Origin: Dehalococcoidia bacterium | GTDB taxonomy: Bacteria > Chloroflexota > Dehalococcoidia > UBA6926 | Direction: 5' to 3' | Assembly: GCA_965204885.1 (NCBI GenBank) | Contig: OZ242019.1 | Span: 1,127,327-1,191,326 of the forward strand | DNA: 64,000 bases | Shown here: positions 1 to 64,000 of the stretch, piece by piece | How the letters are laid out: every line of letters begins with the position of its first letter | Position numbering within the stretch: position 1 is the stretch's first letter | The notes under the pieces: generated by a model | The model's database searches: none | What the model saw: the letters and a program-made list of their open reading frames with translations, nothing else | What the model was told of the DNA's origin: nothing | Made by a program: the position numbers and the translations under genes

Positions 1-525
1 GAACACACCGATCTTCAAGACGAGGCGGAAGAGACCGTCCGCAGATACGCCGAGGCGCAGGAGCAGGAAACGCTTGCCTCCCCGCCTGACTTCGGCGATG
101 TGGCTTCCGTCCTGGACTTCGTTGAGAATCGCTGGCCGAACGAGTTGAAGCTTGCGCTGAATAACAACTCGGACCACAAGCTGTATTTCGATCATCCGAA
201 CCAGGTGTACTGCGCGCTGGAGTGGCTGGCAACCACATACCGCAATTCCAGGACGGGTGAAAAGCCCGTGAGCAACCTGGATGTCTCGCTGTTCACCACG
301 TGCGGCTGGCGGTACCGCCCGTTCCACTCCGACGCCGTGCCCGGCAAGTACCGCTCCGATTACCAGACCACCGATGGCGAGAGCAAGTACGTTCTGGACG
401 AGCATATCGGCCGGGGCACCGGACGCACACCGGGGCAGATTCGCGTCGCCTTCGCCTGGGACGAGGAGCGCGGGATGGTGGTTGTCGGCTACATCGGCCG
501 CCACCAGCGCCCCAACGCCACCTAG
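1..525 (+). CDS. hypothetical protein (5' end outside window)
   Basis: Open frame runs from base 1 with no stop; the ORF track starts at the first Met (100). No recognisable motif. Confidence 0.45.
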   Translation, partial: EHTDLQDEAEETVRRYAEAQEQETLASPPDFGDVASVLDFVENRWPNELKLALNNNSDHKLYFDHPNQVYCALEWLATTYRNSRTGEKPVSNLDVSLFTTCGWRYRPFHSDAVPGKYRSDYQTTDGESKYVLDEHIGRGTGRTPGQIRVAFAWDEERGMVVVGYIGRHQRPNAT

Positions 526-557
526 CAGGAAACCACTTCCTTGGACAGAGGATGAGC

Positions 558-599
558 ACCTCGGGGGCGGCCCACGGCCGCCCCCGAGTTTCTTTTTGG
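558..599 (+). terminator. Rho-independent terminator
   Basis: GC stem ctcgggggcggcc / ggccgcccccgag followed by tttctttttgg, directly after the stop at 525. Confidence 0.55.
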
Positions 600-790
600 T
601 TTACAAGCCAGAAAGCACCGACTCAAGAGATCGAGTGATTGAAGGATTGTGCGAACTTCACGAAAGCTTGCGGCGCGGTCATGGCGGGTTTACCATAAGC
701 CGTCACCTTTAGTGTGGGTTAGGTGACAGACGCGGCGCGTCGAGGTGCGGCCGCGCATGGTGTGATGATCTGGGGAGAGGGGATGAGATC

Positions 791-1921
791 ATGGATCGGT
801 TGAAGTCACCGCTGACGGATATGCTTGGAATCAAGTACCCGATTCTGCTTGCCGGCATGTCGCTTGGCATGGATGACCGGATGCCCAGCCCGCCCCGGCT
901 CGCCGCCGCGGTCACGGAGGCAGGTGGTCTGGGCGTCATGGGATGCGGCAGCCGCAAGCCGGACACGATTGACCGATGTATCCGTGAATTCAAGCAGCTT
1001 TCCAGCGGCCCATTGGGCATCGACCTCCTGCTGCCCGCCACCATGGCGGAGATGGGCGCGCAGGACACCAAGGCGATGGTGCGGGAGCGGCTGGAACGCG
1101 ACCATCAGCTGCACGTCGGCTTCATCAAGGAGTTGATGCAGGAGCATAACCTGCCGGATGTGCCTCCTGCGGACGATGACGCAGAGGCGATGTCGCCGGA
1201 TTTGCTGCGACGCCAATTCGAGGTCGTCGCCGACCACAATGTTCCGATCTTCGTCGCCGGTTTGGGCGATCCCGCCATGATCATGGACGTGGCGCGGGCG
1301 CACGGCATGAAGGTGGGCGGCGTCGTTGGCGCAGTCCGCCACGCTCAGCGGCAGAAGGCCGCAGGCGTCGATTTCATGATTGCGCAGGGCACGGAGGCCG
1401 GCGGACACACGGGCAATATCGCCACGTTCCCGCTCGTGCCACAGGTTGCGGAAGTCGCCGCGCCAACGCCTATCCTGGCGGCAGGGGGCGTGGGTTCCGG
1501 CAGGCAGATCGCGGCAGCGATGGCCCTTGGCGCGCAGGGTGTGTGGATCGGGTCCGCTTTCCTCGTCGCGGAAGAGAACGCTATTCCAACGGAACACCAG
1601 GATCAGATTCTCGGCGCGCGATCCGAGGACTTCACGCTGACTCGCTACAACTCCGGCAAGCAGTCCCGCAGCTACAAGACTCCTGTCAAGGAGGCGTGGG
1701 CCGCATCCGGGATCGAGCCTCTGCCGATGCCGCTGCAGGGCATCCTGATGGAGCCGCTTTACGCGGGTGCCCGCGCGGCTGGCCGCCTCGACATCGACGC
1801 GGCGAGTGCCGGGCAGGTTGGCGGAATGCTCAAGGCGCGCCGACCCGCACGCGAGATTCTCCTTGATATGGTCAATGAGGCTGAGGAGACCATCGAGCGG
1901 ATGCAGGGCAATCTGCGATAA
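791..1921 (+). CDS. nitronate monooxygenase / 2-nitropropane dioxygenase family (NMO) protein
   Basis: YPILLAGM...GTEAGGHTG...AAGG(V/I)G motifs typical of FMN-dependent NMO (enoyl-ACP reductase II-like). Confidence 0.8.
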   Translation: MDRLKSPLTDMLGIKYPILLAGMSLGMDDRMPSPPRLAAAVTEAGGLGVMGCGSRKPDTIDRCIREFKQLSSGPLGIDLLLPATMAEMGAQDTKAMVRERLERDHQLHVGFIKELMQEHNLPDVPPADDDAEAMSPDLLRRQFEVVADHNVPIFVAGLGDPAMIMDVARAHGMKVGGVVGAVRHAQRQKAAGVDFMIAQGTEAGGHTGNIATFPLVPQVAEVAAPTPILAAGGVGSGRQIAAAMALGAQGVWIGSAFLVAEENAIPTEHQDQILGARSEDFTLTRYNSGKQSRSYKTPVKEAWAASGIEPLPMPLQGILMEPLYAGARAAGRLDIDAASAGQVGGMLKARRPAREILLDMVNEAEETIERMQGNLR

Positions 1922-2019
1922 CGAGATTTTTTGGAGACCGTTCACATCAAGCGAGATAATGACCAAGTTGACTAGTTCAAGACAGTGAGACTGAAAAGAA
2001 AGGGATAGGGGAGGACACA

Positions 2020-3153
2020 ATGGCAAACAGGTTACATACACCGCTGTGCGACATGCTCGGCATGGAATACCCGATACTCCTGGCGGGCATGGCCGTGGGC
2101 GGCAGCCAGGATCTTGCGCCAACTCCCGTCGAGATGGTCGCCGCGATCAGCAACGCGGGGGCGCTCGGCGTGCTCGGCGACAATTTCCGCAATTTGGATG
2201 AGATGGACGAGGGCATCCGGCGACTTCAGTCGCTCGTGGGCGACAAGCCGTACGGCGTGGACTTCCTCGTCCCCGCCACCCGCGCCGAAGTGACCGCCAC
2301 GAGCAACAGGGAACTGTATGCGCAGGTTGCGCCGCAGTACCCGCAGCATGTCGCGCTCGTGCAGGAACTCATCGAGGAATACGGGTTCGAGGCTGAGGAA
2401 GTCTCGGAGCAGCCGCCGATGTCCACTGAGCTGCTGCGCAAGAAGATCGAGATTGTGCTGGACAACAAGGTGCCGCTGTTCGCGGCGGCGACGGGCGAGC
2501 CGCCGGAGTGGTTCACCCAGCAGGGCCATGCGCAGGGCATGAAGTTCATCGGCATGACCGGCGCGGTGCGCCACGCACAGCGCCAGGTGGCCGCGGATGT
2601 GGACATCATCACGGCGCAGGGCACGGAGGCGGGCGGTCATACGGGCAACATCTCAACGTTCGTGCTCGTTCCGCAGATCGTCGATGAGGTCTCGCCGCGA
2701 CCGGTTCTTGCCGCGGGAGGCATCGGCACCGGTCGTCATGTTGCCGCGGCGCTCGCGCTCGGCGCGCAGGGGGTGTGGGTCGGCACGGCGTTCCTGGTGG
2801 CGGAGGAGAACAACATCCCCGACGCGCACAAGGACCAGATTCTCGGCGCACGCTCCGATGAGTTCACGACGAGCAAGTTCTCGTCCGGCAAGCAGCAGCG
2901 GGCGTATCAGAACGCCGTGAAGCTGAAGTGGGCGGCCTCCGGTTTGGAGGCGCTGCCGATGCCGTTGCAGGGCCTGATCCAGGAGCCGTTCACGAAAGCG
3001 GCGCGCAAGGCGGGCAGGCTTGATCTGATCGGCAACCCGTCCGGCCAGATCGGCGGGATGCTCAAGGAGCGCAAGCCGGCTCGGACGATCCTCATGGACA
3101 TGGTCAACCAGGCAGAGGAGACCATCGAGCAACTGCAGGGGAACCTGCGGTAG
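2020..3153 (+). CDS. nitronate monooxygenase family protein (tandem paralog)
   Basis: Same architecture and motifs as the upstream gene (GTEAGGHTGN, LAAGGIGTGR); roughly 50% identity by eye. Confidence 0.8.
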   Translation: MANRLHTPLCDMLGMEYPILLAGMAVGGSQDLAPTPVEMVAAISNAGALGVLGDNFRNLDEMDEGIRRLQSLVGDKPYGVDFLVPATRAEVTATSNRELYAQVAPQYPQHVALVQELIEEYGFEAEEVSEQPPMSTELLRKKIEIVLDNKVPLFAAATGEPPEWFTQQGHAQGMKFIGMTGAVRHAQRQVAADVDIITAQGTEAGGHTGNISTFVLVPQIVDEVSPRPVLAAGGIGTGRHVAAALALGAQGVWVGTAFLVAEENNIPDAHKDQILGARSDEFTTSKFSSGKQQRAYQNAVKLKWAASGLEALPMPLQGLIQEPFTKAARKAGRLDLIGNPSGQIGGMLKERKPARTILMDMVNQAEETIEQLQGNLR

Positions 3154-3177
3154 ATACCGGTTCGATTCCGACTTGGA

Positions 3178-3226
3178 AGAAAGCCCCCGCCACGCTCAGG
3201 CGCGGCGGGGGGCTTTCTTATTTTGC
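3178..3226 (+). terminator. Rho-independent terminator
   Basis: aaagcccccgcc...ggcggggggcttt stem followed by cttatttt, 25 nt after the stop. Confidence 0.5.
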
Positions 3227-3314
3227 GAGTCGTGCCTCTTTGGCTAGAGCTTGACAGGCTCCCAGTTTTGAAGATAATAAGTGTACAGAGTAACAGTGTA
3301 AGGAGGCTGGAGTT

Positions 3315-4013
3315 ATGGTACCGGTTGTGAGGATAAGCGAGGAGTCTTATGAGCGGCTTAAGAGTTGGGCGGAACCGCTTGAAGACACGGCAGAGGATGC
3401 GCTACGCAAGGTTTTGGACGCTGCTGACCAGCAACGGACTGGGCAAGAGCACCAGGAAGATGTCGTCCATGATGTGTTGGTCGCGTACGCTCCCGAAGTG
3501 AAAGCGGTCGCTGATGTCAAAACGGAAAGCAATTCGAATCCGGCTGCAATTACACCTGACAATTCGGCTGGAACCGCCGGACGGATGTATGTGTCCTTGC
3601 CGGATGAATTCAAATCTCTGGCTAAGGGTCAAGGTAGAATGAGGGGCCGGATTGCTCGCAAAGCCTATCTCGAGAGAATCGGCGTGCCGGCTATTCGGCC
3701 AGGTCAGTGGGTGCGAACCACGAATGGGCAGATGCAATATCTTGGCTATTCATCACAGAACAGCCCCGACAACTGGTTTTTTGGAGCGGACGAAGATCTG
3801 GTAGAAAGGTACCTCGCGGATAACACCCTAGCGGCCTTTGTATTCCTGTGTGGCCTGTCGGAAGACATGATTATTGCTGTACCTTTGGGTATCTCTCAGT
3901 TAGAGCAATTAATCCAGTTGGGGATCTTTTCCAAGAGCGGTGGTCAACTCAAGTTCAATATTCGTAGAGAAGCTGGCGATGTCTTCTACTTGGATGGAAG
4001 GCTGATTGAATAA
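3315..4013 (+). CDS. hypothetical protein with N-terminal ribbon-helix-helix-like segment
   Basis: Good SD (taaggaggctggagttATG); N-terminus VVRISEESYERLKSWAEPL-EDTAEDALRKVL resembles a beta-alpha-alpha RHH/Arc fold; C-terminal ~150 aa unrecognised; AT-richer than flanks. Confidence 0.5.
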   Translation: MVPVVRISEESYERLKSWAEPLEDTAEDALRKVLDAADQQRTGQEHQEDVVHDVLVAYAPEVKAVADVKTESNSNPAAITPDNSAGTAGRMYVSLPDEFKSLAKGQGRMRGRIARKAYLERIGVPAIRPGQWVRTTNGQMQYLGYSSQNSPDNWFFGADEDLVERYLADNTLAAFVFLCGLSEDMIIAVPLGISQLEQLIQLGIFSKSGGQLKFNIRREAGDVFYLDGRLIE

Positions 4014-4093
4014 TGGACGTTCTGCACCAACTCAATTGGATTGCTTTCCAGTGTTAGCCCCAACGGTTTGGTGAGGTTCGAAAAGGAGACTAA

Positions 4094-4411
4094 GTGACTA
4101 ATACTCAGCATGCTGAGCGTGTCCGGCAATCGCCGAGGCTTTCTGTCCATGCCTTGCGACGCTGCCAGCAAAGAGGAATCTCACAAGAGGTCGTGCTGTT
4201 GCTCGTGAAATATGGTGCGAAACACCGAAGCGGGGACGCCTACAGTTACAACGCTACGTCAAGAACCCATCAGCTTGCGCGTGCAGAGATCGGGCCTGAC
4301 CAACACGCCAGAATTTCAAGAGCCCTAAGTCAGTGCTACGTCATAGTCTCGTCTGACGGTTCAGTTGTGGAGACGGCCGCATGGCGTGAGCGTCATTGGA
4401 GGCGACGCTAA
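4094..4411 (+). CDS. DUF4258 domain-containing protein (putative toxin-like small protein)
   Basis: LSVHALRRCQQRGISQEVVLLLVKYG matches the DUF4258 signature region; SD aaaaggagactaagtg upstream. Confidence 0.55.
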   Translation: MTNTQHAERVRQSPRLSVHALRRCQQRGISQEVVLLLVKYGAKHRSGDAYSYNATSRTHQLARAEIGPDQHARISRALSQCYVIVSSDGSVVETAAWRERHWRRR

Positions 4412-4531
4412 CTGGCGATTGCGCCTCGTTGCCAAGTCGTTGTCAGAGGCGAAATGGCCCGGTGTCGTGTCTTAGGCGCTCGTTTGGAACGTCGACGACT
4501 AGCTCCAACTGTTACGGGTTTACAGCTCGTC

Positions 4532-5047
4532 CTACATCCGCTCTAGGCCGAGGGTGATTTTTTCGCGGGGGGTGAGGTCTGTTGAGGCGTCGTTGGGGGT
4601 GCGCGGCGGGGCGCCGGCAGGGATGCCCGACGATTCCGATGGATTCCGGCTGTCGCCGGAATGAGGGGAGGGGGTGGACTCCATTCCTTCCAAAAGACGA
4701 TTTCGCACCTGCTCGACGACGCCCTTTGCCTTTGCCAGCGAGGATTCCAGTTCCTCCGCTGTTGCTCCACTCACCAGGTCGCCGGGCACCTCGGGCGCGG
4801 CGTCCAACAATGCGAGTCGGTAACGTGAGACCGTCGTCGAGAGTTCTCGCTCCAGCGTGATTATGTGCTCTTCAAGAGATGCAACACGCTCGTCACGCTC
4901 TGCCAGTTCTGCCTGCATTGTCTCGGTGGTTGGCTGCTCATTTGCCGGTGTCTCATCGCCGATCTCGACGTTGTCGGTATCCTCAACGGCTGTGGCCTGT
5001 TCGTGCTCTTCGGCGGCGGCGTTTGTCTCATGGTCATGCGTCGTCAT
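4532..5047 (-). CDS. hypothetical acidic protein
   Basis: ORF on minus strand; start taken at MTTHDHET (SD ggggga 7 nt upstream); Glu/Asp-rich N-terminus and a predicted coiled coil; no known domain. Confidence 0.4.
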   Translation of the reverse strand: MTTHDHETNAAAEEHEQATAVEDTDNVEIGDETPANEQPTTETMQAELAERDERVASLEEHIITLERELSTTVSRYRLALLDAAPEVPGDLVSGATAEELESSLAKAKGVVEQVRNRLLEGMESTPSPHSGDSRNPSESSGIPAGAPPRTPNDASTDLTPREKITLGLERM

Positions 5048-5139
5048 TACAGGTTCCCCCATTCGGTCTTGTGATTGGTGTCCGTTGGGGTTGTAGCGCG
5101 TATGGGACGCATGGCGCAAATGGATGTGGCACATGGCTC

Positions 5140-5215
5140 ACCCTTCGACAGGCTCAGGGTGACCGGAGGTGGAGGGGCTCAGGGTTCTGGATTCCCGCGA
5201 AAGCGGGAATGACGT
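5140..5215. repeat. dispersed repeat family copy (module cccttcgacaggctcagggtga + hairpin attcccgcgaaagcgggaatgac)
   Basis: The same motifs recur at 44862-44890 and 47272-47400; related hairpin at 37839-37943. Confidence 0.55.
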
Positions 5216-5222
5216 AACTGAT

Positions 5223-5951
5223 CTAGGGCGAGACGGGGAAGGAGGTGACGGTGATGGAGCGTTCGCCGTCCGGGTCTGAGAGCTCTACGATGGAGGACAG
5301 GCCCACCCACGTTGGAGAGCCGGGGTAGTAGGCGACCACATCGCCCTCGCTGATGTTCATGTGCGCGTCCCAGTGGCCCAGCGCGACATAGTCGCGCCCA
5401 CAGGCGGCGATCTCCTCCGGGAAGATGGGGTATGAACGGCCGGCGTCTGCCTGGTCTCGAACATAGTGGCCGTGCCCGATGGCGATCTGCCACGGCTCCG
5501 GCCCGGGCGGGGGCGGCTCCTTGAGCGGGTAGAGCGAGACGTCGTCGTAGCTGATGTGCGGCTTGCCCCATACGGCGAGGCCGAGTTCAGGGTATGTGAC
5601 GGTTTCGCCCTCGGGGTCCTTGATCAGGTAGACATTGGGCGTGCGGCCCTCAAGGTCCATGCGCCAGTAGACGGAGTTGTTCTCGAGCGGATCGTGATTG
5701 CCGGGCAGGATGACCGTCGGCATCGGCAGGCGTTCCAACTGCTCCATCACATAGTCGGCCACGTCCGCCCGGATGCGGTTGTGGTCGAAGAAATCACCCG
5801 CGATGAGGACGGCGTCCACCTTCTCCTCAAGGGCGCGATCCACCACGATCTTGAACGCGTGCAGGCATTTGCGCGGCTGCGGCGACCACCGTTCCGTGAA
5901 CGCGCCGATATGCACGTCAGATGTATGGAGAATCCGTATATCTCTGGACAT
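5223..5951 (-). CDS. metallophosphoesterase (calcineurin-like phosphoesterase)
   Basis: LHTSDVHIG...GDFFDH...GNHD...GHGH motifs. Confidence 0.75.
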   Translation of the reverse strand: MSRDIRILHTSDVHIGAFTERWSPQPRKCLHAFKIVVDRALEEKVDAVLIAGDFFDHNRIRADVADYVMEQLERLPMPTVILPGNHDPLENNSVYWRMDLEGRTPNVYLIKDPEGETVTYPELGLAVWGKPHISYDDVSLYPLKEPPPPGPEPWQIAIGHGHYVRDQADAGRSYPIFPEEIAACGRDYVALGHWDAHMNISEGDVVAYYPGSPTWVGLSSIVELSDPDGERSITVTSFPVSP

Positions 5952-6000
5952 CTTTTGTCGGCGTGAAGGCGTTAGTGTTCGGTCTGATTATCGTTTGAGT

Positions 6001-6087
6001 GGTGCCGGGGGAGGGACTCGAACCCACACTCCTTTTTGGGGAAGCGGATTTTAAGTCCGCCGCGTCTGCCATTCCGCCACCCCGGCA
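6001..6087 (-). tRNA. tRNA-Leu (anticodon TAA)
   Basis: Reverse complement gives GCCGGGG acceptor, anticodon loop CTTAAAA, long variable arm, GGTTCGAGTCC T-arm, CCA encoded. Confidence 0.85.
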
Positions 6088-6155
6088 CGTGATTCTGCTC
6101 ACATAACCGGGGAGTCCCGTCGGTGTAGTTGTCCATCCCTGTCACCGTGGGCGAC

Positions 6156-6419
6156 TCAGGCAGCCTGCGCCCTGTTCAACAGGCGGACGAGGCGGCTCTT
6201 GCGCCGATCTGCGTTCCTGCCGTGCAGCGTCTTGCCCTTCGCGCGGTCCAGGGCGACCATGGCGCGGCGCACGGTGTCCGGCGCATCCTGCGCTCCGTCC
6301 TCGATGGACTCACGCGCGCGGCGGATCAGCGTCCTGATTGTTCGATTCCGGTGGCGATTCACGTCGCGCTTCCTGAGAGAGCGCCTATGCGCCTTCGCCG
6401 CCGAGATTCCCTTTGCCAC
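6156..6419 (-). CDS. rpsT: 30S ribosomal protein S20
   Basis: 87 aa basic protein MAKGISAAKAHRRSLRKRDVNRHRNRTIRTLIRRA, typical of S20. Confidence 0.85.
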   Translation of the reverse strand: MAKGISAAKAHRRSLRKRDVNRHRNRTIRTLIRRARESIEDGAQDAPDTVRRAMVALDRAKGKTLHGRNADRRKSRLVRLLNRAQAA

Positions 6420-6448
6420 GTCCTGCTACTCCTCTGTATCCCTTGCTC

Positions 6449-8797
6449 TTACTTCTTGTCTTTTGACTGCTCTTTTGCCGTACCGCTAGCGCGAGCGGCT
6501 TTTCCGCTTTGCTGTCCGGCGCTGCGGCCGCGAGCGATGTGAGTCGATGTCCGATACACGTTGAAGACGCCCGGCAGATCCTCCAAACGGGATATCATCC
6601 GGCTGATTTCCGGAAGGCCGCTTGCCTCAACCGTGAGCGTTATCGTAACTGTGCCGTCCGCGTTGTGTCTATCTCGCACCCCTGTGATGTTGATGTGATC
6701 CGCCGAGACCAGCGTCGTAATATCCCGCAAGAGCCCCACACGATCCTGTGACGAAATAACGACACCGGACGGGTATTTCTGCTCGAAATCCGGCCAGGTC
6801 ACGTCCATGAGGCGCTCTGGCTCGTCCTCGTTCAGCATGTTCGTGCAGTTGCGCCGATGCACGGAAAGACCGCGATTACGGGTGATGAATCCGACGATCT
6901 CCTCGCCCGGCATCGGGCGGCAGCACGGGGCTGACCGCGCCGGCGTTGGGCCGAGTCCCTGCACGATGACCGAAAGCTCGCCACTGGACGGTCGAAGCTG
7001 GATCGTTTCCGGCTCTTCCTTTGGCGGCTGAAGCCGGACCGCAATCTGGTTGACGCCGACTTGTCCCGTTCCAAGCGCGAGGATGAATTCATCCGCCGTT
7101 TGGTAGCCGAAGAGCGTCGCCAAATGCTGCGGGTCAAGCTGCACGCCAAGCCGCCGCGCCTCCCGTTCCAGAAGCTGTCGGCCACGCGCCGTGCTTTCTG
7201 AACGCTCCTGAACACGGAACCAGTGGCGAATCTTGGATCGCGCCAACTCCGTGCGCACGTAGCCGAGATCCGGGTTCAGCCAGTCAAGGCTCGGCCCCTT
7301 TGGGCTCTTGGACGGGATGATCTCGACCGTGTCGCCGTTCTTGAGCGTGTAGCTCAACGAGACCATGCGGCCATTGACTTTCGCTCCGGCGGTTCCATAG
7401 CCGACATCCGTGTGAATGCGGAAGGCGAAGTCGATGGGTGTGGAGCCTGCCGGCAATTCTCGAATCTCGCCCCTTGGCGTGTAGACATAAACCTGGTCGA
7501 CAAGAATCTCGTGCTTCAGCTGGTCGACGAATTCCTGCGCGCCGATCACGTCACGCTGCCAGTCCAGAAGCTGCCGCAGCCACGCGATGCGCTCATCGAA
7601 CTCGCCGCCCGCCGCGCCCTCCTTGTAACGCCAGTGCGCCGCGATGCCGTATTCCGCCATCTCGTGCATGTCCGCGGTGCGTATCTGCACCTCCAGCATG
7701 TTGCCGTCCGGCGTCACCACCGTCGTGTGCAGCGATTGATAGCCGGTTTCGCGCGGGTTGGCGATGTAGTCGTCAAATTGGCCGGGCAGGGGGCGCCACA
7801 TGCCGTGGATGATGCCGAGCACGCCGTAGCAGTCCTGGACGTCCTTCACAACTACGCGGACGGCTTGCAGGTCATTGATGTCCTCAAAATCCCGCCCAAT
7901 CTCGCGGTAGCGCTCCATCTTCTGGGCGATGCTGTAGATGCTCTTTGTCCTGCCGGAAATCTCAATGTCTTTGTATCCCTGCGCCGTGAGCGTCTCCCGC
8001 AGAGCCGTCAGCGCCTCGCTGACTCCCGTCTCGAGCTCCGTCAGCCGCACGGCAACCAGGTCCGCAACACGTCGATGCCGCGCAGGCTCAAGGTGGATGA
8101 ACGCGAGGTCATTGAGTTCCGACTCGATGCTGTCGATTCCAAGCCGATGGGCGAGCGGGGCGTAGATATCCCGGGTTTCCAGGGCGATGCGGTGACGCCG
8201 ATCCGGCGCGAGGGCGTCAAGCGTCCGCATGTTGTGGAGGCGGTCGGCCAGCTTGATGAGGACGACGCGGACATCCTGCGCCATGGCGAGCAGCATCTTG
8301 CGGAGGCTCTCGGCCTGGTAAACGCTGGCCTGTGACGGGAAGGCGGCCGCCTCACCGCCTGTGCCCTGCTGCGGCTGCGCCGCGAGGCGAGACAGCTTCG
8401 TGACGCCGTCCACGAGTTCGGCGATCTCCGCGCCGAAACCCTTTCGCATCTCATCGAGCGTCATGGGCGAGTCTTCGACGACGTCATGCAGGAGCGCGGC
8501 CTGCAACGTTGGCGCGTCCAGCATTTCGATGTCCGTCAGGATGAGCGCGGTCTCAAGCGGGTGGCAGATATACGGGTCGCCGGACTTGCGGAACTGACCG
8601 TCGTGGGCGCGCTCAGCCGTATCAAACGCCTCACGGATGGCATCGATGCGCTCCGGCGGGAGCCGATGCGCCTTCAGGCGCGCTTCAAGCTCGTCGAACG
8701 CGACGCGCGCGAAACCAGCTCCTGCGCTGCCGTCGGTCGTCAGAGCCGGGGCATCCGCAGAGGCATCATCGTCTATAGCGGAATTCGCGCCAGTCAT
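6449..8797 (-). CDS. rel: bifunctional (p)ppGpp synthetase/hydrolase, RelA/SpoT family
   Basis: HD hydrolase motif (LLHDVVEDS), RelA_SpoT synthetase region, and TGS and ACT-like C-terminal regions; 782 aa. Confidence 0.9.
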   Translation of the reverse strand: MTGANSAIDDDASADAPALTTDGSAGAGFARVAFDELEARLKAHRLPPERIDAIREAFDTAERAHDGQFRKSGDPYICHPLETALILTDIEMLDAPTLQAALLHDVVEDSPMTLDEMRKGFGAEIAELVDGVTKLSRLAAQPQQGTGGEAAAFPSQASVYQAESLRKMLLAMAQDVRVVLIKLADRLHNMRTLDALAPDRRHRIALETRDIYAPLAHRLGIDSIESELNDLAFIHLEPARHRRVADLVAVRLTELETGVSEALTALRETLTAQGYKDIEISGRTKSIYSIAQKMERYREIGRDFEDINDLQAVRVVVKDVQDCYGVLGIIHGMWRPLPGQFDDYIANPRETGYQSLHTTVVTPDGNMLEVQIRTADMHEMAEYGIAAHWRYKEGAAGGEFDERIAWLRQLLDWQRDVIGAQEFVDQLKHEILVDQVYVYTPRGEIRELPAGSTPIDFAFRIHTDVGYGTAGAKVNGRMVSLSYTLKNGDTVEIIPSKSPKGPSLDWLNPDLGYVRTELARSKIRHWFRVQERSESTARGRQLLEREARRLGVQLDPQHLATLFGYQTADEFILALGTGQVGVNQIAVRLQPPKEEPETIQLRPSSGELSVIVQGLGPTPARSAPCCRPMPGEEIVGFITRNRGLSVHRRNCTNMLNEDEPERLMDVTWPDFEQKYPSGVVISSQDRVGLLRDITTLVSADHINITGVRDRHNADGTVTITLTVEASGLPEISRMISRLEDLPGVFNVYRTSTHIARGRSAGQQSGKAARASGTAKEQSKDKK

Positions 8798-8882
8798 TAT
8801 CGGTATAGTTTACCGCTTTATGGCTAGTTATCCGCTTAGGTGGGGGGAAGGAGAAAAGCGGCGTGCCTATGCAAAGGGCGGT

Positions 8883-10838
8883 TCAAGAGGCTGCGTCCAA
8901 GGTTTCGCCAAGTATTTCTTTCAGTACATACCGTTTGAATGCGTCAACACTTGTGAAGCAGCGGTAACCGGCGCTTGCGCCAACAGAGAGTGTCTCAATC
9001 CCTTCATCAAGCAGAACCGCAACAGGTTGGCTCAAGCCCTCTTGTAGGCCATTTGGCCATGCCAAATCGAATATCGCTAGTGGAGAGTCGTTTTCGGGGT
9101 CAGTGTAATCAAATCCCATTTCGCCATGTGCGAGCCCGTGAGATTCCACCCAGTCATTGAGGTTCACTAGCTCAGCCTCCTCGTCCGAGCTAGCAATCTC
9201 GCCCGGAACCTCAATCGGTTGGCTGGCCGACGGTTCCTGCGTTACCGGCGATGGCGTTGGCTCCGAACTCTCGGTGAGAGTGCTCATCAACTTATTAGTC
9301 TGGGCGGCCATTAGTTGTGCCCGCTCCTCGAGAAAGCCAGGATAATTGTCTAGGTGCCAAAGATTACGATTCGTAGGAATCCACTGTGATTCGAGTGCGC
9401 CGGGATGATTAGCGGCAACTTCTTCGAGATACTCCTGAGGATTACGATTGCTAATCTGCAGATTGCTGTCCTTTGTCAGGAAACAAAGATTGCCCAACGC
9501 ATTGACTTGGGCGCGCGAGTAACCGTGCTTATAGAGCAAGGATTTAGGAAATATGTGATGAACCTCAAGCTGATTCATTTTCCCAACATTGCCTTGCTTG
9601 AGAGGCAAACCGGTTCCCAAATCTCTACTGTCGGACATCCTCGTGAGCATATATAGAACGGGGTAAAACCTTGCGCCGAGCCCCAGACCTTCTGAAAAGT
9701 GCTGGGATTCGACTGTTGGACGATTCCAAATCCTGACACGTTCCACGAGTGACTCAAGCGGCGATTTGGTGTCATTGTCGAGTGTTGCCAGATCCTGCTC
9801 AAGCGATGTTTCTGTGTTGCCAGAGTACCGGCCCCACATACCAGCTTGGGCATAGTAGTAGAGCAGATTTCCTTGTTCGAGGGCATCCGGCGATTTATTG
9901 TATCGATCATAGAACCGTGCCATGACTGGCACTGCGTGGCGGGCAAAAAATACTCTGTCGTGATCCAGACCCAAGCGGCCATCAATCAATGCAATGATGG
10001 CATCAATTGACCTTACGGCTCTGCCAAGCCCATCCTTCACTTCTTCGGAAGACTTTTCGCTTAAATATCTGAAATCGGCTCGCCCGGTAAGGATGGAGTT
10101 GATCGACCGAAGAAGCCATACAAGGTCGAAATAGTAGCCTTTTTTATTCCACTCATCCAGTGCGTCCTTCATTCTTTCTCTAGCCTCGGGCCAACCGGCG
10201 CATATCTTCGCTAGTGCCAGATCGCCTTTAGAGAGCTTGGTGCCACCACTGTTCACGCGGTTGAAAATATCGACCACAATATCAAGATCAAGATCTTTGC
10301 TCGCCATTATCTCTATTGGCAACTCGACCTCCCGAATCCCCAAGAGGCGACTCAGACGGCCATAGATTTCAGATGTCCGAAGAGTGTCGTTCTCCGGTAA
10401 GTCAACGTGGTCGAGGTAGCTAGACCCTGCACGCATAACGTCCGTGACGTTTACCCAGAGCGGATCGTCGCGCATTCTTATCGCTTGATAAAACTCGAAC
10501 CTCTCGGTACCAACGTGGAACATTAAACCAGTGAATGTTCTTTCATCGCCGTCAAAGAATCCAGGAGGTCCTCCCCTGACAACGCCATACAATGTCGTGA
10601 CTCGCTGCTGACCATCCAGCAACAACTGCACGACGCCCGGCGGGGGTGTATTTGAGCCTCGAAAGTCCGCAGTACTTGCGGATGTCTCCCAAATGAGCAA
10701 GCCTCCCACGGGATGCTTGCGATACAGTGAATCGAACAGACTTCTAACTTGTTCTCTGTTCCATACGTAACTTCGCTGAAACTTTGGCAGACTTATTTGC
10801 CCGCTGTCGACTCGGTCAAGGATTGTGGATATCTGCAC
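8883..10838 (-). CDS. GmrSD-family type IV restriction endonuclease (DUF262 + DUF1524) with extra C-terminal domain
   Basis: N-terminal LPKFQRSYVW...LLDGQQRVTTL (DUF262/ParB-like) and EVHHIFPKS (DUF1524 His-Me finger); P/S/E-rich linker then ~100 aa tail with FDLAWPNG...VAVLLDEG; AT-rich. Confidence 0.8.
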   Translation of the reverse strand: MQISTILDRVDSGQISLPKFQRSYVWNREQVRSLFDSLYRKHPVGGLLIWETSASTADFRGSNTPPPGVVQLLLDGQQRVTTLYGVVRGGPPGFFDGDERTFTGLMFHVGTERFEFYQAIRMRDDPLWVNVTDVMRAGSSYLDHVDLPENDTLRTSEIYGRLSRLLGIREVELPIEIMASKDLDLDIVVDIFNRVNSGGTKLSKGDLALAKICAGWPEARERMKDALDEWNKKGYYFDLVWLLRSINSILTGRADFRYLSEKSSEEVKDGLGRAVRSIDAIIALIDGRLGLDHDRVFFARHAVPVMARFYDRYNKSPDALEQGNLLYYYAQAGMWGRYSGNTETSLEQDLATLDNDTKSPLESLVERVRIWNRPTVESQHFSEGLGLGARFYPVLYMLTRMSDSRDLGTGLPLKQGNVGKMNQLEVHHIFPKSLLYKHGYSRAQVNALGNLCFLTKDSNLQISNRNPQEYLEEVAANHPGALESQWIPTNRNLWHLDNYPGFLEERAQLMAAQTNKLMSTLTESSEPTPSPVTQEPSASQPIEVPGEIASSDEEAELVNLNDWVESHGLAHGEMGFDYTDPENDSPLAIFDLAWPNGLQEGLSQPVAVLLDEGIETLSVGASAGYRCFTSVDAFKRYVLKEILGETLDAAS

Positions 10839-11040
10839 GTATTCTGGTCTCCTTGATAGGCATCATGTTAGTAGATAGCGACAACCTGACTCAGCCTAAC
10901 ACGATGGTGGCTCAGCACGGAATGATGCCTAAGCAGTTTCGATTTCAGACTCTACGTGCTCCCGCAGCCGCCGCGATGTACTCATCCCAGAGGCGAGTTT
11001 CTTCTGTGGTGGTCATTGTTGAACTCCTACTTCTGGACGC

Positions 11041-13626
11041 TTATACGTCGTCTGTATGCCTCCATCTCCTCCTCGCGCCTACCAGGCCAAGCAAAAGGCC
11101 GCCGAGGAGGAGGATGTCTGCGGTGGGGGCGCCGGCGAAGCAGCCGCCGCCGGAGTCGCCTTCATCCTCGCCGTTCGTTGGGATCGTCGTTGTGCCGTCG
11201 CCGCCCGTCGTTGTGCCGGTGGCGGACGCTTCCACGGTCAGGACGCGTTCCGAAACGGTCGAAAGTTGATCGCTGTAGGCGGTGATGGAGAGGCGGTAGA
11301 GGCCGGGGACGAGCGCGGCCGTCTCACCTGCAGAGAACGGCACGGTGAACCCGCCGCCGTCCGCCGTTGCGTCGCCGGATTTGACGACATTGCCCGTCGC
11401 GGGATCCGACCACACGTAGCGGACACCCAGCTCGCCGGGGCCGTCAACGTTCACGCTTACGTCCAGCGACTGCCCGATGACGATGCCGCCGACGCTCTCC
11501 GGTTCAAGGCTGATGGGCTCCGCCGCGCCGAAGTGCCAGTCGCCCGGCTTGAACGGGTAGTTCTCATCGCGGAATGCCTTGAGTTCGGCGAACTGCGCGG
11601 GCGGATCGAATCGCTCCAGGTAGAACGGCCCGTTGCTGATCACCATCAGGCTGCGCTCATCGAACCACGACTGCGCGGCGCGATAGCGCTCAAGCGCCTC
11701 CTGCTCCGTCACGAGGGCCTGCCCGCCGATGGTCAGCGCCGCCATGGGCACGAAGCCATCGCGCTCGAACTGCCCAAGCGCGCGGTCGACGGTGCGGGCG
11801 TCGCGGTCCTGCACCAGGCTGAGCCAGGGCACGCCGAATCGCTGCGCGGACGTATCGCTGTAGGCGGCGCGGCGCTGGTTGAACACCACGTCATCCATGG
11901 CGGCGAGCACCTCCCACGGCATGGTCATGCCGCCGGGGACGGCGTATTCCGCGATGTAGTCGTCCACGAAGTGCCAGTAATCGACGTAGACCTCGATACG
12001 GTTTTCATCCAGCACGCGGAAGCCGCGGATGGTGTCCAACAGCGGCTTGGCGGTTGTTGAGATGGCAAACTCGACCTGCGACTTCTCCGGCCCGTAAACC
12101 ATGTCAAAGGTCTGGTAGATGTCATAGACAAGGTCGGCCATCGTGATCTGCTGGCCGTGATGCCACGGGGCCTGGAAGAACTTGCTGTAGTCGAACGTGA
12201 CCTTTGAGGTGGCCTCCACGCCATCGCCCACGCTCGCCCACTCTCCTGCATCCGCGTCCCATCGCTGGACGTTGGAGGGCACGGGCATCTTTGCGCCCGG
12301 CCCCGCCGTTTCCACCTGGTAGTTGGCGCGCATGGGGATGGGCAGGCCGGTGAACGGATGTCGCGTCATTGCCGGATCGGCCAGGTTGCGCCACACGTCG
12401 GCGCTGTAGACATCGCCAAAGCCGGAGACAGGGTTCCATGTGCTGCGCTCTGTCCATACCCACAGATGGCCGACGGTGAGCGTGTCCTGATCCGGCACAT
12501 ATGCCTCACGGAACGTCCACTGGAGCTTCGGTCCCGCCGCCACGTCCTCCGTCACTCCGACGATGTTCGAGTTGGCGGGGAATGTTGTCAGGATTGTCGC
12601 GAGCCAGACGCGAACGGACTCTTCGACGGACAAGCGCGTGACCTCCTGGTACAGCGCGTCGCGCTCCTCGCGGTCGTTAAAATCGCCGCGGAATATGCGT
12701 TGTCCGAGGTCATCGATTCGCGCATTCTCGTACTGCCAGAAGCCGGTTTCCTGCCAGCCGGGCATGCTGCCCAGCCACGGCGCGGTCATCTGGTTGATGG
12801 TGGCGGAGTCATAGCGTTCCGCCGCGCCGCGCCCCCATCCTTCCGTGTAGGCGTGCCACTCAAACAGTTGCGGATCAGTGCTGTAAACGGTGAGGATGGC
12901 CGGGGCGAACTGGTGATAGATGGGAGCAATCAGGAATCCCGCCTGTTCCAACTCGGCGCGGATCAGGTCACCCACCTCGCGGCGCTCATCCTCCACGCGG
13001 ATGATGAACCGCAGGCGGATCGGCTCGTCGTTGTAATTCCACGCGCCGTCCACCATCGTTGCGCCAGCCGCCGTCATGGCGTCGGCGATGGCTGCACGTG
13101 CCCGTTCCGGGTCATAGGACAGGTCCTGCCGCGCCAGCATCTCCGCAACGACCGTGTAATCAAAGTCGAACGGGTTGACGTGCGTTTCCATGGGACGGGC
13201 GAGGCCCTTGTAGATTTCCTGCGTGATGAACTCGCGGTTGACGAGGTGTTGGACCGCGCGCCGCACCTCCGGCAGGGAGAACGGGTTGAGCTGCCCCTCC
13301 GGCGCGGGCGCCGGGTTCAGGATGAGGGAGATCGTCGATGCCGGCGCCTCGTACAACTCGATGGAACCATCGTCGCGCAGGGCCTGCGCCGCGTCCGTCT
13401 TGAGATTGAAGATGTACATGTCCATCTCATCTCGCTGGATCTCCTGCGGCGCGAGGTCAACGTTGAATGAGCGGTAGTGGAGCGTATCCACGGCTGGCCC
13501 GGGCAGGTCATGCGGCGGGCGGTAGTCATCACCGCTCTGGGCGAGCACTGCGCCGCTCCCGGCCACGAGGCCGGCTACCAGCACAAGACCGAGGATGAGC
13601 GGGAGACGGAGCTTAAAATTACGCAT
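11041..13626 (-). CDS. secreted solute-binding-protein-like (family 5-like) protein with C-terminal Cys-containing sorting-like tail
   Basis: Signal peptide MRNFKLRLPLILGLVLVAGLVAGSGAVLA; start ATG at 13626 lies 4 nt after the upstream stop; tail ...DSGGGCFAGAPTADILLLGGLLLGLVGARRRWR. Confidence 0.55.
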   Translation of the reverse strand: MRNFKLRLPLILGLVLVAGLVAGSGAVLAQSGDDYRPPHDLPGPAVDTLHYRSFNVDLAPQEIQRDEMDMYIFNLKTDAAQALRDDGSIELYEAPASTISLILNPAPAPEGQLNPFSLPEVRRAVQHLVNREFITQEIYKGLARPMETHVNPFDFDYTVVAEMLARQDLSYDPERARAAIADAMTAAGATMVDGAWNYNDEPIRLRFIIRVEDERREVGDLIRAELEQAGFLIAPIYHQFAPAILTVYSTDPQLFEWHAYTEGWGRGAAERYDSATINQMTAPWLGSMPGWQETGFWQYENARIDDLGQRIFRGDFNDREERDALYQEVTRLSVEESVRVWLATILTTFPANSNIVGVTEDVAAGPKLQWTFREAYVPDQDTLTVGHLWVWTERSTWNPVSGFGDVYSADVWRNLADPAMTRHPFTGLPIPMRANYQVETAGPGAKMPVPSNVQRWDADAGEWASVGDGVEATSKVTFDYSKFFQAPWHHGQQITMADLVYDIYQTFDMVYGPEKSQVEFAISTTAKPLLDTIRGFRVLDENRIEVYVDYWHFVDDYIAEYAVPGGMTMPWEVLAAMDDVVFNQRRAAYSDTSAQRFGVPWLSLVQDRDARTVDRALGQFERDGFVPMAALTIGGQALVTEQEALERYRAAQSWFDERSLMVISNGPFYLERFDPPAQFAELKAFRDENYPFKPGDWHFGAAEPISLEPESVGGIVIGQSLDVSVNVDGPGELGVRYVWSDPATGNVVKSGDATADGGGFTVPFSAGETAALVPGLYRLSITAYSDQLSTVSERVLTVEASATGTTTGGDGTTTIPTNGEDEGDSGGGCFAGAPTADILLLGGLLLGLVGARRRWRHTDDV

Positions 13627-16003
13627 CGGACTCGACCTCGTCATTGTTGTTCGCCCGGCGGCGTCTGCGCACGTTGAGCTGCACCGCGCCGATGATGCCC
13701 AATGCAATCAACCCCACCAACGCCATGTCCGCCGTCGCGTTGCCCGTGCCGCACCCGCCGGACGCACCATTATCATCTGTTTCGCCGGACTCGATACGCT
13801 CCAGCGCCTCCTGGATGCTGGCCAGGGCCTCTGAACTCAACGCAGCCTTGATGTCCGCGATGTCCGCGGCGGTCTCCTGAAGATTATCGAAGCCGAACTC
13901 ATTGTAGAAGGACGCCGTCGCGGAGTTGCCGGAGGCGTCGAAAACGGCGACGCTCTGCGGCCCCTCGCCGGCAGTCGGGAAGAAGAGCTGCGTCGTGAAT
14001 CGCCCCTCATCGTTCGACTCGATGGTGGATACGAGAACGCCGCTGACGAGGATGAAGATGTCCTGATCGGCCTGGAAATTGAACCCCTGGATAGTCACCG
14101 TTGTGGCGGACGCGCCGCGCGCCGGTGAGAGGAAGATCGACGGGCTGGGCATCTGGCGCATCCGCGCAAACCCGATCTTCTGGTTCGTGCCCTGGAACTC
14201 GCCGAGACGGGTGTCAGGCCATACGAGGTACACGTCCTCATCAGTGGCAGCTATTGCCATGTAGTCACCAATGAACTGACCACCGGGGAATCCGAAGTTG
14301 GGGTTGGACGCGGAGTCCGTGACGCGGGAGTTGATGCTGAACGACTCCCCGTTGTCCTCGGACACGGCGTAGTAAATGTGATAGCGAAGGTCGATTCCCG
14401 GATCGTCCCGCGTATCCGCCCACATGACGTGAACCTTGCCGTCCGGTGAAACATCAATCGATGGGAAGAACTGGATGCCGGACGTGCGGTCATCGTTGAT
14501 TCGGAGTGGTGGGCGGCTCCACGTCCGCCCCTCGTCCATGGAACGGATAAACATCACGTCCGCGTCATCAGACGGGTCGCCGGACGGCGCGGCGGAAAAC
14601 GTCACGTACAGTTCCTCATTCGGCCCGACGGCTATTCGTGAGAAGGCTGACCCCCAGAATCGGTAGAAGCTGCTTCTTGGCGAGAAGCCCAACTCCAGGT
14701 AGCTAGCGGCCTGCCGCCCGCTTTCGAACGTGTCGCCCCCGTCCTCGGACTTCGCGACGTACATCTGTGCCAGCCCTTCGAACGGGCCGTCGTCAGAGGA
14801 GTCCATCCACGAAACGTAAACGGTTCCGTCGTCATGCGTCGCCACATAGGAGCCCTGGACGATGCGCTTCAGGCTCTCAATGACCTGCCCGCCGGGGATT
14901 GTGTCCGGCGATTGCAGCGCCCCAGGATTTTCCTGAATGGTCACCTGCTCCGCGCCGCCAAACTCGAAGACCTGCCGGATGATCGGGCTGACGACAACAG
15001 GATCGGACCAAGTGATGCCGCCGTCCTCTGAGCTAACCACTTCGATGGTCGTCTGAAGGACGGGATCGCTGAGGAAGGCGAGCTCATCCGTATAGCGGAT
15101 GCGGTACGTCGTGTTGAAGTGGGTGTAGGAGATGTAGATGATGTCCGAGTCCGGGTCATCCGGGTTTGGGCCCACGGCCAGCCACGGCTTGTCCAGGAAC
15201 CCGAGAGATATGGTTCCACGGGTTCGGCCAAGCGAATCAATCTCAAACTCGGATGTTACTCCGCTCCTGACCGCCGGCGTGCCCTGCGTCCACGTGAATC
15301 CGCCGTCACTGGACGAACTCAACGCCATGCTGGAGACAACCGCCGACCCCAACAGGTTGCCGACCGTGAACTCTTCGATGTCAAGGGAGATGAAGGTGTT
15401 GTAGATGGAACCGTCCCGGTCGAATGCCAGAACAGGGTCGCCGCCCGCACCGAGTTCCTCGCGCGGGCGCTTGATCACCGCAGGCCCCTCCCACGTCACG
15501 CCGCCGTCATAGGTCACGTACATGGTGGTGCCCGGGAAGTTGTAGTCGATCATGCCGGCGACGATGTGGTCCGGGTCGTCCGGATCGACGGCCAGATGCG
15601 GCTCCGTCTGGAGCGGGGCCGCGCTGAAATCCGTCGGGATCAGGATGTTGCGGCTGAAACGCGCCGAGGGATCGCGGTAGGGGACGAGAACGCCGCCCTG
15701 CGAATCAGGCGCGCCCTGCGCGGAGGCGACGGGGCCTGTCTGCCCCTCGCCGGCGATACTTTCCGAGTCCGCGTCGATGCCCTGGGCCATCAGCGAGACA
15801 CGCCCGGACAGGTACCGGGCAGTCTGATCTCTAAAAGCGAGCACATCAGGCGCAAGGTACGGATAGTCGGGTGTGAGGATGCCCGGAGAGCCTGTCGTCT
15901 GCCGCTCGCCCTCCTGCGCTCCGGCAAAGCCTGCCGGGGAGACAGCTAACACGATCACAGAGATAGCCGTTAGTACTAGTAGTCGGGTCAGATTCCGCTG
16001 CAT
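13619..16003 (-). CDS. secreted BNR/Asp-box repeat protein (sialidase-fold-like) with C-terminal sorting-like tail
   Basis: Signal peptide; at least six S-x-D-x-G-x-T-W/F repeats (YDGGVTWEG, SSDGGFTWTQG, SEDGGITWSDP, SEDGGDTFESG, SMDEGRTWSRP, SEDNGESFS); tail ...GASGGCGTGNATADMALVGLIALGIIGAVQLNVRRRRR. Confidence 0.7.
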   Translation of the reverse strand: MQRNLTRLLVLTAISVIVLAVSPAGFAGAQEGERQTTGSPGILTPDYPYLAPDVLAFRDQTARYLSGRVSLMAQGIDADSESIAGEGQTGPVASAQGAPDSQGGVLVPYRDPSARFSRNILIPTDFSAAPLQTEPHLAVDPDDPDHIVAGMIDYNFPGTTMYVTYDGGVTWEGPAVIKRPREELGAGGDPVLAFDRDGSIYNTFISLDIEEFTVGNLLGSAVVSSMALSSSSDGGFTWTQGTPAVRSGVTSEFEIDSLGRTRGTISLGFLDKPWLAVGPNPDDPDSDIIYISYTHFNTTYRIRYTDELAFLSDPVLQTTIEVVSSEDGGITWSDPVVVSPIIRQVFEFGGAEQVTIQENPGALQSPDTIPGGQVIESLKRIVQGSYVATHDDGTVYVSWMDSSDDGPFEGLAQMYVAKSEDGGDTFESGRQAASYLELGFSPRSSFYRFWGSAFSRIAVGPNEELYVTFSAAPSGDPSDDADVMFIRSMDEGRTWSRPPLRINDDRTSGIQFFPSIDVSPDGKVHVMWADTRDDPGIDLRYHIYYAVSEDNGESFSINSRVTDSASNPNFGFPGGQFIGDYMAIAATDEDVYLVWPDTRLGEFQGTNQKIGFARMRQMPSPSIFLSPARGASATTVTIQGFNFQADQDIFILVSGVLVSTIESNDEGRFTTQLFFPTAGEGPQSVAVFDASGNSATASFYNEFGFDNLQETAADIADIKAALSSEALASIQEALERIESGETDDNGASGGCGTGNATADMALVGLIALGIIGAVQLNVRRRRRANNNDEVESDA

Positions 16004-16174
16004 GTGTCTAATACCTCCGTGGGGTTGCCCCGGCGCTTTATGAACGTCTGTGAAAGGTCGGCCCCGGAGTGCAAGTTTGGTCGCGGAACCCGACTCGTAT
16101 CATAATAGGAATACTGCCAATTCCGCATCGCTTGTTCACTCTCCAAGTGTTGTTCCGATAGGAGGAACCAGTCA

Positions 16175-18508
16175 GTGTCACATACCCTTGGTCGATGGAT
16201 TGCGCCGCGCTTCGTAGTCCTCACCCTCACCATCGCGCTCGGCCTCGTTCTCATTGTTGCCGCATGCAACGGTGATGAGGCCACGCTGACGCCGGAGACC
16301 GTTGAACCGGCGACTCCCACCCCAGCGGCGACGCCGCTATCGATTCCTACCGCTACTGTTACCCCTGAGACGACCGCCGCTGCGCCCACTGCCATACCAA
16401 CTCAAACGGATGACGACGATGAAACGGAAGCACTTATTCCATCCGATTTGGAAACCTATACGGATGACCTCTATGGCTACACGGTGGAGGTACCCGAAAA
16501 CTGGACCGGCGCGCGACCGGAAAGCGGATCAGTGAGCGTTGCCACGGTCTTTGACACTGATAATGAGGACATCATTGCCCAGACATTTGTCCTCTTCACC
16601 GCCGAGGAGGCGCACGCGGCTGACATTGCCCGTGAACAGATAACGCCGCTGGCCGGACTCAGCGGATTCCGCACAATCACAGAGTCGGACATCATCCTGG
16701 ACGACGGCTTGGAAGCTCACCAGGTCTTCTACGGTTACGGCACCGGCACCAACGAACACCGCGGCTCGGTTACCTTTATTGCTCGCGGAACAATGGCCAT
16801 GGGCATCCAGACGCAGGCTCCACGCACCATCTATGAGCGCAACTTTGACGTACTGGATTCTGTTTCCACCAGCATCCGCGCCGTCGCTCCACAGCCTTTT
16901 GGCGCGCCTTCTGACGACACCCTTGTCCTCTACCTCGACCGAGGGCCGCTGACACTGGATCCCGGGGTATCAACAGATGCCCAGTCCTCGCAGTACATTC
17001 GCCAGATATTCAGCGGCCTCGCGCGCCTCGATGCAGACCTGATTCCGGAGCCTGACCTCGCCACATGGGACGTTTCGGAAGACGGCACCGTTTACACGTT
17101 CACCATCAAGGACGGCGCCCAGTTCCATGACGGCACTCCCGTAACGGCGCAGGACTTCATCTTCTCGTGGGAACGTGCCCTGAACCGCAACCTGCCGCCT
17201 GTCGGCGGAAGCGCAGGATCGTATCTTGATGACATCGTTGGCGCAAAGGCATATCACGCGGGTGAGGCCGACTCCGTCACCGGCCTTGAGGCGACAGACG
17301 ATTCAACCCTTGTCGTCACCATCGACGAGGCCAAGAGCTACTTCGTCTCCAAGCTGACGCACCCATCCGCCTACGTGGTACTGCAATCCAACGTACCGGA
17401 GGTTCCTGACCCTCGCCTCGTTGAAGAGGAGGATGAGAACGGGGAATCCTCTGAAGATGAGCAAACGGATGACGCCGACGGTGAAGACCGGCCGGATCCG
17501 TGGTACTACACCGCGATCGGGACCGGGCCGTATCGCCTCGCGCACTACGAGTCGTCCCGAGCGGCGCATTTGACCGTGTTTGAGGGCTACCTTGGCCCCT
17601 CACACTCCATTGGCAACCTGGTCTTCCGTTTCCACGCGGGACTCTCGACGGCGATGGTTGAAGAGGGATTTATCGACGCAACCACGCGGATCGGATCGGG
17701 GGACTACGATTCCCTCGTTGAAGAAGAAAGCCCGTTGGTTGAGCACATCACACAGACGGACGCCCTGAGCGTTCAGTACCTGGCTTTCAATACGGTGACG
17801 GGGCCTAATGACACTGAGGCGCCGTTCAGTGACCCGGACGTTCGCCGCGCCTTCCTGATGGCAGTGGATCGGCAAGCAATCTTTGAAGAGCATGCCGCCT
17901 CCGGCGTAAAGATTGCGCACGGGTTCATGCCGCCCGGCCTCCCCGGCTATGACGAAAACATTGAGGAAATCACGTACGATCCCGTGGCCGCAAAGGCACT
18001 TTTGGACGGCACCGAATTTGGCCAACTTGGAGACGAACAACCCCCAATCTTTGTTGCGGATTCCGGCGACGCGGGGGAGATTTACCGCGCCATCTTCAGT
18101 CAATGGCAGGACAATCTTGGCGTCCGCATCCAGTATCGACCCATCGGCCGCACGTACTTCTACCAACTGCCCCAAGTCGTGGAGGCGGGTTTCGGTATCT
18201 ACGGCTACGGATGGCTTGCCGACTACCCCGACCCGCACAACTTCCTCGATGTTCTCTTCCATACCGAGTCCCCGAACAATGACGGCAAGGCGGGTTCTAC
18301 AGCAATCGACGAACTGCTGGAACAGGCCAGAATCGCCGGAGAGGGGCGCATGGAGCAATATCAAGAGATTGAACGCAGGATGATCCAGGAAGCCGTAGCC
18401 CTCCCGCTCTACTTCGGCAGTGACTACATCCTTGTCTCCGAGCGCGTTGGGAGCCTTTCGCTCGATGCGCAGGGCTTCCTGCGGCTGGAAGACGCTGCGC
18501 TGAACTGA
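16175..18508 (+). CDS. ABC transporter substrate-binding protein, family 5 (peptide/nickel type), lipoprotein
   Basis: GTG start with SD aggagg; lipobox LIVAAC; low-complexity P/T/A linker; SBP_bac_5-type core (YLDRGPLTLDPG...AQFHDGTPVTAQDF). Confidence 0.8.
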   Translation: MSHTLGRWIAPRFVVLTLTIALGLVLIVAACNGDEATLTPETVEPATPTPAATPLSIPTATVTPETTAAAPTAIPTQTDDDDETEALIPSDLETYTDDLYGYTVEVPENWTGARPESGSVSVATVFDTDNEDIIAQTFVLFTAEEAHAADIAREQITPLAGLSGFRTITESDIILDDGLEAHQVFYGYGTGTNEHRGSVTFIARGTMAMGIQTQAPRTIYERNFDVLDSVSTSIRAVAPQPFGAPSDDTLVLYLDRGPLTLDPGVSTDAQSSQYIRQIFSGLARLDADLIPEPDLATWDVSEDGTVYTFTIKDGAQFHDGTPVTAQDFIFSWERALNRNLPPVGGSAGSYLDDIVGAKAYHAGEADSVTGLEATDDSTLVVTIDEAKSYFVSKLTHPSAYVVLQSNVPEVPDPRLVEEEDENGESSEDEQTDDADGEDRPDPWYYTAIGTGPYRLAHYESSRAAHLTVFEGYLGPSHSIGNLVFRFHAGLSTAMVEEGFIDATTRIGSGDYDSLVEEESPLVEHITQTDALSVQYLAFNTVTGPNDTEAPFSDPDVRRAFLMAVDRQAIFEEHAASGVKIAHGFMPPGLPGYDENIEEITYDPVAAKALLDGTEFGQLGDEQPPIFVADSGDAGEIYRAIFSQWQDNLGVRIQYRPIGRTYFYQLPQVVEAGFGIYGYGWLADYPDPHNFLDVLFHTESPNNDGKAGSTAIDELLEQARIAGEGRMEQYQEIERRMIQEAVALPLYFGSDYILVSERVGSLSLDAQGFLRLEDAALN

Positions 18509-18570
18509 GAAGAGCAGCAGGGCGTTTCCCAAAGACACGTCGATATTGACGAATCGAAAAGGAGAATCCT

Positions 18571-18945
18571 ATGCCCCGTCCGATCGCGCATTTTGAAATC
18601 GCAGCCCGCGACGCCCAGACACTGCAGGCGTTCTACGGCGCGCTGTTTGACTGGGATATCAACGCGGACAATCCCATGTCCTATGGCCTCGTCACCGCGA
18701 AGGACGGCGACGTGGGCATCGACGGCGCGATCTATAACCATGATGCCGAGGACGAGAATGACCGCCCCGGCATCCGCCTCTACATGCAGGTGGATGATGC
18801 CGACGCCTACGCGGCCCGCGCGGAGGAACTCGGCGGCAAATCCATGGGTCCCGCGCAAGAGGTGCCCGGCTTTGGGATCAAGGTGGGCGGCATCATCGAC
18901 CCTGAGGGCAACATCATCGGCGTCATCCAGGCACTGGACGAATAG
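18571..18945 (+). CDS. VOC (glyoxalase/bleomycin-resistance) family protein
   Basis: 124 aa; HFEIAARD...GIIDPEGNIIGV pattern; SD aaaaggag. Confidence 0.6.
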   Translation: MPRPIAHFEIAARDAQTLQAFYGALFDWDINADNPMSYGLVTAKDGDVGIDGAIYNHDAEDENDRPGIRLYMQVDDADAYAARAEELGGKSMGPAQEVPGFGIKVGGIIDPEGNIIGVIQALDE

Positions 18946-18954
18946 AAAAAAATA

Positions 18955-19031
18955 TGGAGGCGACGGCGGGATTCGAACCCACGAATAGGGGATTTGCAGT
19001 CCCCCGCCTTAAACCACTTGGCTACGTCGCC
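18955..19031 (-). tRNA. tRNA-Cys (GCA)
   Basis: Reverse complement: GGCGACG acceptor, anticodon loop CTGCAAA, GGTTCGAATCC T-arm, CCA encoded. Confidence 0.8.
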
Positions 19032-19095
19032 CCGGTTCCGTCTGATGCCGTGTGACTGACAGAGTACCCATGATAGCGCCGTTGTCCAGCGGGTG

Positions 19096-19182
19096 TGGTG
19101 CCGAGGAGGAGATTTGAACTCCTACGAGCTTTCGCCCACTGCCCCCTCAAGACAGCGTGTCTACCAATTCCACCACCTCGGC
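19096..19182 (-). tRNA. tRNA-Leu (GAG)
   Basis: Reverse complement: GCCGAGG acceptor, anticodon loop TTGAGGG, long variable arm, GAGTTCAAATCTC T-arm, CCA encoded. Confidence 0.8.
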
Positions 19183-19227
19183 AAGACCTGCCCACTGCGC
19201 GCGCCCTGCCCCGAATGGATGGAGCGC

Positions 19228-19304
19228 TGGCAGGAGCGGAGGGATTCGAACCCCCGACCGACGGTTTTGGAGACCGTTGCTCTTCCGGACTGAGCTACGC
19301 TCCT
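19228..19304 (-). tRNA. tRNA-Trp (CCA)
   Basis: Reverse complement: AGGAGCG/CGCTCCT acceptor, anticodon stem ACGGT/ACCGT with loop CTCCAAA, GGTTCGAATCC T-arm. Confidence 0.8.
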
Positions 19305-19346
19305 ACCACTCGCGCCACGCAATTATGCCGAGCGTGGTGCAGAGCG

Positions 19347-20411
19347 TCAAACGATTTCAGCATCATCAGATACGGATTCTGCCGTATCCTGTTGCACCCT
19401 AGCCTGCCCCTCTTCGCCATACAAATGGCACTCCACGGTACGATTAGGCTCCACCTGCACCAGGGGGGGTTCGACCACGTCGCACAGCCCGGCCATGAAC
19501 GCCGGGCAGCGCGGATGGAAACGGCACCCGCTGGGCACGTTGGCCGGGCTGGGGGCCTCCCCGGGCAGCACCGGCCTCTCCGCGAGTCGATTCGCCGGAT
19601 CAGGCTCAGGCACCGCGTTTAGAAGCCCCTGCGTGTACGGGTGCAGGGGGTTGCTGATCAGTTCAGTGGTTGGCCCCTGTTCAACGACACGGCCCAGGTA
19701 CATGACAGCCGCCGTCGGGGCGAAGTGCCGCGCCGTTGCGATGTCATGCGTGATGTAGAGATAGCCGATGCTGTGACGTTCCTGCAGTTCCCGCAGCAGC
19801 GCCAGGATCTCGGCGCGGCTCGAGGCGTCGATCATCGAGACCGGCTCATCGGCAAGGATGTACTCCGGTGTCAATGTCAGTGCCCGCGCGATGCCGACAC
19901 GCTGCCGCTGACCACCAGAAAGCAGATGCGGGAAACGGTCAAGGAAGTCTGACGCCGGCCGCATCCGTACCTCGTCGAGCGCCCACTCCACGCGCTCCAG
20001 CCGCTCGGACGCCGAGCCTTCCCTGTGGATAACGAGCGGCTCTTCAACGATCTGACGAATCGTCATATATGGATCGAGGCTGGTGAACGGGTCCTGGAAG
20101 ATGCCCTGCGCCTGCCGTCTAAATTTTTTGAGCTGGGCCTCCTTGAGAGGCGTTATGTCCTCTCCGTCGAATATTACGCGCCCCGCCGTCGGTTCCAGCA
20201 GGCGCAGTGAAACACGCCCCAAGGTTGTCTTGCCGCAGCCGGACTCTCCCACGATGGCGATGGTCTCGCCGCGATCCAGCGCCAGAGACACGCCATCCAG
20301 CGCTCGTACAGTCGTTGTGCGGAAACCACGCCCGCGCGACTTGAAGTGCATCGCCACGTCTCGAAGATCGAGCATCGGGGCGGCGCTCATTTCCGTCTGG
20401 GCAGTCGTCAT
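19347..20411 (-). CDS. oligopeptide/dipeptide ABC transporter ATP-binding protein (OppF/DppF-like)
   Basis: Walker A GESGCGKTT, LSGGQRQRV signature, C-terminal oligopeptide-ABC extension; start taken at the ATG overlapping the upstream stop (ATGA). Confidence 0.8.
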   Translation of the reverse strand: MTTAQTEMSAAPMLDLRDVAMHFKSRGRGFRTTTVRALDGVSLALDRGETIAIVGESGCGKTTLGRVSLRLLEPTAGRVIFDGEDITPLKEAQLKKFRRQAQGIFQDPFTSLDPYMTIRQIVEEPLVIHREGSASERLERVEWALDEVRMRPASDFLDRFPHLLSGGQRQRVGIARALTLTPEYILADEPVSMIDASSRAEILALLRELQERHSIGYLYITHDIATARHFAPTAAVMYLGRVVEQGPTTELISNPLHPYTQGLLNAVPEPDPANRLAERPVLPGEAPSPANVPSGCRFHPRCPAFMAGLCDVVEPPLVQVEPNRTVECHLYGEEGQARVQQDTAESVSDDAEIV

Positions 20412-21400
20412 GGTGTTTCCTCGTCCAATAGCCAGCATGCCGCTAAAGACTGACCGCTTGGTGTGGTGAAATCGCGCGGATCCTCGACGCGGCACTTATC
20501 CATGGCGAACTGGCAGCGCGGATGGAATCGGCAGCCCGTCGGCGGATCGGAAAGGTCAGGAGGCGCGCCCGGGATGAACTCCAGCGGGGTGTCCGAACGG
20601 AGGCGTGGGATAGCCGCCAACAGCTTCTGCGTGTAGGGATGGGACGGCGCGCCGAGAATGTCCTCCGACGGGCCGATTTCCACCAGCCGCCCCGCGTACA
20701 TCACGGCAATGTGATCCGCCAGATCACTGGCCAGCGCGATGTCATGGCTGATGAAGATTGACGCGATGTCCAGATTGGCCTTGAGCCGCTTGAACAGGTT
20801 CATGATCTGCGCCTGCACGCCCACGTCGAGCGCGGAAGTCGGCTCGTCCAGCAGAATCAACGTGGGGTCAAGCGCCAACGCGGAAGCCACGGCGATGCGC
20901 TGCTTCATGCCGCCGCTCAGTTCATGCGGGTAGCGGTTGAACGTCTCCGGCGGCAGCCGCACCATGTCCAGCAACTCGCGCGTGCGCTCGTCCGCCTCCT
21001 GGCGTGATTGGCCGCCGCGCGATGTCAGCACTTCCCGAACCTGGTGCCCAACCTTGTAGATAGGGTTAAGGGACTCCGTCGCGCCCTGGAACACCATTGA
21101 AATCTGCCGCCAGCGCACGCGGTCACGGAAATCGCCGTCCGAGAGCGCCATACAGTCCGCGCCGTTGAGAGTTATCTGCCCATCGAATTGGGATGTGTTG
21201 CGCGGCAGCAGGCGCAGAAGCGCAAGAGCGAGACTCGTCTTGCCGGAGCCGGACTCGCCGACGATGGCAAGGGTCTCCCCCGCTGCAAGGTCGAACGACA
21301 CGCCGTCCACCGCACGCACGTCGCCCCGGTCAGCCGCATAAAACAGGCGTAGGTCGCGTACTGAGAGAAGAGGCTTGTTGCCCGACTGCCGCGCGTTCAT
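20408..21400 (-). CDS. oligopeptide/dipeptide ABC transporter ATP-binding protein (OppD/DppD-like)
   Basis: GESGSGKTS Walker A, LSGGMKQRI signature; start at MNARQ..., ATGA overlap with permease stop. Confidence 0.8.
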   Translation of the reverse strand: MNARQSGNKPLLSVRDLRLFYAADRGDVRAVDGVSFDLAAGETLAIVGESGSGKTSLALALLRLLPRNTSQFDGQITLNGADCMALSDGDFRDRVRWRQISMVFQGATESLNPIYKVGHQVREVLTSRGGQSRQEADERTRELLDMVRLPPETFNRYPHELSGGMKQRIAVASALALDPTLILLDEPTSALDVGVQAQIMNLFKRLKANLDIASIFISHDIALASDLADHIAVMYAGRLVEIGPSEDILGAPSHPYTQKLLAAIPRLRSDTPLEFIPGAPPDLSDPPTGCRFHPRCQFAMDKCRVEDPRDFTTPSGQSLAACWLLDEETP

Positions 21401-22830
21401 GCCGCCGTCTCCCGCAGGCGTGGATTGAGCACCGGCTCCATGGCCAGCGCGAGAAGGACGAAGGTCATGGCAGTGATGACGATGAGGATGCCCGGCGGTA
21501 GTATCCACCACCAGTAGCCGATGAAGATCGCGCCCGTACGGAATCCCTGCTCGAGGATCTGCCCCCACGTTGGCAAGGAAGGGTCGCCGAGTCCCAGGAA
21601 GCTCAGCCCCGCCTCGGCGAGAATCGCCGCCGGGGTGAAGAAGATCATCTGCGCGACGATGAACGGGGCCATCTGGAAGAAGACGTGCCTAAACATGATG
21701 CGCCACCGCGACGCGCCAAGCGCCTGCGTGGCCTCCACCAGCTGCCCGGACCGCACCTGCAGCACCATGGAGCGGAGGATGATGGTCAGCCCCGGCCAAC
21801 CGAATATCACGAGGATCGTCATCACCAGCCAGAGTTTCTGGCCGAGAACGAATATCAGGAAGATGAGGATCGGCAGCAGCGGGATGTTCGTCATCACGTC
21901 GGACAGCCGCTGGATGACGGTGTCCGTCCTGCCGCCTGAGAACCCGCTCAGGATGCCGAAGAACGTGCCAAGGATGGTGGCAGCCACGCTCGTCGATATG
22001 CCGATGATGAGCGCGACGGGAAAGCCGAACATCAGGCCCGTCGCGAGATTGCGCCCCTGCGTATCCGTTCCCATCAACCCGAACACGCCGCCCGCCGCCA
22101 CGAATCGCACGCTCTCAACCGAGTCCCGCGCGTCGTAGGTAATGACGCGAATCGTCGCCGTGTATTCACCCGTCAGCGGTTCGAACTCGGCGGCATCATT
22201 CGATACGGGCGTGCCGAACAGCGCCGCCTCCAGGTTGCCCTGCATCTCTGCTTCGCTGAGGCGCAAGTTGAACTCACGTTGGAGGAAGTCGGTTGCTGCG
22301 GTGAGCGCGTTGGTGTCTCCCGTCAGGTAGATGCGGCGCGGTTCATCGGCGAATCGCGTGATCGGCGGTGTCTCGTCGGGACGTTGTCCGCGCACCACCT
22401 CCTGCAGGATCGTTGCCGTGCGTCCGTCAGGCCGCGCAAGCGTCATCGAGATCACGGGAGGGCGGTCATAGAAGGTCACCTCGCCAACGGAGACGGAGAG
22501 GAATGTGGGTGGCGACTCAGACTCATGGTCGAACGTGAACGAATACAGGCGTGTTGTCGCAGGGCCGGTCTCGACGGTTTGCGTGGGCGTCTCGGCATCG
22601 AAAACGCGATGGCGGGGAGCCTGATCGCCGACGAGGTTGGTCCATGCGGGCGGCGCGGCTTTGGGGTTGTCCGCCCAAGCGATGGGGTTGTTCCAGAACC
22701 GCAGGCCGAAATCCAGCGGGTAGAAGAACGGCACCAGCAGGGACACGAACACGAGCACGGCCAGCAGGCCGATGCCCAGCCTGCCCGAGCCTGATCGGAG
22801 TACGACGCGAAGCGCCTCGCCCGGCCTCAT
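21397..22830 (-). CDS. ABC transporter permease (OppC/DppC-like) with large N-terminal extracytoplasmic domain
   Basis: BPD_transp_1-type TM core in C-terminal half; overlaps the upstream permease stop. Confidence 0.8.
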   Translation of the reverse strand: MRPGEALRVVLRSGSGRLGIGLLAVLVFVSLLVPFFYPLDFGLRFWNNPIAWADNPKAAPPAWTNLVGDQAPRHRVFDAETPTQTVETGPATTRLYSFTFDHESESPPTFLSVSVGEVTFYDRPPVISMTLARPDGRTATILQEVVRGQRPDETPPITRFADEPRRIYLTGDTNALTAATDFLQREFNLRLSEAEMQGNLEAALFGTPVSNDAAEFEPLTGEYTATIRVITYDARDSVESVRFVAAGGVFGLMGTDTQGRNLATGLMFGFPVALIIGISTSVAATILGTFFGILSGFSGGRTDTVIQRLSDVMTNIPLLPILIFLIFVLGQKLWLVMTILVIFGWPGLTIILRSMVLQVRSGQLVEATQALGASRWRIMFRHVFFQMAPFIVAQMIFFTPAAILAEAGLSFLGLGDPSLPTWGQILEQGFRTGAIFIGYWWWILPPGILIVITAMTFVLLALAMEPVLNPRLRETAA

Positions 22831-23882
22831 TGCGCCGTATACCTCACGCGCGGATCCAGAACGACGTACAGCACCTCAAGCACGAACCGCGCCGCCACGT
22901 ACATCAGCGTGAACATGAACGTCAGCGCGACGATGACGGCCTCATCCGCCGTTGTGATTGCGTCGAAGTAGAGCCGTCCCATTCCGGGCCAGTTGAAGAC
23001 GGTCTCAGTCAGGATCGCGCCGCCGATGGAGCCGGTGAGGGCGAGGATGATATTGGTGGCGATGGGCGGCGCGGCCACGCGCAGGATATGCCGCCGCATC
23101 ACCTGTCCCTCCGGCAGGCCGCGTGCCCGTGCCGCCGTCACGTGGAACTCCTGCGCCGTGTTCAGCAGCATCGTCCGCACCACATACGTCCACGCGCCCA
23201 CGGAGACCAGCACGAGCGTCAGGATGGGCAGCGCCGCGTGCCAGAGCAGGTCCATGAAGCGCAGCAGTTCCCCTTCCGGCGGCGGCGAACTGTACAGCCC
23301 GCCGGAAGGGAATATCCGCAGCTGGAAGGAGAGGACGAGGATCAGCAGGATGCCCGCCCACCACGCGGGCAGGGCGTTCGACGCGGCGGCAAGGTAGGAC
23401 GCGAGGCGGTCGCTCCGCGTGCCCACGCGAGTTGCCAGCTTTGCTCCCAGCCATAACCCGATGATTGCCGTGATGACGAGCGACGTCGTCACCAACATCA
23501 TCGAGTAGGGCACTCGCTCCAGCACGATGTCCGTGACGCGTGACGAGCCGTCGAAGCTTCGTAAATTGCGCGCTGATCCGAGGTCCAGTGTGAGCACTCG
23601 TCCAACCATTGCGGGCAGGCGTGTGTACCAGGGATCGTCCAGGCCGTAGAACTCCTCCAGGTCGACTCGCCGTTCCCGCAGCGTCTCTTCAAGGCGTTCC
23701 GGGTCTCGAATCGTCTCGGCGAGTGCCTGCCGCTGCCCCCGCATCTCCTCGGAGACGATGGCGGTCAACATGCGATCGGAGAATCCGGTCGCGCCAAGCG
23801 TCACGACAACCAGCACAAGGACAACGAGAACGACGCCCACCAGGCTGAGGGCGCGCAATCCGAGTGTGTACGCAAGCGCCAT
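22827..23882 (-). CDS. ABC transporter permease (OppB/DppB-like)
   Basis: Six TM segments and EAA-like loop; first gene of the minus-strand operon. Confidence 0.8.
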   Translation of the reverse strand: MALAYTLGLRALSLVGVVLVVLVLVVVTLGATGFSDRMLTAIVSEEMRGQRQALAETIRDPERLEETLRERRVDLEEFYGLDDPWYTRLPAMVGRVLTLDLGSARNLRSFDGSSRVTDIVLERVPYSMMLVTTSLVITAIIGLWLGAKLATRVGTRSDRLASYLAAASNALPAWWAGILLILVLSFQLRIFPSGGLYSSPPPEGELLRFMDLLWHAALPILTLVLVSVGAWTYVVRTMLLNTAQEFHVTAARARGLPEGQVMRRHILRVAAPPIATNIILALTGSIGGAILTETVFNWPGMGRLYFDAITTADEAVIVALTFMFTLMYVAARFVLEVLYVVLDPRVRYTAQ

Positions 23883-24402
23883 TACGAATCAGGTATAAGC
23901 ATTGGGCCAAACCGTGCTACCAGCATACGCCAGACAGCTTCTACTGCCCGCGTCCACGCCCTCAATTAGTGAAACGGCGCACAATGTTGACACGTTATCG
24001 ACACATGCGTAGAGTGCCGTCTACAGGGGTTGCGGCCCCGAAAAAATCGGCCCCCCGGGGAGCCGGCGTAAAGGAGGGAAGACGGAAAGATGCGTTTGTA
24101 CGCGGAATACGTCACACGGAAGTTCCCTTACGCGAGCCTCGCTGTGGGGAGGACCGGCTGAGCCGCTGAGCGGCGCCAGATCAGCCACCCCAACATAGCG
24201 AGGCAAAGAGGGCGGTGAGTGGCGCCCGCACAATGCCCGCCGCGCAAAGCCAGAATGACGGCCGTCAGGATGGTGGAGCGGGTGGAACAGAAGGAGCGCC
24301 CGGGTAAACCGCCCGAAACAACGGTGCGATCGCATGACAGGCCCGGGCTTTGAAGGAGTCCGGGCCTGTTGACGTATTGGGTTCAGTCAGCCAAATGGCC
24401 GG
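23883..24402 (-). promoter_or_regulatory. long (~520 nt) GC-rich 5' leader / intergenic region upstream of the peptide ABC operon; contains hairpins and a strong-SD mini-ORF (24090..24161, + strand)
   Basis: No plausible protein gene; 9-bp perfect hairpin caggcccgg...ccgggcctg (24329-24359); AAGGAGGG followed by ATG opening a 23-codon ORF MRLYAEYVTRKFPYASLAVGRTG. Confidence 0.3.
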
Positions 24403-24528
24403 CTAGTCGGTGCTGCTGAGGGAATCGCCCTTGTCAAATGCCGCGATGATCAGCAGCAGAACGATGAGGACAACGCCAACCCACATGAGGGTCTGCGTCA
24501 CATCAGCGCTGCGCCTTCGATAGATCAT
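24403..24528 (-). CDS. small membrane protein (41 aa)
   Basis: MIYRRRSADVTQTLMWVGVVLIVLLLIIAAFDKGDSLSSTD: one TM helix; its ATG overlaps the MoaD-like gene stop as ATGA; not in the ORF track (under 60 aa). Confidence 0.35.
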   Translation of the reverse strand: MIYRRRSADVTQTLMWVGVVLIVLLLIIAAFDKGDSLSSTD

Positions 24529-24809
24529 GCCGCGCCGCCCGCGATTGCCGGAACGATGACGATCTCATCGCCGTCGTTCACTTCCGTTTCAAGCCCGCGC
24601 AAGTACATGATGTCGTTGTCATTCAGGAAAATGGAGACGAACGGGTGAATGTCCCCCGTCACGTCGTCCAGGACGCGCGCCTTGATGCCCGGAAAACGGG
24701 ATTCCAACACTTCCAGCGCTTCGGTCAGCGGACCAGACGGCACGTCAATACGGTCGACGCCTTCAGTGATGCGCCGCATTGCTGTTGGGACTTTCAAGCT
24801 CGCAGGCAT
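24525..24809 (-). CDS. MoaD/ThiS-family ubiquitin-like sulfur-carrier protein (C-terminal GG followed by AA)
   Basis: 94 aa; ...NDGDEIVIVPAIAGGAA: beta-grasp pattern ending Gly-Gly plus two extra residues. Confidence 0.6.
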   Translation of the reverse strand: MPASLKVPTAMRRITEGVDRIDVPSGPLTEALEVLESRFPGIKARVLDDVTGDIHPFVSIFLNDNDIMYLRGLETEVNDGDEIVIVPAIAGGAA

Positions 24810-24872
24810 GCTCGTGGATACCGCCTCTCGTATTGATTCCGCCGCGTTTAGTATATCGCCTGCCGGACGGCG

Positions 24873-25265
24873 TTAGTCAGACTCGGAGTCGAGTCTGAGC
24901 GAGGCGGAATTGAGGCAGTAGCGAAGGCCGGTTGGAGCTGGGCCGTCCGGGAAGAGGTGTCCGAGGTGCGCGCCGCATTCGCCGCACATCACTTCCGTGC
25001 GGACCATGCCGAACGAGCGGTCCTCTTCTTCCTTGATGACCGCGCCCTCCAGCGGCTGATAGAAGCTGGGCCAACCGGTGCCGGAATCGTACTTGGTTTC
25101 GGAGCTGAACAGCGGGGTATCGCAGCAGATGCATCGATAGATGCCCGGCTCATGCTCGTTCCAGTAGATGCCGGTGAAGGGCGGCTCCGTGCCCTTCTCA
25201 CGCGTCACGTGATACTGCATGTCCGTCAGCTTTTCGCGATACTGTGTGTCGTTGGTGGAGTCCAT
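24873..25265 (-). CDS. msrB: peptide-methionine (R)-S-oxide reductase
   Basis: CxxC...CxxC zinc motif and catalytic RYCLNSASL; 130 aa. Confidence 0.85.
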
Positions 25266-25292
25266 GGGCGATCCTCCCCAATATCCTTTCTC

Positions 25293-25856
25293 TTACACCC
25301 GCAGGTCTGCGAGGTACTTGTCCCGGAACTTCGCCACCTTGGGCTCGATGATGACCTGGCAATAGGACGCGCCCGGGTTGCTGCGGAAATACTCCTGGTG
25401 GTAGTCCTCCGCCTTATAGAAGATGTCCAGCGGCTCCACCTGCGTCACGAGCGGGTCTCGATACAGGCCCTGCTCCGATACGCGCTTGATGGCGGCCTCC
25501 GCCTCCGCCTTCTGCTTATCATCGTGATACAGGATGATGGAGCGGTACTGCGGCCCCACGTCATACCCTTGCCGGTTCAGCGTCGTGGGGTCATGGATCG
25601 TGAAGAAGATGTCCAGCAGGTGGCTGAGCGAGACGACCGACGGGTCAAAGGTGACCTGCGTGACCTCGGCGTGCCCGGTTGTTCCCGTGCAGACCCGCTC
25701 GTAGCTCGGGTTCGGCACGTGTCCGCCCGCGTAGCCGGAGACGACGCTCTCCACGCCGTTCACCAACTCATACACGGCCTCCAGACACCAGAAGCACCCG
25801 CCGCCAAGTGTGGCCGTTTGCAGCTGCCGTCCGCTGTCTCCACTCCCGTTCACCAT
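25293..25856 (-). CDS. msrA: peptide-methionine (S)-S-oxide reductase
   Basis: GGGCFWCLEAVY active-site motif. Confidence 0.85.
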   Translation of the reverse strand: MVNGSGDSGRQLQTATLGGGCFWCLEAVYELVNGVESVVSGYAGGHVPNPSYERVCTGTTGHAEVTQVTFDPSVVSLSHLLDIFFTIHDPTTLNRQGYDVGPQYRSIILYHDDKQKAEAEAAIKRVSEQGLYRDPLVTQVEPLDIFYKAEDYHQEYFRSNPGASYCQVIIEPKVAKFRDKYLADLRV

Positions 25857-25960
25857 GTCATTTGTCCTTTCGCGCCGGCGTCGACGGGTCGCCGATCTGT
25901 TCGTTGGTATGTACGTCCATGATACGAATCAGCGGAAACCGCGAGACGCCGGGCTTTTCC

Positions 25961-26245
25961 TCAAACACGGAGGCCGGCGAGAAGGTCCCCGTGCTCCTTG
26001 CTCCCCTCTTCCAGGGCGGCAAGTATCGCATTCACCAGTTGCCGCGCCGACTCCGCGCTGATCTCCACGGCGACCCGATCTCCGGTTCCGCCCTTTTCGT
26101 TGACGAAGTCGATGTTCACGCTGTGCTCCATGAGCGCGTGGGCGGGATGGTCATAACACACATTCGCTTTCGTCACCGGTATCCAGCCGTCCGCGGACTT
26201 TCCGCTGCCGCTCACTTCTGCCGTCTGAACAATCCATGTACACAT
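25961..26245 (-). CDS. hypothetical small protein
   Basis: 94-aa ORF with coding-like composition; no recognisable motif. Confidence 0.35.
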   Translation of the reverse strand: MCTWIVQTAEVSGSGKSADGWIPVTKANVCYDHPAHALMEHSVNIDFVNEKGGTGDRVAVEISAESARQLVNAILAALEEGSKEHGDLLAGLRV

Positions 26246-26272
26246 GTCAGTTGGTCTCCTGTTGCCCTGCCC

Positions 26273-27019
26273 TTACGCTGCCAGGTGTTCCGAGAGAAAG
26301 TGGAATAGTTTCTCCCACCCGTCCAGCGCCTGTTCAATGCGGTAGTTCAGGCGATCATAGTAGAAGAAGCCGTGCCCCGCGCCGTCGTAGCGGTGGAACT
26401 CATAGTGCTTCCCGTGCTGCTTCAAGGCCTCTTCCAGCGCGTTCACATGCGCTTGCGTGGGATTCATGTCATCGTTGCCGAACAGCCCGAGAATCGGCGC
26501 GCTCAGGTTCGGGGTGTAATCGATTGGCGCAACGGGCATCTTCTCCGACTTCTCGTCGTCGGACATGACGATGCGCCCGCCCCAGCAGTTGACGACGGCG
26601 TCGAAATCGCCCGCGCATGCCGCGAGGTAGGCGTGCCGTCCGCCGGAGCACGTGCCGAAAACGCCGACCTTTCCGTTGGTCTGCGGCAGCGAGCGCAGGA
26701 ACTGCATCGAGCCTAGGATATCGCCGGTTGCCTGATCGTCCGCCACGCCTCCCGCGGCGCGGACGGCGGCGGCAACATCATCCGGGCTGCCGGTCCCCTC
26801 GCGCTCATAGAGGTTCGGGGAGATTGCCATATAGCCGTGGTGGGCGAACTTGCGAGTCGCCTCCCGGTACCACTCATCCCATCCGGGCGCGTGGTGAATC
26901 ACGACCACCCCCGGAAACGGCCCGGGGCCGAGCGGCCGTGCGAAATACGCCGGGATATCATCGCCGTTGTGCCCCTTGACCGTTGTGATGTCCGCGATCA
27001 TGCCCTCGTAGTCAGCCAT
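26273..27019 (-). CDS. dienelactone hydrolase family protein
   Basis: VVVIHHAPGWDEW...GVFGTCSGGRHA nucleophile elbow...GAGHGF; start taken at MADYEGM (the ORF track's first codon is a GTG with an SD that is too close). Confidence 0.75.
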   Translation of the reverse strand: MADYEGMIADITTVKGHNGDDIPAYFARPLGPGPFPGVVVIHHAPGWDEWYREATRKFAHHGYMAISPNLYEREGTGSPDDVAAAVRAAGGVADDQATGDILGSMQFLRSLPQTNGKVGVFGTCSGGRHAYLAACAGDFDAVVNCWGGRIVMSDDEKSEKMPVAPIDYTPNLSAPILGLFGNDDMNPTQAHVNALEEALKQHGKHYEFHRYDGAGHGFFYYDRLNYRIEQALDGWEKLFHFLSEHLAA

Positions 27020-27204
27020 GTAGCACCCCCACACTCCTATTGGTTGTCAGTAACGGTCTCCTCTTTCCGGCCCACCGGAGGAAGCCGCCCGCCCATGTTG
27101 CGCCTTTTGCCCATGACCACGCAAGCGGCAGCGCTGTTGCGTTAGACTCAAATTGTGCTGCGTGACACTGCTGCGATAAATCTATCGTCCGGCCGGGAGG
27201 CGCT

Positions 27205-29469
27205 ATGACGACCGAGTACAAGGTGATCGGCAAATCCGTCCGGGCAGTCGATGGTCCGGACAAGGTCACGGGACGCATTCAGTACGCGCTGGATGTCGCG
27301 CCGCCGAACGCGCTCCGGCTCAAGTATCTGCGCTCACCCGTCCCACATGCCCGCGTCACCAATATCGACGCCTCTCGCGCCCTCGCGCTGCCCGGCGTCC
27401 ACGGGGTACTGACCGGTGACGATGTTCCCGATATCCGCGCTGGAAACCTCTATGTGGATGAGCCGATCCTGGCGTCGGCGGACCGCGTCCGATTCATCGG
27501 CGACAAGGTCGCCGCCGTCGTCGCGGACGACGCTGACATCGCGGATGCTGCTCTCGCTCTCATAGATGTCACATATGAAGAACTTCCGGCCCTGCTTGAC
27601 CCCGAAGAGGCCGCCAAACCCGATGCCATGCTGCTCCATCCGGAATACAACTCCTATCGGGGAGTGGAGCAGTTGGACGAGCTCAGCAATAACTACGGCC
27701 GCATGGTGCACGAATGGGGCGATATAGAGGCCGCGTTCCGTGAGGCGGACGTCATCATCGAGCGAGAGTTCCGCACCCCCCGCGTTCACCAGGCCTATCT
27801 TGAGCCGCATGCCTGCGTTATCGACGTGGACGAGCAGGGGCGCGCCCATATCTGGATGTCATGCCAGATGCCGACGGGACGGCGTCCCCACCTCGCTCGC
27901 GTGATGGGCCTCCCGCGAGAAGACGTAATCATCCACCCCGTTCCTCTTGGCGGATCGTTCGGCGGCAAGATGGACCCGACAGGCGTCGTTGTCGGCTATT
28001 TCCTCGCCAAGCAGACAGGACGACCCGTCAAGTGGGTTATGGACTACGCGGAGGAGTTCTCCGCCATGAATCCACGGCATCCGTCAGTGGTGCGGGTGCG
28101 GGTTGGCGCGCGGAATGACGGCATGATTATCGCATGGGATGCGGAGGGGTTCTTTGCGACGGGCGCCTATGCAGCCTACGCTCCCGTTCCCGCGTACGGC
28201 GGCTTGCTGCGGACCTCCATGGTGGAACCGTACCGGGTTGAAAACGTCCGCATCATCTCGAACCAGGTCTACACGAACACTGTTCCATGCGGCTACTTCC
28301 GCGGCCCCGGCCTCATGCAATCCGTTTTCGCCTCCGAGTCCGTCATCGATGAGCTTGCCGCCCGGCTGGATCTTGATCCGTTGGACCTGAGGCTGCGCAA
28401 CATCGTTCGCGCTTCAAGCGAGGCGCATCCGGACCGAGGATGGAGCCCTGTCACCCGACCAGGTCTGCCCGGCTACCAGGCGCTTCGAGCCGAGGAAATC
28501 CTTCGCGCCGCGGTTGAGGCGGCAGAGTACTCACGCCCAACGTCCCCAAACGTTGGGCGCGGCATCGCCCTGCATGGCCAGAGCGATACGGGATTCGATT
28601 CCCCAGCCGCCGTGACGCTTCATCCCGATGGCCGCGTTGTCGTCAACACCATGACCTACGACCCCGGCGTAGGCACGGGTACAATCCTTGCCCAGATCGT
28701 CGCCGAGGAACTCGGTCTGCCAATCGAACGCGTCACCGTTGAGGCATGGTCGACGGAGGCCGGCGTGCGCGACTGGGGCATCGGGGGTCAGCGGGGGGCG
28801 CGTGTCTCAAGCCGCGCCGCATTTGAGGCCAGCCAGGAGGCAAAGCGCAACCTCCGCCGATTGGCCGCGGAGTTCTACGGTTGGACGGAGGAATCGATCA
28901 AGTTCGAGGACGGCAAGGTCTCCGGCGAGGGTCGCGCCGCCGCGGTTCCGCTGGAGGAGATTGCCGCGCGGGCGGGGGAGCCGGTGGGTGGCCAGGTCAG
29001 CGTGGATGAGGGCGACAGCAGCCCCTATATCTCATTTGGCGCGCATATTGCGGAGGTGAGGGTCGACCCCGAGACGGGCAAGGTGACGCTGCTGCGCTAC
29101 ACCGCTGCGCATGAGACGGGGCGCGTTCTGAATCCCATGGGATTCGTGGGTCAGATCGAGGGCGGCTCCGTGCAGGGCATCGGTCACGCGCTGTCAGAAG
29201 AGCTGGTCGAGCAGGACGGCAGCATCACCAATCCCTCATTTGCCGACTACAAGCTGCAGACGCAGCAGGACGGCGCGCGCATGAATGTCGTGGTGCTGGA
29301 GTCTGAGACCGGCCACGGCCCCTACCAAGTGCGCGGTATCGGAGACACGCCCATCGTCCTGTCCTCGCCTGCCATCGCCAACGCCGTCGCCGCCGCATCC
29401 GGCGCGCGGATCCAGCAACTTCCCATCACGGCAGAAAAGGTGTACCGGGCGCTAAACGACGCCGAGTAG
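27205..29469 (+). CDS. xanthine dehydrogenase/aldehyde oxidase/CO-dehydrogenase family molybdopterin-binding subunit
   Basis: 754 aa; Ald_Xan_dh_C and C2-type architecture (VTGR..Y..D; GGSFGGK; EIGQ-like motifs). Confidence 0.85.
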   Translation: MTTEYKVIGKSVRAVDGPDKVTGRIQYALDVAPPNALRLKYLRSPVPHARVTNIDASRALALPGVHGVLTGDDVPDIRAGNLYVDEPILASADRVRFIGDKVAAVVADDADIADAALALIDVTYEELPALLDPEEAAKPDAMLLHPEYNSYRGVEQLDELSNNYGRMVHEWGDIEAAFREADVIIEREFRTPRVHQAYLEPHACVIDVDEQGRAHIWMSCQMPTGRRPHLARVMGLPREDVIIHPVPLGGSFGGKMDPTGVVVGYFLAKQTGRPVKWVMDYAEEFSAMNPRHPSVVRVRVGARNDGMIIAWDAEGFFATGAYAAYAPVPAYGGLLRTSMVEPYRVENVRIISNQVYTNTVPCGYFRGPGLMQSVFASESVIDELAARLDLDPLDLRLRNIVRASSEAHPDRGWSPVTRPGLPGYQALRAEEILRAAVEAAEYSRPTSPNVGRGIALHGQSDTGFDSPAAVTLHPDGRVVVNTMTYDPGVGTGTILAQIVAEELGLPIERVTVEAWSTEAGVRDWGIGGQRGARVSSRAAFEASQEAKRNLRRLAAEFYGWTEESIKFEDGKVSGEGRAAAVPLEEIAARAGEPVGGQVSVDEGDSSPYISFGAHIAEVRVDPETGKVTLLRYTAAHETGRVLNPMGFVGQIEGGSVQGIGHALSEELVEQDGSITNPSFADYKLQTQQDGARMNVVVLESETGHGPYQVRGIGDTPIVLSSPAIANAVAAASGARIQQLPITAEKVYRALNDAE

Positions 29470-29554
29470 GCGGGGGATACTCTCACCCAGCACGACCGGG
29501 GTTCTCGGCCCGGCCATCTTTGACATATGTATTTAGCCTGATTAGATTGCCGAA

Positions 29555-30745
29555 ATGGATGGGGCCCGGGGAATCAAGCCAATGGTTGATGGAAAAGCGC
29601 GTGGAATTTTACGTGTACTGCTCATCGCCATGTCCGTCTTTGTGATGGCCTTCATCGCCTGCGGGGAGCCGCTCCCCACTTTCACACCCGTCGCCACTCC
29701 CACTGAAACCCCCGGCCCATCGCCAACACCGTCCCCGACAGAAACAGCCACCCCATCCCCCACCCGCACCGCCGTACCGACAGCCACGCAAGTGCCACCT
29801 CCGCCCACACCGACGGGAACACCCGTACCCACACCGACGCTGGTTCCATTCAATGACAGGGCGGCGCTAGAAGCACTCTACCATGCGACCGACGGCGACA
29901 ATTGGGTCCGCAATGACAACTGGTTAACTGATGCTCCTCTTGGTGAATGGTACGGCGTGACGACCAATGAGGAGGGGCGGGCTACCCACTTGGTTCTCCA
30001 TGAGAACCTGCTTAGCGGAGAGATACCGGTGGAACTTGGCTTATTGGCAGAACTCAGAAGATTGTCGTTCAACGCGAATACGTTGGGTGGAGAGATACCG
30101 GCGGAACTCGGCAATCTGTCTAACCTTGAAATTTTAAATCTCAGCATCAACAAGTTGAGTGGAGGGATTTCACCGGAACTGGGTGATCTTACGTCCGTTA
30201 GGTGGTTGACACTTGCGAATAACGAACTAAGTGGAGGGATTCCAGCCGACTTTGGCAACCTATCCAGCCTTGAAGGATTGGATCTCGCTTACAACCTGTT
30301 GAGCGACGAGATTCCAGCCGAACTGGGTAAACTGTCCAACCTAGAATACTTGCGGCTAAGCTTCAATCAATTGAGCGGTAATATACCACCAGAAATGGGC
30401 AATTTGTCCAACCTTGAAAATGTCCAGATCAGGGGCAACCAATTGAGCGGCGCTATTCCTGCAGAACTTGGCAACCTGTCCAATCTTAAGTCTCTACATC
30501 TCCCACAAAATGATTTGAGTGGTGAGATACCGCCGGAACTGGGTAGGTTGCCCACCCTTGAAAGTTTACATCTCTATGATAACCGGCTCAGTGGCATGAT
30601 ACCGCCGGAACTGGGTGATTTGACGTTGAAAGGGATATCCCTCTGGGGCAATCGGCTAGTGGGATGTATTCCCGCTGACTTGCGAGGCGTCCCGTCCAAC
30701 GATTTTGAGGCGCTTCAGCTACCATTCTGTCAAGATGCCCAGTGA
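29555..30745 (+). CDS. leucine-rich-repeat lipoprotein with plant-type 24-residue LRRs
   Basis: Lipobox FIAC; Pro/Thr-rich linker; about 10 repeats of LxxLxxLxLxxNxLSGxIPxELGN; 72-bp periodicity visible in the DNA. Confidence 0.75.
   Translation: MDGARGIKPMVDGKARGILRVLLIAMSVFVMAFIACGEPLPTFTPVATPTETPGPSPTPSPTETATPSPTRTAVPTATQVPPPPTPTGTPVPTPTLVPFNDRAALEALYHATDGDNWVRNDNWLTDAPLGEWYGVTTNEEGRATHLVLHENLLSGEIPVELGLLAELRRLSFNANTLGGEIPAELGNLSNLEILNLSINKLSGGISPELGDLTSVRWLTLANNELSGGIPADFGNLSSLEGLDLAYNLLSDEIPAELGKLSNLEYLRLSFNQLSGNIPPEMGNLSNLENVQIRGNQLSGAIPAELGNLSNLKSLHLPQNDLSGEIPPELGRLPTLESLHLYDNRLSGMIPPELGDLTLKGISLWGNRLVGCIPADLRGVPSNDFEALQLPFCQDAQ
29990..30700 (+). repeat. 72-bp tandem coding repeats (LRR units) inside the LRR gene
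   Basis: Recurring ...ctgtccaaccttgaa...caattgagcgg...ataccgccggaactgggt... units. Confidence 0.6.
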
Positions 30746-30815
30746 CCACTGCGGTCAGCGGGCGACGCAAGGCAACTGGCACACAACCTAATCAACCACA
30801 AGGAGCAACTAACTC

Positions 30816-30956
30816 ATGAAAGCAGTCCAGATTAGTGAGCACGGCGGGCCGGAGGTGCTGGAATTCACGGACGTTGATGATCCGATCGCGGGGCCGGGCG
30901 CGGCCGTTGTTCAACTCGCTGCCTCCGGCGCGACGATTTCCACGTCACTGTTGTAG
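30816..30956 (+). pseudogene. 5' fragment (46 codons) of a quinone oxidoreductase gene: duplicated copy of the start of the qor gene at 31799
   Basis: About 125 bp (~30800-30925) are ~88% identical to 31786-31908, including RBS and ATG; the frame terminates after 46 codons. Confidence 0.5.
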
Positions 30957-31756
30957 TCGGAGAGCACGATTACGATTTGGGTTGTGATGCTGTCCACGTC
31001 GTCGTCCCCTTGCTCAGAGAGAACTTCAACCTTACGAACCAGGTAATCGTCGACGCCGATCCAATACGAGACTTTACCCTCCGTGTCGAAGAGACCCTGG
31101 CCTTCTACCAACTCCACCAGGTCCGGGCCCGACATCGTTACTCGTAGATGGTAGACTCTTTCACCTTCGAGAGACTCCACTCCCACCAACTCAAACTGCG
31201 CCGCGCTATCAACTGGGAAGTCGGTATTGAATGCCGGGGCCGCCAGGAAGTCGTGGAGAGAGTCAGTGGCGTCAATGTTGGCTTCCCATTCACCCGTCAA
31301 AGGGTTCTTGATATACGACTCAACTCCTATCGAAATGAACTCCAGTTCAACGGTGAAGCCCTGGGTCTTGACTGCCATCGTTGCCTGAGTTCGATCCGGG
31401 AGCTGGAAATCTCCCGATACATGGATCTCTGCGGTAAAGCCATTCTCACCCTCGAATGCGCCAGTTGTATTCATCTCTAAATGACCGGATTGGACAGTTT
31501 TCATCGCCGCGGTTGTCTCGCGAAGAATTTCAACGGCTGATGGTAACGAGGGAGTCGCAGTCGGGGCAGCGGAAGGCGTGTTTGTCGGAACGGGTGTTGA
31601 AACAGAAATGACGAATGGTGTTGGCGCGAATTGCGGTGTCTGCAAGAGTGGAGCAGTTGGTTCAGGTAAATCACCCTCGCAGGCCGTAATCGTGACTGCT
31701 AAGCCGGCCAGCAAAGCGAAGCTTGCCAGTAGTCGGATAATTCCTGATACCGTCAT
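30911..31756 (-). CDS. lipoprotein (hypothetical; Pro/Thr-rich linker)
   Basis: True start MTVSGIIRLLASFALLAGLAVTITAC (lipobox); the longer ORF-track N-terminus is antisense to qor; C-terminal domain unrecognised. Confidence 0.6.
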   Translation of the reverse strand: MTVSGIIRLLASFALLAGLAVTITACEGDLPEPTAPLLQTPQFAPTPFVISVSTPVPTNTPSAAPTATPSLPSAVEILRETTAAMKTVQSGHLEMNTTGAFEGENGFTAEIHVSGDFQLPDRTQATMAVKTQGFTVELEFISIGVESYIKNPLTGEWEANIDATDSLHDFLAAPAFNTDFPVDSAAQFELVGVESLEGERVYHLRVTMSGPDLVELVEGQGLFDTEGKVSYWIGVDDYLVRKVEVLSEQGDDDVDSITTQIVIVLSDYNSDVEIVAPEAAS

Positions 31757-31798
31757 ACTCCGTAGGATACAGATTGCCGGAAGGAATGGAGCACTGAA

Positions 31799-32767
31799 AT
31801 GAAAGCAGTCCAGATCAACGAGTATGGCGGGCCGGAGGTGCTGGAATTCACGGATGTTGATGATCCGGTCGCGGGGCCGGGCGAGGCCGTTGTTCAACTC
31901 GCCGCCTCCGGCATCAACTACATGGATGTGTATGGCCGCACCGGGCTTTACGGGCAGGGCCCGCTGCCGACGATCCTCGGCGGCGAGGGCGCGGGCACAG
32001 TTGTTGAGATTGGGTCGGACGTGGCGACGCCGTCGGTTGGTGATGTTGTCGCTTATACGGGCGCGTCGCGCTCGTACGCGGAGCGCGTTGTTGTTCCGGC
32101 GGATCGACTCATCGTACTGCCGCAGGGGATCACAGCGGAGCAGGGCGCGGCGGCGATGCTGCAAGGCATGACGGCGCACTATCTGTCCCATTCCACGTAT
32201 CCGCTTAGCCCGGACGATACGGCGCTGGTTCACGCAGGCGCGGGCGGCGTGGGGCTGCTGCTGATCCAGATGGCCAAGATGCGCGGCGCAACGGTCATCA
32301 CGACGGTTTCGACGGAGGAGAAGGCGGAGCTTGCGCGAGAGGCGGGGGCAGACCATGTGGTTCTCTACACGCGGGAGGATTTCCAGGAGGCCGTGATGCG
32401 CATCACGGACGGCGCGGGCTGCCAGGTGGCCTACGATTCCGTCGGCGCGACGACATACGAGGGCTCGATGGCCAGCCTTGCGATTCGTGGATGCCTGGTC
32501 ATGTACGGCCAATCCAGCGGCGTGGTGCCGCCGATCGCGCCGCTGGCGTTGAACGCAAAGTCGCTGTTCCTGACGAGGCCGTCGTTGTTCAACTACACGC
32601 TCACAAGAGATGAACTGGAGTGGCGGGCAGGCGACGTGCTGGGCTGGATCGCGGACGGGAAGCTGTCGCTGCGGATCACAGAGCGATTCCCTCTGCAGGA
32701 TGCCGCTGAAGCGCATCGGCGACTTGAATCCCGCCAAACCACCGGCAAGCTGCTGCTGATTCCATAG
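31799..32767 (+). CDS. qor: NADPH:quinone oxidoreductase (zinc-type alcohol dehydrogenase superfamily)
   Basis: MKAVQINEYGGPEVL...; Rossmann motif AGAGGVG; 322 aa. Confidence 0.85.
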   Translation: MKAVQINEYGGPEVLEFTDVDDPVAGPGEAVVQLAASGINYMDVYGRTGLYGQGPLPTILGGEGAGTVVEIGSDVATPSVGDVVAYTGASRSYAERVVVPADRLIVLPQGITAEQGAAAMLQGMTAHYLSHSTYPLSPDDTALVHAGAGGVGLLLIQMAKMRGATVITTVSTEEKAELAREAGADHVVLYTREDFQEAVMRITDGAGCQVAYDSVGATTYEGSMASLAIRGCLVMYGQSSGVVPPIAPLALNAKSLFLTRPSLFNYTLTRDELEWRAGDVLGWIADGKLSLRITERFPLQDAAEAHRRLESRQTTGKLLLIP

Positions 32768-32851
32768 ACGCTCTTGAAAGAATCCGCTCCCTTTTTGGGG
32801 AGGGGATGTGGATTCCCGTGTCAAGCACGGGAATGACGTGAAAGTGGCGGC

Positions 32852-33394
32852 ATGACGACAGAGGAACTCATCATCTCGGCGGCGCGCATAGCGGGGGCGT
32901 TGCTTGTCCTGCGATGGGCCTCTGCCGGCTCCATCGCCGCCATCCTGATCGACTTCTCGGACCTGTTCATGATGAACCTGCTCGATCTGGGCGGCGTTCG
33001 CAACTACCAGGCACTCGATAAATGGCTCGACCTTGTCTATATGGTGACGTTCCTGTGGGTGGCCCTGAGGTGGGAGGGCCCACCGCGCGCCATCGCGATT
33101 GGGCTGTTCGCCTTTCGCATCGTTGGGGTCCTTGTGTTTGAGGTTATCGGCGAGAGGTGGGTGCTGCTGTTCTTCCCCAATGTCTTCGAGTTCTGGTTTG
33201 TCTTCGTGGCGGGGGCGATGCTATTCGCACCGGGTTATGAGTTGACGTGGCGGCGTTCAGTCCTGTGGCTGATTCCACTCACGGCGCTCAAGGAGTTCCA
33301 GGAATACGCGCTGCACGGGGCGCGGTGGCTGGACAACTATGTGGCTGTGGATGTTGTCGTGGACGCGTGGAAGTGGGTGACGGGCGGAGAGTAG
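32852..33394 (+). CDS. hypothetical membrane protein
   Basis: Multiple hydrophobic helices; no known motif. Confidence 0.45.
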   Translation: MTTEELIISAARIAGALLVLRWASAGSIAAILIDFSDLFMMNLLDLGGVRNYQALDKWLDLVYMVTFLWVALRWEGPPRAIAIGLFAFRIVGVLVFEVIGERWVLLFFPNVFEFWFVFVAGAMLFAPGYELTWRRSVLWLIPLTALKEFQEYALHGARWLDNYVAVDVVVDAWKWVTGGE

Positions 33395-33467
33395 GCGCGC
33401 CGCTTGTGACTAGCCGCCGCCGCGCCTACACTGACTAGCAGGGGCTAAAAGGGAGCGCATTCGGTTC

Positions 33468-36400
33468 ATGTCCACATCAGTCATTCACGTCAAAGGGGCG
33501 CGTGAGCACAGCCTCAAGAACATTGACGTGACCATTCCACGAGACAAGCTCGTGGTCATCACCGGCGTCTCCGGCTCCGGCAAGAGTTCCCTCGCATTCG
33601 ACACCCTCTACGCCGAGGGGCAGAGGCGTTATGTCGAGTCACTTTCCGCTTACGCGCGGCAGTTCCTCGGCCTCATGGAGAAGCCGGATGTCGACTATAT
33701 CGAGGGGCTTTCACCAGCTATCTCCATCGACCAAAAGGGCGTGTCCCACAACCCTCGCTCCACTGTCGGCACCGTCACGGAGATCTATGACTACCTCCGC
33801 CTGTTGTACGCCCGTATCGGCCATCCGTCCTGCTACAACTGCGGACGCCCCATCGAGAGCCAGACAGTGCAGCAGATCGTGGATGCCATCATGGACTCTG
33901 ATCCGGGCAAGCGCATCATGCTGCTGGCGCCTCTCGTCCGCCGCAAGAAGGGTGAGCATTATGGCCTGCTGGATGAGGCGCGACGCGGTGGATTCGTTCG
34001 AGCGCGAATCAACGGCGAAATCCGTGACTTATCAGAGGAGATACGCCTCAACAAGCAGCAGTGGCACACGATCGAGGTTGTCGTTGACAGGCTGGTGATC
34101 CCTGAGGATCGCGGTGAGATTCGCAGCCGCGTGACGGATTCTGTCGAGACGTCGCTGCGGCTTGGTCAGGGCGTCGTGCAGACCCTGGACGCGGATTCGG
34201 GAGACGAGGAGCTCTACAGCGAACAATTTGCCTGTGTGCATTGCGGTATTTCACTGGGTGAGATAGCGCCTCGCACGTTCTCCTTCAATAGCCCCCATGG
34301 CGCGTGCCCGGAGTGCACCGGCATCGGTTACAAGCTTGTGATTGATCCCGAGCTTGTGATTCCGAATAAGGACCTCGCGCTGTCCGAGGGAGCCGTCTTG
34401 CCATGGGCGCGGTCCGGCACGATGGCCGGCTGGTACACATCCATGCTTGCGTCGGCAACATCGATGGTAGGCGCAGATATGAATGCGCCGGTTCGTGAGC
34501 TATCTCCGGAGCAGCTTGATTTCGTACTGTATGGCCCGGATTCCGGAACGACCATGGAGAGGATCCAGGTGCGGCATCGAACCCGCAGCGGCCGCGTTGT
34601 CCGCTATGGCGCGCGGTTTGAGGGTGTGATTCCCAACCTGACACGCAGACACCGCGAGACGGAATCAGACAACCAGCGGCAGGAAATCGAGCGGTTCATG
34701 GCCCGCCGCCCCTGCGCCGCGTGCGGGGGAAAGCGGCTGCGGCCTGAGGCGCTTGCCGTCCGTGTTGACAATAAGACAATCGTGGAGGCGACGGAGCAGA
34801 GCATCGACCGTGCGCTGGAGTGGGTGCAGCGACTTGCGGACACGGAAAAGGGTCCGCTCAACAGCCGCGAGTCGACCATCGCGCGGCAGATTCTGAAAGA
34901 AATCTCGGCACGGCTTGAGTTCCTGGTGAACGTGGGGCTGGAATATCTGACCCTGGACAGGACTGCCGGAACCCTCTCTGGCGGCGAGGGGCAGCGCATC
35001 CGCCTTGCCACGCAGATCGGCAGCGGTCTGATGGGCGTCGTGTATATCTGCGATGAGCCGTCAATCGGCCTTCACCCCGTCGACAATGCGCGGCTCATCG
35101 AGACCCTGAAGGGTCTGCGCGATCTGGGCAATACTGTCATCGTCGTTGAGCATGACGAGGCCGTTATGCGTGCATCCGATCATGTCATTGACATGGGGCC
35201 GGGCGCAGGGGAGCACGGGGGCGAGGTTGTCGTAACCGGCACGCTGGATGACGTGGCCGCAGCAGAAAAATCGATAACGGGCGCCTATCTCAGCGGCCGC
35301 CGCGAGATTCCCATGAGAGAGACACGGCGTGAGCCGCAGGATGGGCGTGAACTGCTGATCCGCGGCGCGCGGGCCAACAATCTCCGCAATCTTGATATTC
35401 GTATCCCGCTTGGCCTGCTCACGTGTGTGACGGGCGTGTCCGGCTCCGGCAAATCGACGCTTGTGTATGAGGTGTTGTTCAAGCGCCTTGCACAGACGTT
35501 GTACAACGCGAAAGATATCCCCGGCGCATCCGACGGCGTGGATGGGCTTGATCTCATCGATAAGGTTGTCAACATCGACCAGTCGCCCATTGGGCGCACG
35601 CCGCGCTCCAACCCCGCCACATACACGGGAGCCTTTACGCCGATCCGCGAACTCTTCGCGAACTTGCCGGAATCCCGCGTGCGCGGATACAAGCCCGGCC
35701 GTTTCTCATTTAACGTGAAGGGCGGACGCTGCGAGGAGTGCAAGGGCGAGGGCTATCAGCTTATTGAGATGCAGTTCCTGCCGGATGTGACCGTTCCGTG
35801 TGATACGTGCAAGGGCGCGCGCTACAACCGCGAGGCGCTGGAGATCACCTACAAGGGCTACAGCATCGGTGACGTTCTCAACATGACTCTTGATCAGGCT
35901 GTCGAGGTCTTTGAGCCCATCCCGCGCATCGCCAACAAGTTCAAAACGATGCAGGATGTCGGGTTGGGCTATATGCGTCTTGGTCAGCCCGCGACGACGC
36001 TCTCCGGCGGTGAAGCGCAGCGCGTCAAGCTGTCTGCCGAGCTCTCCAAGAGGGCAACCGGCAAGACACTCTATATCCTCGATGAGCCGACGACAGGGCT
36101 CGCATTCTCCGATGCCGAGATGCTGCTTGCGGTGCTGCATCGACTCGTCGACGGCGGCAATTCCGTACTTCTTATCGAGCATCACCTGGATATGATTAAG
36201 AACGCCGATTGGATCATCGACCTTGGCCCTGGGCCAGGCGACCGTGGCGGGGAACTGGTTGCCGAGGGCACTCCGGAGGAGATTGCGTTGGCCGGTGACA
36301 GCTATACCGGCGACTTTCTACGGGAGGCGCTTGGCATTACCGAGGCGGTGCGGAACGGCAACGGACGCAAACCCGCCCGCGCGCCGCGCCGCAACGGCAA

Positions 36401-36488
36401 GTCCAAAGATCCAGGTAAACCCGCCAGCAAGAGGGGCTCTCGTTCCCCACGCCGACAACGCGCAGGCGCGGCGGCGGATACAACGTAG
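33468..36488 (+). CDS. uvrA: excinuclease ABC subunit A
   Basis: 1006 aa; two ABC ATPase modules, zinc-finger CxxC pairs, N-terminal [41 protein letters not shown]. Confidence 0.95.
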
Positions 36489-36494
36489 CTGTCC

Positions 36495-37196
36495 ATGCCT
36501 GAAGCCGCCGGGCCTGAAGTCGCAACCGGAGCGTCACTCCTCGACGAACTAATACTGACGTATATGCCGGAGAACCTGCCGTGGTGGATCGCATGGCCGT
36601 CCGCCGCACTTGGTCTCGCGCTTTGCTTGCTCGGGTACTATGCCTATCGACTGGTGATTGCGCTGGCTGCGGGCGTGTCCGGCGGCGCGGTAGTCGTTAT
36701 TGCCGGCCCTGAGCTGCTTGCGCTGGAGGGAACGGCGCTGCTGACGACGGCGGGCGGCGCGGGAATCATCCTGCTTGTGCTTGGATCAGTCTTCTACCGA
36801 GCGTCCGTTTTCGTGGTCGGCGCGGGGATAGGCTTCGGAATCGGCGCCGTGTTTTGGTTCCTGGTATCTGGCGACGTGGAGCCGGGCGGCGCGGGACTGA
36901 CGCTCAGCGGATGGAACCGATTCCAGATATTTGTCGGTTCGCTCGTGCCCGGGATTGTCATCGGCATCATCTTCCTGAGCTGGGAGCGTCGGCTGATGAC
37001 GCTGACCGCCGTGATCATTGGAGCGGCCCTCATGCTGTTTGGACTGCGGTACAGTGGGCTGCCGCTGGGCGTCCGTGAATGGACGCCCTTGCTCGCAGGC
37101 GCGGCTATTGCCGCCGGCCTCTGGCTCGGTCTAAGGAGTGGGAGTGACGAGCCGGACGAGCCGGATGAGGCTGATTACTCCTATACGTATCACTAA
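36495..37196 (+). CDS. hypothetical membrane protein
   Basis: About six predicted TM helices, Gly/Ala-rich; 7 nt after the uvrA stop. Confidence 0.45.
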   Translation: MPEAAGPEVATGASLLDELILTYMPENLPWWIAWPSAALGLALCLLGYYAYRLVIALAAGVSGGAVVVIAGPELLALEGTALLTTAGGAGIILLVLGSVFYRASVFVVGAGIGFGIGAVFWFLVSGDVEPGGAGLTLSGWNRFQIFVGSLVPGIVIGIIFLSWERRLMTLTAVIIGAALMLFGLRYSGLPLGVREWTPLLAGAAIAAGLWLGLRSGSDEPDEPDEADYSYTYH

Positions 37197-37204
37197 CCAC
37201 CACA

Positions 37205-37846
37205 ATGCCCCCACGCATCCTGTTGGGATCGACGAACCCCGCCAAGATTGAGCGCCTCCGCGACTGCCTTGAAGGCCGGTCGTTTGATTTCATAACCGTC
37301 AATGAACTGCCGCCGCATGAGCCGCCGGAGGAGATAGGCGGCACGCACATTGAGATTGCCGAGGCAAAGGCCGTCGCTTGGGCGCAGATCAGCGGTGGAC
37401 TGGCAATCGCTTCCGACGGCGGCATCGATATTCCCGCGCTGGGCCCGAATTGGGACAGCCTGCTGACGCGACGTGCAGCGGGGCTTGAAGCGACAGACGA
37501 GGGACACATCGAGCATCTGCTAGCCCTGATGGCGCACCTAGAGACTGATGGGGAACGGGCGGTCACCAGACATGAAGCGATAGCGATCGCCGCCCCAGGC
37601 AGGCTTATTAGCTCATGGGAAACGGAGGGGCTGAAGGCCGTCCTACGCCGAGAACCTGTGGAGGCACGCATTGAAGGCTTCTGGCTCGCCCCACTTCTAC
37701 AGATTCCCCAATATGACAAGCCGTACACAGACCTAACCCCTGACGAACTGCGAGAAATCGGCGCGCCTTGGGCAACCCTCGCCGAGGACATTCAAACTTG
37801 GCTTACAGACGGGGGTTATGAGACGTTGCGCGATCTGTCATTCTGA
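37205..37846 (+). CDS. non-canonical purine NTP pyrophosphatase-like (Ham1/RdgB family) protein
   Basis: ILLGSTNPAKIERL...EEIGGTHIEIAEAKA...ASDGGIDIPALG match the Ham1 family pattern. Confidence 0.55.
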   Translation: MPPRILLGSTNPAKIERLRDCLEGRSFDFITVNELPPHEPPEEIGGTHIEIAEAKAVAWAQISGGLAIASDGGIDIPALGPNWDSLLTRRAAGLEATDEGHIEHLLALMAHLETDGERAVTRHEAIAIAAPGRLISSWETEGLKAVLRREPVEARIEGFWLAPLLQIPQYDKPYTDLTPDELREIGAPWATLAEDIQTWLTDGGYETLRDLSF

Positions 37847-37943
37847 GCGCAGCGAAGAATCTAAAGGCTCTATTTTCAAAGACAAGTTGGGCGGGTAATC
37901 AACTCTTTAGATTCTTCACTCCGCTATCGCTCCGTTCAGAATG
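37839..37943. repeat. long imperfect inverted repeat (MITE/REP-like; possible bidirectional terminator) related to the dispersed repeat family
   Basis: Arms gtcattctgagcgcagcgaagaatctaaag / ctttagattcttcactccgctatcgctccgttcagaatgac around a ~38-nt spacer, between convergent genes. Confidence 0.55.
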
Positions 37944-37960
37944 ACAATTGCGGACTCCGC

Positions 37961-38923
37961 TCATTCCGGCAGCGCGGCTGAATCCTCTTTGACCATCACC
38001 AGTCCATCCCTTTCCAGTGCGGCCAGCAGTCCCCGCAGCCACTCTGCATGTTGGACGGCGGTGTACTTATCTCTGACCTGAGGCCCGAGTTCATCCAACG
38101 GCATCGCGCCGTTCACATGGTTCCGCAGTGCCTCTACAATGCGGCCGCGGTAGTAGCGAGTCGTGCCGATCCAGCCTTGCTGTGATTGCCGAGGGCGTTC
38201 GGCAACCTTGAGCGACGGCAACGTATTGGAAAGCTCTGCGTATTTGATTCGCGGCTCGTTTGCGCCATCAAAGAGCGGCCGCGCCGCGCAGAGGTCGTTC
38301 ACGGGGCACTCGCCACACTTGGGACGACGAGCTAAGCAGACTGTTGCGCCCAGATCCATCAGGGCCTGGTGCCATGCCGATGCGCGCGCCCCATCGCGCG
38401 GAACGGCGGCCTCTGACAACGTCCAACCTGCGTCGGCGTCAACGTCACTCCGGCCTGTTATCAGTCGGCCCAGCACACGGCGGATGTTGGTGTCCATCAT
38501 GGGGACGGAGCGGTGAAAGGCGAAACACGCAATTGCCGCGGCGGTGTAGCGGCCTATGCCGGGGAGTTTTTGGAGGTCCGCGGTGTTCCGGGGGACGTTG
38601 CCGCCGTGTTCGTCAACGATGGTCCGCGCTGCGCGCTGCAGATTGATTGCGCGGCGGTTGTAGCCCATACCGCTCCATGCCCGGATAACGTCTGAGACAG
38701 GCGAATTCGCCAGTGCCTGAAGTGTCGGAAAGCGCTCAAGGAACGCCGAATACACCGGGAGCACACGTCCCACGCCTGTCTGCTGCAGCATGAACTCCGC
38801 CACCATGGCGTGGTAGGGATCGTTCGTCCTGCGCCACGGGAGATCGCGGCCATGCCTGCGATACCACGCCAGCAGGCGTCGGCGCAGTTTGGTCAGCGTG
38901 GGGTCAGTTGTAACCGAGGTCAT
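37961..38923 (-). CDS. mutY: A/G-specific adenine DNA glycosylase
   Basis: HhH-GPD motif, 4Fe-4S cysteine cluster (CxxxxxxCxxCPxxxxC), WYRRHGRDLPWR N-terminus; start at MTSVTT, 20-nt overlap with the upstream gene. Confidence 0.8.
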   Translation of the reverse strand: MTSVTTDPTLTKLRRRLLAWYRRHGRDLPWRRTNDPYHAMVAEFMLQQTGVGRVLPVYSAFLERFPTLQALANSPVSDVIRAWSGMGYNRRAINLQRAARTIVDEHGGNVPRNTADLQKLPGIGRYTAAAIACFAFHRSVPMMDTNIRRVLGRLITGRSDVDADAGWTLSEAAVPRDGARASAWHQALMDLGATVCLARRPKCGECPVNDLCAARPLFDGANEPRIKYAELSNTLPSLKVAERPRQSQQGWIGTTRYYRGRIVEALRNHVNGAMPLDELGPQVRDKYTAVQHAEWLRGLLAALERDGLVMVKEDSAALPE

Positions 38924-39272
38924 GCAGGTGGTCCTCTGAGAAACCGAGGTGGTGGGCAAGCTCGTGAAGCACCGTCTTGCGTATCTCCTCAACCGTCTCG
39001 GCGGGGGTGAGTCGCAGCGCCTCGAGCGGCTTCTGGAAGATGGTGATTTTGTCCGGCGCGACCATGTTGTAGCCCTCGCCGCGGTCCGGCAAGGCAATGC
39101 CCTCGTACAGCCCAAGCAGGCCGTATCGGTCACGAATGTCGTTCTCCTCCATCTGCTGCGGTGATGGCCAGTCCTGGATGATGATGGCGAGGTTATCCAA
39201 CGCCGCCTCGATCTCCGGGGGCAGTGAATCCAACGCCTGCCCAACCAACTCCTCGAACTGCTCAGTATCCAT
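38904..39272 (-). CDS. metallopeptidase family protein (HExxH)
   Basis: 122 aa with VLHELAHHLG zinc-binding motif. Confidence 0.55.
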   Translation of the reverse strand: MDTEQFEELVGQALDSLPPEIEAALDNLAIIIQDWPSPQQMEENDIRDRYGLLGLYEGIALPDRGEGYNMVAPDKITIFQKPLEALRLTPAETVEEIRKTVLHELAHHLGFSEDHLHDLGYN

Positions 39273-39397
39273 GACTAGACGGTACCATCAACCCCTGCGC
39301 CTCATCCCCAAAAGTGCTATCGTGTACTGGCTGGTATCGACACAAGCGTATAGGTTCTTCCCGCCGCAAGAGGGAAACCGACTGAAGGAGTGGGGCG

Positions 39398-39829
39398 ATG
39401 ACAGAGGGGCAGACGATACCCAAGCCGGTTCCGACGCCGGATCAGGTCACAGAGCCATTCTGGGAGGCCACCAAAGAGGGCAGGCTGATGATTCAGCGGT
39501 GCCGAACCTGTGGCAACCGCTTCTTCTATCCCCGTGAGCGCGATCCGAATTGCCTCTCCGATGACCTGGAGTGGATCACCACCAGCGGCAAAGGGCGCAT
39601 CTACAGCTTCATCGTGGTGCGCCAGCCCGGCCATCCCGGCTTCAACGACGACGTGCCGTACATCTATGCCGTCATCACGCTGGATGAGGATGTCCGCATG
39701 AACGGGAACGTCAAGGGCATCGACATTGAAGCCTGCGAGATCGATATGCCGGTGGAGGTCTACTTCGAGGAGCGCGGCGACCAGATGCTGCCGCAGTGGA
39801 AGCCTCTCGGGGCTGCGGATCCGTCCTAA
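39398..39829 (+). CDS. Zn-ribbon OB-fold protein (DUF35 family)
   Basis: CRTCGNRFFYPRERDPNC rubredoxin-like ribbon followed by OB-fold-type C-terminus. Confidence 0.6.
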   Translation: MTEGQTIPKPVPTPDQVTEPFWEATKEGRLMIQRCRTCGNRFFYPRERDPNCLSDDLEWITTSGKGRIYSFIVVRQPGHPGFNDDVPYIYAVITLDEDVRMNGNVKGIDIEACEIDMPVEVYFEERGDQMLPQWKPLGAADPS

Positions 39830-40368
39830 TACGCCAAGCTGGTTAGCGGCAGTATCTCTACCGTTGCCTGGGCGCCTTCGATGGTAAGGATGCCGACGTG
39901 GCCTGGTTCGCGGATGTTGCGCGGCAGGGCGGGGCTGCCGGGATTGACGATCAGTACCCCTGACTCCGTGCGCTCCACGTGAGCGACGTGGGTGTCGCCG
40001 CAGACGATCACGTCCACCGACCCGCCGAAGTTACGCTCCATCAGCGTCTCCGTCGTGGTCCAGGGCGTCTCTGCCGGCAGCGGAAACCCGTGAATCAGGC
40101 CAATGGTGACGCCTTCGGCCTCGATGACGTGGGCGTGCTTGACGCGGGGATCATCATCGGGAAATGGCGGTCGGAATCCATCGCCGTCGCCGTTCCCCCG
40201 CGCCCCAATCACGGGGGCAATGACCTCCAGCCAATCCAGCACGTCGATGATGTGCATATCACCGCCATGCATGACCATGTCGACGTTGGCAAGCAGATCG
40301 AACACCTCGCGCGGCAGCCGCTCTCCGGCCTCCGGCACGTGCGTATCTGAGATTAGCCCGATGCGCAT
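39826..40368 (-). CDS. metallophosphoesterase, YfcE/MJ0936 family
   Basis: MRIGLISDTHVPE...GDMHII...GNGD...GHTH-like motifs. Confidence 0.75.
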   Translation of the reverse strand: MRIGLISDTHVPEAGERLPREVFDLLANVDMVMHGGDMHIIDVLDWLEVIAPVIGARGNGDGDGFRPPFPDDDPRVKHAHVIEAEGVTIGLIHGFPLPAETPWTTTETLMERNFGGSVDVIVCGDTHVAHVERTESGVLIVNPGSPALPRNIREPGHVGILTIEGAQATVEILPLTSLAY

Positions 40369-40391
40369 CTATCTTCGTTCGGTGAATGCGC

Positions 40392-41120
40392 CTACGGCAG
40401 GATGATGCCGCCGGGGGAGACGCCGGGTGTTTGGGAGTCTTGTGGCGGGAGGACGCGGGCGACCCACTGTGAGAGATCACGCAGCTCGGTTGGGGTGATT
40501 TCATGTCCCGCGCCATCGTATTCGTTGTAGATAAGGTCGCCGTAGCCCCACTCTTGCAGCTGTGTGTTGGCGGAGCGTCCGCGGTCAATCGGCACGACAG
40601 GGTCCTGGTTGCCGTGGCCGACAAAGATAGGTTGAGTTCGCTCATCAGGCAGCTGTGCGGCAAGCTCCTCCATGTCGTGGATGGACGCGCTGAGCGCGCC
40701 GATGCCGGCGAATACGTTGGGCCGCGGCAACGCATAGCGATAGGCCAGTCCGCCGCCCTGTGAGAAGCCGATGATCAGGATCTTGCCCGGCTCGAGCTTG
40801 TACGGCTCGCGCATCTCCTCCATGAAGGCGTCAAAGGCTGCCTCCGTGCTCTTTGCCTCCTCCGGGTCATTGAAGCCGCCCGGCGTCGTCCAACCGAATC
40901 CGATCTGGCCGCCGCCGATGTCCAGCGGAACCGTGCCGTTCGGGCAGAGATACAGATAGCCGGTCTGATGGATTGCCGGCGCAAGGCCCGCAAGGTCATA
41001 CATGCTCGCGCCGAACCCATGCACAAGGATGATGACGGGGTAGGCGCGGGATTCGTCATAATCCGTCGGTGTGATGCTCACATAGTCGAGGGCGCTGCCC
41101 TTGTTTGCCATCCCTTCCAT
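40392..41120 (-). CDS. alpha/beta hydrolase (phospholipase/carboxylesterase family)
   Basis: GFSQGG nucleophile elbow; VGHGNQDPVVP; 242 aa. Confidence 0.7.
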   Translation of the reverse strand: MEGMANKGSALDYVSITPTDYDESRAYPVIILVHGFGASMYDLAGLAPAIHQTGYLYLCPNGTVPLDIGGGQIGFGWTTPGGFNDPEEAKSTEAAFDAFMEEMREPYKLEPGKILIIGFSQGGGLAYRYALPRPNVFAGIGALSASIHDMEELAAQLPDERTQPIFVGHGNQDPVVPIDRGRSANTQLQEWGYGDLIYNEYDGAGHEITPTELRDLSQWVARVLPPQDSQTPGVSPGGIILP

Positions 41121-41137
41121 CGGGCCGCCCCTTTTCC

Positions 41138-42133
41138 TCAGTTGCCGCGCTGCGCCGCCCGCCGCGTGCGAGAGTTCAGCTCCCGAGCCAGCAGCAGCGC
41201 TCCGCGCAAGCCGTTGTCGTCCCCCAGCTCAGTCACTTCAAATCGGACGGTGCGGTTCTGGAGTTTGAACGCGCGCTCCCTCGCGATACTGATTCCGTGC
41301 TCCACGTATTCATCCTGCCCGCGCGCCAGCCCGCCGCCCAACACGATCAGCTCCGGGTTGAAGATGTTGACGATGTTGGCAAGGCCGACGCCGAGCGCGT
41401 AGCCTGCCTCATCGACCACCGCCCTGGCGAGGGCGTCGTCCTGCTCCGCCGCGTCGAAAACGTCGCGCGCCGTGATGCTCTCGCTGCCACGCTGTGATGT
41501 CTTCTCAATGAGAATCGAATCTCCGCCGGCTTCGATACGCATACGGGCCATGCGAGCGATGGCTGTTCCGGAGGCCATCGTCTCAAAGCAGCCGGACATC
41601 CCGCACGGGCATTGGATGCCGGTATTCATGCCGATGGTCATGTGTCCAAACTCGCCCGCCGCCCCGGCGATACCCCGCAGCAGTTTGCCGCCGGAGACGA
41701 TGCCGCCGCCGATGCCCGTGCTGATGGTCAGGTAGATCATCTCCTTCGTGCCGCGCCCCGCGCCCATCTGGTGGACGGCGTGCGCGGCGGCGGTGGCGTC
41801 ATTCTCGATCTCGATGGGGATGTCCAGATGCTCCTTGAGCGCGTCTGCCATCGCAAACTCGCGCACCATGGGCAGATTCGGCGATTCCACGATGACGCCG
41901 GTTGCCGTGTCTACGGTGCCGGCGCAGGCGACGACCCCGGCGACGATCTCGCCATTCGTCTTGGAGATAAGGTTATGGGCAGTCTCGACGATGCCGTCGA
42001 TGAGCAGCTTGGGATCAGAGCGGGCGGGGGATGAGAATGCGGTGCGCCGCATTGCGCCGCGCGGCCTGCGAGCGATGGCGACCCGTGTCTGCGTGCCTCC
42101 AACGTCAACGCCAAGCAGGTACGGATTGGCCAT
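41138..42133 (-). CDS. ROK family protein (glucokinase-like)
   Basis: LGVDVGGT N-terminus, CxCGxxGCxE zinc motif (CPCGMSGCFE). Confidence 0.8.
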   Translation of the reverse strand: MANPYLLGVDVGGTQTRVAIARRPRGAMRRTAFSSPARSDPKLLIDGIVETAHNLISKTNGEIVAGVVACAGTVDTATGVIVESPNLPMVREFAMADALKEHLDIPIEIENDATAAAHAVHQMGAGRGTKEMIYLTISTGIGGGIVSGGKLLRGIAGAAGEFGHMTIGMNTGIQCPCGMSGCFETMASGTAIARMARMRIEAGGDSILIEKTSQRGSESITARDVFDAAEQDDALARAVVDEAGYALGVGLANIVNIFNPELIVLGGGLARGQDEYVEHGISIARERAFKLQNRTVRFEVTELGDDNGLRGALLLARELNSRTRRAAQRGN

Positions 42134-42225
42134 GATTATGCGCGTTCTCGCTGCCTTATGCTGACGGCGGGGCCGTTATGCCTTGCCGGTGTCCTTGCTC
42201 GTGCGGTTCGACTCAAAAAAGAAAC

Positions 42226-42304
42226 TGGCGACCCGGACGGGATTTGAACCCGTGATCTCTGCCGTGACAGGGCAGTATGTTAAGCCAGACTACACCACCG
42301 GGCC
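42226..42304 (-). tRNA. tRNA-Asp (GTC)
   Basis: Reverse complement: GGCCCGG acceptor, anticodon stem CTGCC/GGCAG with loop CTGTCAC, GGTTCAAATCC T-arm, CCA encoded. Confidence 0.8.
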
Positions 42305-42317
42305 GCGCTTGCTCATG

Positions 42318-43865
42318 CTACGAACGCGCCAATTCCGTGTCAAGGAGAGCGGACGCTGCCGCGCGCGTCCTTGACGTCGAGCGCTCCCGCCCGATTGCCT
42401 CGAGCGTGACGAAGAGGGGTGGGGCCGCCGTCCGCCCCGTCGTTGCGACACGGATCGCCCCGAACAGCTTGCGGCCGGACGTGCCAAGCTCCTCTACGAG
42501 CGCCCGGAATCGTGTTTCGATTGACTCATGATTCCACGGCTCGATCTTCTCAATGGCATTGGCGGCGGCGTTCAGCCATTCATGGACAACGTTCGCGTCC
42601 TCCGGCAACGGCACGCGCCAGAGGTCGTCGCCCGCGTCCGCCATCCGCTTCATCGCCTTGTCCCCCATGCCGGCCCAGATGAGCGCAGGCGGGAACGGGA
42701 CCTCATCCGTGAAGAAGAATTCGCATAGTTCCGGCATTTCACTCAGCACCCGGGCCCGGTCCTGCGTGAGCATGGCTGCCTGCCGCGCGAGTTGATCATC
42801 GAGCGGCCGCGGGATCTCGGGTGGCAGACCGTTATCCAAGTACGGGCGCGCCGCCTCCACGAACGCCTCCGGCCCCATCTCGCGGATATACACGCCGTTC
42901 AGCCATTCCAGCTTCTCGCGGTCGAACATCGCGGGCGATGCTGAGACACGGTCAAGCGAGAAACCCGCAATTAGCTCTTCTCGTGTCATCTGCGTGGTCT
43001 TGTCGTCGAGCGACCACCCAAGCAACGCCAGGAAATTCAACATCGCTTCGGGCAAAAACCCCTCATCGCGGTAGTCGAGCAGCGAGACGGAGCCGTGCCG
43101 CTTTGACAGCTTTGTCCGGTCTGAGCCGAGGATCAATGGCAGGTGCGCAAATGCGGGCGGCGTGTAGCCGAACGCTTCATAGATCATGGCGTGGCGCGGC
43201 GCAGATGACATCCACTCATCGCCACGGATTACATGCGTGATGGCCATGGCGACGTCATCAACCACGTTGGCGAGATGATACGTCGGGAAGCCGTCCGACT
43301 TGAGGATGACGAAATCGTCGATCAGCCGGTTCTCCCATGAAACGTCGCCGCGTATGACATCGTTGAACGTTGTGCGTCCGCTGAGCGGCGTCTTGAAGCG
43401 GACGACGCGGTGTTCACCGTTCTCGGCCTCTTCCCGCTCGCGCTCCTCCGCGCTCAGGTTGCGGCAGCGGCGGTCATAGCCTGTTGGCACGTTGCGCTTC
43501 TGCTGGGCGGCGCGGATGGCGTCCAGTCTTTCAGAGGTACAGTAGCAGTAGTAGGCGGCGTCCAATTCGACGAGTTTCTCCGCCGCCTCGCCGTAGCCCT
43601 CAAGGCGCTGGGACTGCACGTATGGCCCGTAGGGGCCACCGATGTCCGGCCCTTCATCCCATTCAATGCCGAGCCATCGGAGGGAATCGAGGATGCGTTC
43701 CTCGCTGCCCGGGATGCGCCGCTCCTGGTCGGTGTCCTCAATCCGTACCGCAAAAACGCCGCCCGTACTGCGCGCAAAGAGCCAGGCGAACAGCGCGCTC
43801 CGGATGTTGCCCACGTGCGGATCCCCCGTCGGGCTTGGCGCGTAGCGTGTTCGCGTCTCTGACAT
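42318..43865 (-). CDS. gltX: glutamate--tRNA ligase
   Basis: RYAPSPTGDPHVGNIRSALF (HIGH region), KLSKR motif. Confidence 0.9.
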   Translation of the reverse strand: MSETRTRYAPSPTGDPHVGNIRSALFAWLFARSTGGVFAVRIEDTDQERRIPGSEERILDSLRWLGIEWDEGPDIGGPYGPYVQSQRLEGYGEAAEKLVELDAAYYCYCTSERLDAIRAAQQKRNVPTGYDRRCRNLSAEEREREEAENGEHRVVRFKTPLSGRTTFNDVIRGDVSWENRLIDDFVILKSDGFPTYHLANVVDDVAMAITHVIRGDEWMSSAPRHAMIYEAFGYTPPAFAHLPLILGSDRTKLSKRHGSVSLLDYRDEGFLPEAMLNFLALLGWSLDDKTTQMTREELIAGFSLDRVSASPAMFDREKLEWLNGVYIREMGPEAFVEAARPYLDNGLPPEIPRPLDDQLARQAAMLTQDRARVLSEMPELCEFFFTDEVPFPPALIWAGMGDKAMKRMADAGDDLWRVPLPEDANVVHEWLNAAANAIEKIEPWNHESIETRFRALVEELGTSGRKLFGAIRVATTGRTAAPPLFVTLEAIGRERSTSRTRAAASALLDTELARS

Positions 43866-43877
43866 CGCAATCTCATT

Positions 43878-44831
43878 CTAACCCAGCGAATCGACGAGCC
43901 GCGCGTCCGGCGTTCCCGCCGTCAGCTCTGCTAGGCATTCCGAAAGGTCAGCTGCAAGGGGTGATCGAACCTCAACCGTTTCCCCGCTTGCAGGGTGCTT
44001 GAAAGTCAGCGAAAGCGCGTGCAGGAAGAGGCGCGGCACCGGATCGCGACTGCCGCGCGCGTAGATGACATCTCCGGCGACCGGATGTCTTAGCGACGCG
44101 AAATGAACGCGAATCTGGTGCAGCCGCCCAGTTTGCGGCCTCGCCTCCACCAGCGTATAGCCGCCTTTCAGGTGCGCCAGAACGCGGTACCGGGTTGTGG
44201 CAGGGCGGCCCGATACAACGACGGCCATTCGTTGTCGATGCCTCGGATCACGTCCCAGCGATGCCTCGATTACGCCGGTTGGCGGTTCCAGCAGCCCTCG
44301 CAGCAAGGCGACGTACACTTTCTCAACGCTGCGTGACTGGAACTGCCGCGAAAGCGCCGTGTGCGCCGCGTCGTTCTTCGCGATCAACATCACGCCGGAC
44401 GTGTCCTTGTCCAGCCGATGAACGATCCCCGGCCTGTCATCGCCCCCAATCGTTGAGAGCGGCCCCTGGCGACCCAACAGCGCGTTCACAATCGTTCCCG
44501 TCGGGTGGCCGGGTCCGGGATGGACAGCGACGCCGGGCGGCTTGTCGATTGCGAGAATCCCGTCATCCTCGTAGAGCACGGGCAGAGGGGAATGTTCGGC
44601 GGAGAGCCCTACTGCTTCCCCGGGTTCTATCGCGCCGGTAATCGTGATTTCGTCGCCGGGCTCGATGGCATGCCCACGCTTGCGCGGCACTTCCCCGTTG
44701 ACGCTGACCCGTTCATCCTGGATGAGCCGCCCGATCGCCGACCGTGAGATGTCGGCAGAGAGCGCGGCGGCCAGGTATCGATCAAGCCGCCTCTCAGATG
44801 TCTCAGGCGGGACGGTCAGACGAGTCTCCAT
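43878..44831 (-). CDS. rluD: RluA-family pseudouridine synthase (RluD-like)
   Basis: S4 domain and HRLDKDTSG catalytic motif; start at METRL; the ORF-track N-terminal extension is translation of a dispersed repeat. Confidence 0.8.
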   Translation of the reverse strand: METRLTVPPETSERRLDRYLAAALSADISRSAIGRLIQDERVSVNGEVPRKRGHAIEPGDEITITGAIEPGEAVGLSAEHSPLPVLYEDDGILAIDKPPGVAVHPGPGHPTGTIVNALLGRQGPLSTIGGDDRPGIVHRLDKDTSGVMLIAKNDAAHTALSRQFQSRSVEKVYVALLRGLLEPPTGVIEASLGRDPRHRQRMAVVVSGRPATTRYRVLAHLKGGYTLVEARPQTGRLHQIRVHFASLRHPVAGDVIYARGSRDPVPRLFLHALSLTFKHPASGETVEVRSPLAADLSECLAELTAGTPDARLVDSLG

Positions 44832-45420
44832 CCTCAGCCTTCTGTTCTTCCACCAGAGATTCGTCATTCCCGCGAAAGCGGGAATCCGGCATCCCCTCCG
44901 CCTCCTGCCTCTTCTCCGTTGCGCGATTCCGCAGCACATAGAAAGCCAGCGCGAACAGCCCGATTGTGAGCGCGGAATCCGCCACGTTGAACGTCGGGAA
45001 ATAGTAGTCGCTCCATACCTGCACGCTGATAAAGTCCACGACCGCGCCCCGGAAAAGGCGATCTGTCAGGTTGCCCAGCGCGCCACCCAACAGGAGGGCG
45101 AGGGAGTAACGCAGCAGGGCGCTCTCCCGCCCGTTCGCCCGGTAATAGAACAGCACGCCCAATACCCCGATGATGCTGACCAGGATCAGGAACTCTGTAT
45201 GGCCGCGCAACAGGCCGAACGCGCTCCCGGTGTTCGTTACATGGGTCAGCCGGAGCAGGCCGCTCTCGGGGATTGATTCATACAGGCGCAGATTGCTGAC
45301 GATCAGCAGCTTGGCTGCCTGGTCGGCAATGTAGATGATCAGCGTGACCGCGGCGAACGGCAGGAATTGGCCGCCGAATCCCCTCGACGCGGTTGGACGC
45401 GAGCCGCCGTCCTCTACCAC
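44803..45420 (-). CDS. lspA: lipoprotein signal peptidase (signal peptidase II)
   Basis: Four TM helices, conserved NxGAAF-like (NTGSAFG) and FNVAD motifs. Confidence 0.75.
   Translation of the reverse strand: MVEDGGSRPTASRGFGGQFLPFAAVTLIIYIADQAAKLLIVSNLRLYESIPESGLLRLTHVTNTGSAFGLLRGHTEFLILVSIIGVLGVLFYYRANGRESALLRYSLALLLGGALGNLTDRLFRGAVVDFISVQVWSDYYFPTFNVADSALTIGLFALAFYVLRNRATEKRQEAEGMPDSRFRGNDESLVEEQKAEDGDSSDRPA
44862..44890. repeat. dispersed repeat copy (hairpin cgtcattcccgcgaaagcgggaatccgg) inside the lspA 3' end / rluD 5' region
   Basis: Same palindrome as at 5193-5215; translated as ...FRGNDE... in the lspA tail. Confidence 0.55.
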
Positions 45421-46349
45421 CAGATCTTGCGCCCCATCTCGGCGTCGATCTCATCAAGCGGGCGCGTCCACAGGCCGGTGGACAGGTATTTCCAGCCGCC
45501 GTCCGCGAACAGGCAGACGATGTTGCCGTTGTCCATCCGCTCCGCCAGCCGCTGCGCGCATGCCAGCACCGCGCCGGATGAGATGCCCGCGAAGATGCTT
45601 TCCGTCTGCAACAGTTCCCGCGTCTTCTCGAACGATTCTCGTGAGGTAATGATGAACTGCCCGTCCAGCACGGTGGTGTCCAGGATTGGCGGGATAAAGC
45701 CGTCCTCCAGCGACCTCAGTCCCTGGATGCGCTCCTCCGGGTGCGGTACGACGGCGATGATTCGCGCGTCCGGGTTGTGCTCCTTGAGTCGCCGTCCAAC
45801 GCCCGTCAGCGTTCCGCCCGTGCCGAGACCGGCGACGAACGTATCCACTTCAGGCAGTTGTTGGATGATTTCCTCGCCTGTGCCGTCGTAGTGTGCGCGG
45901 GGATTCGCCTCGTTGCCGTACTGGTACAGCATCACGTACTTGTCAGGCTCTTTCTCGGCCATCTGCTGCGCGACCTCGATGGCCCCGTTGGTGCCGTGAC
46001 GGCCCTCGCTGAACACGACGTTCGCGCCGAAGGACTCAATCAGCGCCTGCCGTTCATCGGTTACGTTGTCCGGCAAGACGACGGTGACGTGATAGCCCTT
46101 GTAGCGCGCGACCATGGCGAGAGAGACGCCGGTGTTGCCGCTGGAGGGCTCGAGGATAATGCGGCCGTCGCCAAGCGTTCCGTCCGCCTCCGCGTTCTCC
46201 ACCATCAGCAGGGCGATGCGGTCCTTAACGCTGCCCGTCGGGTTCTGGCCTTCCAGCTTGGCAAAAAGGCGGACGCCCGGCTTGGGTTGAAGCCGTTTCA
46301 GTTCAACGAGGGGCGTATTGCCGATTGTGTCCAGTATGCTGCCGGTCAT
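45414..46349 (-). CDS. cysteine synthase (CysK/CysM family, PLP-dependent)
   Basis: GNTPLVEL...PTGSVKDR (PLP lysine) ...SSGNTG. Confidence 0.85.
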   Translation of the reverse strand: MTGSILDTIGNTPLVELKRLQPKPGVRLFAKLEGQNPTGSVKDRIALLMVENAEADGTLGDGRIILEPSSGNTGVSLAMVARYKGYHVTVVLPDNVTDERQALIESFGANVVFSEGRHGTNGAIEVAQQMAEKEPDKYVMLYQYGNEANPRAHYDGTGEEIIQQLPEVDTFVAGLGTGGTLTGVGRRLKEHNPDARIIAVVPHPEERIQGLRSLEDGFIPPILDTTVLDGQFIITSRESFEKTRELLQTESIFAGISSGAVLACAQRLAERMDNGNIVCLFADGGWKYLSTGLWTRPLDEIDAEMGRKIWW

Positions 46350-46402
46350 GTGCCTAGTTTATCGTGTTGCGGACAGCAGGCGGGCGGGAATGGCAGCGAG
46401 GG

Positions 46403-47233
46403 TCAGATCGCGATTTCTCGCAGATGTTCCTTGAGGTTCCTGGTCATGCTGCGCAGGGAGACTGCCGTAATGGATGCCGAAATGCCACCACCGGCAAGGG
46501 GAACCAGCTTGCTGATCCCTTTCGCGAACGAAGTCTTCGTCAGCCGCACGCCGATTGTGCGGAAGAGCGCGTACCTGAGAGGAATATAGAGCGGCGCAGC
46601 AGTCAGCCGGATCCTGGCGATGCGGTACGCGGCGTTTGACTTTGACGCCTCTGCAATCTCTTTCAAGCTGTCAGTCGCCTGGCGCACTCCGAAGACCGCG
46701 CCGACCAGCAGCCATATCCTGATCTCCGTTTCCTCATTCAGCTGCAGATCGCCGTCCTCGAACAGGTCGTCCCATCCGTACAGGTACATCAACTTCTGCG
46801 CGCATACCACCGCGTGCCAATTGAGTTGGGCAAGGTCCACCGGAAGCGTCGCCGCCATCAGCCATCCTCCCGGCAGCCCCGCCGCGAAGGAAACGCTGGA
46901 TGCCTTGACGATGTGCGACATGATGATGGCGTCGGCCATCCTGTCGAGCGTTTCCATGGGCACGCCGGCCGCCAGCGGCGTTGTCGCGATTGCCCGCCCG
47001 ACCTCGATGCTGTTCTGGGCGTAATGGCGATCCAGTTGTTTCCCCAAGAATGTTCTGCGGTCCACCTTCAATCCCGGGATAGCGGTCATCGCAGGCAGCA
47101 GACGCCGCAGAATGGGATGCGGGTCTCCGGCCCCGCCCTCGCCATTCCACTCACTGTCGTCGGCGCCGTCTTCCTCACGCGCCCGTGTTGGTGTATCGGT
47201 CACTCTTCTTCCCTCCGCGCTGTTCTCACTCAT
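46403..47233 (-). CDS. hypothetical protein (possibly EcsC-like)
   Basis: 276 aa, coding-like; no confident motif. Confidence 0.4.
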   Translation of the reverse strand: MSENSAEGRRVTDTPTRAREEDGADDSEWNGEGGAGDPHPILRRLLPAMTAIPGLKVDRRTFLGKQLDRHYAQNSIEVGRAIATTPLAAGVPMETLDRMADAIIMSHIVKASSVSFAAGLPGGWLMAATLPVDLAQLNWHAVVCAQKLMYLYGWDDLFEDGDLQLNEETEIRIWLLVGAVFGVRQATDSLKEIAEASKSNAAYRIARIRLTAAPLYIPLRYALFRTIGVRLTKTSFAKGISKLVPLAGGGISASITAVSLRSMTRNLKEHLREIAI

Positions 47234-47271
47234 TTAGTTTAACGTGCGAGTCACGCGCCTATTGGACAACA

Positions 47272-47400
47272 GAGCAGAACACGTCATTCCCGCTCGGCCT
47301 GCTTATCACCGCTTTAGATTCCTCGACTGCGCTCGGAATGACAGTGAGTATTCTACCCTTCGACAGGCTCAGGGTGAGCGGGTGTGGGCGCGAGCCGAGA
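47272..47400. repeat. dispersed repeat copy (gtcattcccgctcgg...cgctcggaatgac + cccttcgacaggctcagggtgagcgg)
   Basis: Shares both modules with 5140-5215 and the ctttagattc core with 37839-37943. Confidence 0.55.
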
Positions 47401-47405
47401 AAAGC

Positions 47406-48284
47406 CTATTCAAACGCGGGCATGCCGCAGAAGGCTTCGTAGTCGATGAGCTCCGTGACCGTCGGGTTTTCGCCGCAGGCGGGGCAGTTGGGATCCTTGC
47501 GGATCTTGACAGTCCGCATGTCCATGTCCAGCGCGTCGACCATGAGCAGTCGGTTCACGAGTGGCTTGCCGACGCCCAGGATGAGCTTGATGGCCTCCGT
47601 CGCCATGAGGGAGCCGACGATGCCCGGCAGCACGCCAAGCACGCCCGCCTCCGCGCAGGAGGGGACCATGCCGGGGGGGGGCGGCGCGGGGTAGAGGCAG
47701 CGGTAGCAGCCCTGCCCGGGCAGGAACGTGGTCACCTGGCCGTCAAACATGAAGATGGAGCCGTGCACGACGGGCTTGTCCATCAGCACGCCGAGGTCGT
47801 TGATGAGATAGCGCGTCGGGAAGTTGTCCGTCCCGTCGATGAGGATGTCAAACTCCTCCGCGATCTCCATCGCGTTTTCGGAGTTGATGTGCTTGGCGAT
47901 CTTGACGATCTCCGCATCCGGGTTGATCTCGCGGATGGTGTCCTCGGCGGAATCGACCTTGGGGCGGCCGATGTCGTCGTGCCCGTGCAGGAGTTGTCGA
48001 TGCAGGTTGGTGATATCGACATCATCGAAATCGACGATGCCGATCTTGCCGACGCCGGCGGCGGCCAGGTACATGGCGAGCGGGGAGCCGAGCCCGCCGG
48101 CCCCGACGAGCAGCACGCTCGCGTCCATGAGCTTGCGCTGCCCGATGCTGCCGACCTGCGGCATGATGATATGCCGACTGAATCGCTGCACCTGCTGGGG
48201 CGTCAGGGTGCGCGGCGCTTGAATGATTCCGTTCGCCGCCGCTCCGTTCGTGGTCGTTGTCGTTGTGGTCGTCGTAGTAGCCAT
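47406..48284 (-). CDS. MoeB/ThiF-family E1-like adenylyltransferase with N-terminal poly-Thr tract
   Basis: GAGGLGSP nucleotide-binding loop, CxxC pairs; MATTTTTTTTTTN from (ACN)10. Confidence 0.8.
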   Translation of the reverse strand: MATTTTTTTTTTNGAAANGIIQAPRTLTPQQVQRFSRHIIMPQVGSIGQRKLMDASVLLVGAGGLGSPLAMYLAAAGVGKIGIVDFDDVDITNLHRQLLHGHDDIGRPKVDSAEDTIREINPDAEIVKIAKHINSENAMEIAEEFDILIDGTDNFPTRYLINDLGVLMDKPVVHGSIFMFDGQVTTFLPGQGCYRCLYPAPPPPGMVPSCAEAGVLGVLPGIVGSLMATEAIKLILGVGKPLVNRLLMVDALDMDMRTVKIRKDPNCPACGENPTVTELIDYEAFCGMPAFE

Positions 48285-48347
48285 CCTCAGAGTCTCCCTT
48301 GTGGTGGTATCCCGTTCAGACAGTATAGGGGATTGGGGGTGGGTGGG

Positions 48348-48950
48348 TTACTCCACCGGCTCCCGTGCCGAGTAGAGCGAATTCAGGTCATCTGGCCTTA
48401 TACGGAACTTCGTGCCGTGGTCTCGGGCACTGCCACTATCCTGCAAGAAGGCGTCAGAATCGATGACTATTGTTCCATCTGCAATAAGTCGGATGAGTTG
48501 GGTAATTCTCGGTTCCCATAGGAACTCCGCAGACCTATAGGTCACCAGACGCGCTTGCCGATTCCATGACCCGCGAACGAGGACCAAGTAAACGGCGTTA
48601 CGCGCGAATTCATTGATCAAGGCATCATGTGACCAAGATTGCGCAAATCTAGCGCCTGCTTCACCTCCAACCTGAATCGAGCCCTCCGTGTCGGTGACGG
48701 CATGCGGCCCGCCAATATCTGGTTCCATGTCAAATAGCGCCAAATCTGAGGTTCCATCGGTGAACGCTATTTTCCATGCCCCTGCATCAGGCAGCGCCCG
48801 TTCGGACGCCTTTAGTTCGCGCAGGAGATGCACCAGATATAGCCTAGGAGCCTCCGACCCCTCAAAGCGGTCATCAGGTGATATGTCGTATTCCCGTGTT
48901 GCGAGAATCTCCTTCAATTTTCTTCTAACGCTTGCCCGTGGTGCTGCCAT
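48348..48950 (-). CDS. MvaI/BcnI-family restriction-endonuclease-like protein (no adjacent methyltransferase)
   Basis: C-terminal ...IDSDAFLQDSGSARDHGTKFRIRPDDLNSLY resembles, as I recall it, the BcnI C-terminus (...DQDLSKSKGPHDRGPHLRIPISKLDKLY); start taken at MAAPRASV; AT-richer region. Confidence 0.45.
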   Translation of the reverse strand: MAAPRASVRRKLKEILATREYDISPDDRFEGSEAPRLYLVHLLRELKASERALPDAGAWKIAFTDGTSDLALFDMEPDIGGPHAVTDTEGSIQVGGEAGARFAQSWSHDALINEFARNAVYLVLVRGSWNRQARLVTYRSAEFLWEPRITQLIRLIADGTIVIDSDAFLQDSGSARDHGTKFRIRPDDLNSLYSAREPVE

Positions 48951-49035
48951 GTTCTTTCCGATAGGCCACCCTAAACCGCCACTCGCCCCGTCACCGGCAT
49001 GACCGGCGCAGTGATAGGGAAGTGGGACAAGTGGC

Positions 49036-50810
49036 TTACTCGGCCTCCTCGTCGTCTTCCAGTTGGGTCGAGTCAAGCAGGAAATCCCATTCAGATGCCA
49101 GATGGTTCTGAATCACCTTTCCCCGTTTGTTGATGAATTCGAGATAATCCTCTCGAGTCTTGTCTTGTCGCTGCATTAGTTCTAGGCACTCAGCATCAAC
49201 AAAGAAAGTGTCAAATAGGGTGGTCAGCTCGTTTGGCCAATTGTCCCTAACGTCTTTGACTTGGTCAGAGGGGTTCATCTTGGCCCATCTCCGATTCGTA
49301 TCACCTGTAATTGGCATCACATTAAGTGCCAAGTCAGAATCAGGTGCCCTTCCGCCACTCCCCAAGAAGTCAGCCACGAATGCTCTGGGGAAGATGTGGT
49401 GACTATGCGCTGACACAATGGCCACGCCAGTCCCCCCGACAGGCTCTTTGTTCAGCGGATCCTTGGGCTGTCTCCTGCTTATCAGCATCGAAATGAGTTT
49501 GCCGATCGCGCTGGAGGGCTTAATGGTGTCCAAGGACCCTACGCGAACGTTCTTTAGCCAAGAGGGCTCGTTCTCTCCCTTAGAGTCAATCCACTCCAGC
49601 AACTCACGTTCATCTCTTGCCTGTGTTGTCGGCTGCGCCTCCGTATAACGTTGACTGATGACTGTACCCACGAACCACCGCTCAAGGCGGTCATGCCATC
49701 TTGCTTTCTCGTGGCTAGGACCACTGTAGGCGGATTCAATTTTGGCGAGTGCGATACCGAGCGGGGGCAGAATTGCAGGATACGGAATCAGCTGACCTGT
49801 GTGGTCTAACCCGGCCCCAAGGCGATTCGTCAGGAATTCTCCGACTCTGTCTAGCGCGTCAATCGCATCATTCTTCCGTTTTCTGTAATTGACATGCGTT
49901 ATCGTCTTTGGCAATAAAGATCTCTTAGGATTCTCTTGTTCCAGCAATGCTACCGTTTGCAGGAGCAATTCACCATTTGCGTCTATGTGCCGGTAGTAAG
50001 CCGATAGCTCCTTAAATTCATCTATGTCTTGTCTCAGGTGAATACCATGTGAATAGAGAACCGCAACAACAATTTCAACAGGAGTCAATCGCTGGCCAGA
50101 AGTGTTGAGAGTCGCGAACACGCGAGTTATCGCCTCAATTGGCATTCCCTCATCAAGTTCCGTCAGTGGAACTGTGGGTTGAATCCCGATTTTGAAATAA
50201 GTGTCAATGAATCTCTCCAAGAATTTGCGACGATTCGGATGTTGTTTCAGATACCTCTCTTTCGCATCCCCAAACAAATCGTTATCAGCAAGTGCGGCAG
50301 TCCATAGCAAGTGTGAGTCGACAAGGTCAATCGGATTGTTGTTGCGACGGCGGGCAACGAGGTACTTGTCGTCTTCGTCAAGATCCTCTGCCAAAGCGCG
50401 CAAATTCTCCCGGGAGTGGTCGGCGGTTGGAACATCCGGGTCGGCAATATCAGGAGCTACGTCGACTGCCTTATCCCACAGGTAACCTAGATTCAAGAAA
50501 TACTGTGACGATCCAAGCCCCCTATAAAGCGCGAGCCCAGCAGTAATACGCTGCTGTCCATCAAGGACATATGCGTCGATTGGGTCAGTGGCTTCAACAA
50601 CGGGGTCAAAGAGCCTAGGCGACGATTTAATCTGTCAGATGACTCAAGCGTAAGAAACGCTCCAATCGGATAGTTTTTTCGGATTGAATCGTAAAGGCGC
50701 ATGACCTTCGCCCGAGTCCATTTCCAATCTCGTTGAAACTCAGGAAGCCTGAGCTTGCCCGATGCGGCGTGGTCAACTAACTCCTTGAAGCTAATGGTCT
50801 CTGTCTTCAA
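49036..50810 (-). pseudogene. GmrSD-family (DUF262/DUF1524) type IV restriction enzyme gene disrupted by a frameshift
   Basis: N-terminal LPEFQRDWKW in one frame (50493-50810); canonical ...PIDAYVLDGQQRITAGLAL... continues in the -1 frame, with two in-frame TGAs near 50630-50645; downstream HSHHIFPRA (DUF1524). Confidence 0.7.
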
Positions 50811-50910
50811 TATCTCACTCCAGCACTAGCCCGTAGCATCTTGTCCTCATTGTGACACGAAGCGGCTGCGGAGTCGTTATTCGAAACCCTTATCAAGTGT
50901 GGGAATAACG

Positions 50911-50990
50911 TGGCGCGCCCGGCAGGATTCGAACCCGTGACCCTCGGTTCCGAAGACCGACTACCCTCTACTCCGTTGAGCTACGGGCAG
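50911..50990 (-). pseudogene. degenerate tRNA-Arg(TCG)-like copy
   Basis: About 90% identical to the tRNA-Arg at 51394-51470 but has a C1:C72 mismatch, a 3-nt insertion in the D-arm and a T-stem change. Confidence 0.45.
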
Positions 50991-51330
50991 GCAGGGGCGT
51001 TCGGAAGAACTGGTACATGCGGCCATTTGCGCCCGTGGACTCGGCGACAGGAATCCGGGGACGGTATTGGTAAGGTGGGGGCTCGTACTCTACTCGGACG
51101 TTATATTCGCGCAGAAAGTCATTCAACGTGTCCATGTCGGTGAGATTTTCCAGTTGTAACTCAATGGCCTCCGCAAGCATCGCAAACGCTTCCTCAACGG
51201 TGTCGCCGCAGCTGGCCACCCCAAGTTCCGGGCAGATTGAAACGTATTGATCGTCCTCGCGCTCAACCATTCCGGTCAGCAAAATGTACGCGCCCGATTG
51301 CGCCTTATCCCGCTGGGCCGACTTTACCAT
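50968..51330 (-). CDS. HicB-like (UPF0150) antitoxin-family protein, orphan
   Basis: YILLTGMVEREDDQYVSICPELGVASCGDTVEEAFAMLAEAIELQLE fits the HicB-like fold signature; its 3' end runs into the degenerate tRNA copy; no HicA partner seen. Confidence 0.5.
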   Translation of the reverse strand: MVKSAQRDKAQSGAYILLTGMVEREDDQYVSICPELGVASCGDTVEEAFAMLAEAIELQLENLTDMDTLNDFLREYNVRVEYEPPPYQYRPRIPVAESTGANGRMYQFFRTPLPARSSTE

Positions 51331-51393
51331 CTGACCTTTCCTCCCCGTCCGCTTGCTGGCGCCATCATCATTGTATCCGTGGGAACAGAATAG

Positions 51394-51470
51394 TGGCGCG
51401 CCCGGCAGGATTCGAACCCGCGACCCTCGGTTCCGAAGACCGATGCTCTACTCCACTGAGCTACGGGCGC
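51394..51470 (-). tRNA. tRNA-Arg (TCG)
   Basis: Reverse complement: GCGCCCG/CGGGCGC acceptor, D-arm GCTCAGTGGAGTAGAGC, anticodon stem TCGGT/ACCGA with loop CTTCGGA, GGTTCGAATCC T-arm. Confidence 0.8.
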
Positions 51471-51631
51471 ACGCCATCAATACAGACCAGTATCCATCGT
51501 AACGCTGATTGGGGTGGGGGTGCATGAGCGGTAGGGAATAGAGAGGGGCGCCCACCGCGGTGGGCGCCCCCTTCAACTCGATTATTCTGCGAGCCTGCGA
51601 TGGCTCGCGTTTGTCGGGTTGTCCGTTTTAG

Positions 51632-53395
51632 CTAGTTGTCCTCCAGCAGGTAGGTGTGCGCGTGGCGGTAGAAGTTGCCGTAGGACTGTGAGGGTACCGT
51701 CGGCATCACACCAGCCACCCGATCGGAGAAGACCGGAATCGCCAGCTGGAAGCCGCCAAGCGTGCGAACCTGGTCGCGCAGGACGATCTCACCTGCCTGC
51801 CAGGCCAACTCTCGCCGCTGCTCAGGATCAAGCTCCACGGACTGCGCGTCGATCAGCCTGTCCAACTCAGGGTTGGAGTACTGCCCGTAGTTCCTGCCGG
51901 AACCGGTGTAGAAGTACTCATATAGGATGAAGTCCGGGTCAAACCCGCCGATCCATCCTGCGTGGCCGCCCAGGTCGAAGTCGCCGGCGTTCATGCGGGT
52001 GTAGTAGTTGCCTGTTTCCATCTCACCGCTTTCGACGGAGATGCCGACCTCGTTGAGGTCCTCAAGCACGGTGGGCGCGTACACGCCGTAGAACGGGGCG
52101 TAGATCATCGTGGCCTGCAGCTCGCCCGGCTCATAGCCGGCGTCCGCCAGGATCTGGCGCGCCTGGTCCTTGTTCGCCTCGGGATCGCTGTAGTCGTGGC
52201 CCGTGATGGCCTTCAGCCGCTCCTCAGGCAGCGCGAAGTAGCTGCCGGGGAGGAATGGGCCGCCGGTCCCGGGGGCAATCCAGTCGTTGTAGCCGAGCTT
52301 GATGAGCCGGTTCCGGTCAATCGCCAGGCTGATGGCGTCACGCACGGGCTGCGTGTTCCACGGCTCCCGATTGAAGTTCGGGATGACGGAGAACATCATG
52401 CCGGGGTGGACGGCTGACGCCCACTTCTGGCAGATGTCGCATTCGCGCAGCAGGGTGTTTGCATTCGCTCCGTTCCACCCGCCGGCGCTGCCGCCGATGT
52501 GGATGCGGCCGGAGCGGAGGCCCGCAACCTGCGCCTGGTTGTTGAGAATCAGGATCTCAATCGAGTCAAGGTACGGGAACGGCTGGTCCCAGTAATCGTC
52601 CTTGCGCTCCATGACCATCTTCTCGCCGGGGATCCAGTCTCCCACAACGAAGGGGCCGGTGCCGATCGGGGGCTCTTCACGCATCCGATTCATGTCATCG
52701 GCATAGAGATGGCTGGGCTTGACTACGTGGTACGGCAGCCCGATCACTTCAAGCAGCGAAGGCTTCGGGCGCTCCAGATGGAAAACGGCCGTCAGGTCGT
52801 CGGCGCATGTCGTGTCCGTGAGGGACGCGAAGTGTGCCGAGCGCGGATTGCGCAGCAGGCCGTCGCCCGTGCGGAGCGTGTCATACGCAAACTCGATGTC
52901 CGCGCACGAGAAGGCGACACCATCGGAGAATGCGACGCCATCACGCAGATTGAACGTCCACGTCAGGCCGTCCGTCGCCTGCTCCCAGTCAGTGGCAAGG
53001 TCAGGAACGATGGTCCAGTAGTCCCCGTTGATGAAGTTCTCCTTGTTGCCCCAGTCCTGCTTGGAAACAAGCATGTTGCCCACCGGGTGGCCGTAATGCG
53101 GCGCGCTTCCGGCTGCTTCCTCCCAGTTGCTGAACGTTGGGCCTTCGGACGTCGTCGCGATGATCAGCGTCCCACCGTAGCGCGCGTTCGGATCAACCGG
53201 TACGCCGCTCACGGAATGGGTCATCATGTCATCGCTCATATCATCGTCCATGTCGTCATCCATGGACGTGTCTTCGCCGGATGTGTCGGTAGATGTGTCG
53301 TCCTCATCATCCGATGCTGTTCCGCACGCCGACGCAACGACAAGGAACGCTGCCGCCACAAGCGCGAGCAGTAGAAACGTGATGCGATTCGTCAT
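51632..53395 (-). CDS. ABC transporter substrate-binding protein, family 5, lipoprotein
   Basis: Lipobox VVASAC, acidic linker, SBP_bac_5 core. Confidence 0.8.
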   Translation of the reverse strand: MTNRITFLLLALVAAAFLVVASACGTASDDEDDTSTDTSGEDTSMDDDMDDDMSDDMMTHSVSGVPVDPNARYGGTLIIATTSEGPTFSNWEEAAGSAPHYGHPVGNMLVSKQDWGNKENFINGDYWTIVPDLATDWEQATDGLTWTFNLRDGVAFSDGVAFSCADIEFAYDTLRTGDGLLRNPRSAHFASLTDTTCADDLTAVFHLERPKPSLLEVIGLPYHVVKPSHLYADDMNRMREEPPIGTGPFVVGDWIPGEKMVMERKDDYWDQPFPYLDSIEILILNNQAQVAGLRSGRIHIGGSAGGWNGANANTLLRECDICQKWASAVHPGMMFSVIPNFNREPWNTQPVRDAISLAIDRNRLIKLGYNDWIAPGTGGPFLPGSYFALPEERLKAITGHDYSDPEANKDQARQILADAGYEPGELQATMIYAPFYGVYAPTVLEDLNEVGISVESGEMETGNYYTRMNAGDFDLGGHAGWIGGFDPDFILYEYFYTGSGRNYGQYSNPELDRLIDAQSVELDPEQRRELAWQAGEIVLRDQVRTLGGFQLAIPVFSDRVAGVMPTVPSQSYGNFYRHAHTYLLEDN

Positions 53396-53563
53396 TAGCC
53401 AGCCTCCTCCCCGTCTGCATGGCTATCCGTCTGCATGTGTATTAGTACTAGACGATAATGAACCGCTTACAGACGGGGGTCAATACCTAGTTATGCAAAG
53501 TAATGTGGGCCGGCCACCCCCATCCTGACCTTCCCCCGTCAAGAGGGAAGGCTCAGCGGAGGG

Positions 53564-55228
53564 TTACATGGATTCCGGCGCGTTCATCCCCATCAGGGTC
53601 AGCGCGTTCCGCAGAACCGTCCCCGCCGCCTGCGTGAGCCGCAGCCGCGCCAGCGTGACGTGCGGTTCTTCTCCCAGAACGCGATGTTTCGTGTAGAAAT
53701 CATGGAATGCCGTGGCGAGTTCATAGGCATAGTGCGGCAGATGGTGCGGCTCCAGGTTGCGTGCGGATAGTTCCACGACTTCCGGAAAGCGGAGCATGGT
53801 GCGGGCCAGTTGAAGCTCTGCCTCCTCAGTCAGCGCGTCGAAGTTGGCGGCCTGGGACGCATCGTCCGGGTCGATGCCGTTCTCGCGCGCGTTGCGGAGG
53901 ATGGATGAGATGCGGGCAAAGGCGTACTGGATGTAGTAGACGGGGTTGTCCGGCGCCTCTTTCTTGGCCAGTTCAAGATCGAAATCCATCTGCGAATCCG
54001 CCGACCGCGCCAGGAAGAAATAGCGGCAGGCATCCGGGCCCACCTCGCTGATGACCTCCGCCAGGGTGATGATGTCGCCCGTGCGTTTGGACACCCGCAC
54101 GACTTCATCTCCACGCTTGAGGGTGACGAGCTGAACGAGGATGAATTGCAGTCGTTCGGGGTCCACGTCCAGCGCCTTGACCACCGCCTTCATGCGCGGA
54201 ACGTGTCCCTGATGATCCGCGCCCCACACGTTGACGACGCGGTCAAAGCTCCGGCCGAGGAACTTGTCGTAGTGGTAGGCGATGTCCGAGGCGAAATACG
54301 TTGGCGCGCCCGTCTGCCGCACCAGCACGCTATCGCGCTCGTCTCCCAGATCAGTGCCGGTGAACCAGACCGCGCCCTCGCGCTCGGCCGTGTAGCCGTT
54401 TGCGCGGACCTCGTCGATTGCCTTCTCGTATGTTCCGTCCGCGAACAGGGAGCGCTCGCTGAACCAGCGGTCAAAGCGAACGTCGATGCGTTCGAGGTCT
54501 TCGCGGATGGAGTCGATCATGCGCGCCATGCCGATTTCGCCGATTTCACGGATGCCGTCCTCGCCGTCGACGAACTGCTCGCCGTACTCCGAGGCCAGCT
54601 CCTGACCAAGTTCCACGAGGTACGCGCCGTGGTAGCCCTCCGTGGGAAACTCCGCATCTCTGCCCAAAGCCTGGAGATACCGCGCGTGGAGGGACTCAAA
54701 GAAGTTGTCCATCTGGCTGCCGGCGTCATTTATGTAGTACTCGCGCTGGACGGTGTAACCGGACGCCTCCAGCACGTTCGCGACAGCACTGCCCTGTACC
54801 GCGCCGCGTCCGTGGCCCACGTGAACGGGGCCCGTTGGGTTCACGCTGACGAACTCAACCTGTGCGCTGACGCCCGTGCCGCGGGTTCCGTGTCCGAAGC
54901 GGTCTCCCTCAGCGAGAATCGTCCCCACCTGCTGCATAATCCAGCGGTCATCCAACCCGAAATTGACGAATCCGGGCGGCGCGACGGTCACGGACGTGAC
55001 CTCCTCCTGCTCCGGTAGGCGTTCCCGCAGGATCTCCGCGATAGCCAGCGGAGACATACGCGCGGATCGTGCCATCTTGAGCGGCAGGCTGGAGGCGTAG
55101 TCGCCGTGCTCCTGGTTCTGGGGCCTCTCGACGGCGGGGTCCTGGTGCTCAAGCGCGGGCAGCGCGCCATCGGCCTGCGCGCGGCGCAGCGCCTCGGAGA
55201 GCATGTCAGAGATGGTGTCCTTGATCAT
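53564..55228 (-). CDS. argS: arginine--tRNA ligase
   Basis: Class I aaRS (HVGH-type motif ...NPTGPVHVGHGRGA...), Arg-tRNA synthetase N-terminal and anticodon-binding (DALR) regions. Confidence 0.9.
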   Translation of the reverse strand: MIKDTISDMLSEALRRAQADGALPALEHQDPAVERPQNQEHGDYASSLPLKMARSARMSPLAIAEILRERLPEQEEVTSVTVAPPGFVNFGLDDRWIMQQVGTILAEGDRFGHGTRGTGVSAQVEFVSVNPTGPVHVGHGRGAVQGSAVANVLEASGYTVQREYYINDAGSQMDNFFESLHARYLQALGRDAEFPTEGYHGAYLVELGQELASEYGEQFVDGEDGIREIGEIGMARMIDSIREDLERIDVRFDRWFSERSLFADGTYEKAIDEVRANGYTAEREGAVWFTGTDLGDERDSVLVRQTGAPTYFASDIAYHYDKFLGRSFDRVVNVWGADHQGHVPRMKAVVKALDVDPERLQFILVQLVTLKRGDEVVRVSKRTGDIITLAEVISEVGPDACRYFFLARSADSQMDFDLELAKKEAPDNPVYYIQYAFARISSILRNARENGIDPDDASQAANFDALTEEAELQLARTMLRFPEVVELSARNLEPHHLPHYAYELATAFHDFYTKHRVLGEEPHVTLARLRLTQAAGTVLRNALTLMGMNAPESM

Positions 55229-55301
55229 GGGAACTTAAAGTATGCCACCACCCGTCATCCTGAGCAGGACGCTTTCCCCATTCGGGCACAGGCAGTAACG
55301 G

Positions 55302-57944
55302 TCAGGCGCTGTCTCCCGTGTCATTGGCCCGTTCCCAGAAGCGCCGCAGCTCCTCCTTCAGCGGCGCGTGCTTGTCCTGCAACAAGTCCGGGTCATCCGC
55401 CGTGACGGCCAGCGCATGACGCCGTGCCTCTTCAATAAGCGCCAGATCGGCGAATGTCGCGACCTGCAGGTCAGGCAGCCCGCTCTGCCGCGTGCCAAGC
55501 AACTCTCCGGGCCCGCGCAACTGAAGGTCCGCCTCCGCCACCTCGAACCCGTCTCGCGTCCTTTCCATCACCTCCAACCGCTTGTTGACCTCCTCCGTGT
55601 CGGACTCCGAGACGAGGATGCAATAGCTGTTCTCCGTGCCGCGTCCCACCCGTCCCCGGTATTGATGCAGTTGAGACAGGCCAAAGCGGTCGGCTCCGTC
55701 AATCATCATCACTGTTGCATTGGGCACGTCGATGCCCACCTCCACGACCGCCGTCGAGACAAGTACGTCAATATCCCCGCCGTGGAGTTCTTCCATGACG
55801 CGGTCCTTTTCAGCCGGCCGCATCCGGCCATGAAGCAACCCGACGTTGAGATCAGGAAAGACATCCCGTGAAAGGCGCTCATGTTCCACCACCGCAGCTT
55901 TGGCGGCCACGGCCTCGGACTCCTCAACGAGCGGGCAGATTATGAACGATTGCCGCCTCTCCGCCGCCTCTTTACGGATGAACCCATACGCTCGCTCGCG
56001 CTCATGCGGCGGGACGATGGCAGTCCTGATAGGCGGCCTTCCCGGCGGCATCTTGCGAATCGTTGAAACATCCAGATCGCCGTAGATGGCGAGCGCCAGC
56101 GTGCGCGGAATGGGCGTTGCGGTCATGACGAGCAGATGCGGAGCAAAGCCCTTGTTGCGGAGTGAGGCCCGCTGCTCCACGCCAAACCGGTGCTGTTCGT
56201 CCACCACCGCTAGGCCGAGATTATTGAACGCGACCCCCTCTTGTATCAGCGCGTGCGTACCGATGACGATATCAACGTCGCCCCGCGCGATGAGATCGTG
56301 CAGCTGCGACTTTGCGCCCGCCGCCATGCTGCCCGTCAAGCGAGCGATGCGGAGCGGCCTGTCCGGCAGGATTCCGCTGAAGCCCCGATAGGGCCCCCCG
56401 TCGTTTGCCTCCCGATTTCCGTGGCTGAAAACGCCCGTGAGTGTACGGAAATGCTGTTCCGCAAGCACCTCGGTCGGCGCCATCAGCGCGCCCTGGAACC
56501 CGTTTGCCGCGGCTGTTACGAGGGCCAGCGCCGCAACGACCGTCTTGCCGCTGCCCACGTCGCCCTGCAAGAGCCGCATCATGGGCGCGCTCCCACCGAT
56601 GTCCGTGAGTATTTCCTCTACAACACGATCCTGGTCCGCTGTCAGCGTGAAAGGCAGGGCGCTCAGCACGTTGTCGACGGTCTCGCTATTGCGCGGGATC
56701 GGCGCGCCGAGCTCTCGCTGTTGCTGCTTCCGCCGTTCCAGCAGACCGAGTTGGAGGAGGAAGAGTTCATCGAATGCCAACCGACGGCGCGCCCGCTCAT
56801 CATCAGATAGATCCGAGGGGTGATGGATAAGACCGAGAGCCTGCTGCAGCCCCGGCAGTTTCGCCGTTCGAATGATGTCATCGGGCAGGAATTCCTGGAC
56901 GAGCGGCAAGGCCCGTTCCGCCGCCGGGCCGATAAGCCTTCGCATTCCGCTCTGCGTCACCCCCTTGGTGAGCGGGTAGATGGGCACCAACTCGCCCGCA
57001 TCCATGCTGTCCTCAGACCGAAGCTGCTCATACGTCTCTACCTGGAACTGCGCACGGCTGCGATACTCCCCCAGCCGACCGATTAACAGCAGCCGCGACC
57101 CCTTCTTGAGGTTCTTCAGGACCCACGGGTTGCCGAACCACACCGCCTTCACCTGCCCTGTGGCATCGCTGACCGCCGCCTCGACGCGCATCACCTGCCG
57201 GCCCCTCGTGTAGCCGCCTCCGCCCGCTCTTTCAACACGGACGGAGATCGCCGTCTGCTCTCCGTAGGACAGCTGCGCAATGGGTGAGACGGGCACGTAC
57301 CGCCGAGGAAAGGCCCACAGTGCATCGCGATACGTCTCAACGCCCAGCTTCCTGAGGCCGGCTTTCATGCGTGATGGCGCATCCAGGGGATCGTCGAGCG
57401 ATTTAACCGGCGTTACCTTTTGGGCAGGCTTCGCGGCTTTGCGCCGCGTTGGCTTGGGAGGCGCGATTCTTTCTGCCGGGGATCGATGCTCCGTTCTCGA
57501 ACGAGTAGTCGAGACTTCTTCCAATCGATCCCACCCCGGGTCGGGCGGCACATCCATGCGTGGCGGAGGCTGCCGATGTTCCACGTTGTCCGCCATGGCA
57601 GGGCGCTCCGAATCCGTGTCCGGCTCGGAATCTCGCAATCGTTCCAGTGTTTCGCGCACCCACGCGGCGCGCCCGTCCGGCCGCAGGCCGTCATAGCTCG
57701 GCAAACCGATGCTGGCGTCTTCCAACGCGCGCTTGATGTCCGGGTCTTCAATCCATCTCTCAAGGAACGCGTCCAGACCGCCGATGACGGCGCGGTTCGC
57801 ATAGTTCTGGTCGCGCTCGAGGCGTAGAACGTGACGGATTGTCTCCACTTTGCGCGCGACACGGTCGTCGAGTGCCGCAGGGGCAGATGACGACTCGTTT
57901 CGGGATGCGTGGCCGGGGCCGACAGGCAAGCGGCCCTGTGTCAT
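55302..57944 (-). CDS. recG: ATP-dependent DNA helicase RecG (with ~170-aa N-terminal extension)
   Basis: Wedge domain, Walker A GDVGSGKT, DEQHRFG, helicase C-terminal motifs. Confidence 0.9.
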   Translation of the reverse strand: MTQGRLPVGPGHASRNESSSAPAALDDRVARKVETIRHVLRLERDQNYANRAVIGGLDAFLERWIEDPDIKRALEDASIGLPSYDGLRPDGRAAWVRETLERLRDSEPDTDSERPAMADNVEHRQPPPRMDVPPDPGWDRLEEVSTTRSRTEHRSPAERIAPPKPTRRKAAKPAQKVTPVKSLDDPLDAPSRMKAGLRKLGVETYRDALWAFPRRYVPVSPIAQLSYGEQTAISVRVERAGGGGYTRGRQVMRVEAAVSDATGQVKAVWFGNPWVLKNLKKGSRLLLIGRLGEYRSRAQFQVETYEQLRSEDSMDAGELVPIYPLTKGVTQSGMRRLIGPAAERALPLVQEFLPDDIIRTAKLPGLQQALGLIHHPSDLSDDERARRRLAFDELFLLQLGLLERRKQQQRELGAPIPRNSETVDNVLSALPFTLTADQDRVVEEILTDIGGSAPMMRLLQGDVGSGKTVVAALALVTAAANGFQGALMAPTEVLAEQHFRTLTGVFSHGNREANDGGPYRGFSGILPDRPLRIARLTGSMAAGAKSQLHDLIARGDVDIVIGTHALIQEGVAFNNLGLAVVDEQHRFGVEQRASLRNKGFAPHLLVMTATPIPRTLALAIYGDLDVSTIRKMPPGRPPIRTAIVPPHERERAYGFIRKEAAERRQSFIICPLVEESEAVAAKAAVVEHERLSRDVFPDLNVGLLHGRMRPAEKDRVMEELHGGDIDVLVSTAVVEVGIDVPNATVMMIDGADRFGLSQLHQYRGRVGRGTENSYCILVSESDTEEVNKRLEVMERTRDGFEVAEADLQLRGPGELLGTRQSGLPDLQVATFADLALIEEARRHALAVTADDPDLLQDKHAPLKEELRRFWERANDTGDSA

Positions 57945-57957
57945 GGTTGAATCCCCG

Positions 57958-58827
57958 TCACTGTCCCGGCGATGAGACTATAGCAACGCCGACGCACCCC
58001 GGACCCGCGTAGGTCCCCACCGCCGCGCCGATGGTATAAACGGGCACGTCATCAAGGCTAAGGCGCTCCTTGGCGCGGTCCGCCATCTCGCGCGCCCGAT
58101 CGTGATCTGTCGTACTTGCATAGGCGATTTGCTCAGGGGTTCCACTCTTGAGGGCGAGTGATTCAAGGAGGGCGTGGGCCTTCGCGCGAGAGCGTACGCG
58201 CTCCAACGGGTGAACCTCGCCGTCGCGGAACTCCAGGACCGGCTTGACGCTAAGCAGACCGCCGAGGAACCGCTGCGCCTTGCCGATTCGGCCCCCGCGT
58301 GCCAGGTACTCCAGGGTATCGACTGCGAAATAGAGGCTGGTTCGGCTAGCAGTATCGCGCGCCCACTCAGCGAGCTCCTCGATTCCCATGCCGTCTCGCG
58401 CCCTTTGCGCCGCGCCTTGCGCGAGAACGCCAAGGCCCATCGCGACAAGCAGGGAGTCCACCACCTCAATGACGGCGTTGGGATGATCCTTCAGAGTCAT
58501 ATCCCTGCCGATTAACGCCGAATTGTATGTTCCGCTCATCTTTGATGAAACGGTCAACGCCATAACAGGGCCGTTGGGCGCCAGCTTTCCAAATGCATCC
58601 GCAAAATCTTGCGGCGAGGGCTGCGCTGTCTTGGGGAAAGCGCCTCGCTGTTGCAGACGGCGATAGAACTCTCCACCGCCGATGGTGACACCGTCGCGGA
58701 ACTGTTCTTCGCCGAAGAAGACATATGCCGGAACAATCGTGATTCCGGCTCGCTCGGCATCTTCCTGCTTGATATCGGACGTGCTGTCGGTCACGATCTG
58801 CACCGTGCCCTGAGATGCGCTTGTCAC
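57958..58827 (-). CDS. DegV family fatty-acid-binding protein
   Basis: VQIVTDSTSDI...; start taken at GTG (VTSAS) preceded by GGAGG; the ORF track's longer N-terminus lacks an SD. Confidence 0.7.
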   Translation of the reverse strand: MTSASQGTVQIVTDSTSDIKQEDAERAGITIVPAYVFFGEEQFRDGVTIGGGEFYRRLQQRGAFPKTAQPSPQDFADAFGKLAPNGPVMALTVSSKMSGTYNSALIGRDMTLKDHPNAVIEVVDSLLVAMGLGVLAQGAAQRARDGMGIEELAEWARDTASRTSLYFAVDTLEYLARGGRIGKAQRFLGGLLSVKPVLEFRDGEVHPLERVRSRAKAHALLESLALKSGTPEQIAYASTTDHDRAREMADRAKERLSLDDVPVYTIGAAVGTYAGPGCVGVAIVSSPGQ

Positions 58828-59225
58828 ATCAACCTCCGAATGGTCCCCGCGCGTCCGTTCGGACGCTATTGGCACAATGCCAACAACCCCGTCCCCTGTC
58901 AACGCACGTGGGACCCGGCCGGTTGAGACAGCGCTTGAGTAGATTACTTAAGCTGCGCGGCGGATTCCGCGTCGGCGCTCCGCCGGCGATGGCGTCTGCC
59001 TGAGCCCCCACTGGACTTCGCGCCGATACCGCCCGGGGCCGTACGTTGCGGGATTCCGTGAGGCTGTGCTGCCGGCTGACGGCTTGCCCTGTGACCTCGT
59101 TGGTGTCGTCGTCATGTCTATCCTCTGTTTCCCTTTGAGCGCCCCTTACTGCCATTGAACGCAGACATGCAAATGAGTCACGCTCTTTTGTTCTACTTCA
59201 TACAGAATAGCACGAACGTTCCATA

Positions 59226-60017
59226 ATGCAAGCCCTGTGGCGACGGGCCCTGCCACGGCATTCTGCCGGATGTATAGTGGGCGAGTCGGAGACTAGTAAG
59301 GATGCAGTCGTGATTGAATTGGAAGGTATTGCCAAGCGCTACGAGGTTGGCGCGATTACCGTCACCGCCCTGGAAAACGTGGATCTGACCATCAATGAGG
59401 GTGAATTTGTTGTCGTTCTCGGCCCATCCGGCAGCGGCAAGACGACGCTTTTGAACATGATTGGCGCGCTGGATACGCCCACCGAGGGACGCATCAGCGT
59501 CGATGGGCAGGAGGTCACGGGCGCGTCAAAGGGCCAGCTCTTTGCCTATCGACGCTCAAAGGTGAGTTTCATCTTCCAGAGCTTCAACCTGTTCCCCGGC
59601 CTAACTGCTCGCGAAAACGTGCAATTCGGCATCGATGCCGCCGAGAAGCGCAACGGCAATGGGTCTAGCGCCGTCGATGTTCTGACCGATGTTGGCCTGG
59701 GCGAGCGCGTCGCTCATTTCCCGCACGAACTTTCCGGCGGCGAGCAGCAGCGCGTTGCCATCGCTCGCGCCCTTGCCACCGGCAATCCTGTTGTTCTTGC
59801 CGATGAGCCGACCGGTGAACTGGATTTCACCACCGGCGCGCAGATCCTGGAACTCTTGCGCCGACAGTCGGAATCCGGAAAGACGATCCTGGTGGTCACG
59901 CATAACAGGGAGATTTCCCGCATGGCGGATCGGGTTATCGAGTTGAGCAGCGGCAACATCGTGCATGATGGGCCGCCTGAGGGCGGACGCGCCGCCATCT
60001 CCGATCTGCGCTGGTAG
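59226..60017 (+). CDS. ABC transporter ATP-binding protein (MacB/LolD-like); start possibly GTG at 59310
   Basis: Walker A GPSGSGKTT, LSGGEQQRVAIARAL, Walker B VLADEPT. Confidence 0.8.
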   Translation: MQALWRRALPRHSAGCIVGESETSKDAVVIELEGIAKRYEVGAITVTALENVDLTINEGEFVVVLGPSGSGKTTLLNMIGALDTPTEGRISVDGQEVTGASKGQLFAYRRSKVSFIFQSFNLFPGLTARENVQFGIDAAEKRNGNGSSAVDVLTDVGLGERVAHFPHELSGGEQQRVAIARALATGNPVVLADEPTGELDFTTGAQILELLRRQSESGKTILVVTHNREISRMADRVIELSSGNIVHDGPPEGGRAAISDLRW

Positions 60018-60030
60018 TCGGGCCTGATCA

Positions 60031-62514
60031 ATGACACTCCGCTTGCTGATCAAATGGTCTCTGCGCGACCTGCGTTCGCGCTGGATCCAGACGGTCACTA
60101 TCGCCCTCGTCATTGGCCTGGGCATCGGGAGCTTCGCCTCGTTCAACAGCATGGCGGAGTGGCGAAGGGCGTCCAACAGCGCCAGCTTTGAAGCCACCCG
60201 GATGTATGACCTCCGGGTCAATCTCAGCGACAACAGCTTCGTCCCAAAGGGCAATCTCACCCGTGCTATCCAGGCCATCCCCTCCGCCGATGCTATCGAG
60301 GGCATCGAGGAGCGGCTGTCCATCCCCACTCAGCTCAGACTGGATTATGAAGTGGAGAACGCCGAGACCGGAGATGTGACCACCGAGAGACTGCTCGTGC
60401 CCGGCCTTCTCGTCGGTATGGACTACGCCGACCCGAACGGGGTCTCCGTCAACAGCGCGCACATAACCGCAGGCCGGGACCTCAATCCCTCGGACTCCGG
60501 CCAATTCAACGTTCTCCTTGAGCATAAATTCGCGCTCGCCTACAACCTGCCTGCGGAGGGAACGGCATCCATCGCAGGAGGCCGCACTGTCAACTATGTC
60601 GGCCACTTCCTTGCGCCGGAGCATTTCATTGTTCTTACGGAAGGCGGCGGCTTCTTTGCCCATGCCAGCTATGCCGTGGTATTCGCCTCCCTGGAAACCG
60701 TACAGACCGTTGCCGAGCGCCCCGGGCTGGTCGACGAGGCCATCATTCGCATCAGCGATGATGCGTCGCGTGACAACGTCATCCGCGAGATTGAGGCTGC
60801 CGTCGGCGGCGCACTGTCCGATGTTGGGTTCGATGTGACCGAGGACATAGATGATCCGTCATTCCGCGTCATCACGGAGGATGTAGAGGGTGATCAACAG
60901 ACGACAAACATTGTTGCCTTTGCCATCCTGATCGGCGCGGTGTTTGCGGCATTCAACTTGACGTCCCGAATGGTGGAGACACAACGGCGCGAGATTGGCG
61001 TCGCGATGGCATTAGGGGTCACGCCGCGCAGGATTTCTCTCAGGCCGCTCATCGTTGGGATGCAGATTGCCGTTTCCGGTATCGTCTTTGGCGTCATCGT
61101 GGGGTGGCTCTTAGCCCAGATGCTCAAGGGTATCCTGAACGAATTTTTGCCCCTGCCCATCTGGGTTTCACCCTTCCAATACGGCATCTTTGCCATCGTC
61201 ACCGCCGGCGGCCTGCTCGTCCTCCTGTTCGCGGTCGGCTACCCGGTGTGGCGCGCTGTCCGTGTCAATCCGATTGACGCCATCAAGACCGGCCACCTTG
61301 CAGCGAGAGGGGGAGGCCTCGCGCCTCTCATCACCCGTTTGCCCGCTCCGGGCTCAACCTTCGGACAGCTCCCGTTTCGCAATGTCGCCCGGGCCCCACG
61401 CCGGGCATTCCTGACAATCATGGGAATCGCGGCCGCCGTCGCCGTCACCGTCGTCCTTGTCGGCATCTTTGATTCCTACCTGGAGACCCTGGGGCAAGGC
61501 CGTGACGAGGTCTTGAGTTCAAATCCGGACCGTTTGGAGATCGACCTCGTCCTGCCCTTGCCGATCGATTCAACCGTCGTGAACGAAATTAGAGACGCCG
61601 ATACGATTGACACCGTTGAACCCGGTCTCCGCGTTTTCGGCTCCCTCTCATCACCTGACTCGGATGAGGAGTTCGATGTCCTGATCCGATTTATGGATTT
61701 TGGAAGTGACATCTGGCGACCGACCGCGGTTGAAGGCTCGTTGGACTCGGCGGAGCCCGGGCTTGTCATTGCGAATAAGGCGGCGACGGACCTGAGCGTC
61801 GAAGTCGGTGATTCCGTCGTCTTGACTCATCCCGTGCGTGAGGGACTCACGTCGTTCTCACTCCAGGACACGACACTCCCTGTGATTGCCATTCATCCGC
61901 ATTACGTCCGCAGCACCCTCTACATGGATAACGCGCACATGGGCATCCTCAACGTCACCGGTGTCACCAATCGCATTACGGCTGTCGCCGCCCCCGGAGC
62001 GCCCATCATCGACATCAAGGAGCAGCTCTTTCCGATCAACGGCATCGTGTCCGTTGCCACTGTCGTGGAGGAGGCGAACCTGGCCGAAGACCTGATTAAT
62101 CAATTCATCAACGTAATTCGGCTGATGCAGCTGGTGCCGCTGCTGCTGGCGATCCTCATCGCCTACAACACCGCCAACATCGCCATGGACGAGCGAAGGC
62201 GCGAACACGCCACGATGGCGGCGTTCGGCGCCCCCTACCGGACCATCATGCGTATGGCCGTCGTGGAGAGCATGATCCTCGGCGTCATTGCCACCGTAGT
62301 TGGATCCATCCTGGGATTCGGTCTGCTCCTGTACATCGTCGAGGTGATATTCCCGATGACCTCGCCCGACCTCGGCCTGGTCATCACCTTCACGCCAACC
62401 TCTGTATTGACGGTCATCATTTTGGGCGTGATAGCGGTGGGCCTGGCCCCGCTCCTAACGTTCCGCCGCCTCCGCCGCACAGATATTCCCTCCACGCTGA
62501 GGGTGATGGAATAG
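60031..62514 (+). CDS. ABC transporter permease with two FtsX-type domains (MacB-like)
   Basis: 827 aa; two 4-TM FtsX-like modules separated by large extracytoplasmic domains. Confidence 0.75.
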   Translation: MTLRLLIKWSLRDLRSRWIQTVTIALVIGLGIGSFASFNSMAEWRRASNSASFEATRMYDLRVNLSDNSFVPKGNLTRAIQAIPSADAIEGIEERLSIPTQLRLDYEVENAETGDVTTERLLVPGLLVGMDYADPNGVSVNSAHITAGRDLNPSDSGQFNVLLEHKFALAYNLPAEGTASIAGGRTVNYVGHFLAPEHFIVLTEGGGFFAHASYAVVFASLETVQTVAERPGLVDEAIIRISDDASRDNVIREIEAAVGGALSDVGFDVTEDIDDPSFRVITEDVEGDQQTTNIVAFAILIGAVFAAFNLTSRMVETQRREIGVAMALGVTPRRISLRPLIVGMQIAVSGIVFGVIVGWLLAQMLKGILNEFLPLPIWVSPFQYGIFAIVTAGGLLVLLFAVGYPVWRAVRVNPIDAIKTGHLAARGGGLAPLITRLPAPGSTFGQLPFRNVARAPRRAFLTIMGIAAAVAVTVVLVGIFDSYLETLGQGRDEVLSSNPDRLEIDLVLPLPIDSTVVNEIRDADTIDTVEPGLRVFGSLSSPDSDEEFDVLIRFMDFGSDIWRPTAVEGSLDSAEPGLVIANKAATDLSVEVGDSVVLTHPVREGLTSFSLQDTTLPVIAIHPHYVRSTLYMDNAHMGILNVTGVTNRITAVAAPGAPIIDIKEQLFPINGIVSVATVVEEANLAEDLINQFINVIRLMQLVPLLLAILIAYNTANIAMDERRREHATMAAFGAPYRTIMRMAVVESMILGVIATVVGSILGFGLLLYIVEVIFPMTSPDLGLVITFTPTSVLTVIILGVIAVGLAPLLTFRRLRRTDIPSTLRVME

Positions 62515-62524
62515 GGAACTGCAT

Positions 62525-64000
62525 CTATTCCCCGTTGCGCTTCTCCTGTAGGGCCGCGTAGACCTTTTCAGCAGTGATTGGCAGCGACGTGATGCGCACG
62601 CCTACCGCGTCTTCGATGGCATTCGCGATGGCTGGGGCAGTCATGATGTTGGTGTGCTCGCCGATGCCGCGTACCGCGTACGGACCATCGCCCACGTCCG
62701 ACTCCAGCACAATCTCGTTCAACTCCGGCAGGTCGCGAACGGTCGGGAGCTTCATGTCTGCGAACGACGGGTTAGTGACGCGGCCGGACTCGTCATAGAC
62801 CGTCTCCGTCATCACCGTCTCGCCGAAGCCGTACACGACACCGCCCTCGAGTTGACCATAGAACGCGACCGGGTTTAGCACCCGTCCCGTCTCATGCACG
62901 GCGGTGATCTTCAGGACTTCGAAATCACCCGTCTCCGGGTCGACCTCAACCTCTGCGATCTGCGTGCCGAAGGCCGTGTACGGGCTTGTGCCCTCCTGGA
63001 TATCGACCCGTGTGACGATAGGCTCGCCGGTCCGCGTAGCAATCTCGCCGAATGCAATTGTCTCGCCGCTGTCGTTGACCACGTTCCCGTCACTCAACTT
63101 CAGCCGCTCCTCATCCCAACCCTGGAACTCTGCGGCCAAACGTCGAAGCTTGTCTGCCGTATCAGAGGCCGCCATGTGTCCGACGGTGCTCGTGACGCGC
63201 GCGCCGCGGCTGCCGCCGATTCCCTGCAACGGCCCAAGCTGATTCGATGAGAAAGACAGCGCCTCAACGTCCTGCGGAGAAACGCCAAGCTGCTCCGCCA
63301 CTACCTGCGCGATGATCGTGAACGTGCCGCCGCCTGTATCGAACGTGGAGAAGTGGGCGGTAATCGAGCCGTCCGTCGTGATCGTGACCTGGCACACCGC
63401 CGCGCCACCGCCCTGCGAATGATGGCCGGTGCCAATGCCGATTCCGACGTTTTCCGGGCGATTATTGGAGTAGTTGGCCTCGCGCAGCGCCTCCTCAAGG
63501 GTTGTGTCGGCGCGCAGGGCCTGGTACTCGTCACCGTTCATCAGGGGCTCACCGTCGTGGGTGATGTTCTTCGTGCGGAACTCCGCCGGGTCCATGCCGA
63601 TGGCACGGGCACAGAGGTCGATGTGCGACTCTCCCGCCCACAGCCCTTGTGGCATCCCGGGCGCCCGGGCGAAACCGCACGGCACCAGGTTTGCGTAGGT
63701 ATGTGTGATGGACATGGCGACGTTCTCGCAGCGGTACGCCCCGCCCATCTCGAACACGCCACGCAGGCCGTTGGGAACGGGCGCATACGACACATACCCG
63801 CCGATGGCCAGGTACGCGTCTGCCTGCCATGCGGTGATCGTCCCGTCGCGCTTGACGCCTGCCTTGATGGTAATTTCGGACGGATGCCGTGGGTTGGATG
63901 CCATCAACTCCTCGGAATAATCAAAGACCAGCTTGATGGGGCGACCCGTCCGCTTGGCGAACTCGTACATGATGTAGACGCCCACCGCGTCCGTCTTGCC
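62525..64000 (-). CDS. xanthine dehydrogenase-family molybdopterin-binding subunit (C-terminal part; 5' end beyond window)
   Basis: Paralogous to 27205-29469 (for example ...VHETGRVLNP...GVVYGFG...); the frame is open to the window edge. Confidence 0.8.
   Translation of the reverse strand, partial: GKTDAVGVYIMYEFAKRTGRPIKLVFDYSEELMASNPRHPSEITIKAGVKRDGTITAWQADAYLAIGGYVSYAPVPNGLRGVFEMGGAYRCENVAMSITHTYANLVPCGFARAPGMPQGLWAGESHIDLCARAIGMDPAEFRTKNITHDGEPLMNGDEYQALRADTTLEEALREANYSNNRPENVGIGIGTGHHSQGGGAAVCQVTITTDGSITAHFSTFDTGGGTFTIIAQVVAEQLGVSPQDVEALSFSSNQLGPLQGIGGSRGARVTSTVGHMAASDTADKLRRLAAEFQGWDEERLKLSDGNVVNDSGETIAFGEIATRTGEPIVTRVDIQEGTSPYTAFGTQIAEVEVDPETGDFEVLKITAVHETGRVLNPVAFYGQLEGGVVYGFGETVMTETVYDESGRVTNPSFADMKLPTVRDLPELNEIVLESDVGDGPYAVRGIGEHTNIMTAPAIANAIEDAVGVRITSLPITAEKVYAALQEKRNGE

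Follow-up and report, generated by a model that had tools for sequence, protein, structure and literature searches.

A predicted lipoprotein with plant-type leucine-rich repeats in a variable slot between two core genes of Dehalococcoidia

A leucine-rich repeat (LRR) gene at 29555-30745 of the 64-kb window (the whole stretch of DNA analyzed here) is a real and intact ORF with both caps in place. We favor the interpretation that its product is a surface lipoprotein, encoded by an exchangeable cassette in a recombination-prone slot and probably mediating external contacts. What the locus shows directly is how the protein is built, its repeat class and fold, the atypical composition, the polymorphism of the slot, the mosaic ages and the junction; lipidation, exposure at the surface, the binding function and the selective agent are inferred. 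The features of the locus are:

27205..29469, plus strand: left anchor of the slot, a core gene for the molybdopterin-binding subunit of the xanthine dehydrogenase/aldehyde oxidase (XDH) family (Pfam MoCoBD_1, MoCoBD_2, Ald_Xan_dh_C)
29520..29548, plus strand: promoter-like TTGACA-17-TAGATT, directly 5' of the LRR gene, a weak candidate
29555..30745, plus strand: coding sequence of the predicted LRR lipoprotein, 396 aa, with an alternative start at 29582 (ORF list, Pfam LRR matches, AF2 model)
29555..29662, plus strand: predicted signal peptide with lipobox F33-I34-A35-C36 (lipobox regular expression; predicted helix at aa 15-35)
29663..29848, plus strand: Pro/Thr-rich stalk, aa 37-98 (composition; pLDDT ~50)
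29849..29980, plus strand: Cys-free N-terminal cap, aa 99-142, DRAALEALYHATDGDNW...NWLTDAPLGEWYGVTT, kept in syntenic and metagenomic homologs
29981..30697, plus strand: ten LRRs of the plant-specific type, aa 143-381 (repeat table, consensus, PDB phmmer and Foldseek)
30626..30742, plus strand: C-terminal cap (final repeat and tail) with Cys371 and Cys392, G-C-I-P...L-P-F-C
30816..30929, plus strand: qor', a 114-nt duplicate of the 5' end of qor, 92% identical, with similarity to the region upstream of qor from about 30793
30911..31756, minus strand: second cassette gene, an LppX_LprAFG-family lipoprotein of 281 aa (Pfam PF07161, E=3.6e-8)
30921..30929, no strand assigned: 9-nt microhomology GCCTCCGGC at the junction where qor' meets the 3' end of the lipoprotein gene on the minus strand (three-way alignment)
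31799..32767, plus strand: right anchor, a core gene for a zinc-type quinone oxidoreductase/alcohol dehydrogenase (qor; Pfam ADH_N, ADH_zinc_N)

The N-terminus of the LRR protein combines a K/R-containing n-region and a hydrophobic helix (aa 15-35) with the lipobox A-F-I-A-C36, which fits the PROSITE-type pattern as a regular expression, followed by a 62-aa stalk of 63% Pro+Thr; the bacterial lipobox and Pro/Thr linker claimed in the earlier note are thus borne out. The mature protein is predicted to begin at Cys36, the residue that would carry the lipid, and lipidation and surface exposure are likely on the strength of these sequence features. The lipobox expression matches 11 of the 12 syntenic LRR proteins, all 12 of which have [AGS]-Cys at residue 26-39, and two further proteins of the window, the LppX-like neighbor and a solute-binding protein encoded at another site, also carry a lipobox. 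The promoter-like site directly upstream has 10 of 12 matching positions, but shuffled sequence is expected to yield 1.3 such sites and the real sequence has one, which is not above chance; should it be used, the likelier start would be the ATG at 29582 (Met10), which is preceded by GGGGA. The same scan, for which this was the sole promoter-like match, found no terminator.

LRR_1, LRR_14, LRR_4 and LRR_8 each score above their Pfam gathering cut-offs in the protein (LRR_1 E=3.9e-31). The sole Pfam match of the N-terminal cap is a weak one to LRR_10 (E=0.023), and the plant LRRNT_2 cap (PF08263) was detected neither in the whole protein at E≤0.01 nor with the cap alone at E≤10. The N-terminal cap and the Cys-containing C-terminal cap are common to 27 metagenomic homologs, the consensus of the latter being GCIPxxLxxxxxxDxxxLGLPFC, and its motif is found in most syntenic proteins; Cys371 and Cys392 probably form a disulfide within it. 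The chain ends 15 residues past the final repeat, with no C-terminal transmembrane helix and no kinase match in Pfam. The AF2 model has pLDDT values of 97-99 over aa 100-390, with each repeat forming two short strands and a short helix, and shows a disordered stalk.

The ten consecutive repeats (nine of 24 residues and one of 23) yield the consensus (≥50%) LxxLxLxxNxLSGxIPAELGxLSx, with Asn9, Leu11 and Ile15 invariant and Gly13 and Pro16 present in eight of nine units. This is the pattern of the plant-specific (PS) LRR class, defined by a 23-25-residue repeat with the consensus LxxLxLxxNxL(t/s)GxIPxxLGxLxx (PMC2946307), and the count of about ten 24-residue repeats of the plant subtype made by the earlier note is confirmed. 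Structural databases agree on the class: the best 40 PDB sequence matches (phmmer) are plant LRR proteins, led by the receptor kinase GSO1 at 4.7e-221, while the first bacterial chain is Leptospira LIC11098 at 3.1e-51, and the best 50 Foldseek matches are likewise all from plants, LRR receptor kinase ectodomains making up nearly all of both sets, with a query-normalized TM-score of up to 0.67, an rmsd of 2.0-2.7 Å over about 290 columns and 25-38% identity. Sequence searches recovered 6031 homologs at E≤1e-3, the best of them 58% identical, with the close bacterial relatives at 50-58%. Since the bacterial homologs number in the thousands and are far closer than the plant ones, and since LRRNT_2 is not detected, "plant-type" denotes the repeat class and not the origin of the gene. 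None of the NCBIfam models for internalin A, XopAE/XopAC/XopL and LIC_11051 passed its cut-off (40.6-75.6 bits vs cut-offs of 450-1600), PADLOC returned no match for either the LRR or the LppX-like protein, and an exact look-up of the LRR protein (both starts) and the XDH protein in a 153-billion-gene index returned none.

At the nucleotide level, the "near-periodic DNA tandem array" of the earlier note fails for this allele. Tandem Repeats Finder (TRF) reported nothing in the gene, down to a score of 30; a repeat search recovered the 72-nt spacing only at 62-72% identity, the 72-nt units are on average 54% identical (maximum 68%) and the longest word to recur exactly has 19 nt. Together with the sharing of the same codon at the same residue across units (0.43 vs 0.32 expected), these values lead to the conclusion that the 72-nt periodicity is essentially imposed by the protein repeat. 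Of the 15 LRR genes from the slot that were run through TRF, six, all of them from relatives, do carry detectable 72-bp arrays (72/144/216 bp), for example with 87% matches over 6.4 copies at locus L014 and 83% over 8.2 copies in L016b, and a 90%-identity cluster of one LRR homolog has members ranging from 311 to 914 aa.

The composition of the locus is likewise distinctive. GC falls to 0.465-0.48 in 30000-30600 vs 0.61-0.69 in the flanking genes, and to this extent the AT-richness attributed to the LRR-coding part is real. The contrast with the linker, in which that claim had been framed, is largely due to amino-acid composition (GC2 of 0.66 in the linker vs 0.39 in the LRR part), and both parts are atypical at third codon positions, with a GC3 of 0.61 in the linker and 0.53 in the LRR part (overall GC 0.49) as against 0.73-0.79 in core genes. 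Amino-acid composition accounts for about 40% of the drop in GC and atypical codon usage for the remainder. The atypical GC3 spans the whole LRR gene and the neighboring LppX-like gene (0.58), and low GC3 recurs in the GmrSD islets of the window. All 12 syntenic LRR genes have an intermediate GC3 of 0.57-0.66, vs 0.69-0.84 in the adjacent XDH genes; hence this composition is a long-standing trait of the family.

Comparison of 26 distinct related Dehalococcoidia loci, 22 of the related loci being traced to Dehalococcoidia metagenome-assembled genomes (MAGs), reveals that the interval between the XDH-family and qor genes is a variable slot. The XDH-family anchor (GC3 0.76) is 84-98% identical at the amino-acid level in 21 Dehalococcoidia genomes and 75% in an outlier (L019), and the qor anchor (GC3 0.77) is 84-98% identical in relatives. 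Between them, six loci are empty, eight hold only an LRR gene, seven only the LppX-like lipoprotein gene, four both and one three LRR genes, so that half of the loci (13/26) are without any LRR gene; at one locus (L110) the LRR gene is broken into two ORFs, on a contig with only 5x coverage. The syntenic genes have between 5 and 19 repeats, slot states are intermixed across the tree of the flanking genes and most neighboring intergenic gaps are constant. The prediction that the locus varies is thereby upheld: relatives have the gene, lack it or have another in its place, and its repeat number differs among them, so that it is neither invariant nor found throughout the lineage. Such differences separate lineages at the species level (≤93% core nucleotide identity), whereas pairs at ≥93.7% core identity have the same slot state, L011 and L108 being identical; the nearest core identity of the window among the compared genomes is 90.8%.

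The window itself carries two cassettes. The LppX-like gene scores 33.9 bits with PF07161 against a 24-bit cut-off, has its own lipobox (T-I-T-A-C) and Pro/Thr linker, and ends with its stop codon within qor'. The order LRR gene, qor', LppX-like gene, qor is that of an "LRR-qor" allele stacked on a "lipoprotein-qor" allele. The junction was aligned against qor, an allele with only the lipoprotein gene (L002) and L011, with blastn breakpoints at 30921/30922 and 30929, and the stacking probably arose by an illegitimate crossover at the 9-nt microhomology, which would have left qor' as a core-gene fragment. The same scar occurs in L011 and L108, and a longer version in L016. Inverted repeats, tRNA genes and integrase-sized ORFs were searched for in the slot and none was found; integration of a site-specific element was rejected in favor of recombination via flanking homology plus the one microhomology junction. 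The 64-kb window contains no other LRR-like sequence that might act as a silent donor cassette, and no recombinase genes.

Within the LRR gene, head and body have different histories. In five syntenic homologs the stalk is 85-93% identical and the LRR body 48-56%, and the stalk is under strong purifying selection (dN/dS of 0.03-0.11 for these five and 0.14 for L001, i.e. 0.03-0.14 overall). The best matches of the signal/stalk head are the syntenic genes (ranks 1-9), whereas the LRR body is closer to non-syntenic proteins, and L011, with the same locus architecture, ranks only 132nd. Synonymous divergence (pS) reaches 0.74-0.81 in the LRR module vs 0.27-0.46 in the flanks, although repeats of different alleles may be aligned out of register, which would inflate pS and pN in the module; in the signal region the window and L011 differ by a pS of 0.07. 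Variation appears to come mainly from replacement of whole genes or LRR modules and not from repeat slippage: synonymous sites have reached saturation in the module but not in the flanks. The divergence is structured along the repeat: over 134 repeats the scaffold positions are ≥82% conserved (≤1.1 bits of entropy), and variation is confined to exposed positions, with 3.6-3.8 bits at repeat positions 3, 5, 7 and 8, residues that make up the concave face. Positive selection in situ as the sole cause of this divergence is unsupported, given that synonymous sites are saturated too.

The lineage appears to be a Dehalococcoidia clade with host-associated named relatives, the habitat being read from the names of related MAGs. 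Names such as APA_bin and Plut_ presumably point to sponge or coral samples, and the sample code SB0661 of one related MAG also yields Entoporibacteria bins. The C-terminal 269 aa of the XDH protein recovered from metagenome contigs (JGI) only relatives of ≤54% identity, from soil, ocean and sediment. LRR-containing eukaryotic-like proteins (ELPs) have been reported in sponge-associated SAR202 and Caldilineae Chloroflexi (PMC6306507), and LRR enrichment is reported specifically in host-associated lineages (PMC6306507, PMC11706023). The LRR protein described here has PF00560, PF12799 and PF13855, the Pfam set by which LRR ELPs are defined (PMC11706023), all above their gathering cut-offs, and so falls within that class; to date, it is ankyrin ELPs and not LRR ELPs whose function in host interaction has been demonstrated (PMC11706023).

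Taken together, these observations point to the following mechanism. The protein would be exported via Sec, modified with diacylglycerol at Cys36 and then cleaved by signal peptidase II, after which the Pro/Thr stalk of about 60 residues would keep the LRR domain off the membrane and the capped ten-repeat PS-class solenoid would be presented as a protein- or ligand-binding surface. Such a surface would most likely serve to contact the cells or matrix of a host, or else external partners of another kind, for example phages. Rather than a stable ortholog, the gene would be one of several cassettes alternating between two core genes, its signal peptide and stalk being kept in the lineage while a wide pool supplies replacements for the LRR body, whose length also shifts via gain or loss of 72-nt units. 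More tentatively, the locus may amount to a population-level surface-variation system, in which the conserved head and the 5' end of qor serve as fixed recombination anchors for swapping and stacking LRR bodies; with similar reserve, the pool of bodies might consist of paralogs or of genes from co-resident relatives in the same host.

Other explanations account for parts of this evidence. The contingency locus suggested in the earlier note, if taken to mean that near-identical 72-bp units allow slipped-strand mispairing or intragenic recombination and thereby high-frequency switching of repeat number within a strain, draws on the range of 5-19 repeats in syntenic genes, the TRF arrays of relatives (6/15 slot LRR genes, up to 87% matches) and the 311-914 aa spread of a single cluster of homologs. 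However, the allele of the window is TRF-negative, its units being 54% identical with no exact repeat beyond 19 nt, and synonymous saturation indicates that the alleles are old and not recently made. As the slot state is the same at ≥94% core identity, L011 matching L108, fast phase variation is not supported and the contingency explanation is improbable. If part of a receptor ectodomain had recently been acquired from a plant or alga by horizontal transfer, this could explain why plant LRR ectodomains account for all of the best matches among solved structures and why the gene is AT-richer than the genome. Yet its bacterial homologs are 50-58% identical as against 25-38% for the plant structures, it carries a bacterial lipobox and stalk, the N-terminal cap lacks the plant Cys pair and any LRRNT_2 match, the same intermediate GC3 in 12 of 12 syntenic genes marks a long-standing family trait, and low GC3 is shared by the LppX-like gene and the GmrSD islets. 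Judged by the sequence, and in particular by the absent plant cap, such a recent transfer is unlikely, indeed the least credible of the explanations considered.

The selective agent might instead be phage predation, in which case the protein would serve phages as a receptor or divert them as a decoy, and the slot would be an ordinary flexible genomic island whose diversity is maintained by phages and not by an animal host. Consistent with this, only two kinds of gene, both for surface lipoproteins, occupy the slot, with presence/absence polymorphism, other low-GC islets of the window are anti-phage genes (GmrSD/HEC-05), the best homolog (P0001) lies near a GmrSD gene, and in relatives a neighboring slot holds either a toxin-antitoxin pair or a gene for a methyltransferase/endonuclease of Type ISP restriction-modification. 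Against it stand the LRR enrichment reported specifically for host-associated lineages and the absence of a PADLOC match to the LRR protein, and we consider it a minority possibility. That the gene is a decaying passenger with no current function would fit its atypical codon usage, its dispensability (13/26 loci lack an LRR gene) and the split ORF of L110, on its contig of 5x coverage, but is very hard to reconcile with an intact ORF with both caps, a confidently folded AF2 model, a stalk under strong purifying selection (dN/dS 0.03-0.14) and a scaffold ≥82% conserved over 134 repeats that vary only at exposed positions. The interpretation that we favor remains that of a surface lipoprotein encoded by an exchangeable cassette.

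Comparison with known proteins places this surface lipoprotein more precisely. It resembles plant PS-LRR ectodomains and PGIP in its 24-residue unit, with the consensus LxxLxLxxNxL(s/t)GxIPxxLGxLxx, in having GSO1, MIK2, TDR/PXY, FLS2, HSL1 and BRI1 as its best PDB matches in both sequence and fold, and in a recognizably similar N-cap pattern (…ALxxLY…W…W.GV…GRV..L.L). Unlike the plant receptors, it has no transmembrane helix or kinase, its predicted anchor being an N-terminal lipid in place of a C-terminal membrane span; its N-cap is without the Cys pair and LRRNT_2, its C-cap has its own G-C-I-P…L-P-F-C motif, and the present allele has only ten repeats and no island domain. Leptospira LIC10831, LIC11098 and LIC12759 are comparable as bacterial extracytoplasmic LRR proteins and supply the first bacterial chains among the PDB matches, but at 3e-51 vs 5e-221 for plant proteins; their repeats belong to a class different from PS, and the model for the fibronectin-binding family LIC_11051 gives 52.8 bits vs a cut-off of 1000. 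The Listeria internalins are similar in concept, being surface-anchored bacterial LRR solenoids with an N-cap that bind host proteins; they have 22-residue repeats, an Ig-like inter-repeat domain and LPXTG or GW anchoring, and NCBIfam internalin_A scores 47.5 bits here vs a cut-off of 1600. Like flexible genomic islets, the slot has surface genes that are present, absent or replaced between core anchors, atypical composition and no integrase or tRNA, but it is tiny (0-3 genes), its microhomology stacking leaves a core-gene fragment and the head/body modularity lies inside one gene.

A further parallel is with the LRR ELPs of sponge symbionts, with which the protein shares PF00560, PF12799 and PF13855, and the names of related MAGs suggest sponge or coral; those ELPs, however, are an operational class without a defined mechanism, counted by Pfam definition (PMC11706023, PMC6306507). 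The LRR gene well exemplifies a kind of "eukaryote-like" symbiont protein that is already known, and is not a new system; the lipoprotein-stalk-PS-LRR architecture, the variable slot and the swap of LRR bodies attached to a conserved head come from the present analysis and not from these papers. The LRR ELPs of sponge-symbiont genome papers usually figure as a bulk Pfam category, without architecture, localization or evolutionary dynamics. The present locus offers a concrete and testable case, with a predicted lipid anchor, a conserved Pro/Thr stalk, a capped PS-LRR solenoid with concave-face variation, and a small slot with loss, replacement and stacking of alleles and a readable recombination scar. 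It also shows plant-type LRRs to be a widespread bacterial repeat class, which cautions against reading them as plant-to-bacterium transfers. If the surface-variation reading is true, members of a symbiont lineage would show their host or phages differing binding or recognition surfaces, and the slot would be a bacterial, recombination-based analog of the diversification of variable LRR receptors. Should the variable face bind host or phage molecules, the slot could serve as a metagenome marker for symbiont-host or symbiont-phage co-evolution.

The open reading frame at 29555-30745, predicted in the earlier note, is present exactly there on the plus strand and encodes 396 aa; the protein-level claims of that note hold. 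The protein starts with a lipoprotein signal (basic n-region, hydrophobic helix, lipobox A-F-I-A-C36) and continues with a 62-residue linker or stalk that is 63% Pro+Thr, an N-cap (aa 99-142), and ten LRRs in succession, nine with 24 residues and one with 23, spanning aa 143-381. Pfam models LRR_1 (E=3.9e-31), LRR_14, LRR_4 and LRR_8 each score above gathering. The last repeat and tail contain Cys371 and Cys392 in the motif G-C-I-P…L-P-F-C, which is the C-cap consensus in 27 metagenomic homologues. Upstream, a promoter-like TTGACA-17-TAGATT at 29520-29548 is not above chance; its use would make Met10 (29582) the more likely start. The gene and its neighbors are arranged as follows.

27205-29469: XDH, xanthine-dehydrogenase-family molybdopterin subunit gene, left of the LRR gene
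29555-30745, plus strand: LRR lipoprotein gene
30911-31756, minus strand: LIPO, lipoprotein gene of the LppX_LprAFG family (Pfam 3.6e-8)
31799-32767: qor, zinc-type quinone oxidoreductase gene, right of the LRR gene

The repeats are confirmed as the plant-specific (PS) LRR class, as had been proposed, by consensus, sequence and fold together. Their consensus (≥50%), LxxLxLxxNxLSGxIPAELGxLSx, corresponds to that published for PS LRRs of length 23-25, LxxLxLxxNxL(t/s)GxIPxxLGxLxx (PMC2946307). In a phmmer search against all PDB chains, ranks 1-40 are plant LRR receptor ectodomains, with GSO1 best (4.7e-221), followed by MIK2, TDR/PXY, FLS2, RGFR, BRL2, HSL1, PEPR1 and BRI1, among others; the first bacterial chain is Leptospira LIC11098 (3.1e-51). 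An AlphaFold2 model based on a 28-sequence alignment has pLDDT 97-99 at residues 100-390 and about 50 in the stalk, each repeat forming two short strands and a short helix, and its best 50 Foldseek matches in the PDB, at 25-38% identity, are without exception plant LRR proteins, almost every one a receptor ectodomain. Membership in the plant receptor family proper was rejected: LRRNT_2 was not matched, whether the protein was searched whole or as the cap alone, and, unlike that family, the protein has no Cys pair in its N-cap, no membrane span and no kinase. The named bacterial LRR families XopAE, XopAC, XopL, internalin A and LIC_11051 all scored far below their cut-offs. A search of 5.8 billion proteins gave 6031 homologues at E≤1e-3 among the 8000 candidates scored, the closest only 58% identical; the nearest relatives are bacterial, and the homologues share the same N-cap and C-cap. 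A plant origin of the gene is unlikely.

The LRR-coding part is indeed AT-richer, as claimed, with GC 0.465-0.48 in 30000-30600 versus 0.61-0.69 in flanking genes. Given its amino-acid sequence and the codon usage of six core genes, the repeat region would be expected to have GC 0.594, against an observed 0.494 and 0.64 in core genes; thus, roughly 40% of the drop is attributable to amino-acid composition and the remainder to codon usage. GC3 is 0.53 in the repeats, 0.61 in the signal/linker part, 0.58 in the neighboring lipoprotein gene and 0.73-0.79 in core genes: the atypical composition covers the whole cassette and not the LRR part alone. The same offset is seen in all 12 syntenic LRR genes of relatives (GC3 0.57-0.66 versus 0.69-0.84 in their XDH genes), which marks the composition as a long-standing feature of the gene pool. 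The claimed near-periodic DNA tandem array does not hold for the window allele, and the suggested contingency locus is not supported for it: TRF at score 30 found no tandem repeat in the gene, its 72-nt units have a mean identity of 54% (maximum 68%), a repeat search gave copies at 72-nt spacing only 62-72% identical, and the longest exact repeat is 19 nt.

The variation suggested for the locus is strongly borne out across the lineage, mainly as gene or module replacement, with repeat gain and loss in addition. Related loci came from a search with the window XDH protein (22 loci, Dehalococcoidia/Chloroflexota MAGs, 75-98% aa identity) and from 90% cluster members of that protein (six more).

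States of the XDH-qor slot over 26 distinct loci (window included; L011 and L108 counted as one)
Empty (63-103 nt): 6/26; L004, L015, L020, L022, L109, L111
One LRR lipoprotein gene: 8/26; L001, L003, L006, L012, L013, L014, L021, L113
LIPO only: 7/26; L002, L005, L008, L009, L010, L017, L112
LRR and LIPO: 4/26; window, L011/L108, L007, L110
Three LRR genes: 1/26; L016

The encoded LRR proteins range from 5 to 19 repeats (281-596 aa). Over the same loci most nearby intergenic distances are constant (e.g. -169, -1, about 9 and about 11 nt); variation extends to a small number of other gaps, among them that upstream of XDH. Slot states are intermixed within clades of a neighbor-joining XDH+qor tree. 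Genome pairs at ≥93.7% core nucleotide identity always share a state, L011 and L108 being identical; the window's nearest relative has only 90.8%. Two related populations from the same sample (ERZ25069412) differ in state, L111 being empty and L113 carrying a 414-aa LRR gene; differences in their core genes show them to be separate strains.

The LRR gene itself is a mosaic. Against syntenic homologues, the window stalk is 85-93% identical to those of L003, L006, L007, L011 and L014, the N-cap 64-77% in 11 of 12 (59% in L016c, one of the three LRR genes of L016), and the LRR body with C-cap 48-56%; signal peptides form about three types. When 132 proteins were ranked by similarity, syntenic genes took ranks 1-9 for the head (signal peptide and stalk); for the body, five non-syntenic metagenomic proteins outrank every syntenic one. 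Despite having the closest head and the same locus architecture, L011 has the most dissimilar body (rank 132, 41%). By the Nei-Gojobori method, flanking genes have a synonymous divergence (pS) of 0.27-0.46 and dN/dS 0.03-0.08, the stalk 0.49-0.65 and 0.03-0.14, and the LRR module a saturated pS of 0.74-0.81 with dN/dS not estimable for most pairs; the signal region, at pS 0.07 between window and L011, is younger than the flanks. From these alignments, in which repeats may be out of register, the bodies are older than the species splits: they were replaced and did not just diverge where they stood. Entropy over 134 repeats (13 proteins) reaches 3.6-3.8 bits at repeat positions 3, 5, 7 and 8, which are exposed on the concave β-sheet, versus ≤1.1 bits at scaffold positions.

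Relatives also show recent duplication of repeat units: TRF detects 72/144/216-bp arrays, absent from the window, in L006, L011, L013, L014 (87% matches, 6.4 copies), L016a and L016b (83% matches, 8.2 copies). A single cluster at ≥90% identity around the homologue P0065 has members of 311, 427, 681 and 914 aa, which could reflect repeat-number variation among close relatives or partial gene calls. In two slot proteins (L113 3796-5040; L016 15984-17471) the repeats are interrupted by a Cys-containing stretch of ~25-35 residues, e.g. GNQRLLGSGLDRQCQINPDARLSGRSCINSL, which recalls the island domains seen in plant receptors. A further L016 lipoprotein (2354-3574), with a Pro/Thr linker, a ~200-aa unassigned domain, four LRRs and a G-C-I-P…L-P-Y-C cap, shows the LRR/C-cap module joined to other domains.

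A recombination scar lies 3' of the LRR stop codon: 30816-30929 repeats the initial 114 nt of qor at 92% identity, and the roughly 20 nt before it resemble the qor upstream region. The copy abuts the 3' end of LIPO, whose stop codon (30911-30913) lies inside it. In a three-way alignment with L011, L002 (a LIPO-only allele) and an intact qor, the crossover falls on the shared nonamer GCCTCCGGC (30921-30929). Most simply, this points to the stacking of an XDH-LRR-qor allele and an XDH-LIPO-qor allele through a microhomology-mediated crossover. The junction recurs in L011/L108; in L016, a longer qor fragment of 65 codons separates the first LRR gene from the second. The slot is free of inverted repeats, tRNA and integrase genes, and the 64-kb window contains no second LRR sequence. 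LIPO, with its own Pro/Thr linker, is an alternative or additional cassette of the slot; versions in relatives are 281- to 437-aa long and 52-92% identical, that of L110 having an acidic C-terminal extension.

The gap between the dienelactone hydrolase gene and XDH spans 170 nt in the window and forms another small variable slot, occupied by an RHH-antitoxin/PIN-toxin pair in L011 (9243-9921) and L112 (6299-6921), and in L110 (3214-6495) by a gene for a 1093-aa Type ISP restriction-modification methyltransferase/endonuclease (N6_Mtase + Type_ISP_C). At 8883-10838 (minus strand) a 651-aa GmrSD_N/GmrSD_C (DUF262/DUF1524) protein (PADLOC HEC-05, E=6e-45) forms a low-GC islet (GC 0.51, GC3 0.53) versus the 62% GC genome. 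A second GmrSD-like gene (49036-50810, minus strand), split into ORFs of 105 aa and 486 aa, is probably disrupted; it adjoins two tRNA-Arg(TCG) (50911-50990, 51394-51470) flanking a small ORF (50968-51330), and the arrangement resembles an islet that inserted at a tRNA and duplicated its target. A second XDH-family paralogue, 46% identical to the first, runs past the window end (62543-64000, minus strand).

A capped PS-LRR solenoid follows a lipoprotein signal and a stalk that is conserved and disordered, with its variability concentrated on the concave face and with cassette-like turnover in a core-gene slot. The protein would be exported by Sec and processed by Lgt/LspA at Cys36, the stalk holding the LRR domain on display outside the cell, where a Cys371-Cys392 disulfide may stabilize it and it would bind an external partner. 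The sample code SB0661 of one related MAG also gives Entoporibacteria bins, and the names of others suggest sponge or coral samples. LRR 'eukaryotic-like proteins' (ELPs) have been reported from sponge SAR202/Caldilineae (PMC6306507), and the LRR protein falls within their Pfam definition (PMC11706023). This lineage and literature make host cells or matrix the most likely partners; phages would be the main alternative selective agent. The protein probably belongs to the known LRR eukaryotic-like surface proteins of host-associated bacteria, and its slot is an instructive small recombination hotspot.

Follow-up and report, generated by a model that had tools for sequence, protein, structure and literature searches.

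The locus considered here is an islet of low GC content within a 64-kb window (the whole stretch of DNA that was analysed), and all of its elements are read on the minus strand, in the order tRNA-Arg(UCG), HicB-like ORF, second tRNA-Arg, GmrSD-like gene and MvaI-like ORF. With its flanks, and with loci from other genomes designated L001 and so on, it comprises:

51632..53395, minus strand: SBP_bac_5 solute-binding protein gene, the conserved upstream flank of the islet
51394..51470, minus strand: tRNA-Arg(UCG) (ARAGORN; Rfam RF00005, 69.4 bits)
50968..51330, minus strand: hicB-like antitoxin ORF, 120 aa (Pfam DUF7387, HicB_lk_antitox)
50989..50992, no strand: junction of the hicA deletion, with GCC microhomology (comparison with L009)
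50911..50990, minus strand: degenerate second tRNA-Arg copy, 80 nt (ARAGORN; Rfam, 31.1 bits)
49036..50810, minus strand: GmrSD-family (DUF262 + His-Me nuclease) gene with a TTG start, frameshifted (Pfam GmrSD_N; alignment with L002 and L007)
48348..48950, minus strand: MvaI/BcnI-family protein, 200 aa, apparently disarmed catalytically (Pfam MvaI_BcnI; profile and fold comparison)
47406..48284, minus strand: moeB/ThiF-family gene, the conserved downstream flank (omega 0.01-0.10)

Between 48.3 and 51.3 kb the GC content drops to 0.46-0.57, the flanks on either side having about 0.62-0.65. An earlier note on this DNA had drawn attention to the low GC and to four features within the islet; the composition bears it out, and all four are present at the positions given for them. 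The tRNA-Arg(UCG) at 51394-51470 is functional, marks the upstream boundary of the islet, and has a counterpart at the equivalent position in L001-L004, L007-L009 and L013.

The HicB-like ORF matches DUF7387 at 28.7 bits (cut-off 27.9) and HicB_lk_antitox at 25.9 bits, just below the cut-off of 27. In L009 the orthologous hicB ends with FFRTPLPA and its stop codon, after which comes an 84-aa HicA (PF07927, 29.7 bits); in L008 hicA is frameshifted. Positions 5787-6050 of L009 are without counterpart in the window, a 264-bp deletion, and it is because this deletion removed hicA that the window has an orphan hicB, the last five codons and stop of which derive from the pseudo-tRNA. The suggestion of a HicB-like gene lacking its HicA is accordingly upheld, the toxin gene being absent in the window and present in L009. 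The 80-nt second tRNA-Arg, also correctly described beforehand as a mutated copy, has gained 3 nt by insertion and is mismatched at C1-C72 and in the T stem, its 31.1 bits comparing with an Rfam gathering score of 29. A direct repeat (50910-50960 and 51393-51443), identical at 50 of 51 nt, spans the tRNA from its anticodon stem up to the 3′ end. The 5′ part of the second copy has diverged (a CT start and a GGGTAGT insertion), the same 5′ part occurs in L009, and the ancestral differences between the two copies are restricted to it. From this pattern the second tRNA-Arg presents as a degenerate, att-like hybrid copy.

The GmrSD-like gene now exists as two ORFs, one at 50810-50493 (105 aa, with GmrSD_N at 40 bits) and the other at 50496-49036 (486 aa). 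A frameshift had been placed at 50620-50650, and one is indeed there: relative to the intact L002 and L007 orthologues, one T, not in a homopolymer, is missing between 50624 and 50623. When repaired, the ORF is of 591 aa with an omega of 0.05-0.06 and no other damage, and, constraint being otherwise so strong, the break either arose recently or reflects an error of assembly or sequencing. For L002, whose orthologue is intact, GmrSD_N gives 83 bits. The protein has RLYDS, DGQQR and HHIFP, the last together with invariant H435, H436, P439, N461 and N470; the motifs of the BrxU/GmrSD family are RLFDS, DGQQR and DHIYP (PMC8565348). For a model of the 92%-identical protein P0022 the only significant full-length fold match is BrxU (7p9k, TM 0.5). 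The DUF262/DUF1524 label attached to the gene earlier stands in so far as GmrSD_N, the motifs and the BrxU fold are concerned, but Pfam DUF1524 goes undetected, with no match at E <= 1 for the window fragment or at E <= 0.01 for the intact L002 orthologue. DUF1524 is likewise unannotated in at least 120 homologues among those listed, for which Pfam gives PF03235 only. The subfamily has more than 360 homologues, and the gene stands alone in all three of the other genomes examined. It is regarded here as a stand-alone type IV restriction gene of GmrSD/BrxU type.

The remaining ORF, 48950-48348, opens with an ATG that is the start common to all of its homologues, and it matches Pfam MvaI_BcnI (PF15515) at 36.7 bits (cut-off 25, E 5.9e-9), which substantiates the resemblance noticed beforehand. 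The Pfam match is confined to the C-terminus; profile and fold comparisons span the whole protein. Its family profile matches R.MvaI (E 2.9e-15) and R.BcnI (E 2.2e-8). The AlphaFold (AF2) model of the 200-aa protein has a pLDDT of 78 and a pTM of 0.75, and its top six Foldseek matches, all with probability 1.0, are MvaI or BcnI, the best being the MvaI-DNA complex 2oaa (E 5.5e-10, TM 0.73). As modelled, the protein has the two-lobed MvaI/BcnI fold.

The catalytic residues of MvaI are Glu36, Asp50, Glu55 and Lys57 (PMC1874612), and in the profile alignment the family's LYLEHLL, PD and WEVK fall on them; the window has LYLVHLL, PD and WKIA. V40 (48833-48831) stands at the position of Glu36, D55 (48788-48786) at that of Asp50, K60 (48773-48771) at that of Glu55 and A62 (48767-48765) at that of Lys57, with three of the four residues of the catalytic E...D-x4-E-x-K replaced and the Asp kept. 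In the L002 protein the Asp has gone too, and the combinations in what is here termed the dead clade are VDKA, LNKA, LDKV and MDKA, versus EDEK in about 150 other loci. Compared with the 48%-identical L004 enzyme there is a single gap of 30 residues, between codons 82 and 83 (about 48705/48704), in the recognition lobe, and this deletion takes out the equivalents of His100, Thr102, Arg85, Lys90 and Arg107. The equivalents of Asn45, Thr68, Lys72 and Tyr213 are altered. Still in place are the His223-Arg230 loop (RDHGTKFRI) and the equivalent of Asp207. L002 and L007 show further erosion of base-contact residues. Canonical relatives have a pI of 6.4-9.9, whereas members of the dead clade are at 4.8-5.4. 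The substitutions point to a loss of nuclease activity. PD-(D/E)XK enzymes do sometimes recruit catalytic residues from other positions, a consideration that counts against the presumed loss of cleavage. Retention of a major-groove recognition loop also sits oddly with the acidic overall charge of the protein.

The relatives surveyed were 88 genome loci and 80 metagenome loci, and nearly all full-length members in them have EDEK, seven showing a single substitution. Next to the catalytically intact relatives a homologous PF01555 methyltransferase is found in essentially all cases where the contig leaves room, the canonical arrangement being an M-R pair, overlapping, with an N4/N6 (SPPY, beta-class) methyltransferase. 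Such a pair occupies the same site, between tRNA-Arg and ThiF (moeB), in the sister Dehalococcoidia L004 and L003. The disarmed form is limited to six related Dehalococcoidia genomes, the window's included, and none of these six loci has a methyltransferase within the 8-10 kb covered to either side, its slot being filled by other genes. As claimed previously, the 64-kb window itself yields no cognate methyltransferase: among its ORFs of at least 80 aa there is no homologue and no credible DPPY-type or PCQ/ENV methyltransferase motif, although a more distant gene, outside these 64 kb, may exist.

An active solitary nuclease, either modification-dependent or shielded by a methyltransferase at an unlinked locus or by avoidance of its sites, would reconcile an intact ORF and a significant MvaI_BcnI match with that absence, and separated R-M systems exist (PMC3488263). 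The kept HDH-type major-groove loop RDHGTKFRI and Asp207 equivalent would fit with this, as would the methylation-dependent nicking side activity reported for MvaI itself (PMC3001055). However, a metal-ligand Glu has become Lys, the catalytic Lys has become Ala, the Glu36 equivalent is Val, Leu or Met, the L002 protein has lost even its Asp, and catalytically intact relatives essentially all keep their methyltransferase adjacent. Moreover, the window abounds in CCWGG and CCSGG (161 and 240 sites, respectively), so site avoidance does not apply. Since the protein lacks three catalytic residues out of four and a portion of its recognition lobe, the solitary and possibly modification-dependent MvaI/BcnI nuclease initially envisaged is not borne out, and such an enzyme is to be regarded as highly improbable. 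A protein so disarmed would, judging from its residues, be unable to cleave DNA; it would then need no methyltransferase and could be tolerated without one.

A disarmed enzyme may be only a pseudogene that has yet to acquire a stop codon, in an islet that is wholly on its way out. Pertinent to this are not just the catalytic replacements, the truncated recognition lobe and the further erosion of base contacts in L002 and L007, but also the decay of neighbouring genes, a frameshift of the ORF in L008, and nested deletions in one region that differ from lineage to lineage. Against it is the pattern of substitution. For the dead R gene NG86 omega is 0.23-0.29 (95% CI 0.14-0.50) and GY94 maximum-likelihood omega is 0.26-0.38, with omega = 1 rejected in all comparisons (p = 3e-3 to 4e-10), independent pairs included (window and L001, p = 3e-3; L002 and L007, p = 1e-9). 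The constraint is about three times weaker than on active homologues (omega 0.09; moeB has 0.01-0.10), a feature that a relic would share. Nevertheless, the ORF is open in five of the six genomes across a dS of up to about 1, the central-region deletions are all in-frame in the four intact ORFs compared (window, L001, L002 and L007), and the N- and C-terminal thirds are similarly constrained. The gene is under moderate purifying selection and is not a neutral pseudogene. A pure relic is correspondingly unlikely, though less so than an active enzyme. Because it is under purifying selection the dead protein probably does something, other than DNA cleavage, and we infer that the residual selection reflects a non-nucleolytic role, perhaps residual binding through the RDHGTKFRI loop or perhaps a protein-protein role. 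Of the proposal of a non-canonical use of the fold, the weak form survives, a dead protein under purifying selection, but not a use involving DNA cleavage.

Where such a role might lie is bound up with the neighbouring gene. In all six genomes the gene for the dead protein adjoins, and comes after, a DUF262 nuclease gene, of which there are three different versions (that of the window, a divergent one in L001, and an inverted DUF262-HNH gene in L009). This adjacency, the purifying selection and the acidic nature of the dead protein would fit with its being the non-catalytic partner (sensor, specificity factor, or regulator or inhibitor) of the adjacent nuclease in a two-gene module. Yet the more than 360 GmrSD subfamily homologues include the solitary genes mentioned above, BrxU-type enzymes act as single polypeptides (PMC8565348), PADLOC gives the MvaI-like protein no match to any partner component, and five of the six genomes keep the dead protein intact, as against three with a broken nuclease gene. 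A shared defence hotspot explains the adjacency equally well, and a dedicated module is considered improbable, more so than a pure relic. A broader suggestion, tentative but somewhat less doubtful than either, is that the acidic dead protein of MvaI/BcnI fold has been exapted, for half-site DNA binding via its HDH-type loop or as a regulator, decoy or inhibitor of neighbouring DUF262 nucleases.

L002 and L007 have an intact GmrSD gene, and separate events have broken it in the window, L001 and L008; more generally, a given part of the locus may be whole in one relative and frameshifted, truncated or swapped in another. The idea of a decaying defence island captured at a tRNA fares well, given the position 3′ of tRNA-Arg, the att-like repeat, the toxin-less antitoxin and the broken type IV gene. 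It had been envisaged that a block of uniform GC present throughout close relatives would speak against an island. Five other related genomes do have this block in the equivalent place, so that it is a long-standing feature of the lineage instead of a recently arrived island; its GC, however, is unlike that of the flanks. No integrase is present among the islet ORFs, and no empty site among the related genomes, each of which holds either M+R or a DUF262 gene plus a dead R gene. The identity between dead and active alleles is only about 48-58%, and trees of the genes at the locus disagree with that of moeB, which implies that cassettes have been exchanged by recombination and that the replacement of M beside a disarmed R need not have occurred in this lineage.

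The explanation that we consider probable is that the islet, at 48.3-51.5 kb of the window, is an old, partly decayed, lineage-specific defence locus between tRNA-Arg(UCG) and moeB in a genome of the Dehalococcoidia (Chloroflexota), in which the MvaI-like protein is a disarmed R half with a retained role. Three layers would be superimposed. One would be a remnant, of about 480 bp, of a tRNA-integrated element, lying between the functional tRNA and the hybrid pseudo-tRNA; it would formerly have carried hicB-hicA, with hicA deleted in this genome. Another would be the stand-alone GmrSD/BrxU-type gene, with a 1-nt deletion that may be very recent or merely apparent through assembly error. The third would be the MvaI/BcnI-family protein, once the R half of a type II restriction-modification system and now disarmed; presumably, R was inactivated first and M lost or replaced afterwards. 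The locus is then an ordinary decaying defence locus, its modestly novel element being the retention of a catalytically dead restriction-enzyme homologue.

If the enzyme is disarmed, as its residues indicate, the paradox of a type II restriction enzyme without a protecting methyltransferase is removed. Sister genomes show the locus in three conditions, namely with an M-R pair intact, with a disarmed R beside an intact type IV gene, and in full decay, and they offer a natural snapshot of the death of a restriction-modification system, and only the purifying selection still acting on the disarmed protein goes beyond textbook expectation. A new role, if true, would add one of the few documented cases in which the MvaI/BcnI fold was exapted, and a natural example of a restriction enzyme turned into a non-cutting defence accessory protein after methyltransferase loss; MutH is a case of a related fold doing non-restriction work (PMC1874612). 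From a practical perspective, PF15515 matches merit a check for the E-D-ExK residues before restriction enzymes are named.

Comparison with known systems is also pertinent. The monomeric type IIP enzymes R.MvaI and R.BcnI (PF15515; PDB 2oa9/2oaa and 2odh/2odi) share with the window protein the sequence family, the two-lobed fold, the spacing of active-site positions and a C-terminal major-groove loop (HDHGTAFRI in MvaI, RDHGTKFRI in the window) with the Asp207 equivalent; the window protein differs in having Val, Lys and Ala as the Glu36, Glu55 and Lys57 equivalents, in being acidic where they are neutral or basic, and in having no methyltransferase adjacent. With BrxU/GmrSD (PDB 7p9k) the neighbouring protein has in common an N-terminal DUF262 with RL(F/Y)DS and DGQQR, a C-terminal (D/H)HI(Y/F)P His-Me motif with invariant His and Asn, and, in its homologues in other genomes, a single-gene stand-alone layout, but identity is about 14%, Pfam DUF1524 goes undetected, and there is the 1-nt frameshift. 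As in HicAB type II toxin-antitoxin modules, there is a HicB-like/DUF7387 antitoxin, with HicA directly downstream in the orthologous L009 and L008; in the window, however, hicA is deleted, the orphaned antitoxin is fused to five pseudo-tRNA codons, and the HicB_lk_antitox score falls slightly short of the Pfam cut-off. The position 3′ of a tRNA, the tRNA direct repeat and the low GC are shared with tRNA-associated integrated islets, but there is neither integrase nor empty site, and the repeat encloses the hicB(A) remnant only, the GmrSD and MvaI-like genes being outside it and belonging to an older, recombining hotspot. In the solitary or inactive restriction-enzyme genes of Ershova et al. 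2012 (PMC3488263), too, a restriction-enzyme homologue is without a linked methyltransferase; what differs is that the inactivating substitutions are here identified residue by residue, that sister genomes have an intact M-R pair of the ancestral type at this locus, and that the disarmed copy, far from being a fragment, is under purifying selection across several genomes.

On the minus strand of the window, from tRNA-Arg(UCG) to moeB/ThiF, lie all the elements that the earlier note had read from the sequence, namely a HicB-like gene without HicA, a mutated tRNA copy, a split GmrSD gene and an MvaI/BcnI-like ORF:

51470-51394, minus: tRNA-Arg(UCG) (Rfam tRNA model, 69.4 bits)
51330-50968, minus: HicB/DUF7387-like ORF, 120 aa
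50990-50911, minus: second tRNA-Arg copy, 80 nt (Rfam, 31.1 bits; acceptor and T stems mismatched)
50810-50493 and 50496-49036, minus: GmrSD_N-containing gene, in two pieces
48950-48348, minus: MvaI/BcnI-like ORF, 200 aa (Pfam MvaI_BcnI, 36.7 bits; cut-off 25)
48284-47406, minus: moeB/ThiF

The islet is AT-richer than its surroundings, as had been noted, with a GC content of 0.46-0.57 against ~0.63 on both sides. The claim that the window lacks a cognate methyltransferase was also borne out, neither a homologue nor credible DNA-methyltransferase motifs being present in any window ORF. Of the Rfam matches within the islet, none but those to the two tRNAs was credible, and a promoter and terminator consensus scan of 48200-51700 was uninformative, the number of sites not exceeding that in shuffled sequence.

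What had been described as a solitary MvaI/BcnI nuclease belongs to that family, the Pfam match being significant, but is probably a disarmed enzyme. Relatives of the 200-aa protein number 21 among 5.8 billion proteins (E <= 1e-3), and their alignment falls into two groups, one of 227-230 aa with the motif LYLEHLL...PDAGAWEVKFT and the other, comprising the window protein and homologues P0001-P0005, with LYL(V/L)HLL...P(D/N)AGAWK(I/V)(A/V)FT and shorter through internal deletion. The family profile matches R.MvaI at E 2.9e-15 and R.BcnI at E 2.2e-8, and aligns the family E, D and E-x-K with MvaI sequence positions 39, 53, 58 and 60. In structure-paper numbering these are Glu36, Asp50, Glu55 and Lys57, the residues named as the MvaI active site (PMC1874612). 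In the window protein the four catalytic positions are accordingly occupied by Val, Asp, Lys and Ala. Compared with the 48%-identical, 229-aa enzyme of a related locus, L004, it has one clean 30-residue gap, which takes out the recognition-lobe equivalents of Arg85, Lys90, His100, Thr102 and Arg107. Counterparts of Asn45, Thr68, Lys72 and Tyr213 are changed, and those of Asp207 and the major-groove loop (His223-Asp224-His225...Arg230 in MvaI; here R-D-H-G-T-K-F-R-I) are retained. The proteins with replaced catalytic residues, here termed dead R, are acidic (pI 4.8-5.4, net charge -6 to -13), as against a pI of 6.4-9.9 for canonical relatives. Despite these losses the MvaI/BcnI fold is predicted to be kept: an AlphaFold model of the window protein (pLDDT 78, pTM 0.75) matches no PDB structures significantly other than those of MvaI and BcnI, and DNA-bound MvaI ranks first (2oaa; E 5.5e-10, TM 0.73).

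Linkage to a methyltransferase divides the family along the same line. Upstream of each of the canonical P0007, P0009, P0015 and P0018, and overlapping it, is a PF01555 N6_N4 methyltransferase gene with the motif order TSPPY...DPFMGSGTT. HMMs from the canonical methyltransferases, from intact GmrSD orthologues and from the alignment A1 were run on 88 genome-derived and 80 metagenome loci. The four catalytic residues read EDEK in nearly all full-length members there, with a single substitution in seven (QDEK, KDEK, EAEK or EDKK), and a homologous methyltransferase adjoins each of these wherever the contig has room. VDKA, LNKA, LDKV and MDKA are confined in this set to a Dehalococcoidia clade, and the HMM scan found the methyltransferase at none of their loci. 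The genomes concerned are MAGs under the label Dehalococcoidia bacterium, and their chromosomes measure 1.6-2.0 Mb. Apart from the window protein, the search of 5.8 billion proteins brought up five members of the dead clade and no more; a JGI metagenome scan added none, its best match having the EDEK residues and 40% identity.

Two related Dehalococcoidia MAGs (L003 and L004) have an intact methyltransferase-endonuclease (M-R) pair at the tRNA-Arg|ThiF junction, the same site as the islet. At this junction in the window and in L001, L002, L007, L008 and L009, the place of M, from the tRNA to dead R, is taken by DUF262 nuclease genes, so that gene context explains the missing methyltransferase. 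By sequence and fold the window ORF is thus a member of the MvaI/BcnI family that has neither the catalytic motif nor the methyltransferase linkage of the others, and, judged from its sequence, it appears to be an inactive variant rather than a restriction enzyme. The PADLOC matches of dead R were confined to weak ones with REase_II/MTase_II, and none was to a model of a partner component. NCBIfam returned no match for dead R, the GmrSD-like protein, HicB, the L004 endonuclease or a 276-aa neighbour; the M protein of L004 matched methyltransferase models of a generic kind. CCWGG (161) and CCSGG (240) occur in the window at ~0.74 and ~0.71 of simple base-composition expectation, ratios too crude to interpret.

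Constraint on dead R has nevertheless persisted. Nei-Gojobori dN/dS within the clade is 0.23-0.29 (bootstrap 95% intervals 0.14-0.50), and pairwise Goldman-Yang likelihood gives omega 0.26-0.38 with omega = 1 rejected (p = 3e-3 to 4e-10), including in the independent pairs window-L001 and L002-L007. The N- and C-terminal thirds are constrained alike and the middle more weakly, and overall constraint is ~3x weaker than for active homologues (0.09) or moeB (0.01-0.10). There are signs of erosion: nested in-frame deletions of the central region differ by lineage (longest in L008, then L002, then window/L001/L009, then L007), the L008 gene is frameshifted, and L002 and L007 have more changes in the recognition loop. 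Our reading is of a protein predicted to be unable to cut DNA but not neutral, and some non-nucleolytic function is likely.

The adjacent gene had been called a frameshifted GmrSD type (DUF262/DUF1524). The frameshift was located by alignment to L002 and L007 as a single T missing between 50624 and 50623 (AATC[T]GTC), where there is no homopolymer. With the T restored, the gene encodes 591 aa from a TTG start, and since omega against L002 and L007 is then only 0.05-0.06, the lesion is either of very recent date or an error of assembly. In L001, whose allele is divergent, the gene is broken independently by an N-terminal frameshift, and in L008 by an N-terminal deletion together with a C-terminal frameshift. 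Of the type assignment, Pfam detects the DUF262 half only and gives no DUF1524 match at the C-terminus, for which motifs and a fold search were used instead. The three named motifs of the GmrSD/BrxU family (PMC8565348) are present as RLYDS, DGQQR and HHIFP, their invariant columns included, and a model (pLDDT 84) of the 92%-identical P0022 finds a single significant match in the PDB, BrxU, with the alignment running its full length. The intact orthologues in L002 and L007 are called from an internal Met, at 555 aa; 36 conserved in-frame codons upstream (L002 8135-8242, L007 6103-6210, window 50810-50700), with an LPEFQRDWKW motif and a TTG start, bring them to 591 aa.

An obligate pairing of GmrSD and dead R was considered as the main explanation for their adjacency and rejected. 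The GmrSD-like protein has > 360 homologues, and in 3/3 other genomes its gene stands alone amid housekeeping genes with no MvaI-like neighbour, which disfavours an obligate two-gene system; the L009 slot, too, has a different, inverted DUF262-HNH gene. In that closest complete relative the slot (6202-7792) encodes, on the opposite strand, a 413-aa DUF262+HNH protein whose best PADLOC match is NsnA (1.3e-31), adjoined by a 113-aa ORF without family match.

The orphan state of hicB is traceable in L009 (OZ241912.1; ~90% nucleotide identity to the window), where hicB is followed by an 84-aa HicA (PF07927, 29.7 bits) between the tRNA and its copy. The window is missing exactly the 264 bp holding hicA (junction ~50990, 3 bp microhomology), as a result of which its hicB runs 5 codons into the pseudo-tRNA; in L008 hicA is frameshifted and the tRNA copy halved. 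The 3′ 51 nt of the copy are identical to the real tRNA at 50/51 positions, and differences common to the window and L009 copies (CT start, GGGTAGT insertion) are in the 5′ part only. This pattern would be expected for a hybrid att site after integration into the anticodon-stem-to-3′ region, which we infer rather than observe because the integrase is no longer present.

For the suggested captured island, comparison with relatives is mixed: the GC difference from the flanks stands, but zero relatives have an empty tRNA-Arg|moeB junction, so a recent-island model fails. Nor is low GC proof of recent acquisition, since active M-R cassettes at the locus are equally low (0.53-0.57); it is a mark of the cassette family and not of recent arrival. 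Between L002 and L004 moeB dS is only 0.16, yet the former has GmrSD and dead R and the latter M and R; between L007 and the window dead R dS is 0.92, far above the 0.34 of moeB. Such conflict of moeB divergence with cassette content and dead R divergence identifies tRNA-Arg|moeB as a hotspot for cassette exchange, alternative cassettes having been swapped by recombination through conserved flanks.

Another variable slot (window 46403-47233, minus) separates moeB/ThiF from a PALP (cysteine-synthase-like) gene and gives moeB a defence-type hotspot on either side. It holds a 266-278-aa ORF without Pfam or NCBIfam match in the window, L001, L002 and L004, an N6_N4_Mtase-Mrr_cat fusion in L003 (10411-12048), Uma2 and DUF7380/EMARD genes in L007 (10374-14371), and DUF6978 and DUF1828/1829 genes in L008 (9839-11506). 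The start of moeB/ThiF itself (window 48284-48249, minus) encodes a poly-threonine tract, MATTTTTTTTTTNG, variable in length and purity (9 consecutive Thr in L001, TTTTETxTT in L002/L004, TTTTPT in L003). In L004 a 174-aa ORF (8721-9245) without Pfam, PADLOC or NCBIfam match separates the active R gene from ThiF; it is absent from the window. Elsewhere, in L005 (5225-9150), an active M-R cassette and an IS1595-family transposase interrupt a cytochrome P450 gene, whose pieces of 349 and 137 aa flank the cassette, which suggests that the intact pair moves with an IS element.

As to the history of the locus, arrival of a modification-dependent nuclease would plausibly make resident methylation a liability and favour losing M, a loss that may be survivable only after R is disarmed. 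Most of this amounts to an ordinary defence locus in decay, in which one element is modestly interesting. Solitary restriction endonuclease genes have been surveyed, with active-site mutation among the listed explanations (PMC3488263), and the window case belongs to that category; what it has beyond that survey is a residue-level diagnosis, the ancestor type still intact at that very locus in relatives, and evidence that purifying selection continues.
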